DNA of 61,503 nucleotides, counting the filler, from an uncultured bacterium (GTDB lineage Bacteria; CAYSBA01): NCBI GenBank assembly GCA_964429075.1. It is 10 parts of 10 records of this genome, joined end to end, with 100 filler letters (N's around TTAATTAATTAA, not from the genome) between each part and the next. Parts side by side here need not be neighbours in the genome. Positions count along the whole stretch, not along the records: positions 43,480 to 49,471 come from CAYSBA010000096.1; 9 more parts are not named here. One strand, 5' to 3'. Position numbers and translations under genes: made by a program. Shown piece by piece: positions 1 to 61,503 of this stretch; position 1 is the first letter of the stretch, and every line of letters starts with the position of its first letter. The notes below the pieces were generated by a model. The model had not been told where the DNA came from. It did no database searches and saw nothing but the letters and a program-made list of their open reading frames with translations.

Positions 1-2
1 GA

Positions 3-998
3 ATAAAGATTGGTGATACAATCACCCATCCCTCGAGACCTGTGTTAAATCCACTTCCCGGTTTCCGCGAACAAAAACCGATGGTATTCTGTGGAATCTA
101 TCCTGCAGATCCTGACGATTATGAACAGCTAAGAGACAGTCTTGCAAAGCTGAGGCTGAATGATTCATCTATCAAATATGAACCTGAAACTTCACAGGCC
201 CTTGGGTTTGGTTTCAGATGCGGTTTTCTCGGACTGCTCCATATGGAGGTTGTTCAACAAAGACTACTTGAAGAGTTTGGTCTTTCTGTTGTCTGTACTG
301 TACCAACAGTCGTCTATAGAGTAAAAAAGACAGATGGTACAATTGTTGAGGTTGAAAATCCATCGCAATTACCACCACTAGTACAGATTGATACTATGTA
401 CGAGCCCATCATTGAGATAAATGTCCACTGCCCCAAAGAATATGTTGGTAATGTCTTAAAACTCCTTGAAGAAAAAAGGGGAAAACAAAAATCCATGGAA
501 TTTATCAATGATAGAGTTGTATTGACCTATATCCTGCCACTTAATGAGGTCATTGTTGATTTTCATGACAGGTTAAAATCGTGTACAAGAGGCTTTGGTT
601 CAATGGACTATGAAATAATAGGTTATGAAGAATCCGATCTTGTACTCCTTACAATACTTATCAACAACAACCCTGTCGACAGCCTCTCTTTTATTGTACA
701 TTCATCCAAGGCATACTATATTGGAAGGAAGGTAGTAGACAATCTTGCAGAGCTTATTCCGAGACAGCTCTTTGATGTGGCAATACAGGCAGCAATTGGA
801 AGAAGGGTTATAGCAAGAAAGACTGTAAAGGCACTCAGAAAAAATGTACTGGCAAAATGCTATGGTGGTGATGTATCAAGGAAGAAAAAGCTGCTCGAGA
901 AACAAAAAGAGGGTAAGAAGAAGATGAAACGTATAGGAAAGGTGGAAATACCACAGGAGGCCTTTGTCAAGTTGTTGAAATTAGATCAAACAAAGTAA
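3..998 (+). CDS. lepA: Elongation factor 4 (LepA), 5'-truncated at contig start
   Basis: Motifs [16 protein letters not shown] and [22 protein letters not shown]; frame is open back to position 3 (IKIGDTIT); followed by lepB. Confidence 0.97.
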
Positions 999-1009
999 AG
1001 GGTCTATAA

Positions 1010-1843
1010 ATGGAAAGACATAAACTTCTTATTGAACTAAAAGAGATCGAAAAAAATCTTAACGATCCACATAAGATCGAACAACTCAAAAGATTAAAAA
1101 AGGATCTTGAGAACGGGAAAGAAGTTGATCAAAAACAGATCGAAAGACTAAAAGAATATGCCCAAAAGAAGACAAAGAGCAAACTCAGAGAGAATATCGA
1201 ATCGATCCTTGTAGCAGTCCTTCTGGCACTGTTTATAAGGTCCTTTATCTTTGAGCCCTTTAAGATACCTTCAGGATCAATGATCCCCACCCTTTTGATC
1301 GGCGACAGGATCTTTGTTGATAAATTTTCATACGGTATCAGGATACCCCTTACATACATAAAATTCTTTGGTAAAACACCTGCATGGGGTGATATAATTG
1401 TTTTTATTCATCCAATAGAAAAGAGGGACTATGTGAAGAGGGTTGTAGGACTCCCTGGAGACAAGCTTGAGATGGATGGTGAGGTCCTTATTGTAAATGG
1501 GAACAGGGCCAAATTGACACCCTATGGCGACTTTTCATTCTACGACTACAATAGATATGACAAAAGATGGTATCCCGAACATGCCATGCTGTATCAGGAG
1601 AGTCTATTTGGAAGATCTCATCCAATCATAGTACTGACAGGCAGGCAAGGCAGAGATGGGCCATACTTTGTCAGAGAAAACCATGTCTTTGTTATGGGCG
1701 ACAACAGAGACAACAGTCAGGATTCACGATTTGGGTGGCAGGTTCCTTTAGATCATATAATCGGTAAGGTCAGGTTTGTCTGGTTTTCCTATGGTGGTGA
1801 AGAAGGTTTCAGGTGGAAACGGTTATTCAGCAGGGTAAGATAA
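1010..1843 (+). CDS. lepB: Signal peptidase I with charged N-terminal extension
   Basis: IPSGSMIPTL (catalytic Ser), YVKRVVGLPGD (catalytic Lys), MGDNRDNSQDSR; canonical lepA-lepB order. Confidence 0.96.
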   Translation: MERHKLLIELKEIEKNLNDPHKIEQLKRLKKDLENGKEVDQKQIERLKEYAQKKTKSKLRENIESILVAVLLALFIRSFIFEPFKIPSGSMIPTLLIGDRIFVDKFSYGIRIPLTYIKFFGKTPAWGDIIVFIHPIEKRDYVKRVVGLPGDKLEMDGEVLIVNGNRAKLTPYGDFSFYDYNRYDKRWYPEHAMLYQESLFGRSHPIIVLTGRQGRDGPYFVRENHVFVMGDNRDNSQDSRFGWQVPLDHIIGKVRFVWFSYGGEEGFRWKRLFSRVR

Positions 1844-3190
1844 TTGGAGAAGATAAGAGAAAAGATAGAACTACTTATTGATGAAAGAAAATGGCATGAA
1901 CTTGCTGATCTTCTGGCAACCCTACATCCATCTGAAATAGTTAAGGTCATACACTACCTTGACAGTGATGAAAAGATCATTGTCTTTCGACTGTTAAGAC
2001 TACCAAAGGCTGTCGATGTAATTTCTGAGTTAGACTACAATGATATTACATGGATACTCAAAAACCTAAAGACCCATCGTATTGTAAAGATACTATCGTT
2101 GAGTCCATCGGATGATGCTGCAGATATAGTAGAAAATCTCCCTGACGATATGCTTGATGAGGTCCTGCAGCGTCTTCCCTACGAGGAAAGAAGAGAGATC
2201 ATTGATCTTGTTCGTTATGGCGGGGAGACTGCAGGCGGTATTATGGCCAAAGAGTTTGTGGCCGTAGATAAAGATAAGACAGTCAAAGATGCGCTTGATA
2301 TACTTAGAAAAAACAAAGAAAAAATCAAAGAAAAGGGACATGATGAGATCAGAGTACTTTTTGTTGTGGATCAACAAAACACCTACTGTGGGGCGATTGC
2401 CCTTATTGATCTGATAGTTGCAGAGCCTGATACCCTGCTTTCTGAAATTATGGATACAGATTATCCTTCTGTTGATGTCTTTACAGATCAGGAAGAAGTA
2501 GCCGATCTTTTTAGAAGATACGATATAGTCGCAATCCCTGTAGTTGATTCTAAAAACAGGCTCCTCGGTAGGATTACAGTAGACGATATTATCGACATCA
2601 TCGATGAAGAGGCATCAGAAGACATGTTTAAGATGGTAGGTGTCCATGAAGAAGAACGTGTATTTACACCACTTCTTCTTTCACTCAAAAGAAGACTTCC
2701 ATGGTTTTTGCTGAATATCATCACCGCTTCATTATCCGCTTCTGTTGTAGGTTTTTTCCAACCAACAATAAAAGATATTACATTTATAGCAGTCCTTATG
2801 CCAATTGTTGCAGGGGTAGGTGGTAACAGGGGCACTCAGACAATAACAATAATAATAAGAAGCCTTGCACTTAATGAAATGGAACTGAAGGATGTAAAAA
2901 GGGCCCTTATAAAAGAGATCCTAATCGGTATCTTTGCAGGCATACTTGTAGGTGGTACTGCATCACTTGTAGTGTATCTATTCAAGGGCAACTATATGCT
3001 GGGTATCGTACTTTTTCTTGCCATAGTTGGGAATATGATCCTTGCCGGTATACTTGGCGTTGGTATCCCCCTTTTATTTAAGTTATTAAGACTCGACCCT
3101 GCCCTTGCATCTGGTATATTTCTCACAATGTGTACTGATGCAGGTGGTTTCTTTCTTCTTCTATTTTTTGCAAATATTTTCCTTCGATAA
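1844..3190 (+). CDS. mgtE: Magnesium transporter MgtE
   Basis: N-domain, CBS pair (TAGGIM...LLGRITVDDIID), RLPW, GGN.GTQ, DPALASG..LT..TD transmembrane motifs. Confidence 0.95.
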   Translation: MEKIREKIELLIDERKWHELADLLATLHPSEIVKVIHYLDSDEKIIVFRLLRLPKAVDVISELDYNDITWILKNLKTHRIVKILSLSPSDDAADIVENLPDDMLDEVLQRLPYEERREIIDLVRYGGETAGGIMAKEFVAVDKDKTVKDALDILRKNKEKIKEKGHDEIRVLFVVDQQNTYCGAIALIDLIVAEPDTLLSEIMDTDYPSVDVFTDQEEVADLFRRYDIVAIPVVDSKNRLLGRITVDDIIDIIDEEASEDMFKMVGVHEEERVFTPLLLSLKRRLPWFLLNIITASLSASVVGFFQPTIKDITFIAVLMPIVAGVGGNRGTQTITIIIRSLALNEMELKDVKRALIKEILIGIFAGILVGGTASLVVYLFKGNYMLGIVLFLAIVGNMILAGILGVGIPLLFKLLRLDPALASGIFLTMCTDAGGFFLLLFFANIFLR

Positions 3191-4100
3191 AGGGGTATGC
3201 AGCTTCAAACTCTTCCCATCCAAATAGTTCAATATATACCCTCCATACACCACAACAGTGTTTATCATACACGCAACTTTTACATACACTACCTTTTATA
3301 CGGGTCATCTGATCTATGTCGTTTTTGGTGATAATATTGCCCTCCTCTATGAGGATGTTTCTTTCCTCAATGAGACCAAATACACCTTTATCAACACCAA
3401 ATCTTTCTGCAATACAGGGTGGTAGATCCTGTACGAACACCTGAGGTGCAGGCTCCTTGAGATTTGCAAGATTACTAAATATCTTTGCACACTCACTGTA
3501 TCTTGGCATTAATCGCTTTGCTACCCTCTCTCCCCTGCCTGAGGGATACATAATATTAAATACCACATGGTGTACGCCAAGTACAAAAAGGGTCTTCTGT
3601 AGATCCAGGAGCTCAAAAAGATTGCGCCTTGTAACTACTGTATTTGTATCATAGATAATTTTTGCTCCCCTCTTTTTTAGTATCCTTAGATTTTCTATGG
3701 CCTTTATTGTCTGTACAAAACTACCCGGTGATCTTGTAAGCCCATCATGAGTCTTCTGAGTTGCCCCATGAATCGATATAACAAAATGGTTAACACCTGC
3801 TTCTATTAGGTCAACAAGATATCTCATCGAAGAGAGTGCTCTCCCATTTGTAGTTAGACCAATAGTAGTGTATCCAAGTTGTTTTGCAAATCTTACGAGA
3901 TCAAGGAAATTATCAAGGATTGTAGGCTCACCTGAGGTAAACATTACATATCCGGCCTTTTTGTTTTTTATCAAAATCTTATGAATAGATTGAAGTGGTG
4001 GCTTTGTACCCCTTTTTTTAGTATCGTCATTGGCATCACAACAGAACTGACAATTGTTGTTACATTGATCGTTAACTGTTATATGGAGTCTGTTTTTCAA
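3123..4100 (-). CDS. Radical SAM protein with C-terminal Cys cluster (SPASM/twitch-like, resembles HxsC-type maturases)
   Basis: CNNNCQFC, TSGEPT, TTNG, SIHG..HD motifs; LPPC and CKSCVYDKHCCG near the C-terminus; TTG start overlaps the upstream TGA. Confidence 0.88.
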   Translation of the reverse strand: MKNRLHITVNDQCNNNCQFCCDANDDTKKRGTKPPLQSIHKILIKNKKAGYVMFTSGEPTILDNFLDLVRFAKQLGYTTIGLTTNGRALSSMRYLVDLIEAGVNHFVISIHGATQKTHDGLTRSPGSFVQTIKAIENLRILKKRGAKIIYDTNTVVTRRNLFELLDLQKTLFVLGVHHVVFNIMYPSGRGERVAKRLMPRYSECAKIFSNLANLKEPAPQVFVQDLPPCIAERFGVDKGVFGLIEERNILIEEGNIITKNDIDQMTRIKGSVCKSCVYDKHCCGVWRVYIELFGWEEFEAAYPFIEGKYLQKIEEERNHLHQYTL

Positions 4101-6220
4101 TTGGAGATTTTTATCTTATATGTACCACATACAGCCTGTCCGGGTACTGCAGGATAGACCTTAATGAAATAGGTATCAGTATAGTCACCACATCTTGGGT
4201 CACTTGTTGGACCACAAGGGCAGCGTTCCTTCCATTCATAAAGGACATCGCCACATGCAAGGTTGCTACAATCTCCTTTATAGACCTCCATTATTACATC
4301 AAGCCCGGTAGGTACCTCCACAAGCTCTACCTTCAGGTCCATACAATCAGCAGCACTTGCAGAATCAACTGCCTTAAAGGTATACCAGTCTACATCATTC
4401 TGACCCAAGAAACCAACAATATACTTTACAGCCCCTATAGAAATGTTACCTAAATCGTAAGCGACGGAGCAGCTCTCATTTGATTCGTATGGATCTGCCG
4501 CATAACATTCACATCCATCAGATACATTATTATTAAGGTCCTGATAGTCCTGAGCACAGCTAACTATAGCACAGTCACCAAGGTCACATGCAGTTTGCGA
4601 AGTGTTTGGCAGCTTTGTACAATCGTTGCCACAGGAACCACAGTTATGAATATCTGTACTTAAATCAAAATCTTCATCCACAAGGCCATCACAATCGTTG
4701 TCCACGTAATCACATATCTCATTGCCAGTAGGTGTGCATGCAAGTTCACATCCATCATAAGGGTTGTTATTCGCATCCACCCAGCCAGGATCGCAGCCGG
4801 TTATTTGACATTGACCATTGTTGCATGCAGCAGCCTGAACATGTGTATACTGTAAACAGCTCTGACCACATTGTCCGCAATTGTTGGGGTCGTTTTGGAG
4901 ATCAAAACCCTCATCAACCTGACAATCGCAATCATTGTCTGCCCCATCACATACCTCCTGCCCCTGATACTGACAGAAGGTCTCACAACCATTGTTCGGA
5001 TCGCCATCACAATCGTAAAAGTCCTGAAAACAATCAGATTGACTGAAGGTACATACACCTCCAACGCAATGTGCAGTTGCATTCGGGAAATAGCATACAT
5101 TTCCACATGCACCACAATTGTTTATATCCGACTGAAAATCGTATCCTTCGTCAACATATCCATCACAATCATTGTCAAGGCCATCACAGGTCTCTACACC
5201 TCCATTTGTTGGCGTACATGGATATTCACATCCATCAGAAGGTATTCCATTTTTATCAATATACCCGGGCATGCAGTAATTTATGACACATTTACCATTA
5301 CTGCAGGAAGAGTCTGCATTTGGAAGGTTACAGCTGTTTCCACAGCTACCACAATTTTGAGGATCGGTCTGAAGATTGAATCCTTCGTCTATCTCACCGT
5401 CACAGTCGTTGTCAAAACCATCACAGATCTCAACTCCATTGTTACTCTTGGTGCACTGGTACTCGCAACCGTTTAAAAGATTACCATCGAGATTAACCCA
5501 GCCCGATTCACACTGTATTATATAACAACTGCCGCTTGCACAACCTGCTGTTGTAACATGGGGATAGACTGTGCAATCCACATTGCATCCTCCACAATTG
5601 TGTATGTCGGTGTTGAAATTGAAGTCTTCATCTATATAACCATCACAGTCATCATCAATATTATTACAGACTTCAGGGACATTTGGACAGATGCCATCTT
5701 CACAACCATTCTGAGGAAGCCCATCGGTATCACTATAACCCTGGGTGCATGTAAAGTAACACACACCACCACTGCAGCTTGCATTTGCTACATTTGGCAA
5801 CGCTGTACAATCGTATCCACATTCACCACAGTTTAAAGGATCTGTATTTAGATTGAAGTCTTCATCTACAAGTCCGTCACAGTCATTGTCAATCCCATCA
5901 CACTTCTCTATTGCATTGTTTGATATTAAACAGTAATACTCGCAACCATTTGATGGATCACCATCAATATCATAATAGTTCTGCCTGCAGGTATACTCAC
6001 ACTGTCCATTTACACACTGTGATGTAGCATTAAGATACTGACATACATGACCACACTGTCCACAGTTGAAACGATCGGTCAAAAGATCATAACCTTCATC
6101 AATCTGGCCATCACAATCGTTATCTATACCATCGCATATTTCTATTCCGTTGTTTGTCTTTGTACATTGATATTCACAGCCATTACTGATGTCTCCATCG
6201 AGATCATAATACCCCTGTTT
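4097..6220 (-). CDS. Cys/Asp-rich repeat surface protein (MopE-like E.CDG.DNDCDG..DE plus TD..NCG.CG..C modules, C-terminal PPC-like DVDWY domain), 5'-truncated
   Basis: Seven E.C..xDxDCD...DE motifs at about 78-aa spacing; frame stays open upstream of the called ORF to the contig edge. Confidence 0.88.
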   Translation of the reverse strand, partial: KQGYYDLDGDISNGCEYQCTKTNNGIEICDGIDNDCDGQIDEGYDLLTDRFNCGQCGHVCQYLNATSQCVNGQCEYTCRQNYYDIDGDPSNGCEYYCLISNNAIEKCDGIDNDCDGLVDEDFNLNTDPLNCGECGYDCTALPNVANASCSGGVCYFTCTQGYSDTDGLPQNGCEDGICPNVPEVCNNIDDDCDGYIDEDFNFNTDIHNCGGCNVDCTVYPHVTTAGCASGSCYIIQCESGWVNLDGNLLNGCEYQCTKSNNGVEICDGFDNDCDGEIDEGFNLQTDPQNCGSCGNSCNLPNADSSCSNGKCVINYCMPGYIDKNGIPSDGCEYPCTPTNGGVETCDGLDNDCDGYVDEGYDFQSDINNCGACGNVCYFPNATAHCVGGVCTFSQSDCFQDFYDCDGDPNNGCETFCQYQGQEVCDGADNDCDCQVDEGFDLQNDPNNCGQCGQSCLQYTHVQAAACNNGQCQITGCDPGWVDANNNPYDGCELACTPTGNEICDYVDNDCDGLVDEDFDLSTDIHNCGSCGNDCTKLPNTSQTACDLGDCAIVSCAQDYQDLNNNVSDGCECYAADPYESNESCSVAYDLGNISIGAVKYIVGFLGQNDVDWYTFKAVDSASAADCMDLKVELVEVPTGLDVIMEVYKGDCSNLACGDVLYEWKERCPCGPTSDPRCGDYTDTYFIKVYPAVPGQAVCGTYKIKISN

Positions 6221-6222
6221 GC

Positions 6223-6322
6223 NNNNNNNNNNNNNNNNNNNNNNNNNNNNNNNNNNNNNNNNNNNNTTAATTAATTAANNNNNNNNNNNNNNNNNNNNNN
6301 NNNNNNNNNNNNNNNNNNNNNN
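6223..6322. other. Artificial contig linker (44N-TTAATTAATTAA-44N); also at 12545-12644, 18806-18905, 25052-25151, 31183-31282, 37282-37381, 43380-43479, 49472-49571, 55495-55594
   Basis: Identical six-frame-stop spacer; contig lengths fall from 6222 to 5909 bp; genes are cut at linkers. Confidence 0.99.
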
Positions 6323-6323
6323 G

Positions 6324-7088
6324 GTTGATAATATACCGCTCGAATTACTTCATACCCTTTTGATGCTCCTTGCAGATTCAGAAAAGATAAAAAAGGCTGC
6401 ATTGATAATAGATGCAAGAGACAGGAATTTTGCAAATACATTCAGAGAAAATTATCGTTTGATAAAGGAATCCTTTCCTTCAACAAAGATACTTTTTTTA
6501 ACTGCCGATGATGATGTTATCGTAAGGCGCTACAAAGAGGCACGCAAGCTCCATCCAATTAGTAATGATGGTACCATACTTGATGGTGTAAGAAAAGAGA
6601 GACGATTGATGAAGAGGGTTGTTGATCTTGCAGATATCAAAATAGATACATCAAATCTTACGGTAAATCAGCTAAGGAAAAAGCTGGCTTCCTTTATCTT
6701 TAAAGAAGGAGAGGATCATTTCAGGTTGATTGTAGTGACATTCGGGTTTAAATATGGTATACCTGGCGATGCCGATATGGTCTTTGATGTTCGTTGTGTT
6801 AAAAATCCTTTTTTTGTTGACGAACTTAAATGGGAAGATGGTACTGATGAACGCGTACAGGACTATGTGTTGAAACACGGTGGTGATAGGTTGATTAACA
6901 AGATAATGGAACTTCTGTTATACATGATACCAGAATATAAAAAGGAAGGTAAAAACTTTTTAATTGTAGCAATAGGTTGTACTGGAGGCAGGCATAGGTC
7001 TGTTGCCGTAGGAGAGATTCTTGCTACAAGGTTGAATGACCGAAGTATAGATGTTTCTATCACACATAGAGATATGGAAAAACTTTAA
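6324..7088 (+). CDS. rapZ: RNase adapter RapZ (YhbJ/YvcJ), 5'-truncated
   Basis: VDNIP, RRYKEARKLHP, TFGFKYGIP..AD.VFDVR..KNPFF, AIGCTGGRHRSV. Confidence 0.95.
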   Translation, partial: VDNIPLELLHTLLMLLADSEKIKKAALIIDARDRNFANTFRENYRLIKESFPSTKILFLTADDDVIVRRYKEARKLHPISNDGTILDGVRKERRLMKRVVDLADIKIDTSNLTVNQLRKKLASFIFKEGEDHFRLIVVTFGFKYGIPGDADMVFDVRCVKNPFFVDELKWEDGTDERVQDYVLKHGGDRLINKIMELLLYMIPEYKKEGKNFLIVAIGCTGGRHRSVAVGEILATRLNDRSIDVSITHRDMEKL

Positions 7089-7116
7089 ATAATAACATCT
7101 TAAAAGGGAGTAGATC

Positions 7117-9602
<2,486 letters not shown>

Positions 9603-10226
9603 GTGTTTACAGGGCTTGTAGAGGGAACAGGCAGGGTTATTGATATCCTGCCTTCCCATAATGGGAGGCTTTTACGTATTGAGCCCCTTTATGACTTTGA
9701 AGGCAGGGTAGGGGATAGTGTTGCGATCGATGGAGTGTGTCTTACCATATCCAGAATTGATAAGGATAATATCTTTTTCTTTGTTTCAGAAAGGACCCTT
9801 TTAGACTCAAAGATAAAACAATACAAACCAGGAGATATTGTTAATATAGAAAGGGCAATAATGGCAAACCAGAGATTGGGGGGGCACATACTTACCGGTC
9901 ATGTGGATTGTACAGGAAGGGTGCGTAAGATACAAAAAGGCACCAGTTCTGTTGATATCGAAATAGAGATACCAGAAGGTAAAAGATCTCTGTTGATTGA
10001 AAAGGGTTCTATCGGGATAGATGGAGTCTCTCTTACAATACAATCTATAAGATGGCCATTTATAGGTCTTACTATTATTCCCCATACCTGGCAGACAACA
10101 GCATTTAGATATTTGAAGGGCGGTGATCCTGTAAACATCGAGTTTGACACAATAGTAAAGGTTGTAGTACAAACGGTTCAGTCTTATCTGAGACAGATGG
10201 AATTTCTTAAGATTGAAAAAAGTTAA
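9603..10226 (+). CDS. ribE: Riboflavin synthase (alpha chain)
   Basis: N-terminal MFTG, GDSVAIDGVCLT, LGGH..TGHVD, KGSI.IDGVSLT, IIPHT. Confidence 0.95.
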   Translation: MFTGLVEGTGRVIDILPSHNGRLLRIEPLYDFEGRVGDSVAIDGVCLTISRIDKDNIFFFVSERTLLDSKIKQYKPGDIVNIERAIMANQRLGGHILTGHVDCTGRVRKIQKGTSSVDIEIEIPEGKRSLLIEKGSIGIDGVSLTIQSIRWPFIGLTIIPHTWQTTAFRYLKGGDPVNIEFDTIVKVVVQTVQSYLRQMEFLKIEKS

Positions 10227-10244
10227 TGTTTACGTGAGGTAGAT

Positions 10245-11688
10245 ATGAAGAAAAAGAAAGTAGCATTGTTTTTTCTAACAGGACTTATTCTGATCTTAGC
10301 AGCAGCCGGTTGTAAAAAAGAAGGCCCAACAGATCCAATGGATCTGATCCCGCAGGACACAACATCTGCATTTGTTATATCCTCATTCAGTAGATTTACA
10401 AAAGATGTAAAATCCCTCGTCGATGCCCTTCAGAGTCCAATCATTTCTGGGGCACTTTCAGCAATGCAGGTAAAGATAAAAAACGCAGCAAATGTTGACC
10501 CTTTCGACTCTGAATCACTGAAAAAGATTGGTATAGATCCTATGGAGCCTGTTGTTGCATTCTCCAAAGGAAATTCTGAATTCAGCCTTGTGATCAAGGC
10601 AAAGCATATGGATAAGATATATGACTTGGTAAGGTCCTTTCTTTCAGATACAAACATGGTTACCGGTGATGAACGTAAAAAAATTGAGGGATTTAACACA
10701 AGATCATTTTTGCTAAACAACAAAAAGAAGGTGNNNNNNNNNNGTGGTATTCGCAAAGGTAGGTAGATTTGTAATAATCTCAACCCCAACAGAAGATGTT
10801 GTTAAAAAGGCAATTGTTGCATTCAAATCAAAAAAGAGTGCACAGGATCTAAAAGGCTACCTTTCAAGACTCAGTGGTGATGTTGTTAGTGTCTCAAGGA
10901 TAAATAGAGATAAAAAGAAACAAATAAGTTACTTTTCAATAAAGATAGGGGATGAAGGCTTGTTTGTTGATTCATTCCTTGAGAGTGATAATCTTAAGAA
11001 GGATTTCAATAGATATTTTGGAGATAAGGTAAAAGGTATATATCTACCAGATCAGAATGCCCTTGCAAGGATTACATCAGTTGCCAACCTGTCGAGTGTC
11101 CTTGATGAACTGAAGAGACTTGCCTCACAGAATGGAAAATTAAAGTTGAATGCCTCAGAGGATAATTTTATCTTTAAGGTGGCTAAATTTCTGGACCCCG
11201 GGATTTCAATTGCAGGAGTGGTTGATAAAGAGAATCCAAATAAAATTTCTGTAGGACTTGCATTCAAACTAAAGGATGCCAAAAAGCTTATTGCTGAGCT
11301 TTCATGTAACGAGAAAGATAAATCCGGTTGTTTAACCATCGAAAAGAGTGGTATATATTCATTTGAGAATAAAAATGGTAAGATATTTGTAAAGATTGAT
11401 AAAGACAATCTTGTTGTCGCCGGTTCTGAAAGTTTTCTAAAAAAGATGACAAACAGCAAAATAGGGACCCTCAATGCCAGTGATAACCTCGCTGAAGTAC
11501 ACCTTGATGTACAGAAGATTGGAGAGATGCTTTCCAATGTCAAAAGTCAAAGTGCACCACTTGCGGGAATAATAGGTAATTACATTAAGGGAAATCTTAA
11601 GACCTTAAGTGATATAGAAGGCATGGTTAAACGTAAAGATGATAAAACGATCCTTGTCTCTTTGAGTTTAAAGTTAAGAAAGAAATAG
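10245..11688 (+). CDS. Hypothetical lipoprotein; one gene split by the 10-N scaffold gap at 10734-10743
   Basis: Lipobox (AAAGC) after a basic/hydrophobic signal; GTG on both sides of the gap, and collapsing it joins the two ORFs in frame (KKVVFAK). Confidence 0.75.
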
Positions 11689-11691
11689 AAG

Positions 11692-12544
11692 GTGTGGGAA
11701 CTCCTATTAAAAAGACTCTTTCAACCTGTAGGAATACCCTTTGTAGTTGTAATGTCACTTTTGTTGTGGGGTATTTCCTCATTAGCAGGATTCTCAAACA
11801 GGGCAAAAGATAGGCTAAAACCGGTATTGCTTGATATCTCTTCACAACCCTACCTTGAGGTAACAGGAGATATTAATAACATAGATAAGATAGGATTTAA
11901 TCCCTCAATAGATAGGATCTATAAAAAATATAGACTCAAAAGACCTGCATATATGTACGGAAAGTTTTTTGACAATTCTGTTGCCTTTGATATTGTGCTT
12001 GAGGCTGTGGACGATGAACTTTTCTTTAAGGATTCACTGTTGAAAAAAGACAGCTTAACTGATATTCCTTTTATGGTTTCTCCATTTGTCTACTTTGTTT
12101 ATTCCAGATTCTACAGAGAGGTAAACAAAGACCTGCCTGATGTATCACCAGAATTCTTGACATCAATCAGGTTGAATCTTGTCATTGGTGCATCTATTAT
12201 ATCTGGTACAAGAGGAGATGTGAAAAAAAAACTCTACGTTTTGCCGGTCTAAGTAAAGCAAGTGGTCTTACATCGATTCTTGTCCCTGAATCTTATGTTA
12301 AAGATATATTAAAAAAAGAAAGCCCGTATTCACTAATCATCCTACCTAAAAAGGGTGCAGACATAGGTGATCTCGTAGAGAGATTGTCTGAATATGGCTT
12401 GCGACCTATTGCAACACTTAATCTCTTTGCAAGTCTTTCAAAGGTAATATCCCTTTTCTTTAAGGGCGGCATACTGTCATTATTAATACTGATATCTACA
12501 ACTGTTTTTATTAGTATTGTATCGACTGTTGCAATGCTTTTTAG
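11692..12544 (+). pseudogene. FtsX/MacB/LolE-like ABC permease, frameshifted at the A9 tract (12223-12231), 3'-truncated by contig end
   Basis: N-terminal TM and soluble domain end at TAA 12250-12252; the -1 frame is open from the A9 run into the hydrophobic ORF at 12384. Confidence 0.6.
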
Positions 12545-12646
12545 NNNNNNNNNNNNNNNNNNNNNNNNNNNNNNNNNNNNNNNNNNNNTTAATTAATTAA
12601 NNNNNNNNNNNNNNNNNNNNNNNNNNNNNNNNNNNNNNNNNNNNCC

Positions 12647-13282
12647 TTTAGATATCCTCTTGTTGAGTTCTTTTCTGCTTTCTTCACTCTCGAGGTCTAT
12701 ATCAAATATGGTTTTTCTCCTGTTGCATTTAAATATCTTCTCTTTGTCTATGCCCTTCTTGTTGTAATTTTCATTGATATTGATTCATTGATCATACCAG
12801 ACAGGGTCACACTTCCCGGTATCCTTTTGTCTATACCATTTGCACTGATAGACCCAGCTGTAGGTATAAAATCTGCTTTACTCGGCATCGTTGTTGGCGG
12901 TGGTTTTTTCTTTGCTATTGCTTATTTTTATCTGGTAGTAAGAAAGATAGAGGCACTTGGTGGTGGTGATGTCAAACTCATGGCTATGATTGGAGGATTT
13001 GTGGGTATAACTGCCATCCCTTTTGTTGTTGTTTTTGCTTCCCTACAGGCCATACTTGTTGGACTTTTTCAATATATCCTGATGAAGTTTGACCTTGCAG
13101 AATCCTATCTAAACAAACTAAAGGAGGTTTCTGATCCAGAAGATCCTATCCCTGAGGATGAGTCTAGTTTTGGTTCTGTTGCGATACCCTTTGGGCCATT
13201 TCTTGCGATTGCCGTCTTAGAATATCTTTTCATCCCTGGCATACAGAACTATATGGAATTTTTATCAAGACTGACCGGCTAA
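12647..13282 (+). CDS. pilD: Prepilin peptidase (A24), 5'-truncated
   Basis: RYPLVE, ID....IIPD, LGGGDVKL..MIG, IPFGPFLA. Confidence 0.93.
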   Translation, partial: FRYPLVEFFSAFFTLEVYIKYGFSPVAFKYLLFVYALLVVIFIDIDSLIIPDRVTLPGILLSIPFALIDPAVGIKSALLGIVVGGGFFFAIAYFYLVVRKIEALGGGDVKLMAMIGGFVGITAIPFVVVFASLQAILVGLFQYILMKFDLAESYLNKLKEVSDPEDPIPEDESSFGSVAIPFGPFLAIAVLEYLFIPGIQNYMEFLSRLTG

Positions 13283-13285
13283 GGC

Positions 13286-14785
13286 ATGAATAGTCTGAGG
13301 TGGAAGATTATACTTTCGTTGATCTTTGTATACACTGCAATGGTGGCTCTTGCCAGTTATACCTTTTATCGATTAGATAAGGCACTGGTAACAAATGTCA
13401 GCAATGAGTACTATAACAGCCTCACAAAGACCATAGAAGGGTTAATCAAGGCAGAGATAAAAAAGGGTATTGATATAAAAACTGTTGCAGATCACCTGCC
13501 CGGCGGAGTTCATCTTTTTAATAGTGAAGGTATGGCGCTCAAAAAGAATGATGAGTCTGTAGAACTAACTCTCTTGATGGCTGCTGATAAGGAAGGACAG
13601 GTCTTCAGACCGGGTATCCCCGGCGACATTGTCTTTCTGAGGAGAATAGACCTATCAAATAATAAGATCTTTCTTGGAATTGATGCACAAAAAAGTGGAA
13701 TAATAGAGCTATTACATGGGACCGGACGGGCATGGCTTATCATCCTTCTGCTTGGTGGAGCCGGTTTCATACTTTCAATGATATTCCTTGTGGAAATGAT
13801 AGTTCTTTTACCACTGAGACGGTTTAAAGAGTGGGTGGACAGGATCTCCAGGGAGGGACTCGATAGCAAAGGGGAAATACAGGATTCTGGTATAACTACT
13901 GAAGAATTCCTGAGTCTTTCAAATTCTTTCAGAGAGATGGTTTATAAACTAAAAAAGCAGGATAGGGCACTTAAGGATAAAATAGAAGAATTCAGAAGGA
14001 TTAATGTTGATCTTAAAACAACAAAAGATCATCTAATTAGATCTGAAAAACTTGCATCTATAGGGAAATTATCTGCAGGAATTGCTCATGAAATAGGGAA
14101 TCCTCTTGGTGCTGTGATTGGTTATATGGAGCTTCTCAGTAGATCCAGAAATCTTGACAACGAGGAGAGGGCGTTTGTAGCCAATTCATTAAAGGAATTA
14201 AAACGCATCAAAAATATAATTAAGGAATTACTTGCCTTTGCAAGGGGGGGTGTCTATCAGGGTAAAATGGAGAGTCTGGATCTAAAAGAGGTCCTAAAGC
14301 AGACAATAGCCCTTGTTAGTCATCAAAAGATTTTCAAAGAGATAGAGATCGAGGCACACTTTTCAGAGACCCCAGCTATTCTTGGTGACAGAGAAAAACT
14401 GAGACAGCTCTTTTTGAACCTTATGTTAAATGGTGCACAGGCACAGAATGGAAGAGGGAAACTCAGAATAGAGCTGTTTACTATACGTTGGTCTGATATA
14501 AAGGATGGTTACAAACACAGACCAGAAAAAGTGATACCTCCCTTCAGACAGGACATTAAGCTTGCCGTTGCTGTATCCATCAAAGACTGGGGACCGGGTA
14601 TAGAGGAAAAAGATATAAATCGGATATTTGATCCCTTCTTTTCAACAAAGGATGTTGGAGAGGGGACAGGACTTGGTCTTACGGTAGCACAACAGATTGC
14701 AGAAAATCATGGGGGTATGATAACTGTCAGCTCAAAACCAGCTAAGGGTTCTACATTCTATGTATTTTTTCCTGCAAAACAGTAG
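13286..14785 (+). CDS. Membrane sensor histidine kinase (2 TM, HAMP, HisKA, HATPase)
   Basis: SEKLASIG.LSAGIAHEIGNPL, N box, DWGPGI, IFDPFFSTK, GTGLGL. Confidence 0.93.
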   Translation: MNSLRWKIILSLIFVYTAMVALASYTFYRLDKALVTNVSNEYYNSLTKTIEGLIKAEIKKGIDIKTVADHLPGGVHLFNSEGMALKKNDESVELTLLMAADKEGQVFRPGIPGDIVFLRRIDLSNNKIFLGIDAQKSGIIELLHGTGRAWLIILLLGGAGFILSMIFLVEMIVLLPLRRFKEWVDRISREGLDSKGEIQDSGITTEEFLSLSNSFREMVYKLKKQDRALKDKIEEFRRINVDLKTTKDHLIRSEKLASIGKLSAGIAHEIGNPLGAVIGYMELLSRSRNLDNEERAFVANSLKELKRIKNIIKELLAFARGGVYQGKMESLDLKEVLKQTIALVSHQKIFKEIEIEAHFSETPAILGDREKLRQLFLNLMLNGAQAQNGRGKLRIELFTIRWSDIKDGYKHRPEKVIPPFRQDIKLAVAVSIKDWGPGIEEKDINRIFDPFFSTKDVGEGTGLGLTVAQQIAENHGGMITVSSKPAKGSTFYVFFPAKQ

Positions 14786-15969
14786 GACCTGAAACGCTCT
14801 TTTACCTGATATGCAAAGGCCTCCAGACGCGTATCAAGATGGGTTGGCTTTTGGCCATCCAGTGTAAGATCCAGCCAAGGTATATTTTTAAGGTCAGTTT
14901 TTACAGATTCCAAAAGTCCTCTCATAATCATCCCTGGCATGCAACCAAAGGGTGATATAGTGACAATTCCAGATACACCTATGTGTTTTACAACCTCGCA
15001 GGATTTTCCAATAGAGAGGATTGCCTCACCAAATATCCTCTTTGACAAATAGTTTGATCCAAGAGAAATAATTGTCTCTATCGGTGGGTTAAGGGTCTTT
15101 CTGCCAAGTATGGGATAAAATGGCTCAGAAAGCATGATTTCATCAGTCCTCTGAAAGGCATCAACAATGATACCTCCAAGTGCCTTGGAAAATCTATTGC
15201 TTTCAATTGCCCTGATGCGGTTTGCAAAGTTCACATAGTAGAACCATTCTGAAAATGGGGTCTCAACCACCTCAAATCCAAGGGATAACAACCTCTTTCT
15301 GATCCATGCATTTGAGAAATCATTGTAACGGATATAGATTTCACCTATCAGCGCAACCATTGGAACAGGCTCATTGTCCTTCTGAATAAAAGAGTTAAAA
15401 TCTTCTGCCAGCAGCCTTGCAAGTTGAAAGAGATCCCTTCCTTCCTCGATCCAGCGAACGATCGCCTTCAAAGATTTGTTGTAGAGTATATCTACAGTCT
15501 CTCCAACAATCTGCCACAGTCTGTTGCGTGCAGCAGAGATAAGATCCACAAGGACAAATCCCTGCCAGGTGGCACGTTTGAATTCTAAAAACTGTTCCTT
15601 TGTGCTGTATATGTCACTATAACCTTCTGTGTCATCACCACCAACAAACCTTATCCTTCCATAGCCGGCCCTTTCTAACATCAAAGATTGTATCGGCGTA
15701 TACTGACCAAACCTGCAGGGACCTTTTGATTTTGCCATAAAAAAGGCATCCTTTTCTGGATCAAAGATTCCGTCATTGATTGCCTTAATCAGATCTCCAA
15801 GGGTAATAGAGAAGGGAAGACACTCTCTATCTGACATTGCTTTACCAAGTTTGAGAGACTGGCTATCAGAAGGAGGTAATACCTCTGCGTCTACCCCAGT
15901 CTTCCTGAAGGCTGCGGCCATGGCATAGGCATGATCACACATATGAGGTATGTAAAGTCTACCCTGCAT
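14758..15969 (-). CDS. Partner of CoA-substrate-specific enzyme activase (2-hydroxyacyl-CoA dehydratase-like)
   Basis: RECLP, GPCRFGQY, GEIYIR.N..SN, GEA.LSIG, PFGCMPG, TRLEAF motifs; overlaps the upstream activase gene. Confidence 0.8.
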   Translation of the reverse strand: MQGRLYIPHMCDHAYAMAAAFRKTGVDAEVLPPSDSQSLKLGKAMSDRECLPFSITLGDLIKAINDGIFDPEKDAFFMAKSKGPCRFGQYTPIQSLMLERAGYGRIRFVGGDDTEGYSDIYSTKEQFLEFKRATWQGFVLVDLISAARNRLWQIVGETVDILYNKSLKAIVRWIEEGRDLFQLARLLAEDFNSFIQKDNEPVPMVALIGEIYIRYNDFSNAWIRKRLLSLGFEVVETPFSEWFYYVNFANRIRAIESNRFSKALGGIIVDAFQRTDEIMLSEPFYPILGRKTLNPPIETIISLGSNYLSKRIFGEAILSIGKSCEVVKHIGVSGIVTISPFGCMPGMIMRGLLESVKTDLKNIPWLDLTLDGQKPTHLDTRLEAFAYQVKERFRSYCFAGKNT

Positions 15970-18805
15970 GGTGCCTTTTGTTTATGTCACGATTTATGAA
16001 GGAATCGATCCTTGTCTCAAGTCCTACCGAAGTGGTGTGTTCGTCAATCTCTACTTCAAGTAGGCCTTTTTTGCCGATCGCCTCTCTTAAGTATGATACA
16101 AAAAACGAATCCGGTCCACATTTAAAGCAGGTGAGAAAAAGTGCCCTTGAATCCTGTGAAAGCTGGAGTGATCGATTGTATAGATCCAGCATCTTTTGTG
16201 GCCTCGTCCAGTATATGTATTGAAAAAGGTCAGAAGGCCTATATGAAATATAAGGCAGATGCAAGAAGAAATCTGATGCACCAGATTGTTGGATTATCTT
16301 GGGGATATCTAAATTTAACAGTGGATCAAATAGCACATAGCTCCTTGTCAGTATAGGTACTACAATGTTGCTGCCATTCATCCTTTCAACAATAGATCTG
16401 TTTAGATTTTTGAGATATTCAAGATGCATGTGCCATGCCCTTTCTGATGCTAATAATATTTTCTTTTTCTGTCTGTTTAGCTGTTTTGATAGATCTTCCA
16501 GATTAAGAAACCTTGGTGCCAGATCATCCTGTAATATCATCTGGGTCGATATGGTATCTATCTTCAGCTGAGATCTTACAAGATGGGGAAAGGACTGAAC
16601 GATATTACAATTGTGGGATTCCACAAAAAAAGATCGCTTCAGATTTGTCTTTATGATTGTAGGAATAAAGACCCTATAATTCTGGGTTGCAGCCTTTTTT
16701 GCCCTTGCCAGTGATACCTTGATAGGGAGACATGTGTCTACAGAAAACTCCTTCTTTATAATATCATATTCATCTCTACTGATATCCAACCCAAAATCTA
16801 CAGGAATTTTAAGCTCTCTAAAAAGGAAAACAAGGTATGGTAAAAGATCCCATACATCCAGCACCAATGGTATAGTAAATTGTGGATCACCATCAATATT
16901 ATACCTATTTATAAGATTGATAAATTCATCTCTCATATAATCTATATTTGTATATATGGGAGCCTCTTTCAGTCCGTCGTATCTACCACACCTGCCACCT
17001 GAGAAAAGGCGTTTGCTACCACTTTTGAGAACGCATATTGCACAACTCTGGCTGCATTTTCTACATGTAAAGGTATCAATTTTTAAGTCACTGTAAAGAC
17101 TATCTTGTTTGAGCTCTGCCCCCTCTTCGAGTGCATATAATGCTATACCATAAGCGCCGGTAAACATGTGGTCCTCCGGGACAATAATCTCTCGATCAAG
17201 CAGGGTAGAAAAGGCCGAGACAACCGATCTATTTCCTGCAACACCTCCGAGAAAAACAATTTTTTCAATATGTTTCAGTGAGTTTTTAATATCAGGCATT
17301 GTGGATAAAAAATTGTGTGCAATGGCATAAGATAGACCGGCGCAAACATCTTCTACAGCCACACCTTTCTGGATCAGGCTAACAACATCGGATTCGATAA
17401 ACACAGTGCATCTTGATTCGAAGAATACGGGTCTTTTTGCCCTTAGCGCAAGCTTCGAAAACTCTTCCTTCAGGTCTATTCCCATTCTTTCTGCCTGCTC
17501 TTCAAGGAACTGTCCTGTACCGGCCGCACAGGCCTTGTTCATAGCAAATCGACTGATCTGCCCATCCTTTACTTCTATAAACTTTGAGTCCTGCCCACCG
17601 ATCTCTATTATACAGAAATCGCCCTCTATAATCTGAGATGCACCCTTGGCATGACTTATAATCTCTGGTCTTGTAATAGAACCTTTTAAAAGCTCAGACA
17701 GCAGTTTTCTTCCAGAACCTGTAAGACCTACACCAAAGGGTCTATACCTCTCAACAGTAGAGAGGATCATCTTTATGTTTTCATTTGACTCAGCGCTGTT
17801 TTTAAAGCTTTCTCTATGGACTATTCTGCCATTTCTATCAATAAGAACAATCTTGGTATATGAAGATCCAATGTCTATACCCATCCATGTTTTAGGGCCA
17901 ACTGCTTCATTTGATGAAGTGTTTGGATCTGTCTTTATTGATGTTATTATCTTTTCATTAGGTTTTAGGGCAGGTAAATAACTCAAACAGAGAGTTTCCT
18001 CCTCTTCTGTAACAGGACCCGGCTTTGTTATATCATCATTAACACATAAGGCAATAGCTGCACCTATCGCAGGCATAAACCTGTATTCCTTCGGGATTAT
18101 CAGATCATTCTCTTTTATATTCAGGGTCTCTATGAGTGCCTTCCTCAGTGCAGGATTTGCTGCACATCCACCCTGAAAGATAATAGGAGGTAAGATCTCC
18201 TTACCACTTGCAAGTTCCATCACAAGATTTCTTACAAGTGCAAGATGTAATGCCATAGCAATATCCCTGAGTGGAACCCCCTGCTGTCTTAGATGGATCA
18301 CATCTGTCTTTGCAAATACAGAACAACGACCTGCCACTGATGGAGGTCTTTTTGAAAGTAGTGCTTCTTTTGCAAAATCCTCGATTGATATGTTATAATA
18401 TCTTGCTACAAGTTCGAGGAAACTTCCAGTACCTGCTGCACACTGACTGTTTAGCCTGAAATCCTCTATGCCCTCTGAATTCAAAAATATTACTTTGGTA
18501 TCCTGCCCGCCTATCTCAATCACCGTCTTTGATGCAGGATAGAGTTGTTTTACAGCATAGTATTGAGCAACAACCTCATTTATGTGTGGAATACCCTTTT
18601 TTTGAGAGAAGAATTTTCCTCCCGAACCGGTACAGACTATATTTTTTAATCCCTTAAAATTCTTGTAATAATCGTATAGTTCGTTTGCAACCCTGAATGG
18701 ACGTGATCTGTGATATATATATCTTTTTTCAAGCAGATTCAGGTTATCATCAAGAATTACACCCTTTACTGTTGTCGATCCTATGTCAATAACAAGATAC
18801 AAACC
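15959..18805 (-). CDS. Acyl-CoA dehydratase activase-like protein (two BadF/BcrAD ASKHA ATPase domains plus DUF2229-like region)
   Basis: Two copies of DIGS..K, EIGGQD.K, CAAGTG.FLE, RC.VF; later CRKCSQSC, FKCGPDSF, EIDEH. Confidence 0.9.
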   Translation of the reverse strand, partial: GLYLVIDIGSTTVKGVILDDNLNLLEKRYIYHRSRPFRVANELYDYYKNFKGLKNIVCTGSGGKFFSQKKGIPHINEVVAQYYAVKQLYPASKTVIEIGGQDTKVIFLNSEGIEDFRLNSQCAAGTGSFLELVARYYNISIEDFAKEALLSKRPPSVAGRCSVFAKTDVIHLRQQGVPLRDIAMALHLALVRNLVMELASGKEILPPIIFQGGCAANPALRKALIETLNIKENDLIIPKEYRFMPAIGAAIALCVNDDITKPGPVTEEEETLCLSYLPALKPNEKIITSIKTDPNTSSNEAVGPKTWMGIDIGSSYTKIVLIDRNGRIVHRESFKNSAESNENIKMILSTVERYRPFGVGLTGSGRKLLSELLKGSITRPEIISHAKGASQIIEGDFCIIEIGGQDSKFIEVKDGQISRFAMNKACAAGTGQFLEEQAERMGIDLKEEFSKLALRAKRPVFFESRCTVFIESDVVSLIQKGVAVEDVCAGLSYAIAHNFLSTMPDIKNSLKHIEKIVFLGGVAGNRSVVSAFSTLLDREIIVPEDHMFTGAYGIALYALEEGAELKQDSLYSDLKIDTFTCRKCSQSCAICVLKSGSKRLFSGGRCGRYDGLKEAPIYTNIDYMRDEFINLINRYNIDGDPQFTIPLVLDVWDLLPYLVFLFRELKIPVDFGLDISRDEYDIIKKEFSVDTCLPIKVSLARAKKAATQNYRVFIPTIIKTNLKRSFFVESHNCNIVQSFPHLVRSQLKIDTISTQMILQDDLAPRFLNLEDLSKQLNRQKKKILLASERAWHMHLEYLKNLNRSIVERMNGSNIVVPILTRSYVLFDPLLNLDIPKIIQQSGASDFFLHLPYISYRPSDLFQYIYWTRPQKMLDLYNRSLQLSQDSRALFLTCFKCGPDSFFVSYLREAIGKKGLLEVEIDEHTTSVGLETRIDSFINRDINKRHHAG

Positions 18806-18905
18806 NNNNNNNNNNNNNNNNNNNNNNNNNNNNNNNNNNNNNNNNNNNNTTAATTAATTAANNNNNNNNNNNNNNNNNNNNNNNNNNNNNNNNNNNNNNN
18901 NNNNN

Positions 18906-21900
18906 CTCATACACACCTTCTGCATGAAACAGGATTGATGGGAATTGATAGAAATACCCTGGAGGAACAACTTTCAATTTTGCATAAGAGGTGTTTTTAA
19001 GTTCAACAAAATATAGACCATCTTTTGTTGTCTTTTGAGACTGACATCCTTCACAAATTTTATCTTCAGCAAGAAGTTTTTCAGATTCATCTAATATCTG
19101 AATTACTGCATCTTTGATTGGCCTGCCGCTCTTTGCATCGTATACCACACCAGATGGGATCACAGGTAGATCGAGATCTTCCAGTTTACTCTCAATCTCA
19201 AGATTTTTTTTGCTTATAAAAGCACCTCCAGATGAATACAGCTTTAAATCGGTTACAAAAGATGGAAGATCCCTTATCAGGAATTTTCCATCCTCATCAG
19301 TAATATCCTTAATCTCAGTAAGATTTGTAAGGGTGACGGTAAAGTCTGAAAGGGCGAGGTCGACATCTTTTGAGAATGATCCGTCAGGCTCCCCACGGTC
19401 CCAGAAAACCCTGCCAGATATGTAGTTTGTTCCGAGAACACCGCCCACTACAAATGATACTGTGTTTGTAAAACCCTCGTTATGCTCAGTCTTCCACTGT
19501 ATGTAGTTTTTTATTATCGATTTTGGTCTTGTCTCTTTTTTAATATCAACCCTGAAGCTGACAGATGTCTTCCCACCCGGATCAATAGATAGGCCTTCGA
19601 TTCTTAACCTGATATTCTGTTGATCCGTTTGAACGTTCCAGGATGCACCTTCTGGCAGGCTTAAAACCTTGGGATTTTCAAAATAATCTGCGAGTGGATC
19701 CTCAAGGATAAGGGAAGATACCTTGTTGTTTCCTCTATTTTCTACTACCACTGTAAAATCAATTCTGTCTCCGGGAAGGACCTCACCACCTTCTGGATCC
19801 TCTGCGTAGAGCCGTGATATAATTATGTCCTGAGTGGAACATGATGGAAGGGTTGTCTTTTCCTTTTCGGATGTCTCAGTTATTGAATCTGAAAGTACCA
19901 CAAAGTTGTTGTATGTTAACATTGCCTGATTTGAAATATCATCAACACAGTCTATAACATCTGTCTGAAATTCAATCTCAACGGTTTGGCCTGGCTCTAT
20001 TTTATCTATATAAAACTCGAGTAGTTTTTGGTCGTCGATATATTGAAAGGGATCATCATCATGTTCGTCGGTAAGATCTTTTTCATCTATCTTTGCAGAG
20101 TCTTTCACATATGACAGTCCTTCTGGTATTGTATCAGTAACATAAACCCCCTCTGCAGGTGCACTTCCTGTATTTGTTATCAGCATCTGAAAACCAATTA
20201 CATCTCCCTGATCCAAAAATCCTTCTGTTCCTCCATCTTTTACGAAAAACCACTTTTTGTAGAAGCTCTGTAAATCTGGACCACCACCTAGGATAAAATA
20301 GGTTGGATCTGATTTTACATTGGGGGTAGCTGGATTATCGGTAAGCCACTCTGAATTGTCACCTCTGGATAGGATCTTTCCCTGATTCCAGATTACAATA
20401 CCCGAAGGTAGATCATCCTTGATCCTTACTCTGAACTCCACAATTGCCTCTGTTGATGTATCAGATCGGTCGTAGATCAAAACAACCCCATCTGGTGTCC
20501 CGGGTTTTGCAGACTTTATCGTCATTCCATTCAAAAAGGGGGCTAATCCGTTTACATCATCTACAGGTATCCCATTCAATCTTGTTGATCCCTCAACATA
20601 ATAGGTGCCTTCGGGAATTACATCGTAGAATACTGTATCCTGTGAGTCCTTTGCACCTGTATTTTTTATCCTTATTCTGTAGAGGATCTCATCACCGGCA
20701 ACAGGCTCTCTACCGTTGAGGTCGAAATACTCCTTTGTAGAATCACCAAGATATGGCTCTGCAACCACCTCAAAACTAGTTGCATCGTCCGGTTCCGGGG
20801 TAGTGGGATCATCACTCGGATATTCCACCCCTTCTGATGAAACTGTAGCCTGATTTGAGATTATAGTGCCATCTTCTACATCAGACTTGATACGGGCATC
20901 AAACTTTAAGACCACAGCATTTTCCTCGCCAGGGTATACCAGTGATAGCTCTGGTGTTGTATCAGGGTCCCACCTAATTGTATTGCCGTCCAGGAGTCCC
21001 CCCTGATATACAACTATTGATTCAAGGTGATCTACATCTACAGGGTCTGTTACAACCACATTATGTGCTGGTGCTGTCCCTCTATTTACTACTCTTATTT
21101 CATAATTAATCCAGTCTTTTGGAATTACCTGTCCACCATTTGCATCTAAGTATGACTTTATGGTTGTACTGAGATCTGCACCAGGGACAACTAAAAACTG
21201 TGTTGGATCATCTGGTACTGCTGTGGATGGATCGTCACTTAAAAATGGGTCAATATCCTGTATGTCAATCTTTGCCTGATTGACAACAAGATAGCCAGGA
21301 AGTGTGCTATCTTTTATTCTGCAAACAATTTCAAGCTCTTTTTCTTGAGAGGGTGCAAGGTGTGATAGCTCAAATACCACTCTATCGGATTCTATCCTCC
21401 CCTCTGTGGCTGAGATTATTTTAAGTGCATCTGTATCTATAGGGTCAGTCAGGACTATATTTTCTGCATCAACTGTACCTGTATTTCTAAATTTTATAGT
21501 GTATTTTATCCTTGCACCAGGTATAAAATTATCGTCAACAGGACTGACAACATCGGTAAACTCATCGATCCATGGAAATCTAATCTGTAACACCGCTGGA
21601 TCTTCATAGAGATCTGTGGTCTCTGGCCAATCTGTTTTAAGTGTATCTGTGATCTGATCAAAGTTGATAAATCCCTGAATCGGGATATTGGTGCCATTCT
21701 CTACGGTCTGTTTTATCCTTATCTTAAAGTGTAGGTCTATCGATTCGCCTTCAGAAAGGCTTTTAAGCTTCTGGTTAGTTGTCGAATCCCAGTATATATC
21801 TCCATTGTTGTAAATGCCTCCATCCTGCAATTCTTCGATAGAAATCATGTCAGCAAGACTGGCTATCGGCACCTTTACTACAAGGTTGGTAGCATCTATT

Positions 21901-24900
21901 CCACCGTTGTTGGTGATCGTTAACACAAAGTCTGCTACGTCCCCCGGCATCAAATAGCCACCATTTTGATCAACATAGCTTAGAGTCGCACCTCTTATGT
22001 CAGGAAGTTCTCTTACAGTAAATTCTGTTGGATCATCAGGTTCTGGTGTGACAGGATCGTCACTCTGATAATGGTTATTCTGCTGGTCTATTAATATGGC
22101 CTGATTGGTGATTACAGTACCATCTGTAATATAGTTCTTGATAGTGGCAGAAAAATGTAAATATAGGGTATTTTCTTCACCAGGTAAAAGATTATCAATA
22201 TTCCAGGTTATCTTTCTGTTAAATAGATCAAAACTACCACCATCTTCAACCTCGATGTCCATCAACCAAGGATCAACCCTGTCCTGGACAACTGCTTTTT
22301 TCAGTGTATCATCACCGGTATTATAGATCTTGATAGTATAATAAATCCTTTCACCCGGTACACTCCATAGATCTCTCGTAAGTCTTCTACCTGCCGAATC
22401 AAACACCTCTTTTTCAATATTTATCTTTGGCGATGATACAACATCAAAGCTCGTAGGATCATCCTTCTCCTCTGTTGTTGGGTCGTCTGTTGGGAATGGA
22501 TCAGCTACATCATCTGCACTTATAAAGGCCTGATTGGATATTGTTGTCCCATTTTCTATTGGTAGTTTTAATTTTGCTCTGAAGTACAACGACACAGAGC
22601 TTCCGGGTGGTATTCTCTTTAGCTCATTTACATCTTCATAGCTGAAGATAATGGTGTGACCATCAATTCTTGCAGATGTGATCGGTTCTATCTCTTCAAA
22701 ATATTCATCAACAGGGTCTGTTACAATAACATTTCTGGCTGACTGATCACCACTGTTTATTACTACAATCTTATAGGTGATCCAGTCGCCAGGATGTGGC
22801 ATTTGTCCATTTTCATCTGAGTATATCTTTGTAGACTCACTGAGATCCACTGTAGATATAACCTGTACAACTGTAGGATCATCTTGTTCTGATGTTCTTG
22901 GATCGTCGGAGTAGATTGTATCATTATGTCCTTCATAGGTAACAAAGGCCTGATTTGCTATCCTTGTACCATTTGGAGTATCCACAGAGACTGTTGCAAA
23001 AAAGCTGAGGTTCACTTTGTCTCCTGGCTGGAGGGATTGAAGCTCTTGTGTTGTTGTATAATCCCACCTTATTTTATTTCCGTTGATTATTCCTCCAGAG
23101 TCGGGCTGGATACCCACCAGATGGGAATCGATTGGATCCAGTACAACAATATCTTTTGCAGGTGCATGACCTCTGTTCTCAATTGTTATTGTATATTTTA
23201 ATATATCTGAAGGTCTTGTTATGTCAGGTTCACCACTTAAATCCTCTACACTCTTTGTAACAAAAAGATCTGGTTTTGCAGTTACAATAAAGGTTGTTGG
23301 ATCATCTATCTGTGGTGTTGATGGATCATCACTAAGAGCCTCAATACCCTCTGATGATACAGTTGCCTGATTGCTTACAACCGTACCATCTGTCAAAGAC
23401 AGTGATATTCTTGCTCTTATCCTTAGTTCTATACTTTCTCCTTTAAGCAACTGTGGAACAATCCATTCGACCGTTTCATCTGACAATAGATTTCCACCAT
23501 CCATGGGCTCAATTTCAGAGAAACTGCCTGATGGTAGTGAATCTATAACATGTACATTTTGGGCATCTTTACCTCCTGTATTTATCACCCTGATCCTGTA
23601 TATGACCCAATCACCAGGTTCGTAGAGCCCATCATCGTCTTCGAGCAAGACCTCTTTTGTAGTGTCTGAAAAATCTGGTTTTGCAACCACAACAAAATTG
23701 GTTGGATCGTCTAACTGTGGTGTTGTTGGATCATCGGTAAGCTGTGTCAAATTTCCTCCCGTAATTGATGCCTGATTGGACACTACCGTACCATCGGGTG
23801 TGTCATCTTTTATCCTTGCTATGAAGTAGAGCTCAATCTGTCCGGAAAAATCTGAAAGTTGAGGCGTTGATGAAGGATCCCACCGGATTGTCCCATCTTT
23901 AAGTGTTCCACCTTGGCCGATTTCTACCTCTTCGAGCCACGAACTGAGAGGATCTTTAACCGTTACATCAGAAGGTGAATCACCGGTATTTTTTACCACC
24001 AGTGTATATTTAACAAGGTCACCAGGTTCAAAATATCCTCCATTCAGGTCTTCTACGACCTTTGTGGAATCTGAAAAATCAGGACTACTTGTGATATAAA
24101 ATACAGTTGGATCGTCTAATTGGGGTGTTGCAGGATCGTCCGTTGGTATTCTGTTACTATTTTGATCAGTTATAAAGGCCTGGTTTGAGACTGCTGTTCC
24201 ATCCAGAAGAAGGTTCTTTAGTCTTGCCTTAAACCTGATCTCTACTGTCTGTTGTGGGTCTATATGTGACAATCCAGATACAGTGGATTGATCCCAGATG
24301 ATCTTCTGTCCATCAAACACACCAGGAGTTATAAGCTGGATGTTATCAAATTTTGTCATATCTATCTCATCCTCTACCACTACCGCACCCTCAGCACTTA
24401 CACCACTATTAATAACCTTTATAATGTATTCTACCCATTGCCCGGGCCTGAAGCCTCCGCCATCTAAGTCTATAACCTCCTTTGTAGATCCACTTAGATC
24501 TGCCCTGTTGTAGACCTGTACCTTGGTAGGGTCATCAGGCTGCGATGTTAGAGGATCATCTGATAGGATGCCATCCTGATCAAGTCGGTGCTTGATCTGT
24601 GCCTGATTTGAGATGATATATCCATCTGGTGTATTTAAAGCTACCTTTGTATGATATGTGAGGGTAACCCCTATTGAGGGATCTATTCTGAGTAGAGATG
24701 GGTTATCCTGGAATGTAAATGTGATACTCTTTGTGTTTGCATCAAAAGTACCCCCATCAACCAGCACATCTGTGAGATATTGATCGAGTACATCCTTTAC
24801 AGTTACATCCTCTGCAGGGCGATTACCATTGTTTGTTATTGTAATAGTATAGTCTATTGTATCACCTGGGTCTGCAATCCTGCCACCCTGACCGCTCACT

Positions 24901-25049
24901 GAGGCATCCTTTTTTACATCGAGCAAAGGTCTGTAGAATACATTGAATATTGTTGGATCACTATCTCCTGGTAGTTGAGGATCGTCTGTTATGATGGTGT
25001 ATGAACCTGCACTGAGGATCCCCTGATTTTTTACCTGCATGCCATCTAT
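18906..25049 (-). CDS. Giant DUF11-type (conserved repeat domain) surface protein, truncated at both ends
   Basis: About 13 repeats of TK.....G...PGD.I.Y.I...N.G......V.D......NQA.....SDDP.T...DDPT; C-terminal GRVFWD and PSGVVYD..SG.PI..A domains. Confidence 0.88.
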
Positions 25050-25151
25050 ACNNNNNNNNNNNNNNNNNNNNNNNNNNNNNNNNNNNNNNNNNNNNTTAAT
25101 TAATTAANNNNNNNNNNNNNNNNNNNNNNNNNNNNNNNNNNNNNNNNNNNN

Positions 25152-26103
25152 ATTCTATATAGGGTTGATCTGATGATGTTACCATATGAGTCCCCACACC
25201 AAATGAATCTATTGGAGCACCCTTTTTAATAAGATCCTGTATCCTATACTCATCAAGGTCACCGCTTGCAATTATCCCTACACTATCAAGACCAGATTCG
25301 TTAAGGATTTTCCTTACTTGTTTAGACAACCTCACCAAATCACCGCTGTCTATCCTTATCGCCTTTACCTGTAAGCCAGATTTTACAAGTCTATGGGTTG
25401 CCTTTATTACATCATATGTGTCAAGTAAAAAAACTGTATTTTCAGGAAAATATGTTCGATATACCTTTATTGCTTCTATTTCATCATCAAAAGACATTAT
25501 CCACGAATGGGCAATTGTCCCAACCGTAGGAATATTAAACAACATCCCGGCTTCTGTATTTGATGTTGCAACACACCCTCCGATGTAACATGCCTTTGCT
25601 GCACTAAGACCAGCTTTGTAGCCATGTGCCCTTCTGGTACCGAAGTCAACTACAGGTCTTGATCCAGCGGCAAGGACTACACGAGAAGCCTTTGTGGCTA
25701 TCATAGTTTGAAAGGTAATCGTGGTAAGGAAGTATGTCTCAAGTATCTGAGCCTCTGCAATAGGCGCCACCACCTGAACAACAGGAGTCTCCTGAAAGAT
25801 TATACTACCCTCTCTGACTGCTCTTATATCCCCTGAAAATCTAAAATCCTTCAGCCATCTAAAAAAGGTATCGTCTACATCTTTAAAATAGGGATGTCTT
25901 TTTAGAAATTCTATCTCTTCTTTACCAAATTGCAGATTCAACGCATAACTTATTACATCTTCAATCCCACATGCAATCAGGTATCCCCTATTCTTTGGCA
26001 AATTTCTGAAAAAGAGTTCAAAAGCAGCATAATGATTCCTTCCTGAACAGACATATCCAGCTGCCATTGTCAACTGATATAGATCTGTAGAGAGTCCTCC
26101 CAT
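25152..26103 (-). CDS. pncB: Nicotinate phosphoribosyltransferase, 3'-truncated
   Basis: TDLYQLTM, DFGTRRAHG, GT.AHSWIM, LLDTYD, RIDSGDL, SGDLDEY, FGVGT. Confidence 0.95.
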
Positions 26104-26104
26104 A

Positions 26105-26479
26105 CTAATCTGGTGTAATCTTTATCTCTAAATAATTATCACTGGAGGGATAGCGCGCAGTTAGACCGGATCTGTCTGTGGCCAGTATATAGAAAAAAAG
26201 ATCATCTTTTTCAAAAAAGGGACCGAGATTTATAAAATAACCACTGGTTGCTGTATTGTTCATATCAAGTCCATGAAAGACATCGTCTTTCTTTAATTTG
26301 TAAAAGAGCTTTACACTATCTATGTTATCATCATCTATCTGTGCATCGATCTCTATGGATACACCCCTTTCAAGAACAAAGGCTGAATAACTGACACCAA
26401 GGATAATAGGTGCCTTACCACCACATGAAAGTACAATACAGCCAAGAATTAAAGGCAGATACAGAAGCCTGAAATACAT
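26105..26479 (-). CDS. Small hypothetical lipoprotein (Ig-like beta pattern)
   Basis: MYFRLLYLPLILGCIVLSC lipobox; V.LFY and FFYI.A.D strands; start chosen at ATG 26479. Confidence 0.55.
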   Translation of the reverse strand: MYFRLLYLPLILGCIVLSCGGKAPIILGVSYSAFVLERGVSIEIDAQIDDDNIDSVKLFYKLKKDDVFHGLDMNNTATSGYFINLGPFFEKDDLFFYILATDRSGLTARYPSSDNYLEIKITPD

Positions 26480-27051
26480 TGCCCTGTTCCACAATCTAAA
26501 GGGGTCTGACACTGTGAGAGCATTGTACAGTTGTTTTGTCCACCACCATTACCCGGTATATTGCAGATACATAAACCAAAAAGACAACTCATCCCTCCAC
26601 AATCTGCATCACTTATGCATGGAGTAAGATTTGTACACTGTGAGTTATTTGAGTTGCAAATGCAGATGCCAAAAGTACACCTGCCATTATAACAATCAGT
26701 ATCGCTACTGCACTGTTTAAAATTCTGACATGAAGGCGGTTCAGCACATTTACCATCCACGCAGATCCTTGATCCATCACAATCTCTATCCCCTCTGCAA
26801 CCCTCGATGCAGCTACCATCCTCACATATATATTCTATCTGACAATCCTGGTCATATTCGCATTCACATTCAACTTTGCCGCAAGGATTTGCTGCTACAC
26901 ATTTACCGTTATCACATCTTTCCCAAACAAAACAGTCATTATCCACAACACATTCTGGTGTAACATTTTCATCACCGTCCTGGTAAAGTGTTCGTGAACA
27001 TCCTGTTAATGAAAAAATAAAGATTGCGATGTAAAAAACAAACAATTTCAT
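26449..27051 (-). CDS. Cys-rich lipoprotein with tandem C..D.DC......C....C repeats
   Basis: MKLFVFYIAIFIFSLTGC lipobox at ATG 27051; about six short Cys modules. Confidence 0.75.
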   Translation of the reverse strand: MKLFVFYIAIFIFSLTGCSRTLYQDGDENVTPECVVDNDCFVWERCDNGKCVAANPCGKVECECEYDQDCQIEYICEDGSCIEGCRGDRDCDGSRICVDGKCAEPPSCQNFKQCSSDTDCYNGRCTFGICICNSNNSQCTNLTPCISDADCGGMSCLFGLCICNIPGNGGGQNNCTMLSQCQTPLDCGTGQCISGFCICL

Positions 27052-27161
27052 GATAATGGGATAACACTCTGCCAGATTTGTGTCAAACTGCAAAATATCT
27101 CTCTTTATTGAACCCCATACAAAATTGAACAAAGAGTTGTCACAAAATCAGGATTTCTTTC

Positions 27162-30100
27162 TTAAAAGCTATTACATTCTGCATTCTGTCCTCTGACAAT
27201 ATTGTATTTCTGCCAGTGAGGAACTTCATGTCTTGGCACAGTGCCATTTTCCTCAATGTTGGTAATGTGATAATCATGCTGATTCCAGATCTTTCTGGCC
27301 TTTACCCAATTGTTGTCTGAGTTCCCAAGTACCATTATTCCACCAGGACTTGTCCTAGAATTAACTGCCACAACAATCTCTGCCCTGTTATCTCCATCAA
27401 CATCTGCAACCACCGGTATCTCCCAGCCTGTTACAGATGGCCTGCCCTTTTCGTAGATCTTTGTCCCATCAGTACCTCTAAATATGTATACAGTACCTTC
27501 ATCTGCAAAGACAACATCATAACAACCATCACCCTCAAAATCAAAAACCGATGGTACCGCAGAACCTGTCATGTCGCTAATATTTGCCTCCCACATAACA
27601 GTAAGGTCAGAATCGTAGGCAACAAGTTTATCCTCTGCTGGGACAACTATCTCAGCCTGGCCATCACAATCAAGGTCTCCTGCAGCCATCTCAACTACAA
27701 GAATTGTATCATCTGTGGTATTTACACGGATAGGTCCCTGTCTCAGGGTGCCATCGTGTTCCAGGACCCATATCTCAGAACCATCTTCTTTTCCTATATT
27801 AACAACAACCTCTGGATATGGATCATCATTTCCGTCAAGGTCCACCACCATTGGCATACCTCCGTTCGGCACTTCTGATGCATCCCAGTACAAAACCCCA
27901 TTGTAACGATAGGCTCTTGCACCAACAATGACCTCTGGTCTTCCGTCAAGATCAAGATCAGCTACTGTAGACATTGCACCATGACCTGTGTTTGCACGCT
28001 GAGGATCATCACCCTTCCACCATAGTGTTCCATCGTTTCTATACACATGATCTCCAAGAATGATTTCAGGTTTACCATCTCCATCAAGATCGGCAATAGA
28101 CATAGCACTTGCATCTTCTATTTCAGTCTGTGGCCGTGTCCAAGGATCACTCTCCCATTTCAGGGTTCCATCATTCTCAAAGGCCAGCAAATTCCCAGAC
28201 ACATAATGACCCTGCATACCCATAGGACCTGTTCCCGGATTATCAACTAATTTTTCTGCAATTATCTCAGGCCTGTTATCTCCATCTATATCTGCAACAG
28301 CAAGCTGGTTTTCACTGTTGATCGCCATATCTGGCAGCAGGTTTATTGTATAATGTTCGTGACCATCATCACCACTCACAACTCTAATTACAGCAGGAAT
28401 AGGGGTAGCTGCATCTGTAGAACTTACATTAACACTTTTACATGTAGAAAAGATGACATCGGGTATATCATTATGATCTATTGCTCCATCACCGTTGTCA
28501 TCTGTCATCTGTGCAACAATAGGAGTCATCCACACCTGATTATAATCTGGTAAGACAGATGTGGAGTTCTGGTTCCAGATCCATTCTACCATCGGGTTGA
28601 AGGTCTGCGGTGTTATACATTCAGGGATATTTGTAGTTGCAGATATAGCACTTGCATTCAGTGTAATTTCGTCTGTTTCATCACCACAGCCACTACTTTT
28701 TACCACCACCTTACCACTATCCTGCCCCTGATCAGCTGGTGCGTATGTAACATCAATAATAAATGAATCTCCTGTTTGCAATGTAACAGGCAGGCTGTCG
28801 AAGTTTAACGTAAATTCTGTTGAACTGTTTGGAGCAAGATCGATTGAGTCGATCCTCTTTGCATCAAGCCCTATGTTTTCACAGATTGTTCTCTTTGTGC
28901 TTGAACTGCCTGCATAGATATTATAAAAAGTAAGTGCATTGGGTGCACATCTTAATCCACATTGTGCAGCGCCTTTTCCAGTAAGCTTTACCATAGTAGT
29001 CCCCTGTGTAGGATCACTGCTTGTAATCTTTAACCATCCTTCATATTCAATATAATCCTGAGGTGCAAAAGATAATTCCACAGTAACGCTATCTCCAGGA
29101 GTAAGTGTTACCGGTGATTGAGGTATCGTTGCAAAACCAAATGGAGGAGAGCTACCATTTGAAAAATCATAGGAATTTACAACAAGGTTATCAGTACCAC
29201 AGTTGATTACAAGCAGATTATCTGTTGCAGTACTACCAACAAGTACAGCACCAAAATCAACCTGTTGTGGAGATACACATATCTTTGGACCCTTACCCTT
29301 ACCGGTAATATCTACAACAGTGTTCAGGCTGCTGAACACTGGATTTCCCTCATAGATCTCAAGCTGGGCATCCCTTGTACCAACATTCTGAGGTCTGAAA
29401 GAGATATCAAGAAAGAAGCTCGAACCAGGTGAAACCGTAATTGTATTGAAATTTGAAGGAAGCTGACCTGGATCTGTAAAGAAATAGTCTGGATCAGAAC
29501 TATCTGAAAACTGTATTTTGGGTATCTCACAATCATCTCCACCATAATTGGTAAAAGTAACCCTCTTCATTACCGTATTACCAAGTGCGACAAGACCAAA
29601 ATCAACAGGGGCTGTATCTGCCTCAAGGTAGCATGTATTGCCTACATCGATTGGACTTCCCTGAAGTACAACCTCTATATCTGGCTCAAGTGGGTCGTTG
29701 GATGTAACATGTATGCTTGAGCTATCTGGTGAAGATGGGCTGGCTCCATTCTGATTGGGGCTGTAGGTTGCAGTAACCTGATAACTCACACCAGGATTGA
29801 TTGTGACAGGGCCTGGAAGGCCACTAATAGCAAACTCATTGTCTGGATCTGGATCCGGATCTGATACAGTTACATCTTCACACGGTTCTGTCCCCACATT
29901 CACAAGATAGATTGTCTTGCTTTTACTGCGTCCAAAGGCAACAGCTCCAAAATTCACCACCCTTGGCTGAACATCAAGATCGCAAGAAGGACCGAGAATA
30001 CCTTCTCCTCTCAGGGTAAGCCATCCGTTGCTTGACTCAGGATCATTAGTGGTCAGATAGAGCCTTGCCTCATCAACGCCAAGATCAGATGGTGAATATG

Positions 30101-31088
30101 TGAGTTCTGTTGTAAGTTCTTCACCAGGTTGTAAAGTCACAGGTATCGAAGGTGGCGATGGAATCCCGAATTCACCAGTTGAATCCTGAAGTTCGAAACG
30201 ACTTACTTCAAGTGGTTCTTCACCACAGTTGGTTATTTTCATCTGCATAGTCTTTGTAGAACCAATCTCTACCTCTCCAAAATCTATTGTTGGCGGGATT
30301 GGATCTATACATGCCTTTGGGATGTGGAGTCTACCTTCAACAACCACTTCCACCAGATACTCATCTGGATCATTACTTTCTATCCTTAGTGTTGTCTTTT
30401 CAAAATTGTAGTCAACAGGTTTAAATCTTATTTGAAAACTTTTGCTATCACCTGGAGCAATGACAGATTGTGGGAAGGGCTCTGGATTCATTGTCAACTC
30501 TGAGCTTGTGCCCTCAGATCTACTAAATTCATTTACGTTAAGGTCCAGCGTGGCATCTTTGCTATTTTTGACATAAAAATCAAGACTGCCCTCATCTCCA
30601 ACATCGCTAACCATAATAGTTGCCTTTAACACCTCGCCTGGGACATTACATACCTCACCATCATCGCCAATGTAACACACCTCTATGTCGGGAATCTTAC
30701 AGTTTCCACACAGTGCAATCTCGAACCTCTGATCACCATTTTCAGATTCAATAACAAGGGTATCCTGAACTTTTGAAAGATCGTCTGGTGTAAAGATTAC
30801 CCTTAAATAAACTGTAGTTCCTGCCTTTATAGTTTGAGATATTGGATCTATTGTGAATCTTTTGTCATTATTTTTTAATTTTGGGGTCGTTATCTTTCCA
30901 TCCTTCATGCCCACATTCTTTATAGTTATCATCTTATCTTCACTGGCACCAATCTTTGTGGGGCCAAAGTCAAGCTCTTTTGGTGTGACCTCTAACTTAA
31001 ACTCCACCTGACCCAATGGGTCGTCACCACACTTACAACCGATTAGTGTAAAACTAACAAGAAAGGCAGCCAACAAAAATCTTTTCAT
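27162..31088 (-). CDS. Large lipoprotein with about 7 ASH/choice-of-anchor-D Ig-like domains and a C-terminal FG-GAP/VCBS propeller
   Basis: Lipobox LIGC; repeated P...DFG.V..G......N.G......I.SNDP; C-terminal ADIDGDNRPEI, ADLDGDGKPEI, DFEGDG, ADVDGDNRAEI; AGGAG RBS. Confidence 0.88.
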   Translation of the reverse strand: MKRFLLAAFLVSFTLIGCKCGDDPLGQVEFKLEVTPKELDFGPTKIGASEDKMITIKNVGMKDGKITTPKLKNNDKRFTIDPISQTIKAGTTVYLRVIFTPDDLSKVQDTLVIESENGDQRFEIALCGNCKIPDIEVCYIGDDGEVCNVPGEVLKATIMVSDVGDEGSLDFYVKNSKDATLDLNVNEFSRSEGTSSELTMNPEPFPQSVIAPGDSKSFQIRFKPVDYNFEKTTLRIESNDPDEYLVEVVVEGRLHIPKACIDPIPPTIDFGEVEIGSTKTMQMKITNCGEEPLEVSRFELQDSTGEFGIPSPPSIPVTLQPGEELTTELTYSPSDLGVDEARLYLTTNDPESSNGWLTLRGEGILGPSCDLDVQPRVVNFGAVAFGRSKSKTIYLVNVGTEPCEDVTVSDPDPDPDNEFAISGLPGPVTINPGVSYQVTATYSPNQNGASPSSPDSSSIHVTSNDPLEPDIEVVLQGSPIDVGNTCYLEADTAPVDFGLVALGNTVMKRVTFTNYGGDDCEIPKIQFSDSSDPDYFFTDPGQLPSNFNTITVSPGSSFFLDISFRPQNVGTRDAQLEIYEGNPVFSSLNTVVDITGKGKGPKICVSPQQVDFGAVLVGSTATDNLLVINCGTDNLVVNSYDFSNGSSPPFGFATIPQSPVTLTPGDSVTVELSFAPQDYIEYEGWLKITSSDPTQGTTMVKLTGKGAAQCGLRCAPNALTFYNIYAGSSSTKRTICENIGLDAKRIDSIDLAPNSSTEFTLNFDSLPVTLQTGDSFIIDVTYAPADQGQDSGKVVVKSSGCGDETDEITLNASAISATTNIPECITPQTFNPMVEWIWNQNSTSVLPDYNQVWMTPIVAQMTDDNGDGAIDHNDIPDVIFSTCKSVNVSSTDAATPIPAVIRVVSGDDGHEHYTINLLPDMAINSENQLAVADIDGDNRPEIIAEKLVDNPGTGPMGMQGHYVSGNLLAFENDGTLKWESDPWTRPQTEIEDASAMSIADLDGDGKPEIILGDHVYRNDGTLWWKGDDPQRANTGHGAMSTVADLDLDGRPEVIVGARAYRYNGVLYWDASEVPNGGMPMVVDLDGNDDPYPEVVVNIGKEDGSEIWVLEHDGTLRQGPIRVNTTDDTILVVEMAAGDLDCDGQAEIVVPAEDKLVAYDSDLTVMWEANISDMTGSAVPSVFDFEGDGCYDVVFADEGTVYIFRGTDGTKIYEKGRPSVTGWEIPVVADVDGDNRAEIVVAVNSRTSPGGIMVLGNSDNNWVKARKIWNQHDYHITNIEENGTVPRHEVPHWQKYNIVRGQNAECNSF

Positions 31089-31366
31089 AAGGTTGCTCCT
31101 GTTAAAATTTTATAAAGGATTAATTAAATCAATAATAGTAGAAATTAATTTTAAAAAAAAATCAAGTGATTTTTCTTAAATCNNNNNNNNNNNNNNNNNN
31201 NNNNNNNNNNNNNNNNNNNNNNNNNNTTAATTAATTAANNNNNNNNNNNNNNNNNNNNNNNNNNNNNNNNNNNNNNNNNNNNGTGTAGTATAGTCTTACA
31301 GTGATGTAGATTGCTTTTTATTTCATAATCTGATAAAACAAATTAAGTTTAATAAAAGGGTTTTTG

Positions 31367-31630
31367 ATGACAAAAAAAACAGAAAAACAGAAGCTTAGCT
31401 TTGAACAGATGATGGATCGTATAAAAGAGATAACAGAGACCCTTCAGAGAAGAGATGTCGGTCTTGAAAAATCAATAGATCTGTACCGGGAGGGTATGGA
31501 ACTTGTAAAAAAATGCCAGCAGCTACTGAATGAGGCTGAAGAAAAGATTAAAATAATTACTGAAAATGAAGAGGGTTTTGAGATCCAAAAGGTGGATGCC
31601 AGCCTCTTTTCTCAAAACAATAATTCATAA
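31367..31630 (+). CDS. xseB: Exodeoxyribonuclease VII small subunit
   Basis: SFEQ....I.EI...L......LEKSI.LY.EGM.L...C...L.EAE.KI; xseB-ispA-dxs synteny. Confidence 0.93.
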   Translation: MTKKTEKQKLSFEQMMDRIKEITETLQRRDVGLEKSIDLYREGMELVKKCQQLLNEAEEKIKIITENEEGFEIQKVDASLFSQNNNS

Positions 31631-31644
31631 AAAATGGGGTATAA

Positions 31645-32535
31645 ATGAATATCAAACTCTATCTTGATGAACGAAAAAAGAGAATTGACAGGCGTCTGAA
31701 AGAGATTCTACTTTCCCTCAAAGATACTCCTGAGATACTGAAAGATGCTATGAGCTACTCTTTGATACCAGGGGGTAAAAGAATAAGACCTATACTTACT
31801 CTGGCATGTTCAGAGGTTGTTGGTGGAACCGACGAAGATGCATTAGACTACGCTTGTTCAATTGAATTGATACACACCTTTTCAATCATTCATGACGATC
31901 TGCCAGCTATGGACAATGATGACTACCGAAGAGGCAAGCCTACTTGTCACAGGGTATTTGGTGAGGGTGGGGCAATCCTTGCAGGTGATGCCCTTATAAT
32001 ACTTGCTTTTGAAACATTAACATCTGCAAATCTTACAGATAAGCTGACTAAGATGCAATATCTTCATCTTATTACAACAGTTGCTCACTGGATAGGTCCT
32101 TCGGGGCTAACTGGTGGGCAGATGATGGACATAAGTCGTCAGAGCCTGTTTATGGATACTGATACCCTTATGGACATTAATCTCAAAAAGACAGGGAGTC
32201 TATTCTATCTTGCCTGTTATGGTGGGGCCATGCTTGGAGGTGGTAGTGAAGAACAAGTAGAGGCACTTGGAGAATTCGGAAAAAAGATTGGCCTTGCATT
32301 TCAGATTGTAGATGACATACTCGATCTCAGTGGTAACAGGGCAAATTCTGGCAAAGAACCCTTCAGAGAGATAGATGCAAGCAAAACAACATTTCCTGTT
32401 TTAATTGGCATTGAGAGGTCAAAAGAACTCTCAGAACGACTTTCCAACGAGGCAATAGAACATCTCAAAATATTTGGAGAAAAGGCAAAGATGTTAAAAG
32501 AGATTGCCAAAATGCTTGTTCATCGTGACAGATAA
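31645..32535 (+). CDS. ispA: Farnesyl/geranyl diphosphate synthase
   Basis: GGKRIRP, HDDLPAMDNDDYRRGKPT, GQ..D, KT, FQIVDDILD. Confidence 0.94.
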   Translation: MNIKLYLDERKKRIDRRLKEILLSLKDTPEILKDAMSYSLIPGGKRIRPILTLACSEVVGGTDEDALDYACSIELIHTFSIIHDDLPAMDNDDYRRGKPTCHRVFGEGGAILAGDALIILAFETLTSANLTDKLTKMQYLHLITTVAHWIGPSGLTGGQMMDISRQSLFMDTDTLMDINLKKTGSLFYLACYGGAMLGGGSEEQVEALGEFGKKIGLAFQIVDDILDLSGNRANSGKEPFREIDASKTTFPVLIGIERSKELSERLSNEAIEHLKIFGEKAKMLKEIAKMLVHRDR

Positions 32536-32536
32536 T

Positions 32537-34444
32537 ATGAATGGTTATAGATACTTGAGTTCAATAGATTCTCCAGAGGATATAAAAGGGCTTACTTTAG
32601 AAGAGCTGAATCTCCTTGCAGATGAAATAAGACGCTGTATTATAGATGTTGTATCCAAAAATGGTGGCCATCTTGCAAGTTCTCTCGGTGTTGTAGAGCT
32701 CACACTTGCTCTTCACTATGTATTTAACTCACCAGAAGATGTTATCATCTGGGATGTAGGTCATCAAAGCTATGCCCACAAATTAATAACAGGAAGGTTT
32801 AATGACTTCCATACCCTCAGAAGGTTTGGAGGTCTTAGTGGATTCCCCAGAAGATCAGAGAGCATGCACGATCATTTTGGTACAGGACATGCATCGACGA
32901 GTATCTCTGCAGCATTAGGTATCCTTGAAGCAAAGAGATTCTTAGCGAAAAAAGGGAAGGTAGTGGCTGTTATTGGGGATGGTGGAATGACCGGTGGCCT
33001 TGCCTTTGAAGCGATGAACAATGCCGGAGAAATCAAAAGAGACCTTATAGTTATTCTCAACGAAAACAGTATGTCTATTTCAAAGAATGTGGGTGCAATA
33101 AGTACGTGGTTTTCCCGTAAATTTACCGGGAGGCAGTATAACCTATGGCGGAGAAGGATAAAGAGAGTCCTGAACAATATACCCCATGTTGGTGAAGATA
33201 TCTATACCATAATCAGCAGGGTACTGGAATCATCTAAAGTACTACTGACCCCCGGTATACTCTTTGAGGGTTTTGGCTTTAAATACACCGGCCCCATCAA
33301 TGGACACGATATCCCAGAACTTATAAGTGTCCTTAATGACATAAAATCCTACACAGAAGGTCCACAGCTTTTACACGTTGTAACAAAAAAAGGTAAGGGG
33401 TATCCCCCTGCAGAGGAATCACCAAGGATCTTTCATGGCGTAGGTGGATTTGATATTGCATCAGGTAGACCCAAAAAGGGTAAAAAAAAGAGCTACAGCA
33501 AAATATTTGGCGAGACCCTGATTGATATTGCAAACAAGAATTCACATGTAGTGGCAATAACCGGTGCAATGACTGATGGTACCGGACTTTCAGAATTTTC
33601 AAAACTATTTAAAGGCCGTTTTTTTGATGTGGGTATTGCAGAAGGACATGCAGTACTCTTTGCAGCAGGTCTGGCCACTCAGGGCCTAAAACCCTTTGTT
33701 GCAATATATTCAACCTTTCTACAGAGGGCTTATGATCAAATTATTCATGATGTATGTCTTCAAAACCTACCAGTAGTATTTGTTATTGATAGGGCAGGAA
33801 TAGTTGGTGAAGATGGAGCGACTCACTCGGGTGCCTTTGATCTGAGTTATTTAAGGCTTGTACCCAATATAACCATCTTTGTTCCTGCAGACGAAAATGA
33901 ACTAAGAAGCATGCTACACTCTGCAATGAAGATTGATGGTCCTGTTGCAATCAGATTTCCACGGGGTGAAATAAGAGGTCTCAAGGAGACACCTATAGAA
34001 TTTATCCCAAAAGGTTCATCCAAGATTCTATTTGGAAATCCAGGAGCTGAGGTACTTATACTTGCAACGGGACATCCGGTATGGGAGGCGGTTGAGGCTG
34101 CAAAGGACCTCCACACCCATATAAGTTGCTGTGTGGTAAATGTGCAATGTATTAAACCTATCGATAAAGAGCGGATAAAAGAGTTAATAGTCTCTTCAAA
34201 TTATATCTTTACTGCCGAAGAAAACACACAAATTGGAGGATTGTTTGGAGCTATAAGCGAACTTATAGCAGAAGAGGGGATTGCAAGAAGGGTAATCCCA
34301 ATTTCCCTGCCGGACAAATTTATAGAACATGGATCACAAAAGGAGTTGAGATCCCTCTACGGGCTTGACTATAAGGGGATAAAAAATACTATACTTAAAC
34401 ATGTAAAGAAAATCTTTGCCTTAGAAGGTAAAATAAAGGGTTAA
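32537..34444 (+). CDS. dxs: 1-deoxy-D-xylulose-5-phosphate synthase
   Basis: GGHLASSLGVVELT, WDVGHQ.Y.HK, GHASTSISA, GDG..TGG, DVGIAEGHA, YSTFLQRAYDQ. Confidence 0.97.
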   Translation: MNGYRYLSSIDSPEDIKGLTLEELNLLADEIRRCIIDVVSKNGGHLASSLGVVELTLALHYVFNSPEDVIIWDVGHQSYAHKLITGRFNDFHTLRRFGGLSGFPRRSESMHDHFGTGHASTSISAALGILEAKRFLAKKGKVVAVIGDGGMTGGLAFEAMNNAGEIKRDLIVILNENSMSISKNVGAISTWFSRKFTGRQYNLWRRRIKRVLNNIPHVGEDIYTIISRVLESSKVLLTPGILFEGFGFKYTGPINGHDIPELISVLNDIKSYTEGPQLLHVVTKKGKGYPPAEESPRIFHGVGGFDIASGRPKKGKKKSYSKIFGETLIDIANKNSHVVAITGAMTDGTGLSEFSKLFKGRFFDVGIAEGHAVLFAAGLATQGLKPFVAIYSTFLQRAYDQIIHDVCLQNLPVVFVIDRAGIVGEDGATHSGAFDLSYLRLVPNITIFVPADENELRSMLHSAMKIDGPVAIRFPRGEIRGLKETPIEFIPKGSSKILFGNPGAEVLILATGHPVWEAVEAAKDLHTHISCCVVNVQCIKPIDKERIKELIVSSNYIFTAEENTQIGGLFGAISELIAEEGIARRVIPISLPDKFIEHGSQKELRSLYGLDYKGIKNTILKHVKKIFALEGKIKG

Positions 34445-34454
34445 AACAGAGGGT

Positions 34455-36260
34455 ATGAAGACCTATTTCAGACTTCTTGGTTATCTAAGACCCTATATCC
34501 ATCTTTTTATTTTTGCGCTTTTTTGTATGAGTATTCTTGCTGCAACAACCGGTATTTATGCATACATGGTAGGGCCACTTGTGCGTTATATCTTTGTTGG
34601 CGGTCAGACTGGATTTGAAATACTTGGCAAATTTGGAACCTATTTTTTAAAACTAAATCCAGATCGCGAGACAATAAAAATAATATTACCAATTGCCATA
34701 GTTATTGTTGCCTTTATAAGAGGTATGTCGTACTTTGGACAGCTTTATATAATGGGTCTCATAGGGCAGCGAATTTCAAGGGACATCAGGATAGCTCTCT
34801 TTGAAAAGATAATAAAATTCGATATCAAAACCTTTGATAGATTCAAGATTGGAGATCTTATCTCTCGATGCACAAACGATACAAAGATGTTGGAGCAGGC
34901 AGTCACATTTGCAACTGGAGTTCTTATCAGAGATTCACTGCAGGTAATTGTACTGGTGGGGCTCACCTTTTATCTTGATTTTAAACTTGCCTCTATCTTT
35001 TTTCTCGTTGTACCAACTGCAATTTATCCAATCTATAGATTCAGTAAGATGGTAAGAGAAAGGAGTCAGAGTGCTCAAAGTGACATTGGGAGAATGACCA
35101 ACTTTCTACAGGAAAAAATCCCAAATATAAGGATTGTAAAGACATTCCTGATGGAAGAAATAGAAAAAGAGCGCTTTAAAAATATCAACAACGATTACTA
35201 CAGAGTATATACCAAGATGTTAAAATCTATGGGTGGTTTTACACCGGTTATGGAAACGCTTGGTGCGATCGCCCTTGCCGGTGTTATTATCTATGCCACA
35301 AAGATGGTATCAACAGGCAGGCTCGATCCAGCACACTTTATTTCCTTCTTTGCAACTGTTATGATCCTCTATCAACCTCTAAAATCCTTTGGCAACCTTA
35401 ACAACATACTGCAACCGGGTATCGCATCTGCAAACAGAATCTTTGAGGTGCTGGATACACCCAACAGACTTGAGACTTTCTGCCTTAGAAGAGATCAACA
35501 AAAGATAAGACCATTACAACTCAAAGACTCTATAGAATTTAGAGATGTCTTTTTCTCTTACAGCAATCACACTGTCCTTAAGGGGATAAATCTCAAGATA
35601 CAGGCAGGACAGAAGATAGCACTCGTTGGCAAAAGCGGTCAGGGCAAGAGCACCCTTGTCTCCCTTCTTCCAAGGTTTTATGATCCAGATAGTGGATCCA
35701 TAACAATAGATGGTAAGGATATCCGAAAAATAGATCTATCTGTGTTGAGGGCATCTATTGCGATAGTTCCTCAAAATCCAGTAATATTCAACACAACTGT
35801 CCTTGACAATGTTGCATATACACCCCATCCTGTTGATAAGGATCGAGTTATTTATGCCCTCAAAAAGGCTTATGCACTGGATTTTGTAAAAAGGATGTCC
35901 AATGGGATATACACTGTTATTGGTAGTGAAAATCATGACATATCAGGTGGTGAAAAACAGAGGATTGCAATTGCAAGGGCAATCTATAAGGATGCACCAA
36001 TAATTATATTAGATGAGGCAACAAGCTCCTTAGACTCCTCATCTGAATCAAAAATAAAGGAGGCCCTTGAATACCTTCTAAAAAGCAGGACTGCCCTTAT
36101 AATAGCTCATCGATTGTCTACAATATACGACTGCGATTATATTGTTGTTATAGACGATGGTAAGATCGTTGCGACAGGTACGCATGATGAGCTTATCAAA
36201 AGATCCACGATATATGAGGACTTTTACAGACAACAAATAATCCCTGGATATGAAGGATAA
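34455..36260 (+). CDS. MsbA-like ABC exporter (TMD plus NBD)
   Basis: Multi-TM N-terminal domain, Walker A GKSGQGKS, ISGGEKQRIAIARA, LDEATSSLD, IAHRLST. Confidence 0.9.
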   Translation: MKTYFRLLGYLRPYIHLFIFALFCMSILAATTGIYAYMVGPLVRYIFVGGQTGFEILGKFGTYFLKLNPDRETIKIILPIAIVIVAFIRGMSYFGQLYIMGLIGQRISRDIRIALFEKIIKFDIKTFDRFKIGDLISRCTNDTKMLEQAVTFATGVLIRDSLQVIVLVGLTFYLDFKLASIFFLVVPTAIYPIYRFSKMVRERSQSAQSDIGRMTNFLQEKIPNIRIVKTFLMEEIEKERFKNINNDYYRVYTKMLKSMGGFTPVMETLGAIALAGVIIYATKMVSTGRLDPAHFISFFATVMILYQPLKSFGNLNNILQPGIASANRIFEVLDTPNRLETFCLRRDQQKIRPLQLKDSIEFRDVFFSYSNHTVLKGINLKIQAGQKIALVGKSGQGKSTLVSLLPRFYDPDSGSITIDGKDIRKIDLSVLRASIAIVPQNPVIFNTTVLDNVAYTPHPVDKDRVIYALKKAYALDFVKRMSNGIYTVIGSENHDISGGEKQRIAIARAIYKDAPIIILDEATSSLDSSSESKIKEALEYLLKSRTALIIAHRLSTIYDCDYIVVIDDGKIVATGTHDELIKRSTIYEDFYRQQIIPGYEG

Positions 36261-37278
36261 AGATTACAGCCTTCTTGATAGGGTCAGAAAGACCATTCTC
36301 AGTATTTGTAATATAAAACAAAAGACCCTTATCGCTGCAGTCTCAGGCGGTCCAGACTCTATGGCAATGCTTGATATCTTACAAAGACTATCAACACAAA
36401 TGGATTTTGATCTACTCTGTGCTACAGTAAGACACCACTTAAGGAGTAACGATAAAACCGATGCAGATCTTGTTGCACAATTCTGTAAAAAGAAAAAGAT
36501 CAAGCATCATATCCTGCACGTTGATGTTATGTCATATTGTAAAAAAAGAGGGGTATCAAAAGAAGAAGCTGCTCGAGAGCTGAGATACGAGATGCTCAAA
36601 CAACTTCTCAAAGAAAAAGATGCCCACCTTATTGCAACAGCTCACACAATTGACGATCAGGCTGAAACGGTTCTTTTACGACTTTTTAAGGGAACAGGTA
36701 TCAGAGGATTGAGAGGCATATTGCCACTGAGAGAAGATAGAATAATAAGGCCGATGATACGTTGCAGAAAATACGAGCTTTTGACATATATTTCAGACCA
36801 TAAGATTCCCTACATAAATGATCCAACAAACGATGATCTTTTGATTGAACGAAATAGAATAAGACACAAAATAATGCCTGTAATAGTAGAGTGTTTTGGT
36901 GAATATGCAATAGAAAATATTGCACGGACGTCAGAACACTTTTTGGATGTAACCCAATTTCTTGAAGATATATTTTTCGATATTCAAAAGAGATATATTA
37001 AAAAGGATCTTACCTCGAAACTCCCTCTAAGGATCCCTCTTAAAATTTTTGAAGAGCTCTCAGAGAGTCTATGGATAGAGTTTCTTATCTTTATATTTTC
37101 AAAAGCCTTAGAAGGACCAAGAAGGCCTCGAGAAGTACATCTTAACTCGGTTATCAAGCTTATAAAAGATAGAAAAGAATTGAAGACTGTCCATCTACCT
37201 GGTGATCTTGAGGCAAAGATCGACAGAAACTGTCTATTGATACAGGATAGGGGACTTAACAGAATTATTCGCCAATAA
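36250..37278 (+). CDS. tilS: tRNA(Ile)-lysidine synthetase (short form)
   Basis: AVSGGPDS, EEAARELRY, TAHT.DDQAET, IRP, DPTN, RNRIR. Confidence 0.94.
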   Translation: MKDKDYSLLDRVRKTILSICNIKQKTLIAAVSGGPDSMAMLDILQRLSTQMDFDLLCATVRHHLRSNDKTDADLVAQFCKKKKIKHHILHVDVMSYCKKRGVSKEEAARELRYEMLKQLLKEKDAHLIATAHTIDDQAETVLLRLFKGTGIRGLRGILPLREDRIIRPMIRCRKYELLTYISDHKIPYINDPTNDDLLIERNRIRHKIMPVIVECFGEYAIENIARTSEHFLDVTQFLEDIFFDIQKRYIKKDLTSKLPLRIPLKIFEELSESLWIEFLIFIFSKALEGPRRPREVHLNSVIKLIKDRKELKTVHLPGDLEAKIDRNCLLIQDRGLNRIIRQ

Positions 37279-37382
37279 TCTNNNNNNNNNNNNNNNNNNN
37301 NNNNNNNNNNNNNNNNNNNNNNNNNTTAATTAATTAANNNNNNNNNNNNNNNNNNNNNNNNNNNNNNNNNNNNNNNNNNNNA

Positions 37383-40300
37383 CCAACTCCAACTATTGTT
37401 ATTTCAGAACCAAGAGGAAAAGATCAAAGGGCAACACCATACTCTATTGAAGACGATAAAGACCTTACCAAACCCAATATACAGACAAAATTGGTAATAT
37501 ATACCACCAACGTGGAAGATGGTCAGGAGGTGAGTGTCACAAATTCCCTTGATCCAGACAAAAATGTATTAAAGATAAAGGTCTCCAATAACAGAGCTGT
37601 TTATGATGAGTTTACTCTTTATGATGGTGATAACCAGATAACGGCAACTGTTACCAATAAGGCTGGAAAGAGTGCGACTGCAAGAAAGACTGTTGCAGCA
37701 GAGGTGGTCAGCAAAAAATGCTATTTTGTGGCTCCACAGCATGGTCTTACATATAGAAATTCTGATGACATGGATCCTGATAAAGATGGTTTTCAGTATG
37801 ATGTGAAAATTAGATGTGTTGGTGTTGGTACTGCTACAGTCGCCTATCTTGCAATAAACAACGGAACACCCATTGAGTCTTCCCTGCTGGATGGTGAGGC
37901 TACCTTTAAGGATGTAACACTCCCGGAGGGTGATGTAATACTTACTGCATGGGTATATGTGGATGATATCGAGGATGATGATCATAAAGTACTTGCACAG
38001 ATACAGATAACAATAGATACCGGACGTTGTATTGCAGAGCTCGATCCGCCAGATGGTAGTATTCTTCTTGCAAATGATGATGAAGATCCTGCCACCGATG
38101 GCCTGCAAAAGACAATAACCTTTACAACTACCTGTGCAGATGAGAGTACTGTAACCCTAACTGTAAAAGACATAAGTGGCAATGAAGAGAATTATCAGGG
38201 GACAGTCACAGGAGGTAAGAGTGAATTTTTTGTAACCCTCCCTGAGGGTACTGTGAAACTACAAGCAACGGTTACAGAGACAAACACTCAACAACCAAAG
38301 AGTGGTAGCACAATAGAGTATACCTATACAGTAGACTCTATTCCACCTCAGATCACAATTGATACTCCAGAAGATGGTGCATTTCTGACACAGGCTGATG
38401 ACAAAGATCCTTCAGCAAATGGATTACAGATTGATGTGACAGGTAGCTTTGTAGATGTGCCGGATGCAAATCATCTGACATTGCATCTCATAGATAGGTC
38501 AACAGAAGATGAGGTAACCTATACCCCTGCTAATCTGTTTGATGATCAGAATGGGACCTACAGCTTCAGGGTCACTCTAAGTACCGGTCAATACAGGATA
38601 GTAGTTGTTGCAATGGATGCAAACGGTAATACAGCAAATTCAAATTCAGTTGATGTTGATGTGGATATAGAAGAGCCTACAATAAGCTTTTTGAATATTG
38701 AAGATGGCAAGACCCTTACAGCAATCGATGATGAAGACTCAAATACATCAGGTCTACAGTTTACTATAAAGGTAAAGACGGAGCACGTTACAGAGGGTAC
38801 AGAGGGAGTTATACATATTTTTAATGTGGCAGATTTTACTTTTAATGTTGATGCAAATGGAGAGGGTCAGGTTCAGGTCACCCTCGGAGATGGCCAGTAC
38901 ACTCTTCAGGCTGAAATAACAAACGATGCCGGTCAGACTGCCCAGACTTCGATTATTACAATATCCGTGGATACAGTATCACCCTCATTGATGTTTGCGT
39001 CTCCAAAGAATGGTGAGTTCTTAAATCAAAATTCCATAACTGTAGAGATTCTGACAGTTGATATAGAAGATGGTCAGAATGTACATATTGTTGTAAATCA
39101 GACTGATAGTTACGATGCACCAGTTCAGAATGGCTGGGCTGTATTTAACAATGTACAACTAACAGAGGGTTCTAATACTATTATTGCAACTGCAACAGAT
39201 CAGTCTGGCAACCAGGCAGTGCCTGAACAGATTGCTGTTGTGCTCGATACAATTGCTCCACAGCTAACCTTTATTGCTCCACTTGATGGCTCAACTCTAA
39301 CTGCAACAGATGATGCCGATCCGGGTACAGCGGGTCTCCAGTATCAGGTGATTGTATCTTTGGACTCCGAACTCCTTGGTACTGAAGTAAGTCTCTCAAT
39401 AGATAATCATGAACCCATAATAAGCCAGACCCAGTCTTACAATGAAACAAAGGCCGCCATCTTTACTACAACCCTGCCAGAAGGCACATCAACAATAGTT
39501 GCAACATCTACAGATCAGGCCGGAAATACAGGCCAGACACAGATATCAGTCACAGTATCAACAGGGGTTCCCTATGTGAAAATTACAGATCCTGTAGATG
39601 GAACCCATCTAAATGAATCTGCAGATATAGACAATCAGACCCCTGGCGTACAGATAAATATGACTGTAGAGAGCGATGCAGGGGAAGGTAATGGGTGTGA
39701 CATAGTGGTAAATCGATATACCCCTTATGAAACCCATCTGGCCGGGAATCTTGATCAGAATGGTAGGGTGAGTTTTACAGTAACGTTAAAGGAAGGTAAA
39801 AACACTCTGGATGCAAAGTGTACAGATGGCTTGGGTAACACTGGAGAGGCCTTGATAACAAAGGTTTATCTCGATTCGCAGGCACCAGTTTTGAGTTTTG
39901 TTGATCCTGATCCAAATAATCCTGTAATCAACCTTGATGATATCGATGTAAGTCCTGAGGCAGGCTTTCAGATAGATGTGACAGTAAGTGCCGACAATAT
40001 TGAAGATGGTACAACTGCCCAGCTATCTATTCAGGGAGCTGTTAATGGAAACTACACTGCCACATTTTCTTCCAATCAGGCAATCTTTAAAAATGTAACT
40101 GTCTCGGATCAGGCCTATCCAGCATCAGATCAGGTAACTCTTACGGTATCTGCCAAGGATGCTGCAGGCAATAGTGCACAACCTGTATCCATCAACCTTA
40201 AGATAGATAGGGTAGTCCCTGTTGTTAATGTAGAATATCCAGATTCTCAAAATTTGGGTCTTAATTACGATGAATCAGCCCTCCCTGGCCTTCAGGTATC

Positions 40301-43300
40301 TTTTGATGTGTCTGTTGTTGACGATGGTGGCGTTCTTGCAGGTTCTCAGGTCAAGATGGTTTTAAATGGAGATGAACAGAATCCATACTATGCAATCATA
40401 ACTGCCAATCAAAAGGCATCTTTTAGTGCCGTTACCCTGAATGAGGGTCAGAATACGGTGCAGTTTTATGTAACAGATAGTGCTAACAACGATGGTGGAA
40501 GTGGGATACTTTACTTTAATGTGGATACAACAGCACCAGAGTTAGAACTCTATGATAAAAATGGTAGATTTCTGGAGGCACCAAACAGCTATGTAATGAA
40601 CAGTACGTATGATACCTCCAGCGATCCAGGTTTTCAGACAGATTTTATAATAGTAGCAAGGGGATTAAAGAATAATTCTATAATATCCCTCTGTTCCGAT
40701 GTTCCCAATGGGGGGACAGAAAAATGTCTAAATGGTACAGATTACAAGATTGCATCTACTATAGTGACAGTTGTACAGGGATANNNNNNNNNNTTATTCT
40801 TCTGGGACATTTGTTGCTGTACCTTTTGCAGAAGGCGTACATCATATATACATAGAAGCCACTGACGATTTTGGGAACACAAGCAATAATAAAGATGATC
40901 AGGGTAATCCAATTACCTTAACTATTGATAGTCAACCTCCTGTTGTACAGAGTATAAATATAACATCAAACTCAACAGACAACGACACACAGCAGACAAT
41001 ATATCTCGGTATCTCAGAGGATCAGGATCAGCAGAAAAACGATTTCCAGAGCGATATAGAGGCAATAATCGATGGAGCAGAGGATGGCAGGGTTGCCATA
41101 CTTTACAAACAGGAGGGATCCAGCAGTGTACAACTGGGTTCTGCACAGGTGCAGGGGGGGAGTGTATTGTTTAGTTCTGTTGATCTTCCCGAAGGCATCT
41201 ACAAACTCACTGTCGGAATAAGTGACGAAGCAGGTAACCAGAACGATCCACTACAGGGTGCGATCAACCTTTTTGTTGATATTACTGCTCCAACTATTTT
41301 CATACAGTCTCCAACTGATAATCTACTTACTCAGAGAGATGGTAGCAATGATCAACAGAACAGACTCCTTGTTGATTTCACTGTAGATGGTCTAAATGAC
41401 AACAACAGTCTGGAGGGACAGAAAGTATTACTCACTGATGGCATTACAACGGCAGAGCAGACAATTACACAACATACTGGAAATACTATTGACTTTCAGG
41501 ATTTTCCTCTGAATCAAGGACAGGTTTCAGTAACAGCAACTGTAACTGATAAAGTCGGGAACACAGCTTCAGATACAAAGGACTATGATGTCGATTCAAT
41601 CGCACCATCTGTTACTATAGATCAGCCCGCTGGTACAACTGAACAGAGCCCGAAGATCTTTACAATATCTGATGACATAAATAATGATGTAAGTGATGGG
41701 CTTTTAGATACAAACAGTTTCTATATAAGCTTAAGTGGTGTGGATTCTGTCACAGATCTATGGTTTGAATACTCTACAGATGGTCAGACCTACAATATCC
41801 TTACAACGCCTGGTGTTGTTCAGTTTAGTCAGGATGTCACTAATTACAATATTTCTGATGTAGGATTACCTAAGGGAACCTACAGAGTAAGGGCAGTTAC
41901 AAAGGACAACACAGGTGAAAACTATTCCTATTCAAATGATGTATTTGTAGATGTTGTTATAGATGTGCCAACTGTATCTGTATTAAAAGGTGCAGGTTCA
42001 ACTGCTGGTCAGCAGATTAAAGATGAGGATGTCTTGCTTTCTGATGCAGATACTGATCCAACGCAGAATTCTTACAAAACCACTATTGTAATCTCAACAG
42101 ATGCACAGGATGGTGATCTTGCAAAGCTAACCATAAACGAAGGGACTCAGTATCAGGTAGTTCTCACACAGAGTGTATTGTCTGGCAAAGCTACTTTCAA
42201 CGATGTCAGTTTCCAGCTCTATCCATACCAGAATACTATAAAGGCACAGGTGACGAACAATGGTGGTCAGGGCAATACAGCCACTGTGGTCTTAAATACG
42301 GTTTACGCCTATGAAACAGATCCAGCTATAACTTTTACAAATCCACAACCGGTCCAGGGTAGAGATGCAACCTATACCCTGTCTGACGATGCAGATGGGA
42401 GCCGTACAAACGGTAAGATGAAATTCAAGCAGGGGCAATACATCTCTGTTTCCACTCAGGGGATACCCGATGGAAAGAGTGTTACCCTTTCATGCAGTAT
42501 AAATGGTTCACCTGTTATCCTGACAGGGAATACCGCACAGGTTCAGGGTGGTGTTGCTCAGTTTGTTGATCTTGAACTTGCAACATCTGCATATGAATAC
42601 GACTGTTCTGCAACGGTCGATTTTACACAAAACTACACTGTCACAAGTAGTGAAAACATTCAGATATTTGTGGATGTAACGCCACCAAACGATGTAACAG
42701 TTACAGCGTGCAATGGTACTAAGCAGTCTGATCTGACATCAGAATGGCTTGGTGTCGTCAATCAAAATGATGTCACAGTAGATCCTACAGCTTGCGCTGC
42801 TATTTGTGACGATGGCAACGGGGGGATAGATCCTTCCAAGTGTTCAAGAAGAGATGGGAAGGTGACACTATTCTGGTCAGCGCCCGGGGATAATCAGGAT
42901 GTGGGAAATTCAATTACAGAATATACTGTATACTGGAAGGCCACAACGCAGACGGACTGTGCATCTGTGGATTATACAGATGCAAACACAGAGGTCTTCA
43001 GTTCGGGGATTGTTCAGCCCGGGCAGACTCAGGTATATACAATAAATGCTGTTTTACCGCTCAACTCTACAGGTGAGGCCTACTGTTTTGCTGTTGTGGC
43101 AAAGGATGCAGTTGGTAACGAATCACTTATAACATCTGGTTACAGACTCTCTATGCCCTTTATTATAGACAAAGTTGCCATCGGAGAGGGCGGGGGTGCT
43201 TTTGGTTTTTATGGAACTGCAAATGGCGACTTTGATAATGATGGATATAAAGATTTTGTGACTTCAGATCCTTATTTATCAAATCCCAAAATTTATATTT

Positions 43301-43379
43301 ATTTGAGTTCTGGTGGTTCAACAAGTATTGTATCTTCTAACACATACTATGGTTATGATATTACCACATTAGATTATAA
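37383..43379 (+). CDS. Giant Ig-like repeat surface protein with C-terminal FnIII and FG-GAP repeats; one gene across the 10-N gap at 40784-40793; truncated at both ends
   Basis: Repeated D...P.(I/L).(I/F)..P.DG, L.EG.....A...D.AGN; DD.D....G(L/F)Q motif; FnIII (VTLFWSAPGD...YCFAVVAKDAVGNES); GDFDNDGYKDF; removing the gap joins the frames (QGYYSSG). Confidence 0.85.
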
Positions 43380-43480
43380 NNNNNNNNNNNNNNNNNNNNN
43401 NNNNNNNNNNNNNNNNNNNNNNNTTAATTAATTAANNNNNNNNNNNNNNNNNNNNNNNNNNNNNNNNNNNNNNNNNNNNA

Positions 43481-43918
43481 TCTAATATAAGAAATGAACT
43501 AATAGGATTCATCTTCCAGGATTTTTATCTCATCGAATACATTACAGTATTAGAAAATATCATCCTCCCTACTATCTATAGCAGAAAAGCAGTATATGAT
43601 CCAGAGAAGAGAGCTGTTGAGCTATTGGGACTCGTAGGTCTTGAGGATAGAAAACATTTCAGACCCCCTGAACTCTCTGGGGGACAGAAACAGAGGACAG
43701 CCATAGCTCGGGCACTCATAAATGATCCTGCCATTATACTCTGTGATGAACCCACTGGTCAGTTAGATAGTAAAACAGCTAAAGAGATCATGAATATGTT
43801 AGTTGAGCTCAATAGAAGAGGTAAAACCATTGTGCTAATAACCCATGACATAAACATAGCAGCATATGCTAAAAAGACATTATATATAGAAGATGGCTTG
43901 CTTAGTGGTGATCTATGA
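43481..43918 (+). CDS. ABC transporter ATP-binding protein (LolD/MacB-like), 5'-truncated
   Basis: IRNELIGFIFQDFYLI in the upstream frame; ELSGGQKQR, LCDEPTGQLD, ITHD. Confidence 0.9.
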   Translation, partial: SNIRNELIGFIFQDFYLIEYITVLENIILPTIYSRKAVYDPEKRAVELLGLVGLEDRKHFRPPELSGGQKQRTAIARALINDPAIILCDEPTGQLDSKTAKEIMNMLVELNRRGKTIVLITHDINIAAYAKKTLYIEDGLLSGDL

Positions 43919-44644
43919 TGTAGCGATTACTTCACTCCCAAAATAATATGTTTCAAGTGTTTTTGTATCTCTTATATATTGTTCAGGAGTTGAGGATTCA
44001 TGTACCAGGCGACCATTCACCAAAACAACAACTTTTGTTGCCCATGGCAGTGAAAGTTTAAGATTATGTTCAACAATACAGACAGCCTTTATTCCAAGAA
44101 GCTTTTGAGCATCTTCGATATATCTTATTATCTGAGAGGCAGCCTTTGGTGCAAGACCTGCTGATGGTTCATCAAGAAAAAGCACTACAGGCTGTTTCAT
44201 CAATATCATACCTATAGCCAGTGCCTGTCTTTCACCACCAGAGAGCAATCCTGCTCTTATTGAGAGTTTATCGTTTAAAAAGTTAAATATCTCAAGAATC
44301 GCATCTTTTCTTTTTGCCAATCTTCTACCCTTTAAAGGATAACCTCCAAGAATAAGGTTTTCATCTACTGTTAAGCCAGGCACTATATTTTCTGACTGAA
44401 GGAGGAAACCTATTCCTTTTAGCGTTCTTTTTTCTGTTGGCAAATGCGTAATATCTACTCCATTCAAGTAGATAGCTCCCTTTGATAGATTATGAATTCC
44501 AATTATTACCTTCAAAAGGGTAGATTTCCCGGCACCATTTGGTCCAATAAGGAGGACCCTTTCACCTTCTCCTATCTTCAATGATGTTCCAAAAAGTATC
44601 TGCTTCTTACCATAAAAGGCTTTTATATCTTTTGCCTCAATCAT
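43913..44644 (-). CDS. livF: Branched-chain amino acid-type ABC ATPase (LivF-like)
   Basis: GPNGAGKST, LTV.ENL, AG.LSGGERQ, LDEPSAGLAP, VEHN. Confidence 0.82.
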   Translation of the reverse strand: MIEAKDIKAFYGKKQILFGTSLKIGEGERVLLIGPNGAGKSTLLKVIIGIHNLSKGAIYLNGVDITHLPTEKRTLKGIGFLLQSENIVPGLTVDENLILGGYPLKGRRLAKRKDAILEIFNFLNDKLSIRAGLLSGGERQALAIGMILMKQPVVLFLDEPSAGLAPKAASQIIRYIEDAQKLLGIKAVCIVEHNLKLSLPWATKVVVLVNGRLVHESSTPEQYIRDTKTLETYYFGSEVIATS

Positions 44645-44664
44645 CTATTTTTTCCTCCATCCCA

Positions 44665-45429
44665 CTATAAACCCAGATATATCTCTTTCACTTCTTTATC
44701 ACCAAGCACATGATCAGTTCTGCCAAAAAAAGCGATACGGCCTTCATTCATAAAGTAAACCCAGTCTGCCACTTTTGTAACAGCACTCATGTTGTGTTCA
44801 ACAAGTATAATGGTTTTACTTTTATCTTCTTCCACAATCTTTTCCAATATCTTGAGTATCTTTTTAATCATAATAGGATTAAGTCCTGCTGTTGGCTCAT
44901 CAAGTAAAAGAAGGGAGAAGCCTCCCGCAAGAAGTCTTGCTATAGCAAGGAGTTTCTGTTGCCCATATGAAAGCTCCCCAGCAATTAAATCTGCCATGTT
45001 TGATAGTCCAACAAATTCAAGATATGAATAAACAGTATCTCTTATCTCTCTATTGATGTTCTTAAGAAGGCCACTTCTTATAAAAGGAAACCATGGGGAT
45101 TCCACCTTGTGGTTAAAATATGCAGATGCTACATTCTCAAAGACCTTAAGATTCTCAAAAACCCTTACATCCTGGAAGAGCCTTCCTACACCCTTTCTGG
45201 CTATCATATATGGTTTCAATGTTGTTATGTCTTCTCCATTATAAATAATCTTTCCACTGTCAGCACATAGCTCACCAGTGATCAAATGGAAAAGGGTGGT
45301 TTTACCTGCTCCATTAGGTCCAATTAATGCAGTTATCCTACCTGGTAGAAATATAGCTGTAACATTGTCTACAATTCTCAAGCCATTTAAAGCTTTACTG
45401 ATCTTTTTCAACATTAATCCACCCATCAC
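44665..45429 (-). CDS. livG: Branched-chain amino acid-type ABC ATPase (LivG-like)
   Basis: LIGPNGAGKTTLF, G..R.FQ..R.F, LSYGQQKLL, LDEPTAGL, VEHNM. Confidence 0.85.
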   Translation of the reverse strand: MMGGLMLKKISKALNGLRIVDNVTAIFLPGRITALIGPNGAGKTTLFHLITGELCADSGKIIYNGEDITTLKPYMIARKGVGRLFQDVRVFENLKVFENVASAYFNHKVESPWFPFIRSGLLKNINREIRDTVYSYLEFVGLSNMADLIAGELSYGQQKLLAIARLLAGGFSLLLLDEPTAGLNPIMIKKILKILEKIVEEDKSKTIILVEHNMSAVTKVADWVYFMNEGRIAFFGRTDHVLGDKEVKEIYLGL

Positions 45430-46295
45430 TTAACCCTATACTCCCCAGCTAATCCCTGTGGTCTTAAAAACATAAGCACAATCAATGTAAGTCCATAAAT
45501 CATTTGCCTTACGTTTGGTGCCACAGTATCAGGCAGTCCAAGAAACCTCAAAGCCTCTGGCAGTAGGAGCATGAAAACTGTTCCCACAAAGGGTCCAATT
45601 CTATTGCCTGCTCCACCTACAAGCAATATTGTAAGGAGAAAGATGCTTTCATCAAGTGTAAATGATGTAGGATCAATATATGTTACATATGTTGCATAAA
45701 GACTCCCTGCCAAAGATGCGAATAATGCTGAGATGACAAAGGCATAGAGAAACATATGCATAGGTGATTTACCAAGCCCCTCTGCAGCCATCTCATCATC
45801 CCTTAATGCCTTTAGTGCAAGGCCAAATGGTGCATGATAGAGAATAAAAAGCAATAAAATAGAAATGATCAGAACAACTCCGACGAGTATAAGATATTCT
45901 AAAAGAGATGAAATCTCATAACCAGCTACCACAGGTCTTGGAATGCCTGGTATGCCGTATGGTCCCCTTGTAAAGTCAACCCAGTTATAGAATATTGTAA
46001 AAAGGATCATCTGTATTCCAAGTGTAACAAGCACAAAAGAGTCCCCTCTAAATCTAAGAGCAGGGATTCCAATTAGAAAAGCTATTATACCAGTAATAAC
46101 CATACTTAGAAGCACAGAAGGGACAAAAGCCACACCAGCTTTTATCATCAGCAGCGTGCTTGCATATGCTCCTATACCATAAAACACAGCGTGGCATAGG
46201 GAGAGTAATCCACCAAAGCCAACTACAAGATTCAAGCCATAACTTAGAATTAGATAAATCCCTATCATTATCAAAAGATGAAGTATGTAATTCAT
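45426..46295 (-). CDS. livM: ABC permease (LivM-like)
   Basis: NLVVG..GLLSL.HA.FYGIGAY, LR.RGD.F..VTLG, T.GPYG, RPQGL. Confidence 0.85.
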   Translation of the reverse strand: MNYILHLLIMIGIYLILSYGLNLVVGFGGLLSLCHAVFYGIGAYASTLLMIKAGVAFVPSVLLSMVITGIIAFLIGIPALRFRGDSFVLVTLGIQMILFTIFYNWVDFTRGPYGIPGIPRPVVAGYEISSLLEYLILVGVVLIISILLLFILYHAPFGLALKALRDDEMAAEGLGKSPMHMFLYAFVISALFASLAGSLYATYVTYIDPTSFTLDESIFLLTILLVGGAGNRIGPFVGTVFMLLLPEALRFLGLPDTVAPNVRQMIYGLTLIVLMFLRPQGLAGEYRVK

Positions 46296-47173
46296 CTCTC
46301 TTCTCGCCTTTTCTTTGGTGAAAACAGCCCCTGTGGTCTAAACAGTAGTGTAGCAATTAGTATGCCGAATGTTATCAGATCATTCCATCTTGCAGAAAAC
46401 TGCCAGATAGCAATACTCTGAAGTATAGCTAAAATCAATGCTCCTCCAATCCATCCCCAGAACACATCAACTCCTCCTACAATCACTGCCACAGCACCTG
46501 TAAGAAGTGCCTGCATACCAGCGTGGGGATCAATTCCCACATCCAGAGAGGTGAGAATCGAGGCAGTACCCGCAAAAATTGAACTAAATATAAATACTAT
46601 GGTTCTCATAAGTTTATATGGAAGCCCTATGACCCGAACAAGTACAGGCCTTTCACCCATTGCCCAGATACCTTTTATTAGAGTATTTTTCCTTATACTC
46701 AACCAGAAAAAAAATACAAACATCCATCCTACTAAAAACTGTATAAGTTGCATTCTGGTGAACAATAAAGAACCTACTCTAAATGATGGTTCAACACCCC
46801 TTGACAGTATTTTAACCTCATTGCCAAAGAGTAGGGCTATAAGGTTTACAAAGAGGATGTATATACCAAGAGAGGCGATTAATAAGACGCCAGATGTTGC
46901 TCCTACTTTCTCAAGAGGGAAGTAAACAGTTTTATCCATCATCCAGCCTATGATAGCTGCAATAGTGATTCCAAAAACAATGGATACAGGCAATGGTATG
47001 CCATGAAACATAGTTACAGCTAACACAACATAGGTGGCTACTATATAAACAGCCCCAAAAGCGATATGAAAAAACCTCATAGAACGATAGACTAATCCAA
47101 ATCCAACAGCCAGTAAACTATAAATTGCAGCATTTACTATTGCATTAAGGAGAAGCTGTAATAAAAGTGTCAT
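46292..47173 (-). CDS. livH: ABC permease (LivH-like)
   Basis: IYSLLAVGFGLVY....FHIA.G, A.IVGG, LLFRPQGLF; ATGA overlaps on both sides. Confidence 0.85.
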   Translation of the reverse strand: MTLLLQLLLNAIVNAAIYSLLAVGFGLVYRSMRFFHIAFGAVYIVATYVVLAVTMFHGIPLPVSIVFGITIAAIIGWMMDKTVYFPLEKVGATSGVLLIASLGIYILFVNLIALLFGNEVKILSRGVEPSFRVGSLLFTRMQLIQFLVGWMFVFFFWLSIRKNTLIKGIWAMGERPVLVRVIGLPYKLMRTIVFIFSSIFAGTASILTSLDVGIDPHAGMQALLTGAVAVIVGGVDVFWGWIGGALILAILQSIAIWQFSARWNDLITFGILIATLLFRPQGLFSPKKRREER

Positions 47174-47571
47174 CTTAATCTATCAATAGCCTTATTGAGT
47201 TCTTCAGGCTCAATGGGTTTACGTATAAAATAATCTGCTCCAAGATTAAGTGCCTCAACTGCAAAATCAAACTCCCTGTATGCACTCATAACAATCACCT
47301 TAACATCAGGATATCTCTCTTTAATCCATTTTAAAAGCTCAAGTCCTTCTTTGTTTTCGGGATCATCCTCTTTAAGACGTATGTCTATTATTGCAAGATC
47401 AACCTTTGTTTCAGAGAGTATTTTCTCTGCTTCTTTAAGATTAAGGGATTTGAAAACATTAAACCTGTCTTCAAGATATACCTCAAGTGTATCAAGATAC
47501 TCAGGTATGTCGTCAACGATTAATACTTTTAGAGTATTGGTTTGTTGGAGTGTTGGGGTTCTGTTTTTCAT
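47170..47571 (-). CDS. Single-domain response regulator (receiver)
   Basis: VLIVDD, DLAIIDIRL (phospho-Asp), VIVMSAY, GADYFIRKP. Confidence 0.9.
   Translation of the reverse strand: MKNRTPTLQQTNTLKVLIVDDIPEYLDTLEVYLEDRFNVFKSLNLKEAEKILSETKVDLAIIDIRLKEDDPENKEGLELLKWIKERYPDVKVIVMSAYREFDFAVEALNLGADYFIRKPIEPEELNKAIDRLR
47530..47559. repeat. Left arm: degenerate octamer array (TAGAGTAT TGGTTTGT TGGAGTGT TGGGGT) inside the receiver gene 5' end
   Basis: 8-bp periodicity; reverse complement ACCCCAACACTCCA matches 48992-49005 at 13 of 14 bases. Confidence 0.6.
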
Positions 47572-47580
47572 GTGATTATT

Positions 47581-48846
47581 TTAGCACAAATATCCTTCAC
47601 TGTTCAGAAGAAACCTCCAGAGTGGAACAACTCTTATCTCTGTAAAGTCTGTCAGGATCTCTGCTTCTACATTTTTAGATATAACCAGTGCCCTTTTTGT
47701 TTGCGGGTGTCGCTTCAGAAAAAGCCTCAATCCTGAGAATCTCCTGTCCTTCCATTCAAAAGAGGATAGATATTTGACCTCTATTGGAAAGGGGTTCTTT
47801 GGACTACCTGTAACAAAATCAACCTCCTTTTCACTTTCAGCAAAATACCCGCAGGCGATCCTTTTCTTCTTTAGTTCCATGAAGATGGCATTTTCAGCCT
47901 TATATCCCATGTCTCCTATGCCTGTAAGAAGGGTCTTTATACCTGTGTCCCATAGATAGACCTTCTTGGAGGCATAGATCCTCTCTGTATACGATGTCGT
48001 CCACTTTTCCATAAGGGCAACAAGGAAAGCAGATTCAAGATAACTTATATACTCCTTCACTGTGTCCACTGATAAGCCAAGGATCTTACCGAGTTTATTA
48101 AAACTTATACGGGAACCAACTGATGATGCTATGAGACGCAGGAGATCCTTAAGGACAAAGGGCTTTTTTAATGGGTAGAGCCTGATAAGGTCTCTTGCCA
48201 GTATGTCCTCAAGGAGGTTGCTCATATACTCAGAAGAGGGATTAAGGACATTTTCAGGATATCCACCTATTTCAAGATACTCCTCTATGAGCCCTTCATA
48301 TCTGTAGTCTTCTGCCAGGCTCGGTCTCTCACCCCTGAAAGAGAGGAACTCTGAAAAACCGAGTGGATAAAGGGTGCTAACTATCTGCCTTCCTGTAAGC
48401 CTTCCCCTCTGCCTTGCTACGAGTGAGGAGGTAGAGCCTGTGACAAATATTTTCAGGTCTTCTGTATCGTAGAGGGATTTGAGTTCCATCTCCCAATCAG
48501 AGCTTTCCTGAACCTCATCAAGGAATAAAAAGAGCCTTATTTTACGCTCATGCATGAATAGCCTTCTCATATTCTTCAGATGCTCTGATATTGCCACACC
48601 GGAAAGGGCAGGGTGGTCAAGGGCAAGATAAAATATCCTATCTGACGACGTGCCATTCTTAAGAAGTGCCTTTATGAACTGTTTAAGAAGCGTGGTCTTT
48701 CCCGTTCGCCTGCTTCCAATTATGACCTCTATCTGTTTTCTCTTAAGGAACTCAGGTAGCCTGCCGACATATTCCGTCCGCTCTATGCCAGATTCAAAGT
48801 CCTTTCCTTCCCACCAGGGGTTGAGAGTATAATATATTGCTTCCAT
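47581..48846 (-). CDS. AAA_14/DUF4143 family ATPase with C-terminal PD-(D/E)xK-like motif
   Basis: NPWW, G.RRTGKTT, LDEVQ, VTGS, LTGR, GGYPE, K.Y..DTG, EN, EVDF...IEVK. Confidence 0.9.
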   Translation of the reverse strand: MEAIYYTLNPWWEGKDFESGIERTEYVGRLPEFLKRKQIEVIIGSRRTGKTTLLKQFIKALLKNGTSSDRIFYLALDHPALSGVAISEHLKNMRRLFMHERKIRLFLFLDEVQESSDWEMELKSLYDTEDLKIFVTGSTSSLVARQRGRLTGRQIVSTLYPLGFSEFLSFRGERPSLAEDYRYEGLIEEYLEIGGYPENVLNPSSEYMSNLLEDILARDLIRLYPLKKPFVLKDLLRLIASSVGSRISFNKLGKILGLSVDTVKEYISYLESAFLVALMEKWTTSYTERIYASKKVYLWDTGIKTLLTGIGDMGYKAENAIFMELKKKRIACGYFAESEKEVDFVTGSPKNPFPIEVKYLSSFEWKDRRFSGLRLFLKRHPQTKRALVISKNVEAEILTDFTEIRVVPLWRFLLNSEGYLC

Positions 48847-48886
48847 ATTAAAATTGTAACATGAATCGAAATAATTATCAAAAACT

Positions 48887-48902
48887 TTCGATTATAATCG
48901 AA
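48887..48902. promoter_or_regulatory. Perfect 16-bp palindrome TTCGATTATAATCGAA, candidate operator of the ATPase gene
   Basis: Self-complementary; 40 bp upstream of the ATPase start; extra half-site AATCGAA at 48864-48870; contains TATAAT on both strands. Confidence 0.55.
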
Positions 48903-48973
48903 GATTTGGTAACTTACAGATTATGTTCATATTAAGCACATTTATGTAACAATTAGGAGTATTGCACTACCAC

Positions 48974-49005
48974 ATCCTCCACTACTCCATCACCCCAACA
49001 CTTCA
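48974..49005. repeat. Right arm: degenerate octamer array (ATCCTCCA CTACTCCA TCACCCCA ACACTTCA)
   Basis: Four 8-bp units with consensus nnACTCCA, inverted relative to 47530-47559. Confidence 0.65.
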
Positions 49006-49023
49006 GTCTTTTAATCCTTATTA

Positions 49024-49050
49024 ATTCGTGCCCATTCGTGTAGATTCGTG
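49024..49050 (+). repeat. Three ATTCGTG heptamers at exact 10-bp period
   Basis: ATTCGTG at 49024, 49034 and 49044. Confidence 0.8.
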
Positions 49051-49071
49051 GCTAACCCCACCCCTCCCATA

Positions 49072-49080
49072 TGTTATAAT
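49072..49080 (+). promoter_or_regulatory. Extended -10 promoter (TGnTATAAT) for hicB-hicA
   Basis: TGTTATAAT about 48 bp before the hicB ATG; AGGAGG RBS at 49117-49122. Confidence 0.6.
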
Positions 49081-49127
49081 GAAATTAGTTACTCGGGTCT
49101 GAGCAAGAATACTGGTAGGAGGTTGTT

Positions 49128-49328
49128 ATGAGATATAAAGTTAACCTTAAAAAGACAGAAGAAGGATATTCTGTATGGATGCCTGGTTTACCGGGTTGCT
49201 GGTCGCAGGGAGCAACAGAAGAAGAAGCACTTGAAAACATCAAAGATGCCATACAGGCATATCTAAAAACAGTAGAAGAATTAGCAAAGGATGAGGAATC
49301 TCGCTATGTAGAGATAGCCAATGCCTAA
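49128..49328 (+). CDS. hicB: HicB-family antitoxin, short form with no DNA-binding domain
   Basis: Y.V.L...EEGYSV..PGLPGC.SQG.TEEEALENIKDAI..YL. Confidence 0.92.
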   Translation: MRYKVNLKKTEEGYSVWMPGLPGCWSQGATEEEALENIKDAIQAYLKTVEELAKDEESRYVEIANA

Positions 49329-49471
49329 GTTGCCCGGCATAAATCACCAGAGGGCAGTAAAGGCATTGTAAAAAGCCGGGTTCTGGATTGTTCGAGAAGG
49401 TAAGCATATCACCATGACCAATGGAGAGCGTATCATAACCATTCCAAGAGCAAATCCCATTAATGCTTTTA
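49321..49471 (+). pseudogene. hicA: HicA-family toxin with in-frame TAA at 49369-49371; also cut by the contig end
   Basis: Translates MPKLPGINHQRAVKAL*KAGFWIVREGKHITMTNGERIITIPRANPINAF; start overlaps the hicB end. Confidence 0.85.
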
Positions 49472-49571
49472 NNNNNNNNNNNNNNNNNNNNNNNNNNNNN
49501 NNNNNNNNNNNNNNNTTAATTAATTAANNNNNNNNNNNNNNNNNNNNNNNNNNNNNNNNNNNNNNNNNNNN

Positions 49572-50221
49572 CCATCACCAACTATCTGAAATTCTATATG
49601 CCTTGGATTTTTGATAAATCTTTCGAGATATAGCTCTGGATTTCCAAAGGCCTCCTGAGCCTCTCTGTACGCAGTGTAAAAGTATTTTACAAGCTCTTTT
49701 TCATTGTTTGCAACCTTCATCCCTCTTCCACCACCCCCAAAGGCAGCCTTGATCATAACAGGATAACCTATCTCTTTTGCGACTCTCAATGCCTCATCTA
49801 TGTTTTTGATGGAACCATCACTTCCGGGGACAACCGGTACTCCCAAACTCTTTAGCTTCTCTTTGGCCTTTACCTTGTTTCCCATCAGGCTGATGTGTTC
49901 AGGGCGAGGTCCTATAAAGTTGAGGCCACAACGTTCACAAATAAGAGAGAATTCTTGATTTTCTGCTAAAAAACCGTATCCAGGATGGATTGCATCTGCT
50001 TTTGCTACCTCTGCAGCGCTTATAATTGCCGGAATATTTAGATAGCTCTTTGCCGCCTCAGCAGGCCCAATACAGTACGCCTCATCAGCTATCTGTGTGT
50101 GCAATGCACCTTTGTCTGTTTCGGAGAATATAGCGACACTCTTTATTCCGAGCTCTTTCAGAGTTCTTATAATCCTGACAGCGATTTCGCCTCTATTGGC
50201 AACAAGGACTTTTTTAAACAT
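49572..50221 (-). CDS. accC: Acetyl-CoA carboxylase biotin carboxylase, 3'-truncated
   Basis: VLVANRGEIAVR, AIHPGYGFLAEN, KAA.GGGGRGM, PRHIEFQ. Confidence 0.96.
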
Positions 50222-50223
50222 GT

Positions 50224-50676
50224 TTAATCGAGTTCGATTACAAATAAGACATCACCATACTGAACAGGACATCCATTTTTAACGAGTATCTCTTTTATTG
50301 TCCCTTCATACTCTGACTCTATCTCATTCATCAGTTTCATGGCTTCAATTATACAGAGAACCTGTCCTTTTTTAACCCTATCACCCACATTAACAAAAGG
50401 TGGAGATTCTGGAGAGGGTGCCCTGTAGAATGTACCCACCATGGGTGATACAACCCTTACAAGTTTTTGTGAGTCCTGCGATTGATTGGTCTGTGGTTCT
50501 TCTTTATCATCCTTTTTAATATCAATGGAGGGTGTCTCAACAACCCTGTGTGGCATACCTTCTGTGAAGGACATACTCTTTATTTTTATTTTTTTGCCCT
50601 CTTCTTCGATCTCAAGCTCATGTATGCCACTCTCTTTAACAAGTTTTATCAATTTTTTTATGAGTTTTATATCCAT
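50224..50676 (-). CDS. accB: Biotin carboxyl carrier protein
   Basis: [25 protein letters not shown]. Confidence 0.96.
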
Positions 50677-50684
50677 AATAACAC

Positions 50685-51242
50685 CTATACCCTCTCAATA
50701 TATTCGCCGCTTCGTGTGTCTACCTTTATTATGTCACCTTCGTTAATAAATAGAGGCACCTGTACCTTAAGACCCGTCTCTGTTATTGCAGGTTTACTGC
50801 CTCCAGAAACTGTATCACCTTTTATCCCAGGATCTGTCTCTGTAACCTTTAATTCTACAAAGTTTGGTAATTCTACAGAGATAGGCCTTTCTTTATAAAA
50901 GAGGATGTCAACCTCTATGTTTTCTTTTAGATAAAATCTTGTATCACCCAGGATATTTTCTTCTATAAAGAATTGGTCGTATGTCTCTGTATCCATAAAA
51001 TAGTAGCTTGTACCGTCTTTATAAAGGTATTGGGCATGCTTTTCTTCAAGGTCTGGTTTTCCCACCTTGTCACCTGAACGGAATACCTCATCTATTACAT
51101 TACCGGTTATGAGATTTTTTAGCCGCGTCTTCACAAAGGCAACACCTTTGCCAGGTTTGACATGTTGAAAATCCACAATAATGTATGGCTCCCCTTTGTA
51201 CTCAATCTTTAGACCCTTTCTGAAGTCTGTTGTATCGTACAT
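50685..51242 (-). CDS. efp: Elongation factor P (Lys-type loop)
   Basis: HVKPGKG.AFV.T, PG.KGDT, KPA..ETG...VPLFI..GD.I.VDTR.G.Y..R. Confidence 0.97.
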
Positions 51243-51251
51243 ATAACTCTC

Positions 51252-51809
51252 CTAAAAAATTGAGATAAAGTTATTTATATCTGGCATATAATAGTTTATA
51301 TAAAAACGCGCCTTGGTCTCTACTGCATCAGGCCCAAGTATCATAAATACGATAAAACCTTCATCTGAGATATTCAATATGATCTTAAAGCTTTTGCTCT
51401 GTAGTGAGAGTTCTTTTACCTTTACAAGTTCTCCAAGGGCACGATCACTCTTTAATTTTTTTACAAGATGGGCAGCTTCGGTAAATATAACCTCAAGTTC
51501 ATGTTGGGTTGTAGAGCTTTTTTCGTGTTTGACAACCTCGACGGGTATACCTTCCATATCCATAACACCAAAGGCCACACACTCCTCAACCTTTCCTAAG
51601 CCCTCTTTAAGGATCTCTTTTATATTTTTCTTCATGAATCCTCCAGATTCGCTCAATCTTTGTATAGTGTCAATTAAAAAAATTTTAAAGCCAATAGAGT
51701 CTTTTGTTGTACCTTTTGAAATAAGCTTTTTATAGATCTCTTTAGCCTCAATGAAATATCCCTGTTTAAAATAGAGGTCTCCGAGTATTTCACTAACAGG
51801 CTGCTCCAT
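51252..51809 (-). CDS. Roadblock/LC7 (MglC/MglB-like) protein with N-terminal TPR-like extension; internal start at 51635
   Basis: LGDLY.KQG...EA.EIY..L TPR-like helix pair; then L...V....A.GVMD.EGIPV and KARF roadblock pattern; directly upstream of efp-accB-accC. Confidence 0.7.
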   Translation of the reverse strand: MEQPVSEILGDLYFKQGYFIEAKEIYKKLISKGTTKDSIGFKIFLIDTIQRLSESGGFMKKNIKEILKEGLGKVEECVAFGVMDMEGIPVEVVKHEKSSTTQHELEVIFTEAAHLVKKLKSDRALGELVKVKELSLQSKSFKIILNISDEGFIVFMILGPDAVETKARFYINYYMPDINNFISIF

Positions 51810-51886
51810 GTACCAAACTCCCTTTTTGTTCGTTTAAAACCAGAAAGGGATTTTTTTGTCAACACATTGTATCGATTGCACAGATT

Positions 51887-53485
51887 CTATCTTAGGAGCT
51901 TTTCTTTGAGTCTCTTTGCAGCAAGTCTGCCCAATTTTTCAAGTGCATCGAGACCTGCAGCCTCATCACCATCGGGTGATAGACCGACTGTAGAAATATG
52001 AAAAGAAAGAAACTCCTCATTTGTTTCATTATCAACAAGAACAAGGGTTACATCAGCCCGGCACCTTTTTGATTGATAGAAGGGCTTGCAATCTCCTGTC
52101 TCTGCCAGACCCTTTGCGATAAAGTTTGCTTCATCTTTACTGGAAGTAAATGTTACATCAGCTATCTTTGACAGTACGGATTTAAAGGATTCGGCGAATA
52201 TTGATTGATTTAGTGGTCTATCAAGATTTTTTTCAACTATCCTGATAAATATCTTTGTGCTGGGAATCGCGATATTTATGAGTGCAGCATTTTGATCGAT
52301 GATGTTTGAGAATCTTGTATAAAGTGCATTACCATACCCTGGTGGAGAGATAGATTTGATGTCCAGACCAACCTTCAGAATAACCTTACCGCTTCCAAAT
52401 AATTTATCTAATTTTAATGAACCGTATCCTTTGTTGTTAATAACTGTTTGTTTAATTACTCTACCGGCACCTTTAACAAAGGTCTCCCTTAGAACAAGAC
52501 CTTCTGGATCTCCTTCTTTACACCGTGCAATGATATTGATATCTTCTTTAGTCCCACCCTTTAGCATACCATTATATTGAGACCGATCTGCCTCAAATTT
52601 ACAGGCTGTTATAAGTTCTTCAATCATTCTTACAATATCATCATTAATCCTGTGAGTCCCTGAAAATCCTTCTACAACCCCCTCTATATCCATCCCAAAA
52701 TAATCAAGCATTGCGCTATATGCCTTTGTAAGTTCACGCAGTGCTATGTTCAATTTACCCCTTTTTCTGGCAAGGATGGCCTTATTAAAGGCAGTGAGGG
52801 CCCTATCTCTTGCATCATGCAGCTTTTCTCTGATACGCTTTTTGACCTTTTCGATATTGTAGCCCATAAGGATGTAGTAGTTATTTCCCTCTCTATACCT
52901 GTCGAGTATTTCAATCTCTTTGAGTCGCCTTGTGACAAAGCTTTCTATTGCCTCTTTTGTAGACTGTGAAAAGTAGCTGGTCTTTTGCTCATTTTTTTCT
53001 ATGGTTGATTCCTCAATCATAGTCTTTAAGACCCCATTTACTGTGACCTCAAGCTGTTGTGCGATTTCCTTTAAGGCAGAATTCTTGGCCTGCTCCCATC
53101 CATCTTTTTCAGATGTATATACCTCTGCCATGCCAACACCAAGGATATAGCCACTTTTTCTGGGCTGTGATTCCACCCAGTCGGGTCTCTTTTTGTGAAC
53201 ATCAGTCTCTATCTTTTCTGCTGTTAAAGATTCTTCTTCCTCTTTGTTTATCTGTTCTAAGGCCTCTTCCTCCTTTAAGTTATTATTTTTGACCTCTTTA
53301 TTTTCTATTAAACTGCCACCTTTTTCTATCTGGTTCAGATCGTTAAATTCTCTGTTTGACCTTTTTCTTATAGCCTCAATCTGACTCTTTGAAAGCCCTC
53401 TCTTTGCATTATGTTGTGTTGCGCACGCAATTGTTATTGTTGTTAAAAAAATCGTAGTAATTTTTAAATATTTACCTATTTTCAT
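51887..53485 (-). CDS. LPP20-family lipoprotein
   Basis: Lipobox TIAC; RPDWV....GY..GVG......A...AL.EIA.Q..V.V motif. Confidence 0.72.
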   Translation of the reverse strand: MKIGKYLKITTIFLTTITIACATQHNAKRGLSKSQIEAIRKRSNREFNDLNQIEKGGSLIENKEVKNNNLKEEEALEQINKEEEESLTAEKIETDVHKKRPDWVESQPRKSGYILGVGMAEVYTSEKDGWEQAKNSALKEIAQQLEVTVNGVLKTMIEESTIEKNEQKTSYFSQSTKEAIESFVTRRLKEIEILDRYREGNNYYILMGYNIEKVKKRIREKLHDARDRALTAFNKAILARKRGKLNIALRELTKAYSAMLDYFGMDIEGVVEGFSGTHRINDDIVRMIEELITACKFEADRSQYNGMLKGGTKEDINIIARCKEGDPEGLVLRETFVKGAGRVIKQTVINNKGYGSLKLDKLFGSGKVILKVGLDIKSISPPGYGNALYTRFSNIIDQNAALINIAIPSTKIFIRIVEKNLDRPLNQSIFAESFKSVLSKIADVTFTSSKDEANFIAKGLAETGDCKPFYQSKRCRADVTLVLVDNETNEEFLSFHISTVGLSPDGDEAAGLDALEKLGRLAAKRLKEKLLR

Positions 53486-53499
53486 AACTTGCCTCATTA

Positions 53500-53528
53500 T
53501 TGACAATAGAAGAGGTTATTGTTATCTG
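53500..53528 (+). promoter_or_regulatory. Possible sigma70 promoter for the tRNA
   Basis: TTGACA, 17-bp spacer, TG-n-TATCTG, 10 bp before the tRNA; the -10 is imperfect. Confidence 0.35.
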
Positions 53529-53538
53529 TAAAAGCTGT

Positions 53539-53615
53539 CGGGAAGTAGCTCAGCCTGGTAGAGCACTGCGTTCGGGACGCAGGGGCCGCTGGTTCGAATC
53601 CAGTCTTCCCGACCA
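53539..53615 (+). tRNA. tRNA-Pro (anticodon CGG)
   Basis: CGGGAAG/CTTCCCG acceptor stem, D arm AGCTCAGCCTGGTAGAGC, anticodon arm CTGCG-TTCGGGA-CGCAG, GGTTCGAATCC, encoded CCA. Confidence 0.97.
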
Positions 53616-53645
53616 CTCTCTTCCTCCATATATTTCTCATAAGAT

Positions 53646-55109
53646 CTAATGTGAAAATCCTGTTATTTCAAAAGTAACTGACCTTCTATCGTAATTGTAT
53701 CCACCCATACTTACAGATGGTGTATAGTTAAATTCAGCGCTGAGTGTCACGGTCTGCTGTCTGTCATCATCAGGACTCATATCAATCAATCTGCCTTCCC
53801 ATTTCCTACCTTCATAGTTTAAAAAGCCGGGATCGGTTTTGTCAATAGCACCATCACCTGTGTAGGGATTGGACATAAAGTGAATGCCAGTAATCTTTGA
53901 TCTTGTAATACTGCCGACACCAATGCCATTAACATTACCTGTGACAGATATATTTATGCGATCGGATTGTTTGTCGTTGACAGGGATTACGTTTAGGTTT
54001 TTGTCAAAAACATATAGAACAAAAGACTGTTCACCACCGTTAGGGATATCTATGTTTTCTGACTCATTGCCTCCTGATATCATTCTGAGCCTGCTCCCCT
54101 TAACAGGGTCCTGGTAGGGATCAAAGGATATGACGAGTTTTATACTCTTGTAAAGCATCACATCTCCATCCCATTGCCCGTTTGCAGTTCCATCGTACTG
54201 GCCATTCTGATTGGAGTCATAAAACTTCTCCCTGCAGTTTTCCTGAGTGATTTCTGTATATATTCCATCATCGTTGACATCAACGAAGGGCTCTCTTGAA
54301 TCTGCTTCTGGTACATATTCCCCCATACTATCAAATTGTCCATTACCATTAATATCGTTAAATCCCTCTTCACCACGATAGATAGCGATAATATTTACAA
54401 CACCATCGAGTGGATTGTGCACCTTCTGACCAATTGTGATTGCCATTTCTGGAAATGCGGGGTTTACATCACAAATCTGAGTCAACTCTTCCTTCTTTAA
54501 TATATAAAGATAATCATCAGCAATGCCATCTCTGTTGAGATCCTCATCTATCTTTTCAATACTGCCGGCTTCTGTCATAAAAAAGACCTCAACACCTTCG
54601 ATTATATTTCCACCGATGTCTTTTGGTACAAAGTAGCAGGGTACTGTTACAACATCCATATCTTCTGCCATATTTATATTCTGACTTTCACAGTAGAAGC
54701 TCGTTTTTGCAGCGTTGGGTAGTCTTCGTTGAATAAATTCTACAGTAGTGTAGGAATAGTACTGTACGTTTGTACGGGGATCCACATAGGTGACCTCAAT
54801 CTTTGCAGTGCCGGGTTCTGTGCCAGAATACAAAACAACACTGCCAGCTCCATCAATCAGATCTATTGTGATATCTTTTTTATCGGATTTTATATCAAAA
54901 CTACCAAGATTGGTCTTTAGTGACATTTTCTGATCCGGCAGGGAATGTACTTTGCCATTTTCTTCTAGTACCCTTAGGTTTATTGTAACGTAACTTTTCC
55001 CATCAGCCGGTACAGATGATGGATCAACTGTAATTTCAAGAAACAATTTTGGTGCACATGAGAGTAAAAGTGAGAATACAAAAATGGATATAAATTTAAC
55101 TAACTTCAT
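53646..55109 (-). CDS. Lipoprotein with invasin/Big_1-like Ig domain and DxNxxG calcium-binding-like loops
   Basis: Lipobox LLSC; P.SVPADG.S...I; GEEGFNDINGNGQFD, EPFVDVNDDG, DSNQNGQYDG; GAGGTGG RBS. Confidence 0.7.
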   Translation of the reverse strand: MKLVKFISIFVFSLLLSCAPKLFLEITVDPSSVPADGKSYVTINLRVLEENGKVHSLPDQKMSLKTNLGSFDIKSDKKDITIDLIDGAGSVVLYSGTEPGTAKIEVTYVDPRTNVQYYSYTTVEFIQRRLPNAAKTSFYCESQNINMAEDMDVVTVPCYFVPKDIGGNIIEGVEVFFMTEAGSIEKIDEDLNRDGIADDYLYILKKEELTQICDVNPAFPEMAITIGQKVHNPLDGVVNIIAIYRGEEGFNDINGNGQFDSMGEYVPEADSREPFVDVNDDGIYTEITQENCREKFYDSNQNGQYDGTANGQWDGDVMLYKSIKLVISFDPYQDPVKGSRLRMISGGNESENIDIPNGGEQSFVLYVFDKNLNVIPVNDKQSDRINISVTGNVNGIGVGSITRSKITGIHFMSNPYTGDGAIDKTDPGFLNYEGRKWEGRLIDMSPDDDRQQTVTLSAEFNYTPSVSMGGYNYDRRSVTFEITGFSH

Positions 55110-55120
55110 TGTACCACCTC

Positions 55121-55492
55121 TTAATCAACAGGTTCTCCATATACAATCACTTCACGTACTGAAACAAGACCACTGTTTATTCCTGTTACCTCAAGCTTTA
55201 TCTCCGAACCAACTATCGGTTCAGATAGTGTTATTGCATTAAAGTAATAGGGGAACTGCATATTTGACATATCTCGTGTTGATACAGTCTGAAAGTTATT
55301 GCCATCTCCAACAGAGACAACAACAGTTGAAGTCTTTGGTGATCTCAATTGGGCTCCATATATTACTATACCTGAGATTGCATAGTTCCCATCAAGTTGA
55401 ACAACAAAGCCCCTTTTACCATTTTCAGTTGATGTCGAAAAATCTGCACCTCTATCTATTCTCTGATCCGTTACATTGAGTAATTCAAATCC
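55121..55492 (-). CDS. C-terminal fragment of a secreted protein (discoidin/F5-8-like pattern), 5'-truncated
   Basis: Frame is open to the contig edge; ends VSVREVIVYG. Confidence 0.5.
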   Translation of the reverse strand, partial: GFELLNVTDQRIDRGADFSTSTENGKRGFVVQLDGNYAISGIVIYGAQLRSPKTSTVVVSVGDGNNFQTVSTRDMSNMQFPYYFNAITLSEPIVGSEIKLEVTGINSGLVSVREVIVYGEPVD

Positions 55493-55594
55493 ATNNNNNN
55501 NNNNNNNNNNNNNNNNNNNNNNNNNNNNNNNNNNNNNNTTAATTAATTAANNNNNNNNNNNNNNNNNNNNNNNNNNNNNNNNNNNNNNNNNNNN

Positions 55595-56239
55595 AAATAG
55601 TACATTAACAAAAAAGGCTGAAAATCCATCTTTAATATCACCCCCATAAATTTGACCAAGCCCGGGAAGAATTGCAGACAAGATGCCACCTACTGTCATT
55701 GACTTTTTTCTCTTCTTCAATTTTTTGTATTGATCCAATAAGTCTTGGTACTCCCAATTATTTGGATTTATTTTATTGATCTTTAATCCTGCAAGAAAAT
55801 ATAAAAGATCAGGATCTGTGTTGGATCTTTTGAGAAAACCAATGTCGAATACCCTCTTTTTCTTATCGAGTAAATCCAGAACATTCTCGTAAAGACCATT
55901 TTTATAATAAAATTTCAATACAATCCATACAACATATGGATCATCTGGACACAGGCTATGTGCAAGGTGATTGTACGCGGCTCTATCATAACTATTGTCA
56001 AGCCCATCTACCGAAAGACCTGCCAGAAAAAGAGCATGACACTTTTTTTCTGGATCTTTAGTTTGAAAAATCACTCTTTTAAATTCTGAAAGAGCTCTAT
56101 AGTAGTCTCCCTGTTTTAACAGCCATATCCCATAATCAATGCCATCTCTTGCATAAACATTTCCAGCTATTATAGAACAGACTATAACAACAGTTAATAC
56201 CCCAAACAACATCTGTAGAGAAAGTAATTTTTTTTCCAT
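55595..56239 (-). CDS. Exported TPR-like protein with TM2-like membrane motif, 3'-truncated
   Basis: Signal peptide, QGDYYRALSEFKR, GILSAILPGLGQIYGG. Confidence 0.65.
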
Positions 56240-56355
56240 TCCAACACTCTATCAAAATAAGACCTTTGTTTCAACAAAAAGATGGGCAAGTAGTGATAAT
56301 TGCTATTACAAATTCTTTGACAAATAGGCGCAATAAGGTTATAGCATATTGGTCA

Positions 56356-56820
56356 ATGGAATATGTTGAGGAAATTGGATTTTCAACTGCAAGGCTGAAG
56401 CCTGCTCATTTGATTAATCGATTTATAGCCAAGGCAATAGATGTGCTTATCTTTTTTATTGCCTCATCAGTACTCCATATCTATGGCACTATCGCAGGTC
56501 TTTTATATATACTTATAGCTGACTATGTTGGTAATGGACAGAGCTTGGGCAAAAAAATTGTTAAGATAAGAGTAGTGACACAAGAAGGGGCATACCAGAT
56601 AAATCTGACAGAATCGATAATACGCAATCTAAGTTGCAGTATTGTACTTATCTTTACACAACTCGGATTTATTGGGCTGATACTCTTTTTAACAGCAGGA
56701 CTGGCCATCTGTGCTGTGGAGATATACTTTATGATTACCGACATTGGGGGCATACGAATTGGTGATATACTGGCCAATACAATGGTCATAGAACATGTCC
56801 CTTCTGAAGATAGAACGTAG
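56356..56820 (+). CDS. RDD family membrane protein
   Basis: R.IAKAID, GQSLGKK...IRVV, SIIRN, RIGDILA.T.V. Confidence 0.88.
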   Translation: MEYVEEIGFSTARLKPAHLINRFIAKAIDVLIFFIASSVLHIYGTIAGLLYILIADYVGNGQSLGKKIVKIRVVTQEGAYQINLTESIIRNLSCSIVLIFTQLGFIGLILFLTAGLAICAVEIYFMITDIGGIRIGDILANTMVIEHVPSEDRT

Positions 56821-58168
56821 ATACGCAAAACTTATACTTGCACTTGGAATGCCTGTTGTGCTGGCAATGCTAACACAGACAGGCATAAATCTGTTAGATA
56901 CCGCAATGGTTGCAAGACTTGAGGCCCCAACAGCTATCTATGGTGTTGCTGCTCTCAACTTCAGTATGCCTATTCTATGGTCTATCGGTGGTCTTTTAAG
57001 TTCCATCGGTGTTGGCACACAAGTGATAACGGCAAGACGATTCGGTCAGAAACGCTATACATCAGCAGGCAAGGTGTTTCTCTCTTCATTTTTTATTTCT
57101 ATTATCACAAGTGTTATTCTTTCAATAATTGCCATCATTGTTGTACCTTATCTATATGAATTTATGACAGACAACAAAATGGTACAACAGATCGGTACCA
57201 CCTACACCCGATGGAGACTTGTTGCAATAATCTCAATGGTAACAACAGCATCAATAAAGGGCTTTTATGACGGAATAGGTAAGACCTACATACATATGAT
57301 AGCTGCGATTATTATGAATATTTTTAATGCTGTTGCAAACTATTGCCTTATCTTTGGATTCTGGATTTTCCCTCGCCTTGAGGTAACAGGAGCTGCTATT
57401 GCATCCATGATAAGTTCCTTTCTTGGGATGATCATTGTAATCGCCTGGAGCTTTAAACCAGGTTATATAGACAGATTCAAATTCTATAAATTGGCCAACA
57501 TTGATGTTGGTGTCATCAAAAAGATCCTCCAGATATCGATACCTGCTGGAATTACCATGGCATTTGCAATGTTGGCCTTCCTTGTCTTTTTAAAAATAGT
57601 AGGAATGCTGGATGAAGGACGACAGCTGCCAATTAACACAGGATCTGCAAAACTTATAATAGATTTTATGTCAATCGTTATTATGGCAAGTATTGGTTTT
57701 GGACAGGGCACAGCCACCCTGGTGGGACAGAGTCTCGGTAAGAAAAGGATAGACCAGGCCAAGACCTATGGTATTGTAGCTGTAAAGCTTATGTTTATAA
57801 TGATGGGTGTTGTAGGTCTTTTTACAATCCTTTTCCCTCATCTGATTTTAAGGATCTTTACAGATAAAGAAATCCTCATTTCAAACTCCCTATCATCCAT
57901 GCGATTGATGGGATTTTCTATAATTGTACTCAGTGTTGCCATTATGTTTATGCAGGCATTGTATGGAGCAGGTGACGTAAAATTTGTTGTAGTAACTCAG
58001 ATCCTGTTAACCATATCTGGATTGATGCCCCTGGCATACCTGTTCGGTATAGTATTTGATATGGGACAATTGGGGCTATGGATTGGATTTACCTTCTACT
58101 TGATAATATTCTGTCTTATTATGGCATACAGATTCGTAAGTGAAAAGTGGAAACATATAACAATTTAG
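56795..58168 (+). CDS. MATE family efflux transporter
   Basis: About 12 TM; DTAMV, ARRFG, NY.LIFG...P.L.V.GAAIAS, LVGQSLG. Confidence 0.92.
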   Translation: MSLLKIERRYAKLILALGMPVVLAMLTQTGINLLDTAMVARLEAPTAIYGVAALNFSMPILWSIGGLLSSIGVGTQVITARRFGQKRYTSAGKVFLSSFFISIITSVILSIIAIIVVPYLYEFMTDNKMVQQIGTTYTRWRLVAIISMVTTASIKGFYDGIGKTYIHMIAAIIMNIFNAVANYCLIFGFWIFPRLEVTGAAIASMISSFLGMIIVIAWSFKPGYIDRFKFYKLANIDVGVIKKILQISIPAGITMAFAMLAFLVFLKIVGMLDEGRQLPINTGSAKLIIDFMSIVIMASIGFGQGTATLVGQSLGKKRIDQAKTYGIVAVKLMFIMMGVVGLFTILFPHLILRIFTDKEILISNSLSSMRLMGFSIIVLSVAIMFMQALYGAGDVKFVVVTQILLTISGLMPLAYLFGIVFDMGQLGLWIGFTFYLIIFCLIMAYRFVSEKWKHITI

Positions 58169-58175
58169 ATTTCTC

Positions 58176-60020
58176 TTGAGTAACAAAAGGATTGCCATAG
58201 TTGGTGGAGGACATGCAGGTTGTGAGGCTGCACGAGTGTGCTCAATGCTCGGTATTGAAGTAATTCTATTTGAGAAATCTAACAGATTAGGATACATGCC
58301 CTGCAACCCCTCTGTTGGAGGCGTGGGTAAAGGCCAACTCGTCCATGAAATCGATGCACTTGGCGGAGTTATGCCTACAGTTACCGATATATGGGGAATT
58401 CAATGGCGCACTCTAAACACCAAAAAGGGTCCTGCAGTGTGGTCAACAAGGGCACAGGTGGACATGTATAAGTATTCAGAATCTATGACTAATATAATAG
58501 GCAAACTGCCAGGAGTAAGGATTATAAACACAGAGATTACATCTATTTTGGTTAAAAATAATAGAATCGTTGGTGTAAAAAGCGGTGATGAAGAATATAA
58601 ATTTGATGCTGTGATCATTGCATGTGGTACCTTTCTTAATGGTCTTATGCACATTGGATTAAATTCAAAAAAAGGAGGACGTTACAAAGAATCACCTTCA
58701 GAAACACTATCTGATAGTCTTTCAAAAGAAGGACTTATCCTGAAACGATTAAAGACGGGCACATGTCCGAGACTCGACGCCAATACCATAGACTTTGAAA
58801 TCTTAAGAATACAGGAGGGTGATGAAGATACACTACCCTTTTCAATAAGAGACAATGATAGACAAGGAAACAGGATTGTATGCCATNNNNNNNNNNATAT
58901 AACACACACAAATCAAGCCACTCATAAGATTATCTTATCCTCTCTTGATAGATCTCCACTATATACTGGAATAATAAAAGGGATCGGACCAAGGTACTGT
59001 CCTTCGATTGAAGACAAGGTGGTAAGATTTCCAGACAGAATAGCTCATACTATCTTTCTTGAACCCACATCACTTGATGGAAATGAGATCTATCCGAATG
59101 GGATCTCTACCAGTTTACCAGAAGATGTTCAGGAAAAGATTGTTCATTCAATTGAAGGGCTAAGAGATGCAAAGATATTAAGATATGGATATGCAGTCGA
59201 ATATGATTTTATACCGCCCACACAGACACATCCAACTCTTATGTCAAAAAGGATAAAAGGTCTCTTTCTTGCGGGTCAGATAAATGGGACAAGTGGATAT
59301 GAAGAGGCAGCAGCACAAGGCCTTGTTGCTGGACTAAATGCTGCAAGATACCTACTGGGCAAAGAACCCGTAATTTTTGATAGAGCCCAGTCATACATTG
59401 GTGTAATGATTGATGATCTGACATCAAAGGGGGTGACAGAACCATACAGGATGTTTACATCAAGGGTGGATTTCAGACTTGCAACAAGAGAAGACAATTC
59501 TTACGACAGGCTTACTCCAATGGGAAGAAAACTCGGGATTGTGGATGATGAGCTATGGAATATTTACAAAAAATATTACAGAACCAAACGTTACGTGATA
59601 AAAAGAGCAAAAGCCATAAAACTCAAGGAACCCTTTGAAGGGAAAAGTACTTTGAAAGAAGCAGTCATGACCCAGCGCTTTCCATTAGAAAAATTTACAG
59701 ATTACTTCAAGAGGATAGACAACAGACGTGCAGTAATTGGTGCATATACAGACATCAGGTACTCCATATATATAAAAAGGCAGAAATCTGAACTAAAAAA
59801 GATAAAAAAACTCTCTTCTATAAAAATTCCCGAAGATATTAACTATGATACAATTCAGGGTCTCAAAAAAGAACAGCAGCAACGGCTAAAAGAGATTAGA
59901 CCTTCCCATCTTGGTCAGATATTAAATATAGAGGGGATGAGCTACGCTGCCTTTCTTGCAATCTACACAGAAATATTAAAAAGAAAAAAGGGTCAGGGCC
60001 CGCAAGACCAGATACACTGA
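58176..60020 (+). CDS. mnmG: tRNA uridine 5-carboxymethylaminomethyl modification enzyme (10-N gap at 58887-58896)
   Basis: GGGHAGCEAA, CNPS.GG..KG, RLKTGT.PR, GPRYCPSIEDK, AGQINGTSGYEEAAAQG, EPYRMFTSR. Confidence 0.97.
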   Translation: MSNKRIAIVGGGHAGCEAARVCSMLGIEVILFEKSNRLGYMPCNPSVGGVGKGQLVHEIDALGGVMPTVTDIWGIQWRTLNTKKGPAVWSTRAQVDMYKYSESMTNIIGKLPGVRIINTEITSILVKNNRIVGVKSGDEEYKFDAVIIACGTFLNGLMHIGLNSKKGGRYKESPSETLSDSLSKEGLILKRLKTGTCPRLDANTIDFEILRIQEGDEDTLPFSIRDNDRQGNRIVCHXXXXITHTNQATHKIILSSLDRSPLYTGIIKGIGPRYCPSIEDKVVRFPDRIAHTIFLEPTSLDGNEIYPNGISTSLPEDVQEKIVHSIEGLRDAKILRYGYAVEYDFIPPTQTHPTLMSKRIKGLFLAGQINGTSGYEEAAAQGLVAGLNAARYLLGKEPVIFDRAQSYIGVMIDDLTSKGVTEPYRMFTSRVDFRLATREDNSYDRLTPMGRKLGIVDDELWNIYKKYYRTKRYVIKRAKAIKLKEPFEGKSTLKEAVMTQRFPLEKFTDYFKRIDNRRAVIGAYTDIRYSIYIKRQKSELKKIKKLSSIKIPEDINYDTIQGLKKEQQQRLKEIRPSHLGQILNIEGMSYAAFLAIYTEILKRKKGQGPQDQIH

Positions 60021-61501
60021 TTGTTTTTACACATCCAAAACCCATCACAGCTGATGTTAGGTTCAATATCCTGTTGATCACAATCAGAAACATCAGTACA
60101 TCCATAAGAGGGCAGGCATAAACCTACATTTTCATCTGTATTGCATACTGTACATACCCCTTCAAATGCCATAGCAACGCCATAACAACCAAGAATGCAT
60201 GAATTGATATAGGTAACGCCATTTTTTCCACAAACAGGATAATCTACCAATGGACAATCACAATCAGCTGGTGGATTACTCACGACACAAATACCATCGA
60301 TACATATGCCATTGTTGCAGTCAGAATCAAGGCTACAGTTTTTGACCTCAGGACACCCAGAAGAAAAATTGATTTTACACCAGCCTATACCATTACATTC
60401 ACTATCATCTTTGCATAATCTGCAAAAACCTCTGTATGCCGGTCTGACATTAGATCTATCAAGTAAACACCTGTTAAAATATGTAACTCCGTCAAAACCG
60501 CAATATGGTGAAAAACGCGACGGACAATCCTTACCACATTCACCTTGGTACTTAACCTTTACATTCAGACAATTTGCAATACATCTATTTGGATATGTAT
60601 ATCCATCATCACCACAAACAGGACTGTATAGGCCTTCACAACTACAATCTGAAACGGGCATACAATAGCCTTGTAGATTTGTATCAGAAAAGATGCAGGC
60701 CTCACCTTCACCACAATCATCATTGGTAGTACAATCAGAGCTGTTCTGAATACATTCTGCATTACAAATATTATCAATACAATCCCATCTTATATGGCCA
60801 TTGCAACCAAAATCCACATAGTTCTCAAGAATGGCACAATCAGATGGAAAATTACAGTATTCCAGAGGGACACACACCGGAGGCAACATACATCCTGTCT
60901 CATCCACACCCGATTCTATCCATTTACCAGAACAATCCTCGTTTGGAGAAACATCCTGACAGCTTGATTTTATTGAACAGACTCCATTGTTACATACAGC
61001 TTCACCCTCTTTGCATGTATATATCCCTGTACACAAAGACTTCTGAGTATCACAGACCACACTGAGATAATGAAACCAATCTTTGACTCTTTTAACATTT
61101 ATTGAAAATTCCCCACCACCATCATCACAGGGACAACATCTGCTCTGTACCTTAATACAGTCAGAATCTACCACACAAGATTGATAGTCAGAATCATTGC
61201 ATTGCCAAACACAGCTGTTATTAAGACATTGCCACAGGCCATCACAAAGCGGCCTTTGAAGGTTTTGATGTTCACAATCATCAGCAATATCACAATAACC
61301 AGGCTCAACACATCTTCCAGCAGATGTATCTTCTGTTGTAAGACAAAATAGACCTTCAGGACACTTTTTATCAGTTAATCCTCCACATTCAGAACCGCAT
61401 TCTGATGTATTAGACTTAATACATGGACTACTACAGGACCATGCGCATTCTCCACTTATGCATCGCCACTTTCCATCACAAACGCCCTGTGGTTTTTCCT
61501 G
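59993..61501 (-). CDS. Cys-rich protein with three Kazal-type domains and a repeated Cys/Trp module, 5'-truncated
   Basis: PVCG.DG.TY.N.C......V.....G.C pattern three times; frame is open to the window end. Confidence 0.82.
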   Translation of the reverse strand, partial: QEKPQGVCDGKWRCISGECAWSCSSPCIKSNTSECGSECGGLTDKKCPEGLFCLTTEDTSAGRCVEPGYCDIADDCEHQNLQRPLCDGLWQCLNNSCVWQCNDSDYQSCVVDSDCIKVQSRCCPCDDGGGEFSINVKRVKDWFHYLSVVCDTQKSLCTGIYTCKEGEAVCNNGVCSIKSSCQDVSPNEDCSGKWIESGVDETGCMLPPVCVPLEYCNFPSDCAILENYVDFGCNGHIRWDCIDNICNAECIQNSSDCTTNDDCGEGEACIFSDTNLQGYCMPVSDCSCEGLYSPVCGDDGYTYPNRCIANCLNVKVKYQGECGKDCPSRFSPYCGFDGVTYFNRCLLDRSNVRPAYRGFCRLCKDDSECNGIGWCKINFSSGCPEVKNCSLDSDCNNGICIDGICVVSNPPADCDCPLVDYPVCGKNGVTYINSCILGCYGVAMAFEGVCTVCNTDENVGLCLPSYGCTDVSDCDQQDIEPNISCDGFWMCKNNQCIWSCGP

Positions 61502-61503
61502 AG

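Follow-up and report, generated by a model that had tools for sequence, protein, structure and literature searches.

Cyanobacterial STRR heptamer repeats and enterobacterial REP/BIME elements are short-period or hairpin repeats that fill spacers inside operons, and in integron cassettes, genes that are promoterless or self-contained lie between imperfect inverted repeats (attC) at a recurrent insertion point. We know of no link between STRR or REP/BIME repeats and a four-helix-bundle gene. Such a gene does occur in the ORF-bearing intervening sequences (IVSs) of 23S rRNA, as in helix 45 of Coxiella burnetii, where one account places an S23p/PF05635 four-helix-bundle ORF within terminal inverted repeats that form a stem (PMC4990558). 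The same account regards 23S IVSs as selfish and has them excised by RNase III. PF05635 proteins are described as resembling Avd, the nucleic-acid-binding four-helix-bundle pentamer of diversity-generating retroelements (PMC10053308). Among defence candidates, PDC-S01 groups AAA_14 + DUF4143 / PD-(D/E)XK ATPases, and the defence function of most PADLOC candidates, this one included, is described as awaiting validation (PMC12988326).

The window analysed here is a 61,503-nucleotide stretch of DNA, filler included, from an uncultured bacterium (genome G000, assembly GCA_964429075.1), and the locus of interest lies on one 5992-nt contig within it (C96). In several related loci (L128, L132 and L106), cassettes resemble the 23S IVS in carrying the same gene family, which is also their likeness to Avd, and the arms of the L128 cassette pair in silico. 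These cassettes differ from the IVS in that they occupy junctions between the genes of a protein-coding operon instead of a site in rRNA, and in that their arms are arrays of a tandem 8-nt unit rather than unique inverted repeats. The window departs further from the IVS, being without a four-helix-bundle gene and retaining only one cassette arm; its locus is a protein-coding operon, and Rfam gave no match on the contig at E values up to 1. ORF-less arrays in L014 and L132 fill operon spacers much as STRR and REP/BIME repeats do, but the unit, the period and the phyla are different. Unlike attC, the arms in the window are tandem octamers. The 6-kb contig encodes no integron integrase, as the initial annotation had observed, and all of its ORFs could be assigned to Liv, receiver, ATPase or HicAB proteins; an integrase may be encoded further away.

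Layout of the locus

A plus-strand hicB antitoxin gene (49128..49328; PF15919), divergent from the ATPase gene, forms a conserved left border that is also found in L014 and L106, and this end of the locus shares 90% nucleotide identity with positions 1-273 of L014. The remaining features are on the minus strand. The right arm (48967..49005), a degenerate (+) array of about four TGGAGTNN-type octamers, lies 121-159 nt upstream of the ATPase ATG. It is followed by the predicted ATPase promoter/operator (48847..48915), with TTGATA-17-TACAAT at 48881-48853, a palindrome at 48887-48902 and an extra TTCGATT half-site, and by the AAA_14 + DUF4143 ATPase gene itself (47581..48846; 421 aa). Next come a putative retained NtrC promoter and start codon (47566..47590; -10 element TGnTAAAAT at 47583-47578, start codon at 47571-47569) and the left arm (47528..47562), a (-) array of about four nnACTCCA-type octamers that is translated as receiver residues 4-15. 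The stand-alone receiver (response regulator) gene (47170..47571; 133 aa; PF00072, 1.3e-23) is the first gene of a receiver-LivHMGF operon, and the LivH-LivM-LivG-LivF genes for a branched-chain amino-acid ABC transporter (43913..47173) are conserved downstream of it.

The assembly of G000 comprises 1.54 Mb, is 71% complete and is fragmented. It was compared with 40 genomes, all related to it at the domain level only, the nearest sharing only ~65-67% EF-P identity; orthologous loci were drawn from contig collections. The stretch is present in one DNA sequencing run, a hot-springs metagenome that is probably the source sample, and in no listed RNA run; in the metagenome the assembled form has ~8x depth. 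The same metagenome holds a few 3x fragments of unlike sequence, with loose ends near 47570, 48142 and 48952, one of which skips 48231-48924; these are low-likeness pieces and were not taken for alleles of the locus.

Sequence and pairing of the arms

Arms at 47530-47559 and 48974-49005, an inverted 13/14 match between 47546-47559 and 48992-49005, and the enclosure by the arms of the AAA/DUF4143 gene and its palindrome were all part of the initial annotation and are all present in the sequence. The gene (AAA_14/DUF4143) lies at 47581-48846, and the palindrome is a perfect one of 16 nt (48887-48902). The 13/14 match is itself at chance level: contig C96 contains five 14-mer inverted pairs with at most one mismatch, against 4.1 ± 2.5 expected from 40 dinucleotide shuffles, 16 of which reach five. 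Tandem Repeats Finder (minimum score 30) called no array at either arm. Throughout the 1.54-Mb assembly, a strict period-8 run of at least three GG[AG]G[TG] cores occurs at the right arm and nowhere else, and no runs of this core were found at the control periods 5-7 and 9-12. With (nnACTCCA)x4 as the query pattern, the two highest scores among ~3.1 million positions belonged to the right arm (21/24) and the left arm (20/24), followed by a score of 19; the test is partly circular because the consensus was derived from the arms themselves.

RNAduplex applied to the 166-nt flanks of the window gave a z of +1.5, a measure swamped by flank length, so the duplex energy was recomputed on the arms alone. 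The arm-to-arm RNA duplex reaches -29.6 kcal/mol, compared with -20.9 ± 3.3 for shuffles (z -2.7); six of 500 shuffles were as good, and 0.5% of 3000 random genomic 35-mers matched this energy. Complementarity beyond chance, a property expected of cassette arms, is found in the window. By contrast with the arms, a local hairpin proposed as an alternative pairing (48956-48988) does not stand out from shuffles (z -0.7; 44 of 200 as good).

Both arms have counterparts elsewhere. For the right arm these are arrays between HicB and NtrC in L014 and L106, neither of which has the ATPase; its positional homologue in L014 is ambiguous (291-313 or 503-589). The left arm can be aligned with the closing (-) arm of the four-helix-bundle cassette in L128 (four units) and L132 (one or two units), and it has no counterpart in L014, L126 or L127. 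Judged by sequence, the arms are genuine: both consist of degenerate repeats of one 8-base unit, TGGAGTNN / nnACTCCA, arranged in tandem.

Octamer arrays and four-helix-bundle cassettes in relatives

A scan of relatives for octamer arrays, proposed at the outset, uncovered a real family whose inverted pairs bracket an accessory gene in this same operon. Arrays of TGGAGTNN x3 occur in 10 of 61 relatives of G041, the reversed-pattern control giving 0 matches, and perfect TGGAGTNN runs of at least 11 units end contigs in these relatives. In L014 and L132, hairpins of this unit that contain no ORF occupy the spacers between receiver and LivH, LivH and LivM, and LivG and LivF. Arrays occupy many gene junctions, in either orientation.

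The bracketed gene lies at the exact junction upstream of the same receiver gene. In L128 and L132, NtrC is followed by a (+) array, a four-helix-bundle gene and a (-) array that doubles as the receiver leader; in L106, the (+) array and the start of the four-helix-bundle gene are seen before the contig ends. The passenger is of the 23S-rRNA-intervening-sequence type (TIGR02436, 4.6e-22; PF05635), and the arms of the intact L128 cassette, whose four-helix-bundle protein has 146 aa, pair when folded. Tandem flank scores of at least 20/24 were found at 13 of 21 four-helix-bundle loci and at 0 of 24 ATPase homologue loci, and duplex z values of -2 or lower at 13/21 and 0/20, respectively. At least five shared flank 7-mers were found in 12/21 versus 7/24, but in AT-rich DNA this count carries too much noise to tell the two groups apart. 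The initial annotation had mentioned similar arrays around four-helix-bundle and GxxExxY genes. In the same genomes, GxxExxY genes are flanked by other repeat units, with GGAGT units in 0/17. The arms seem to go with their own passenger.

The assembled 71% of G000 contains no PF05635 gene, and tblastn found no four-helix-bundle relic between the window's arms (best E 0.79). A four-helix-bundle gene or further arrays may be unassembled, as the assembly is incomplete and fragmented and arrays break assemblies. None of the papers searched contained the array 16-mers or linked four-helix-bundle/IVS proteins to flanking tandem arrays, and none described a family in which inverted tandem arrays enclose a four-helix-bundle gene at sites other than rRNA.

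The ATPase module

The ATPase carries an AAA_14 P-loop domain (PF13173, 1.9e-29) followed by DUF4143 (PF13635, 6.5e-24) and matches the PADLOC PDC-S01 model PDLC04787 over its full length (1.4e-84, residues 19-416). This assignment to the group as described (PMC12988326) has no bearing on the arms. The gene has a GC content of 43%, compared with 35-39% in its flanks, and its ATG lies 6 nt after TACAAT, a layout predicted to be leaderless. The closest orthologue, in G135 (68% identity), is the only close orthologue locus compared; it shares ~65 nt of promoter and operator at the same spacing, palindrome included, and similarity fades further upstream. No arrays surround the G135 gene, which adjoins a HEPN/nucleotidyltransferase pair. 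Both it and the window's ATPase lie next to toxin-antitoxin genes.

The gene between the window's arms is of another family than the passenger of the cassettes, and none of the 24 ATPase homologue loci has tandem flanks. In the cassettes, arrays of one 7-9-nt unit abut both ends of the ORF in inverted orientation; the window's arms fit in orientation and unit, at a tandem score of only 16/24. On the right side, the 121 nt from the arm to the ATG include the promoter of the ATPase, and ~50 nt of unrelated sequence separates the arm from the ATPase module. On the left side, the arm is parted from the ATPase stop codon by the NtrC promoter and start codon, which places the ATPase insertion outside the old cassette position. 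The ATPase seems, from these sequence comparisons, to be an unrelated, self-contained accessory gene rather than a cassette passenger.

The NtrC remnant and the receiver leader

A survey of 67 orthologous receiver-Liv loci gave no support to the ATPase as passenger, as it was present in none of them. LivH lies just downstream of the receiver in 61/67, and an NtrC-like gene directly upstream of the receiver in 30 of the 41 loci that have at least 1500 nt of upstream sequence (29 by script, L014 by eye). The NtrC/receiver junction holds different inserts: the four-helix-bundle cassette (L128, L132, L106), a small two-gene insert (L136-L139), a membrane-protein gene (L152) and ORF-less arrays (L147, L153). 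In L014 and L106, (+) arrays before and after NtrC form direct repeats.

In the assembled 71% of G000, no NtrC orthologue exceeds 43% identity, and tblastn detected no NtrC trace between the arms (best E 0.5-0.8 across NtrC and four-helix-bundle queries). The site at 47566..47590 agrees at 19 of 22 positions with a motif that is conserved immediately before NtrC in L014, L106, L126, L127 and L018. With up to four changes allowed, this motif has only two matches in G000, both on C96: the one described here and a second that closely precedes the ATPase start. A promoter-like site was also called at 47606-47578, and the ATPase stop codon TAA provides the first three bases of the -10 element. The old NtrC promoter would now drive the receiver gene, and the NtrC ATG would start it; 47571 is the only in-frame ATG/GTG/TTG upstream of the receiver's conserved VLIVDD. 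As the initial annotation had read it, the left arm encodes receiver residues 5-14 (TPTLQQTNTL). Receiver orthologues are 60-82% identical, and most have no such leader.

Discussion

We consider it probable that the two arms are the decayed remains of two different TGGAGTNN octamer-array elements, and that the enclosed ATPase is an accessory gene with no relation to them, self-contained and brought there in a history of two events. This history is favoured by the absence of the ATPase from 67 loci, its array-less homologues and the retained NtrC promoter and start. The ancestral layout would have comprised a divergent hicB, a spacer with (+) arrays, the NtrC promoter and start codon, an NtrC-like regulator, the receiver and LivHMGF. 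Relatives still display this layout, some with a (+)/(-)-bracketed four-helix-bundle cassette added at the NtrC/receiver junction. In the first event, the ATPase module, with its promoter, palindromic operator and leaderless start, would have entered the spacer between hicB and NtrC, landing immediately upstream of the NtrC -10 element and fusing the last three ATPase codons to that element. In the second, NtrC and any cassette body after it would have been deleted, from approximately codon 3 down to the distal (-) arm of the cassette, a deletion that may have used shared CA..ATGA microhomology. The outcome would be a receiver-Liv operon read from the old NtrC promoter and ATG, in which translation of the (-) arm yields a leader of 14 residues. 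Direct observation covers the homologies, the breakpoints and the lack of arrays beside ATPase homologues; from it we infer how and in which order the two events took place, and that the two arms together serve no function at this locus. The inverted bracket seems to have arisen incidentally, through two rearrangements unconnected with each other, and not as a working cassette. Counting against this reading are the arm complementarity (6/500 shuffles) with the pairing of the arms in both predicted folds, and the divergence from L014, which is bounded almost exactly by the arms, as array exchange would predict. The ambiguous position of the right arm, the single close ATPase orthologue locus, the distance of the nearest genomes and the incomplete assembly of G000 weigh in the same direction.

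That boundary speaks for a cassette exchange, in which the arrays would be portable homology or homing sites and the ATPase, a genuine and recent passenger, would have replaced the four-helix-bundle gene along with NtrC. The NtrC/receiver junction is indeed a hot spot with different inserts across loci, and the (+) direct repeats around NtrC in L014 and L106 could delete NtrC. Against this, the NtrC promoter and ATG place the ATPase outside the cassette position, unrelated sequence parts the right arm from the module, ATPase homologues are free of arrays, and the other repeat units at GxxExxY genes suggest arms tied to their own passenger. We regard such an exchange as unlikely. Of the cassette reading in the initial annotation, the array family and its inverted pairs around an accessory gene of this operon find support, the left arm being homologous to the (-) arm of the four-helix-bundle cassettes; the ATPase as passenger and the arms as one element are not supported (0/67 loci, 0/24 flanks and the position of the NtrC promoter). 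Distinctly unlikely is the broader proposal that octamer arrays are the recombination or homing substrates of an undescribed system that swaps unrelated passengers at one operon junction and donates start codons, leaders and promoter contexts.

A functional RNA stem would have the paired arms loop out the ATPase message in the manner of an rRNA intervening sequence, such that a double-strand RNase cut uncouples ATPase from receiver-Liv expression, or the receiver start is sequestered. In a 1498-nt sense RNA, both the MFE and the centroid structure show the arms paired with each other, the duplex is more stable than those of shuffles, the intact L128 cassette folds alike, and ORF-bearing 23S IVS elements are described as being excised by RNase III at such a stem (PMC4990558). 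However, the right arm lies at least 86 nt upstream of the conserved ATPase promoter, whose spacing predicts a transcript that is leaderless from the ATG, and no promoter-like minus-strand site was found upstream of 49005 that could read through it. The left arm is within a translated region, and the arms are degenerate and 1.4 kb apart. The pairing foreseen in the initial annotation holds in silico, and the stem as a functional element is very unlikely. Pure chance, with two CA-rich / GT-rich low-complexity patches merely resembling arrays, would agree with the chance-level 13/14 match, the silence of Tandem Repeats Finder and a tandem score of 16/24 in both window flanks, which is within the range of other ATPase flanks (at most 17). 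Yet both arms can be aligned with clear arrays at corresponding positions of related loci, G000 has no strict period-8 array other than the right arm, and the arm complementarity exceeds that of shuffles and random genomic segments. Chance is highly improbable, and appears to be largely refuted already by the homologous arrays in L014, L106, L128 and L132.

Because arrays occur at many junctions in either orientation, a gene between inverted arrays is not by itself evidence of a passenger. If the arrays were exchange substrates, passenger swapping would rewire the host operon, the ATPase defence candidate being one passenger and the four-helix-bundle gene another. Under the two-event history, the window holds a relic rather than a working element, and its comparison with relatives traces, base by base, the reshaping of a conserved operon by repeat-flanked cassettes. 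The changes seen across these loci are the insertion of an array within the 5' coding end of NtrC, that of a cassette at a stop/start overlap, the supply of new start codons and N-terminal leaders by arrays, and the loss of a regulator gene whose promoter and ATG passed to the next gene.

The locus and its arms

The window consists of separate contigs joined by N44-TTAATTAATTAA-N44 linkers, ten in number (window 6223-6322 and nine further places), and adjacency across linkers is therefore meaningless. The source assembly, G000, is fragmented (282 contigs, 1.54 Mb, 39% GC, 71% complete). One contig, C96 (window 43480-49471), holds the two arms, the ATPase gene, the receiver-Liv operon and hicAB. 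The 421-aa AAA_14 + DUF4143 ATPase (47581-48846), the stand-alone 133-aa receiver (47170-47571) and LivH, LivM, LivG and LivF are encoded on the minus strand, while hicB (49128-49328) and hicA (49321-49471, incomplete at the contig end) lie divergently on the plus strand.

Both arms, left (47528-47562) and right (48967-49005), have the sequence reported in the initial annotation. They are distinctive as arrays, although their 13/14 inverted match, also present, is ordinary: C96 carries five inverted pairs as good, compared with 4.1 ± 2.5 in 40 dinucleotide shuffles, 16 of which reach five, and the match ranks 24th among 84 inverted pairs in a 3.5-kb scan. Nowhere else in the assembly do GG[AG]G[TG] cores run at strict period 8 as they do in the right arm, and no runs of this core occur at periods 5-7 or 9-12. 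Scored against (nnACTCCA)x4, the arms (21/24 and 20/24) rank first and second among about 3.1 million positions, ahead of a best score of 19 elsewhere; the test is partly circular because the consensus derives from the arms themselves. The predicted arm-arm RNA duplex, at -29.6 kcal/mol, is matched by only 6 of 500 composition-matched shuffles and equalled by only 0.5% of 3000 random genomic 35-mers. Tandem Repeats Finder called no repeat at either arm, and Rfam gave no match anywhere on C96.

Beyond the right arm, hicA, the toxin partner of hicB, looks inactivated, judging by an in-frame TAA at codon 17 (49369-49371), where the related locus L014 has CAA. The hicB promoter region (49024-49050) contains three ATTCGTG units with a 10-nt period, adjoining a C-rich run (about 49057-49070) and a TGnTATAAT element. 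This unit is similar to arrays around four-helix-bundle genes in two other loci (L218, L219), and may represent a second relic array or an operator.

Octamer arrays in related genomes

Scanning genome and metagenome contig collections yielded 67 orthologous receiver loci, with LivH directly after the receiver in 61. The receivers form a tight family, 60-82% identical over the domain, and the closest locus is L014 (80%). Most begin M-K-K-x-LIVDD; a few have leaders such as LHYSNTP or LQHSNTP, which are translated nnACTCCA units.

The octamer arrays are a real family. In L014, runs of TGGAGTGG, TGGAGTAT or TGGAGTGA occupy the spacer that precedes the upstream gene as well as all Liv-operon spacers, and three of these spacers fold as (+)/(-) array hairpins (-33 to -60 kcal/mol), (+) denoting GGAGT-type and (-) nnACTCCA-type units on the gene strand. 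The search of relatives proposed in the initial annotation found TGGAGTNN x3 in 10 of 61 relatives of L014's genome, and a reversed-pattern control in none. Arrays in these genomes occur at junctions between ordinary housekeeping genes, and perfect runs of at least 11 units are located at contig ends, as with (TGGAGTGA) in G064:C11, C80 and C164 and G065:C136; such arrays break short-read assemblies, and counts are therefore lower bounds. By EF-P identity (65-67% to array-bearing genomes versus 53% for two other operon-bearing genomes), the window's genome is a moderately distant relative of the array-bearing genomes.

Arrays also lie within coding sequence. About 100 nt of array sits in the 5' coding end of the NtrC-like gene of L014 (470-600), flanked on both sides by CATATA in a manner resembling a target duplication; the original frame stops within the array and the gene restarts at an ATG at its end, and the 5' end is uninterrupted in L018 and L127. 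In L115, an in-frame array (2292-2312) between the CbiG_C and TP_methylase domains of a 500-aa ORF (1499-3001) has apparently joined two cobalamin genes, with its own translation forming the linker. The receiver-LivHMGF operon itself (L014-L028; receivers 47-80% identical) occurs in assemblies whose labels span very different phyla, among them Thermodesulfovibrio, Desulfobacterales, Heimdallarchaeota, Hydrothermales, Lentisphaera and Ignavibacteria, reflecting either horizontal movement or mis-binned contigs.

Inserts at the NtrC/receiver junction

An NtrC-like sigma-54 activator lies directly upstream of the receiver in 30 of the 41 loci with at least 1500 nt upstream (29 by script, L014 by eye); the other 11 are more distant loci. 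The gene order in L128 is NtrC-like (ending RYGVVE), (+) array, a 146-aa gene, (-) array and receiver. The encoded protein belongs to the four-helix-bundle family TIGR02436 (4.6e-22), the family that also occurs in 23S rRNA intervening sequences. The gene's stop codon and the receiver ATG overlap, and the (-) array codes for the receiver leader MTKLQNSNTPIPR. L132 keeps this layout with a broken four-helix-bundle gene and a shorter (-) arm, and in L106, a second allele from the genome of L014, the (+) array and the beginning of the gene are present before the contig runs out. The initial annotation's statement that short arrays flank accessory genes in operons is borne out in relatives at this very junction, which is empty in L014, L126 and L127. 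The window's receiver leader aligns with the (-) arm of L128 and L132, and by this comparison the left arm belongs to the octamer-array cassette family.

Among 21 of 30 four-helix-bundle loci in relatives (nine omitted as short, at a contig end or duplicating L106), 13 have flank pairing at z <= -2 and 13 a flank tandem score of at least 20/24, with a unit that varies by locus. Of 20 GxxExxY genes returned from the same genomes, 17 were analysed; their flanks carry different short units, with GGAGT in 0/17.

An ORF-bearing 23S rRNA intervening sequence, according to PMC4990558, has a four-helix-bundle ORF inside a stem cut by RNase III, which the intact array cassette would resemble on paper; however, the cassette lies outside rRNA and has tandem arrays as arms. 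According to PMC10053308, PF05635 proteins are similar to Avd proteins of diversity-generating retroelements. Our literature search found no paper on a four-helix-bundle gene flanked by inverted tandem arrays.

Other inserts at the junction differ by locus (L136-L139, L152, L147, L153) and include a small two-gene insert, a 218-aa membrane protein, an ORF-less TGGAATGA-unit hairpin and about 500 nt of GAAG-rich arrays. Its varied inserts clearly mark the junction as a hot spot, in keeping with a less likely alternative in which inserts are exchanged through the arrays.

The ATPase as a probably independent module

The ATPase had been proposed as the passenger of a repeat-delimited cassette, a role the comparisons speak against. 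It has no match at any of the 67 receiver loci, and its homologues have tandem flanks at 0 of 24 loci and flank pairing at z <= -2 at 0 of 20 tested. Compared with L014, the window is 90% identical in hicAB, 81% in the receiver and 72-77% in the Liv genes, while 48966-47518 is unrelated to L014 590-2017. One of 401 phylum genomes, G135, has a close, full-length orthologue (68% identity), beside a HEPN and nucleotidyltransferase pair, with no arrays around it. The two genes share some 65 nt ahead of the ATG, including a TTCGA..TCGAA palindrome, an extra half-site and, 6 nt from the ATG, a TTGAYA-17-TA.AAT promoter; similarity stops at the ATPase stop codon. The gene has 43% GC against 35-39% in its surroundings. 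These comparisons point to an independent insertion rather than a passenger of the arms.

The ATPase matches PADLOC candidate PDC-S01 (1.4e-84), which PMC12988326 ranks fourth in frequency among defence candidates and describes as an ATPase with a fused PD-(D/E)XK domain; the same paper notes that most such candidates still await validation.

Origin of the arm pair

The junction downstream of the ATPase retains an NtrC promoter. On the minus strand, 47587-47566 matches at 19 of 22 bases a motif conserved directly before the NtrC-like gene in L014, L106, L126, L127 and L018, where it comprises a TGnTAAAAT -10 element, 6 nt and the NtrC start codon. With up to four changes, the motif has only two matches in G000, both on C96, one here and the other a short way upstream of where the ATPase starts. 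The ATPase stop codon forms the first three bases of the -10 element, and the ATPase therefore lies upstream of the old NtrC promoter. The ATG that follows is the receiver start, and the (-) arm begins 9 bases later; NtrC is therefore removed from about its third codon to the (-) arm. As the initial annotation recognized, the left arm is translated as the receiver's N-terminal leader, there being no other in-frame start before VLIVDD. In the 71% complete assembly there is no NtrC orthologue (best 43% identity) and no four-helix-bundle gene, nor are traces of either found between the arms. The right arm matches arrays of the hicB-NtrC spacer in L014 and L106, with the mini-array on the hicB side and the larger one as alternative counterparts; in those loci the arrays are unconnected with any ATPase.

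A functional RNA stem of the arms around the ATPase message seems unlikely. The arms are predicted to pair in the 1498-nt sense RNA, in both its MFE and its centroid fold, and the L128 arms also pair when folded, but the right arm lies upstream of the ATPase promoter and no promoter-like site able to transcribe it was found. The most likely history would comprise two events. An autonomous ATPase module would have inserted into the hicB-NtrC spacer, and a deletion, which may have used a CA..ATGA sequence common to both sites, would have ended at the distal arm of a cassette in the NtrC/receiver junction, fusing that arm to the NtrC start. The cassette family and the left arm's place in it stand, while the arm pair around the ATPase is probably a by-product.

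In the window, a -10 element ends 6 nt before the ATG, with no Shine-Dalgarno sequence, both at the ATPase (48846-48881) and at the receiver, formerly NtrC (47571-47606), a spacing also kept in G135 and five related loci. This arrangement suggests leaderless messages in this lineage, including that of the ATPase. Following the proposed deletion, the NtrC promoter and ATG would now serve the receiver-Liv operon, with the arm translated as a leader.
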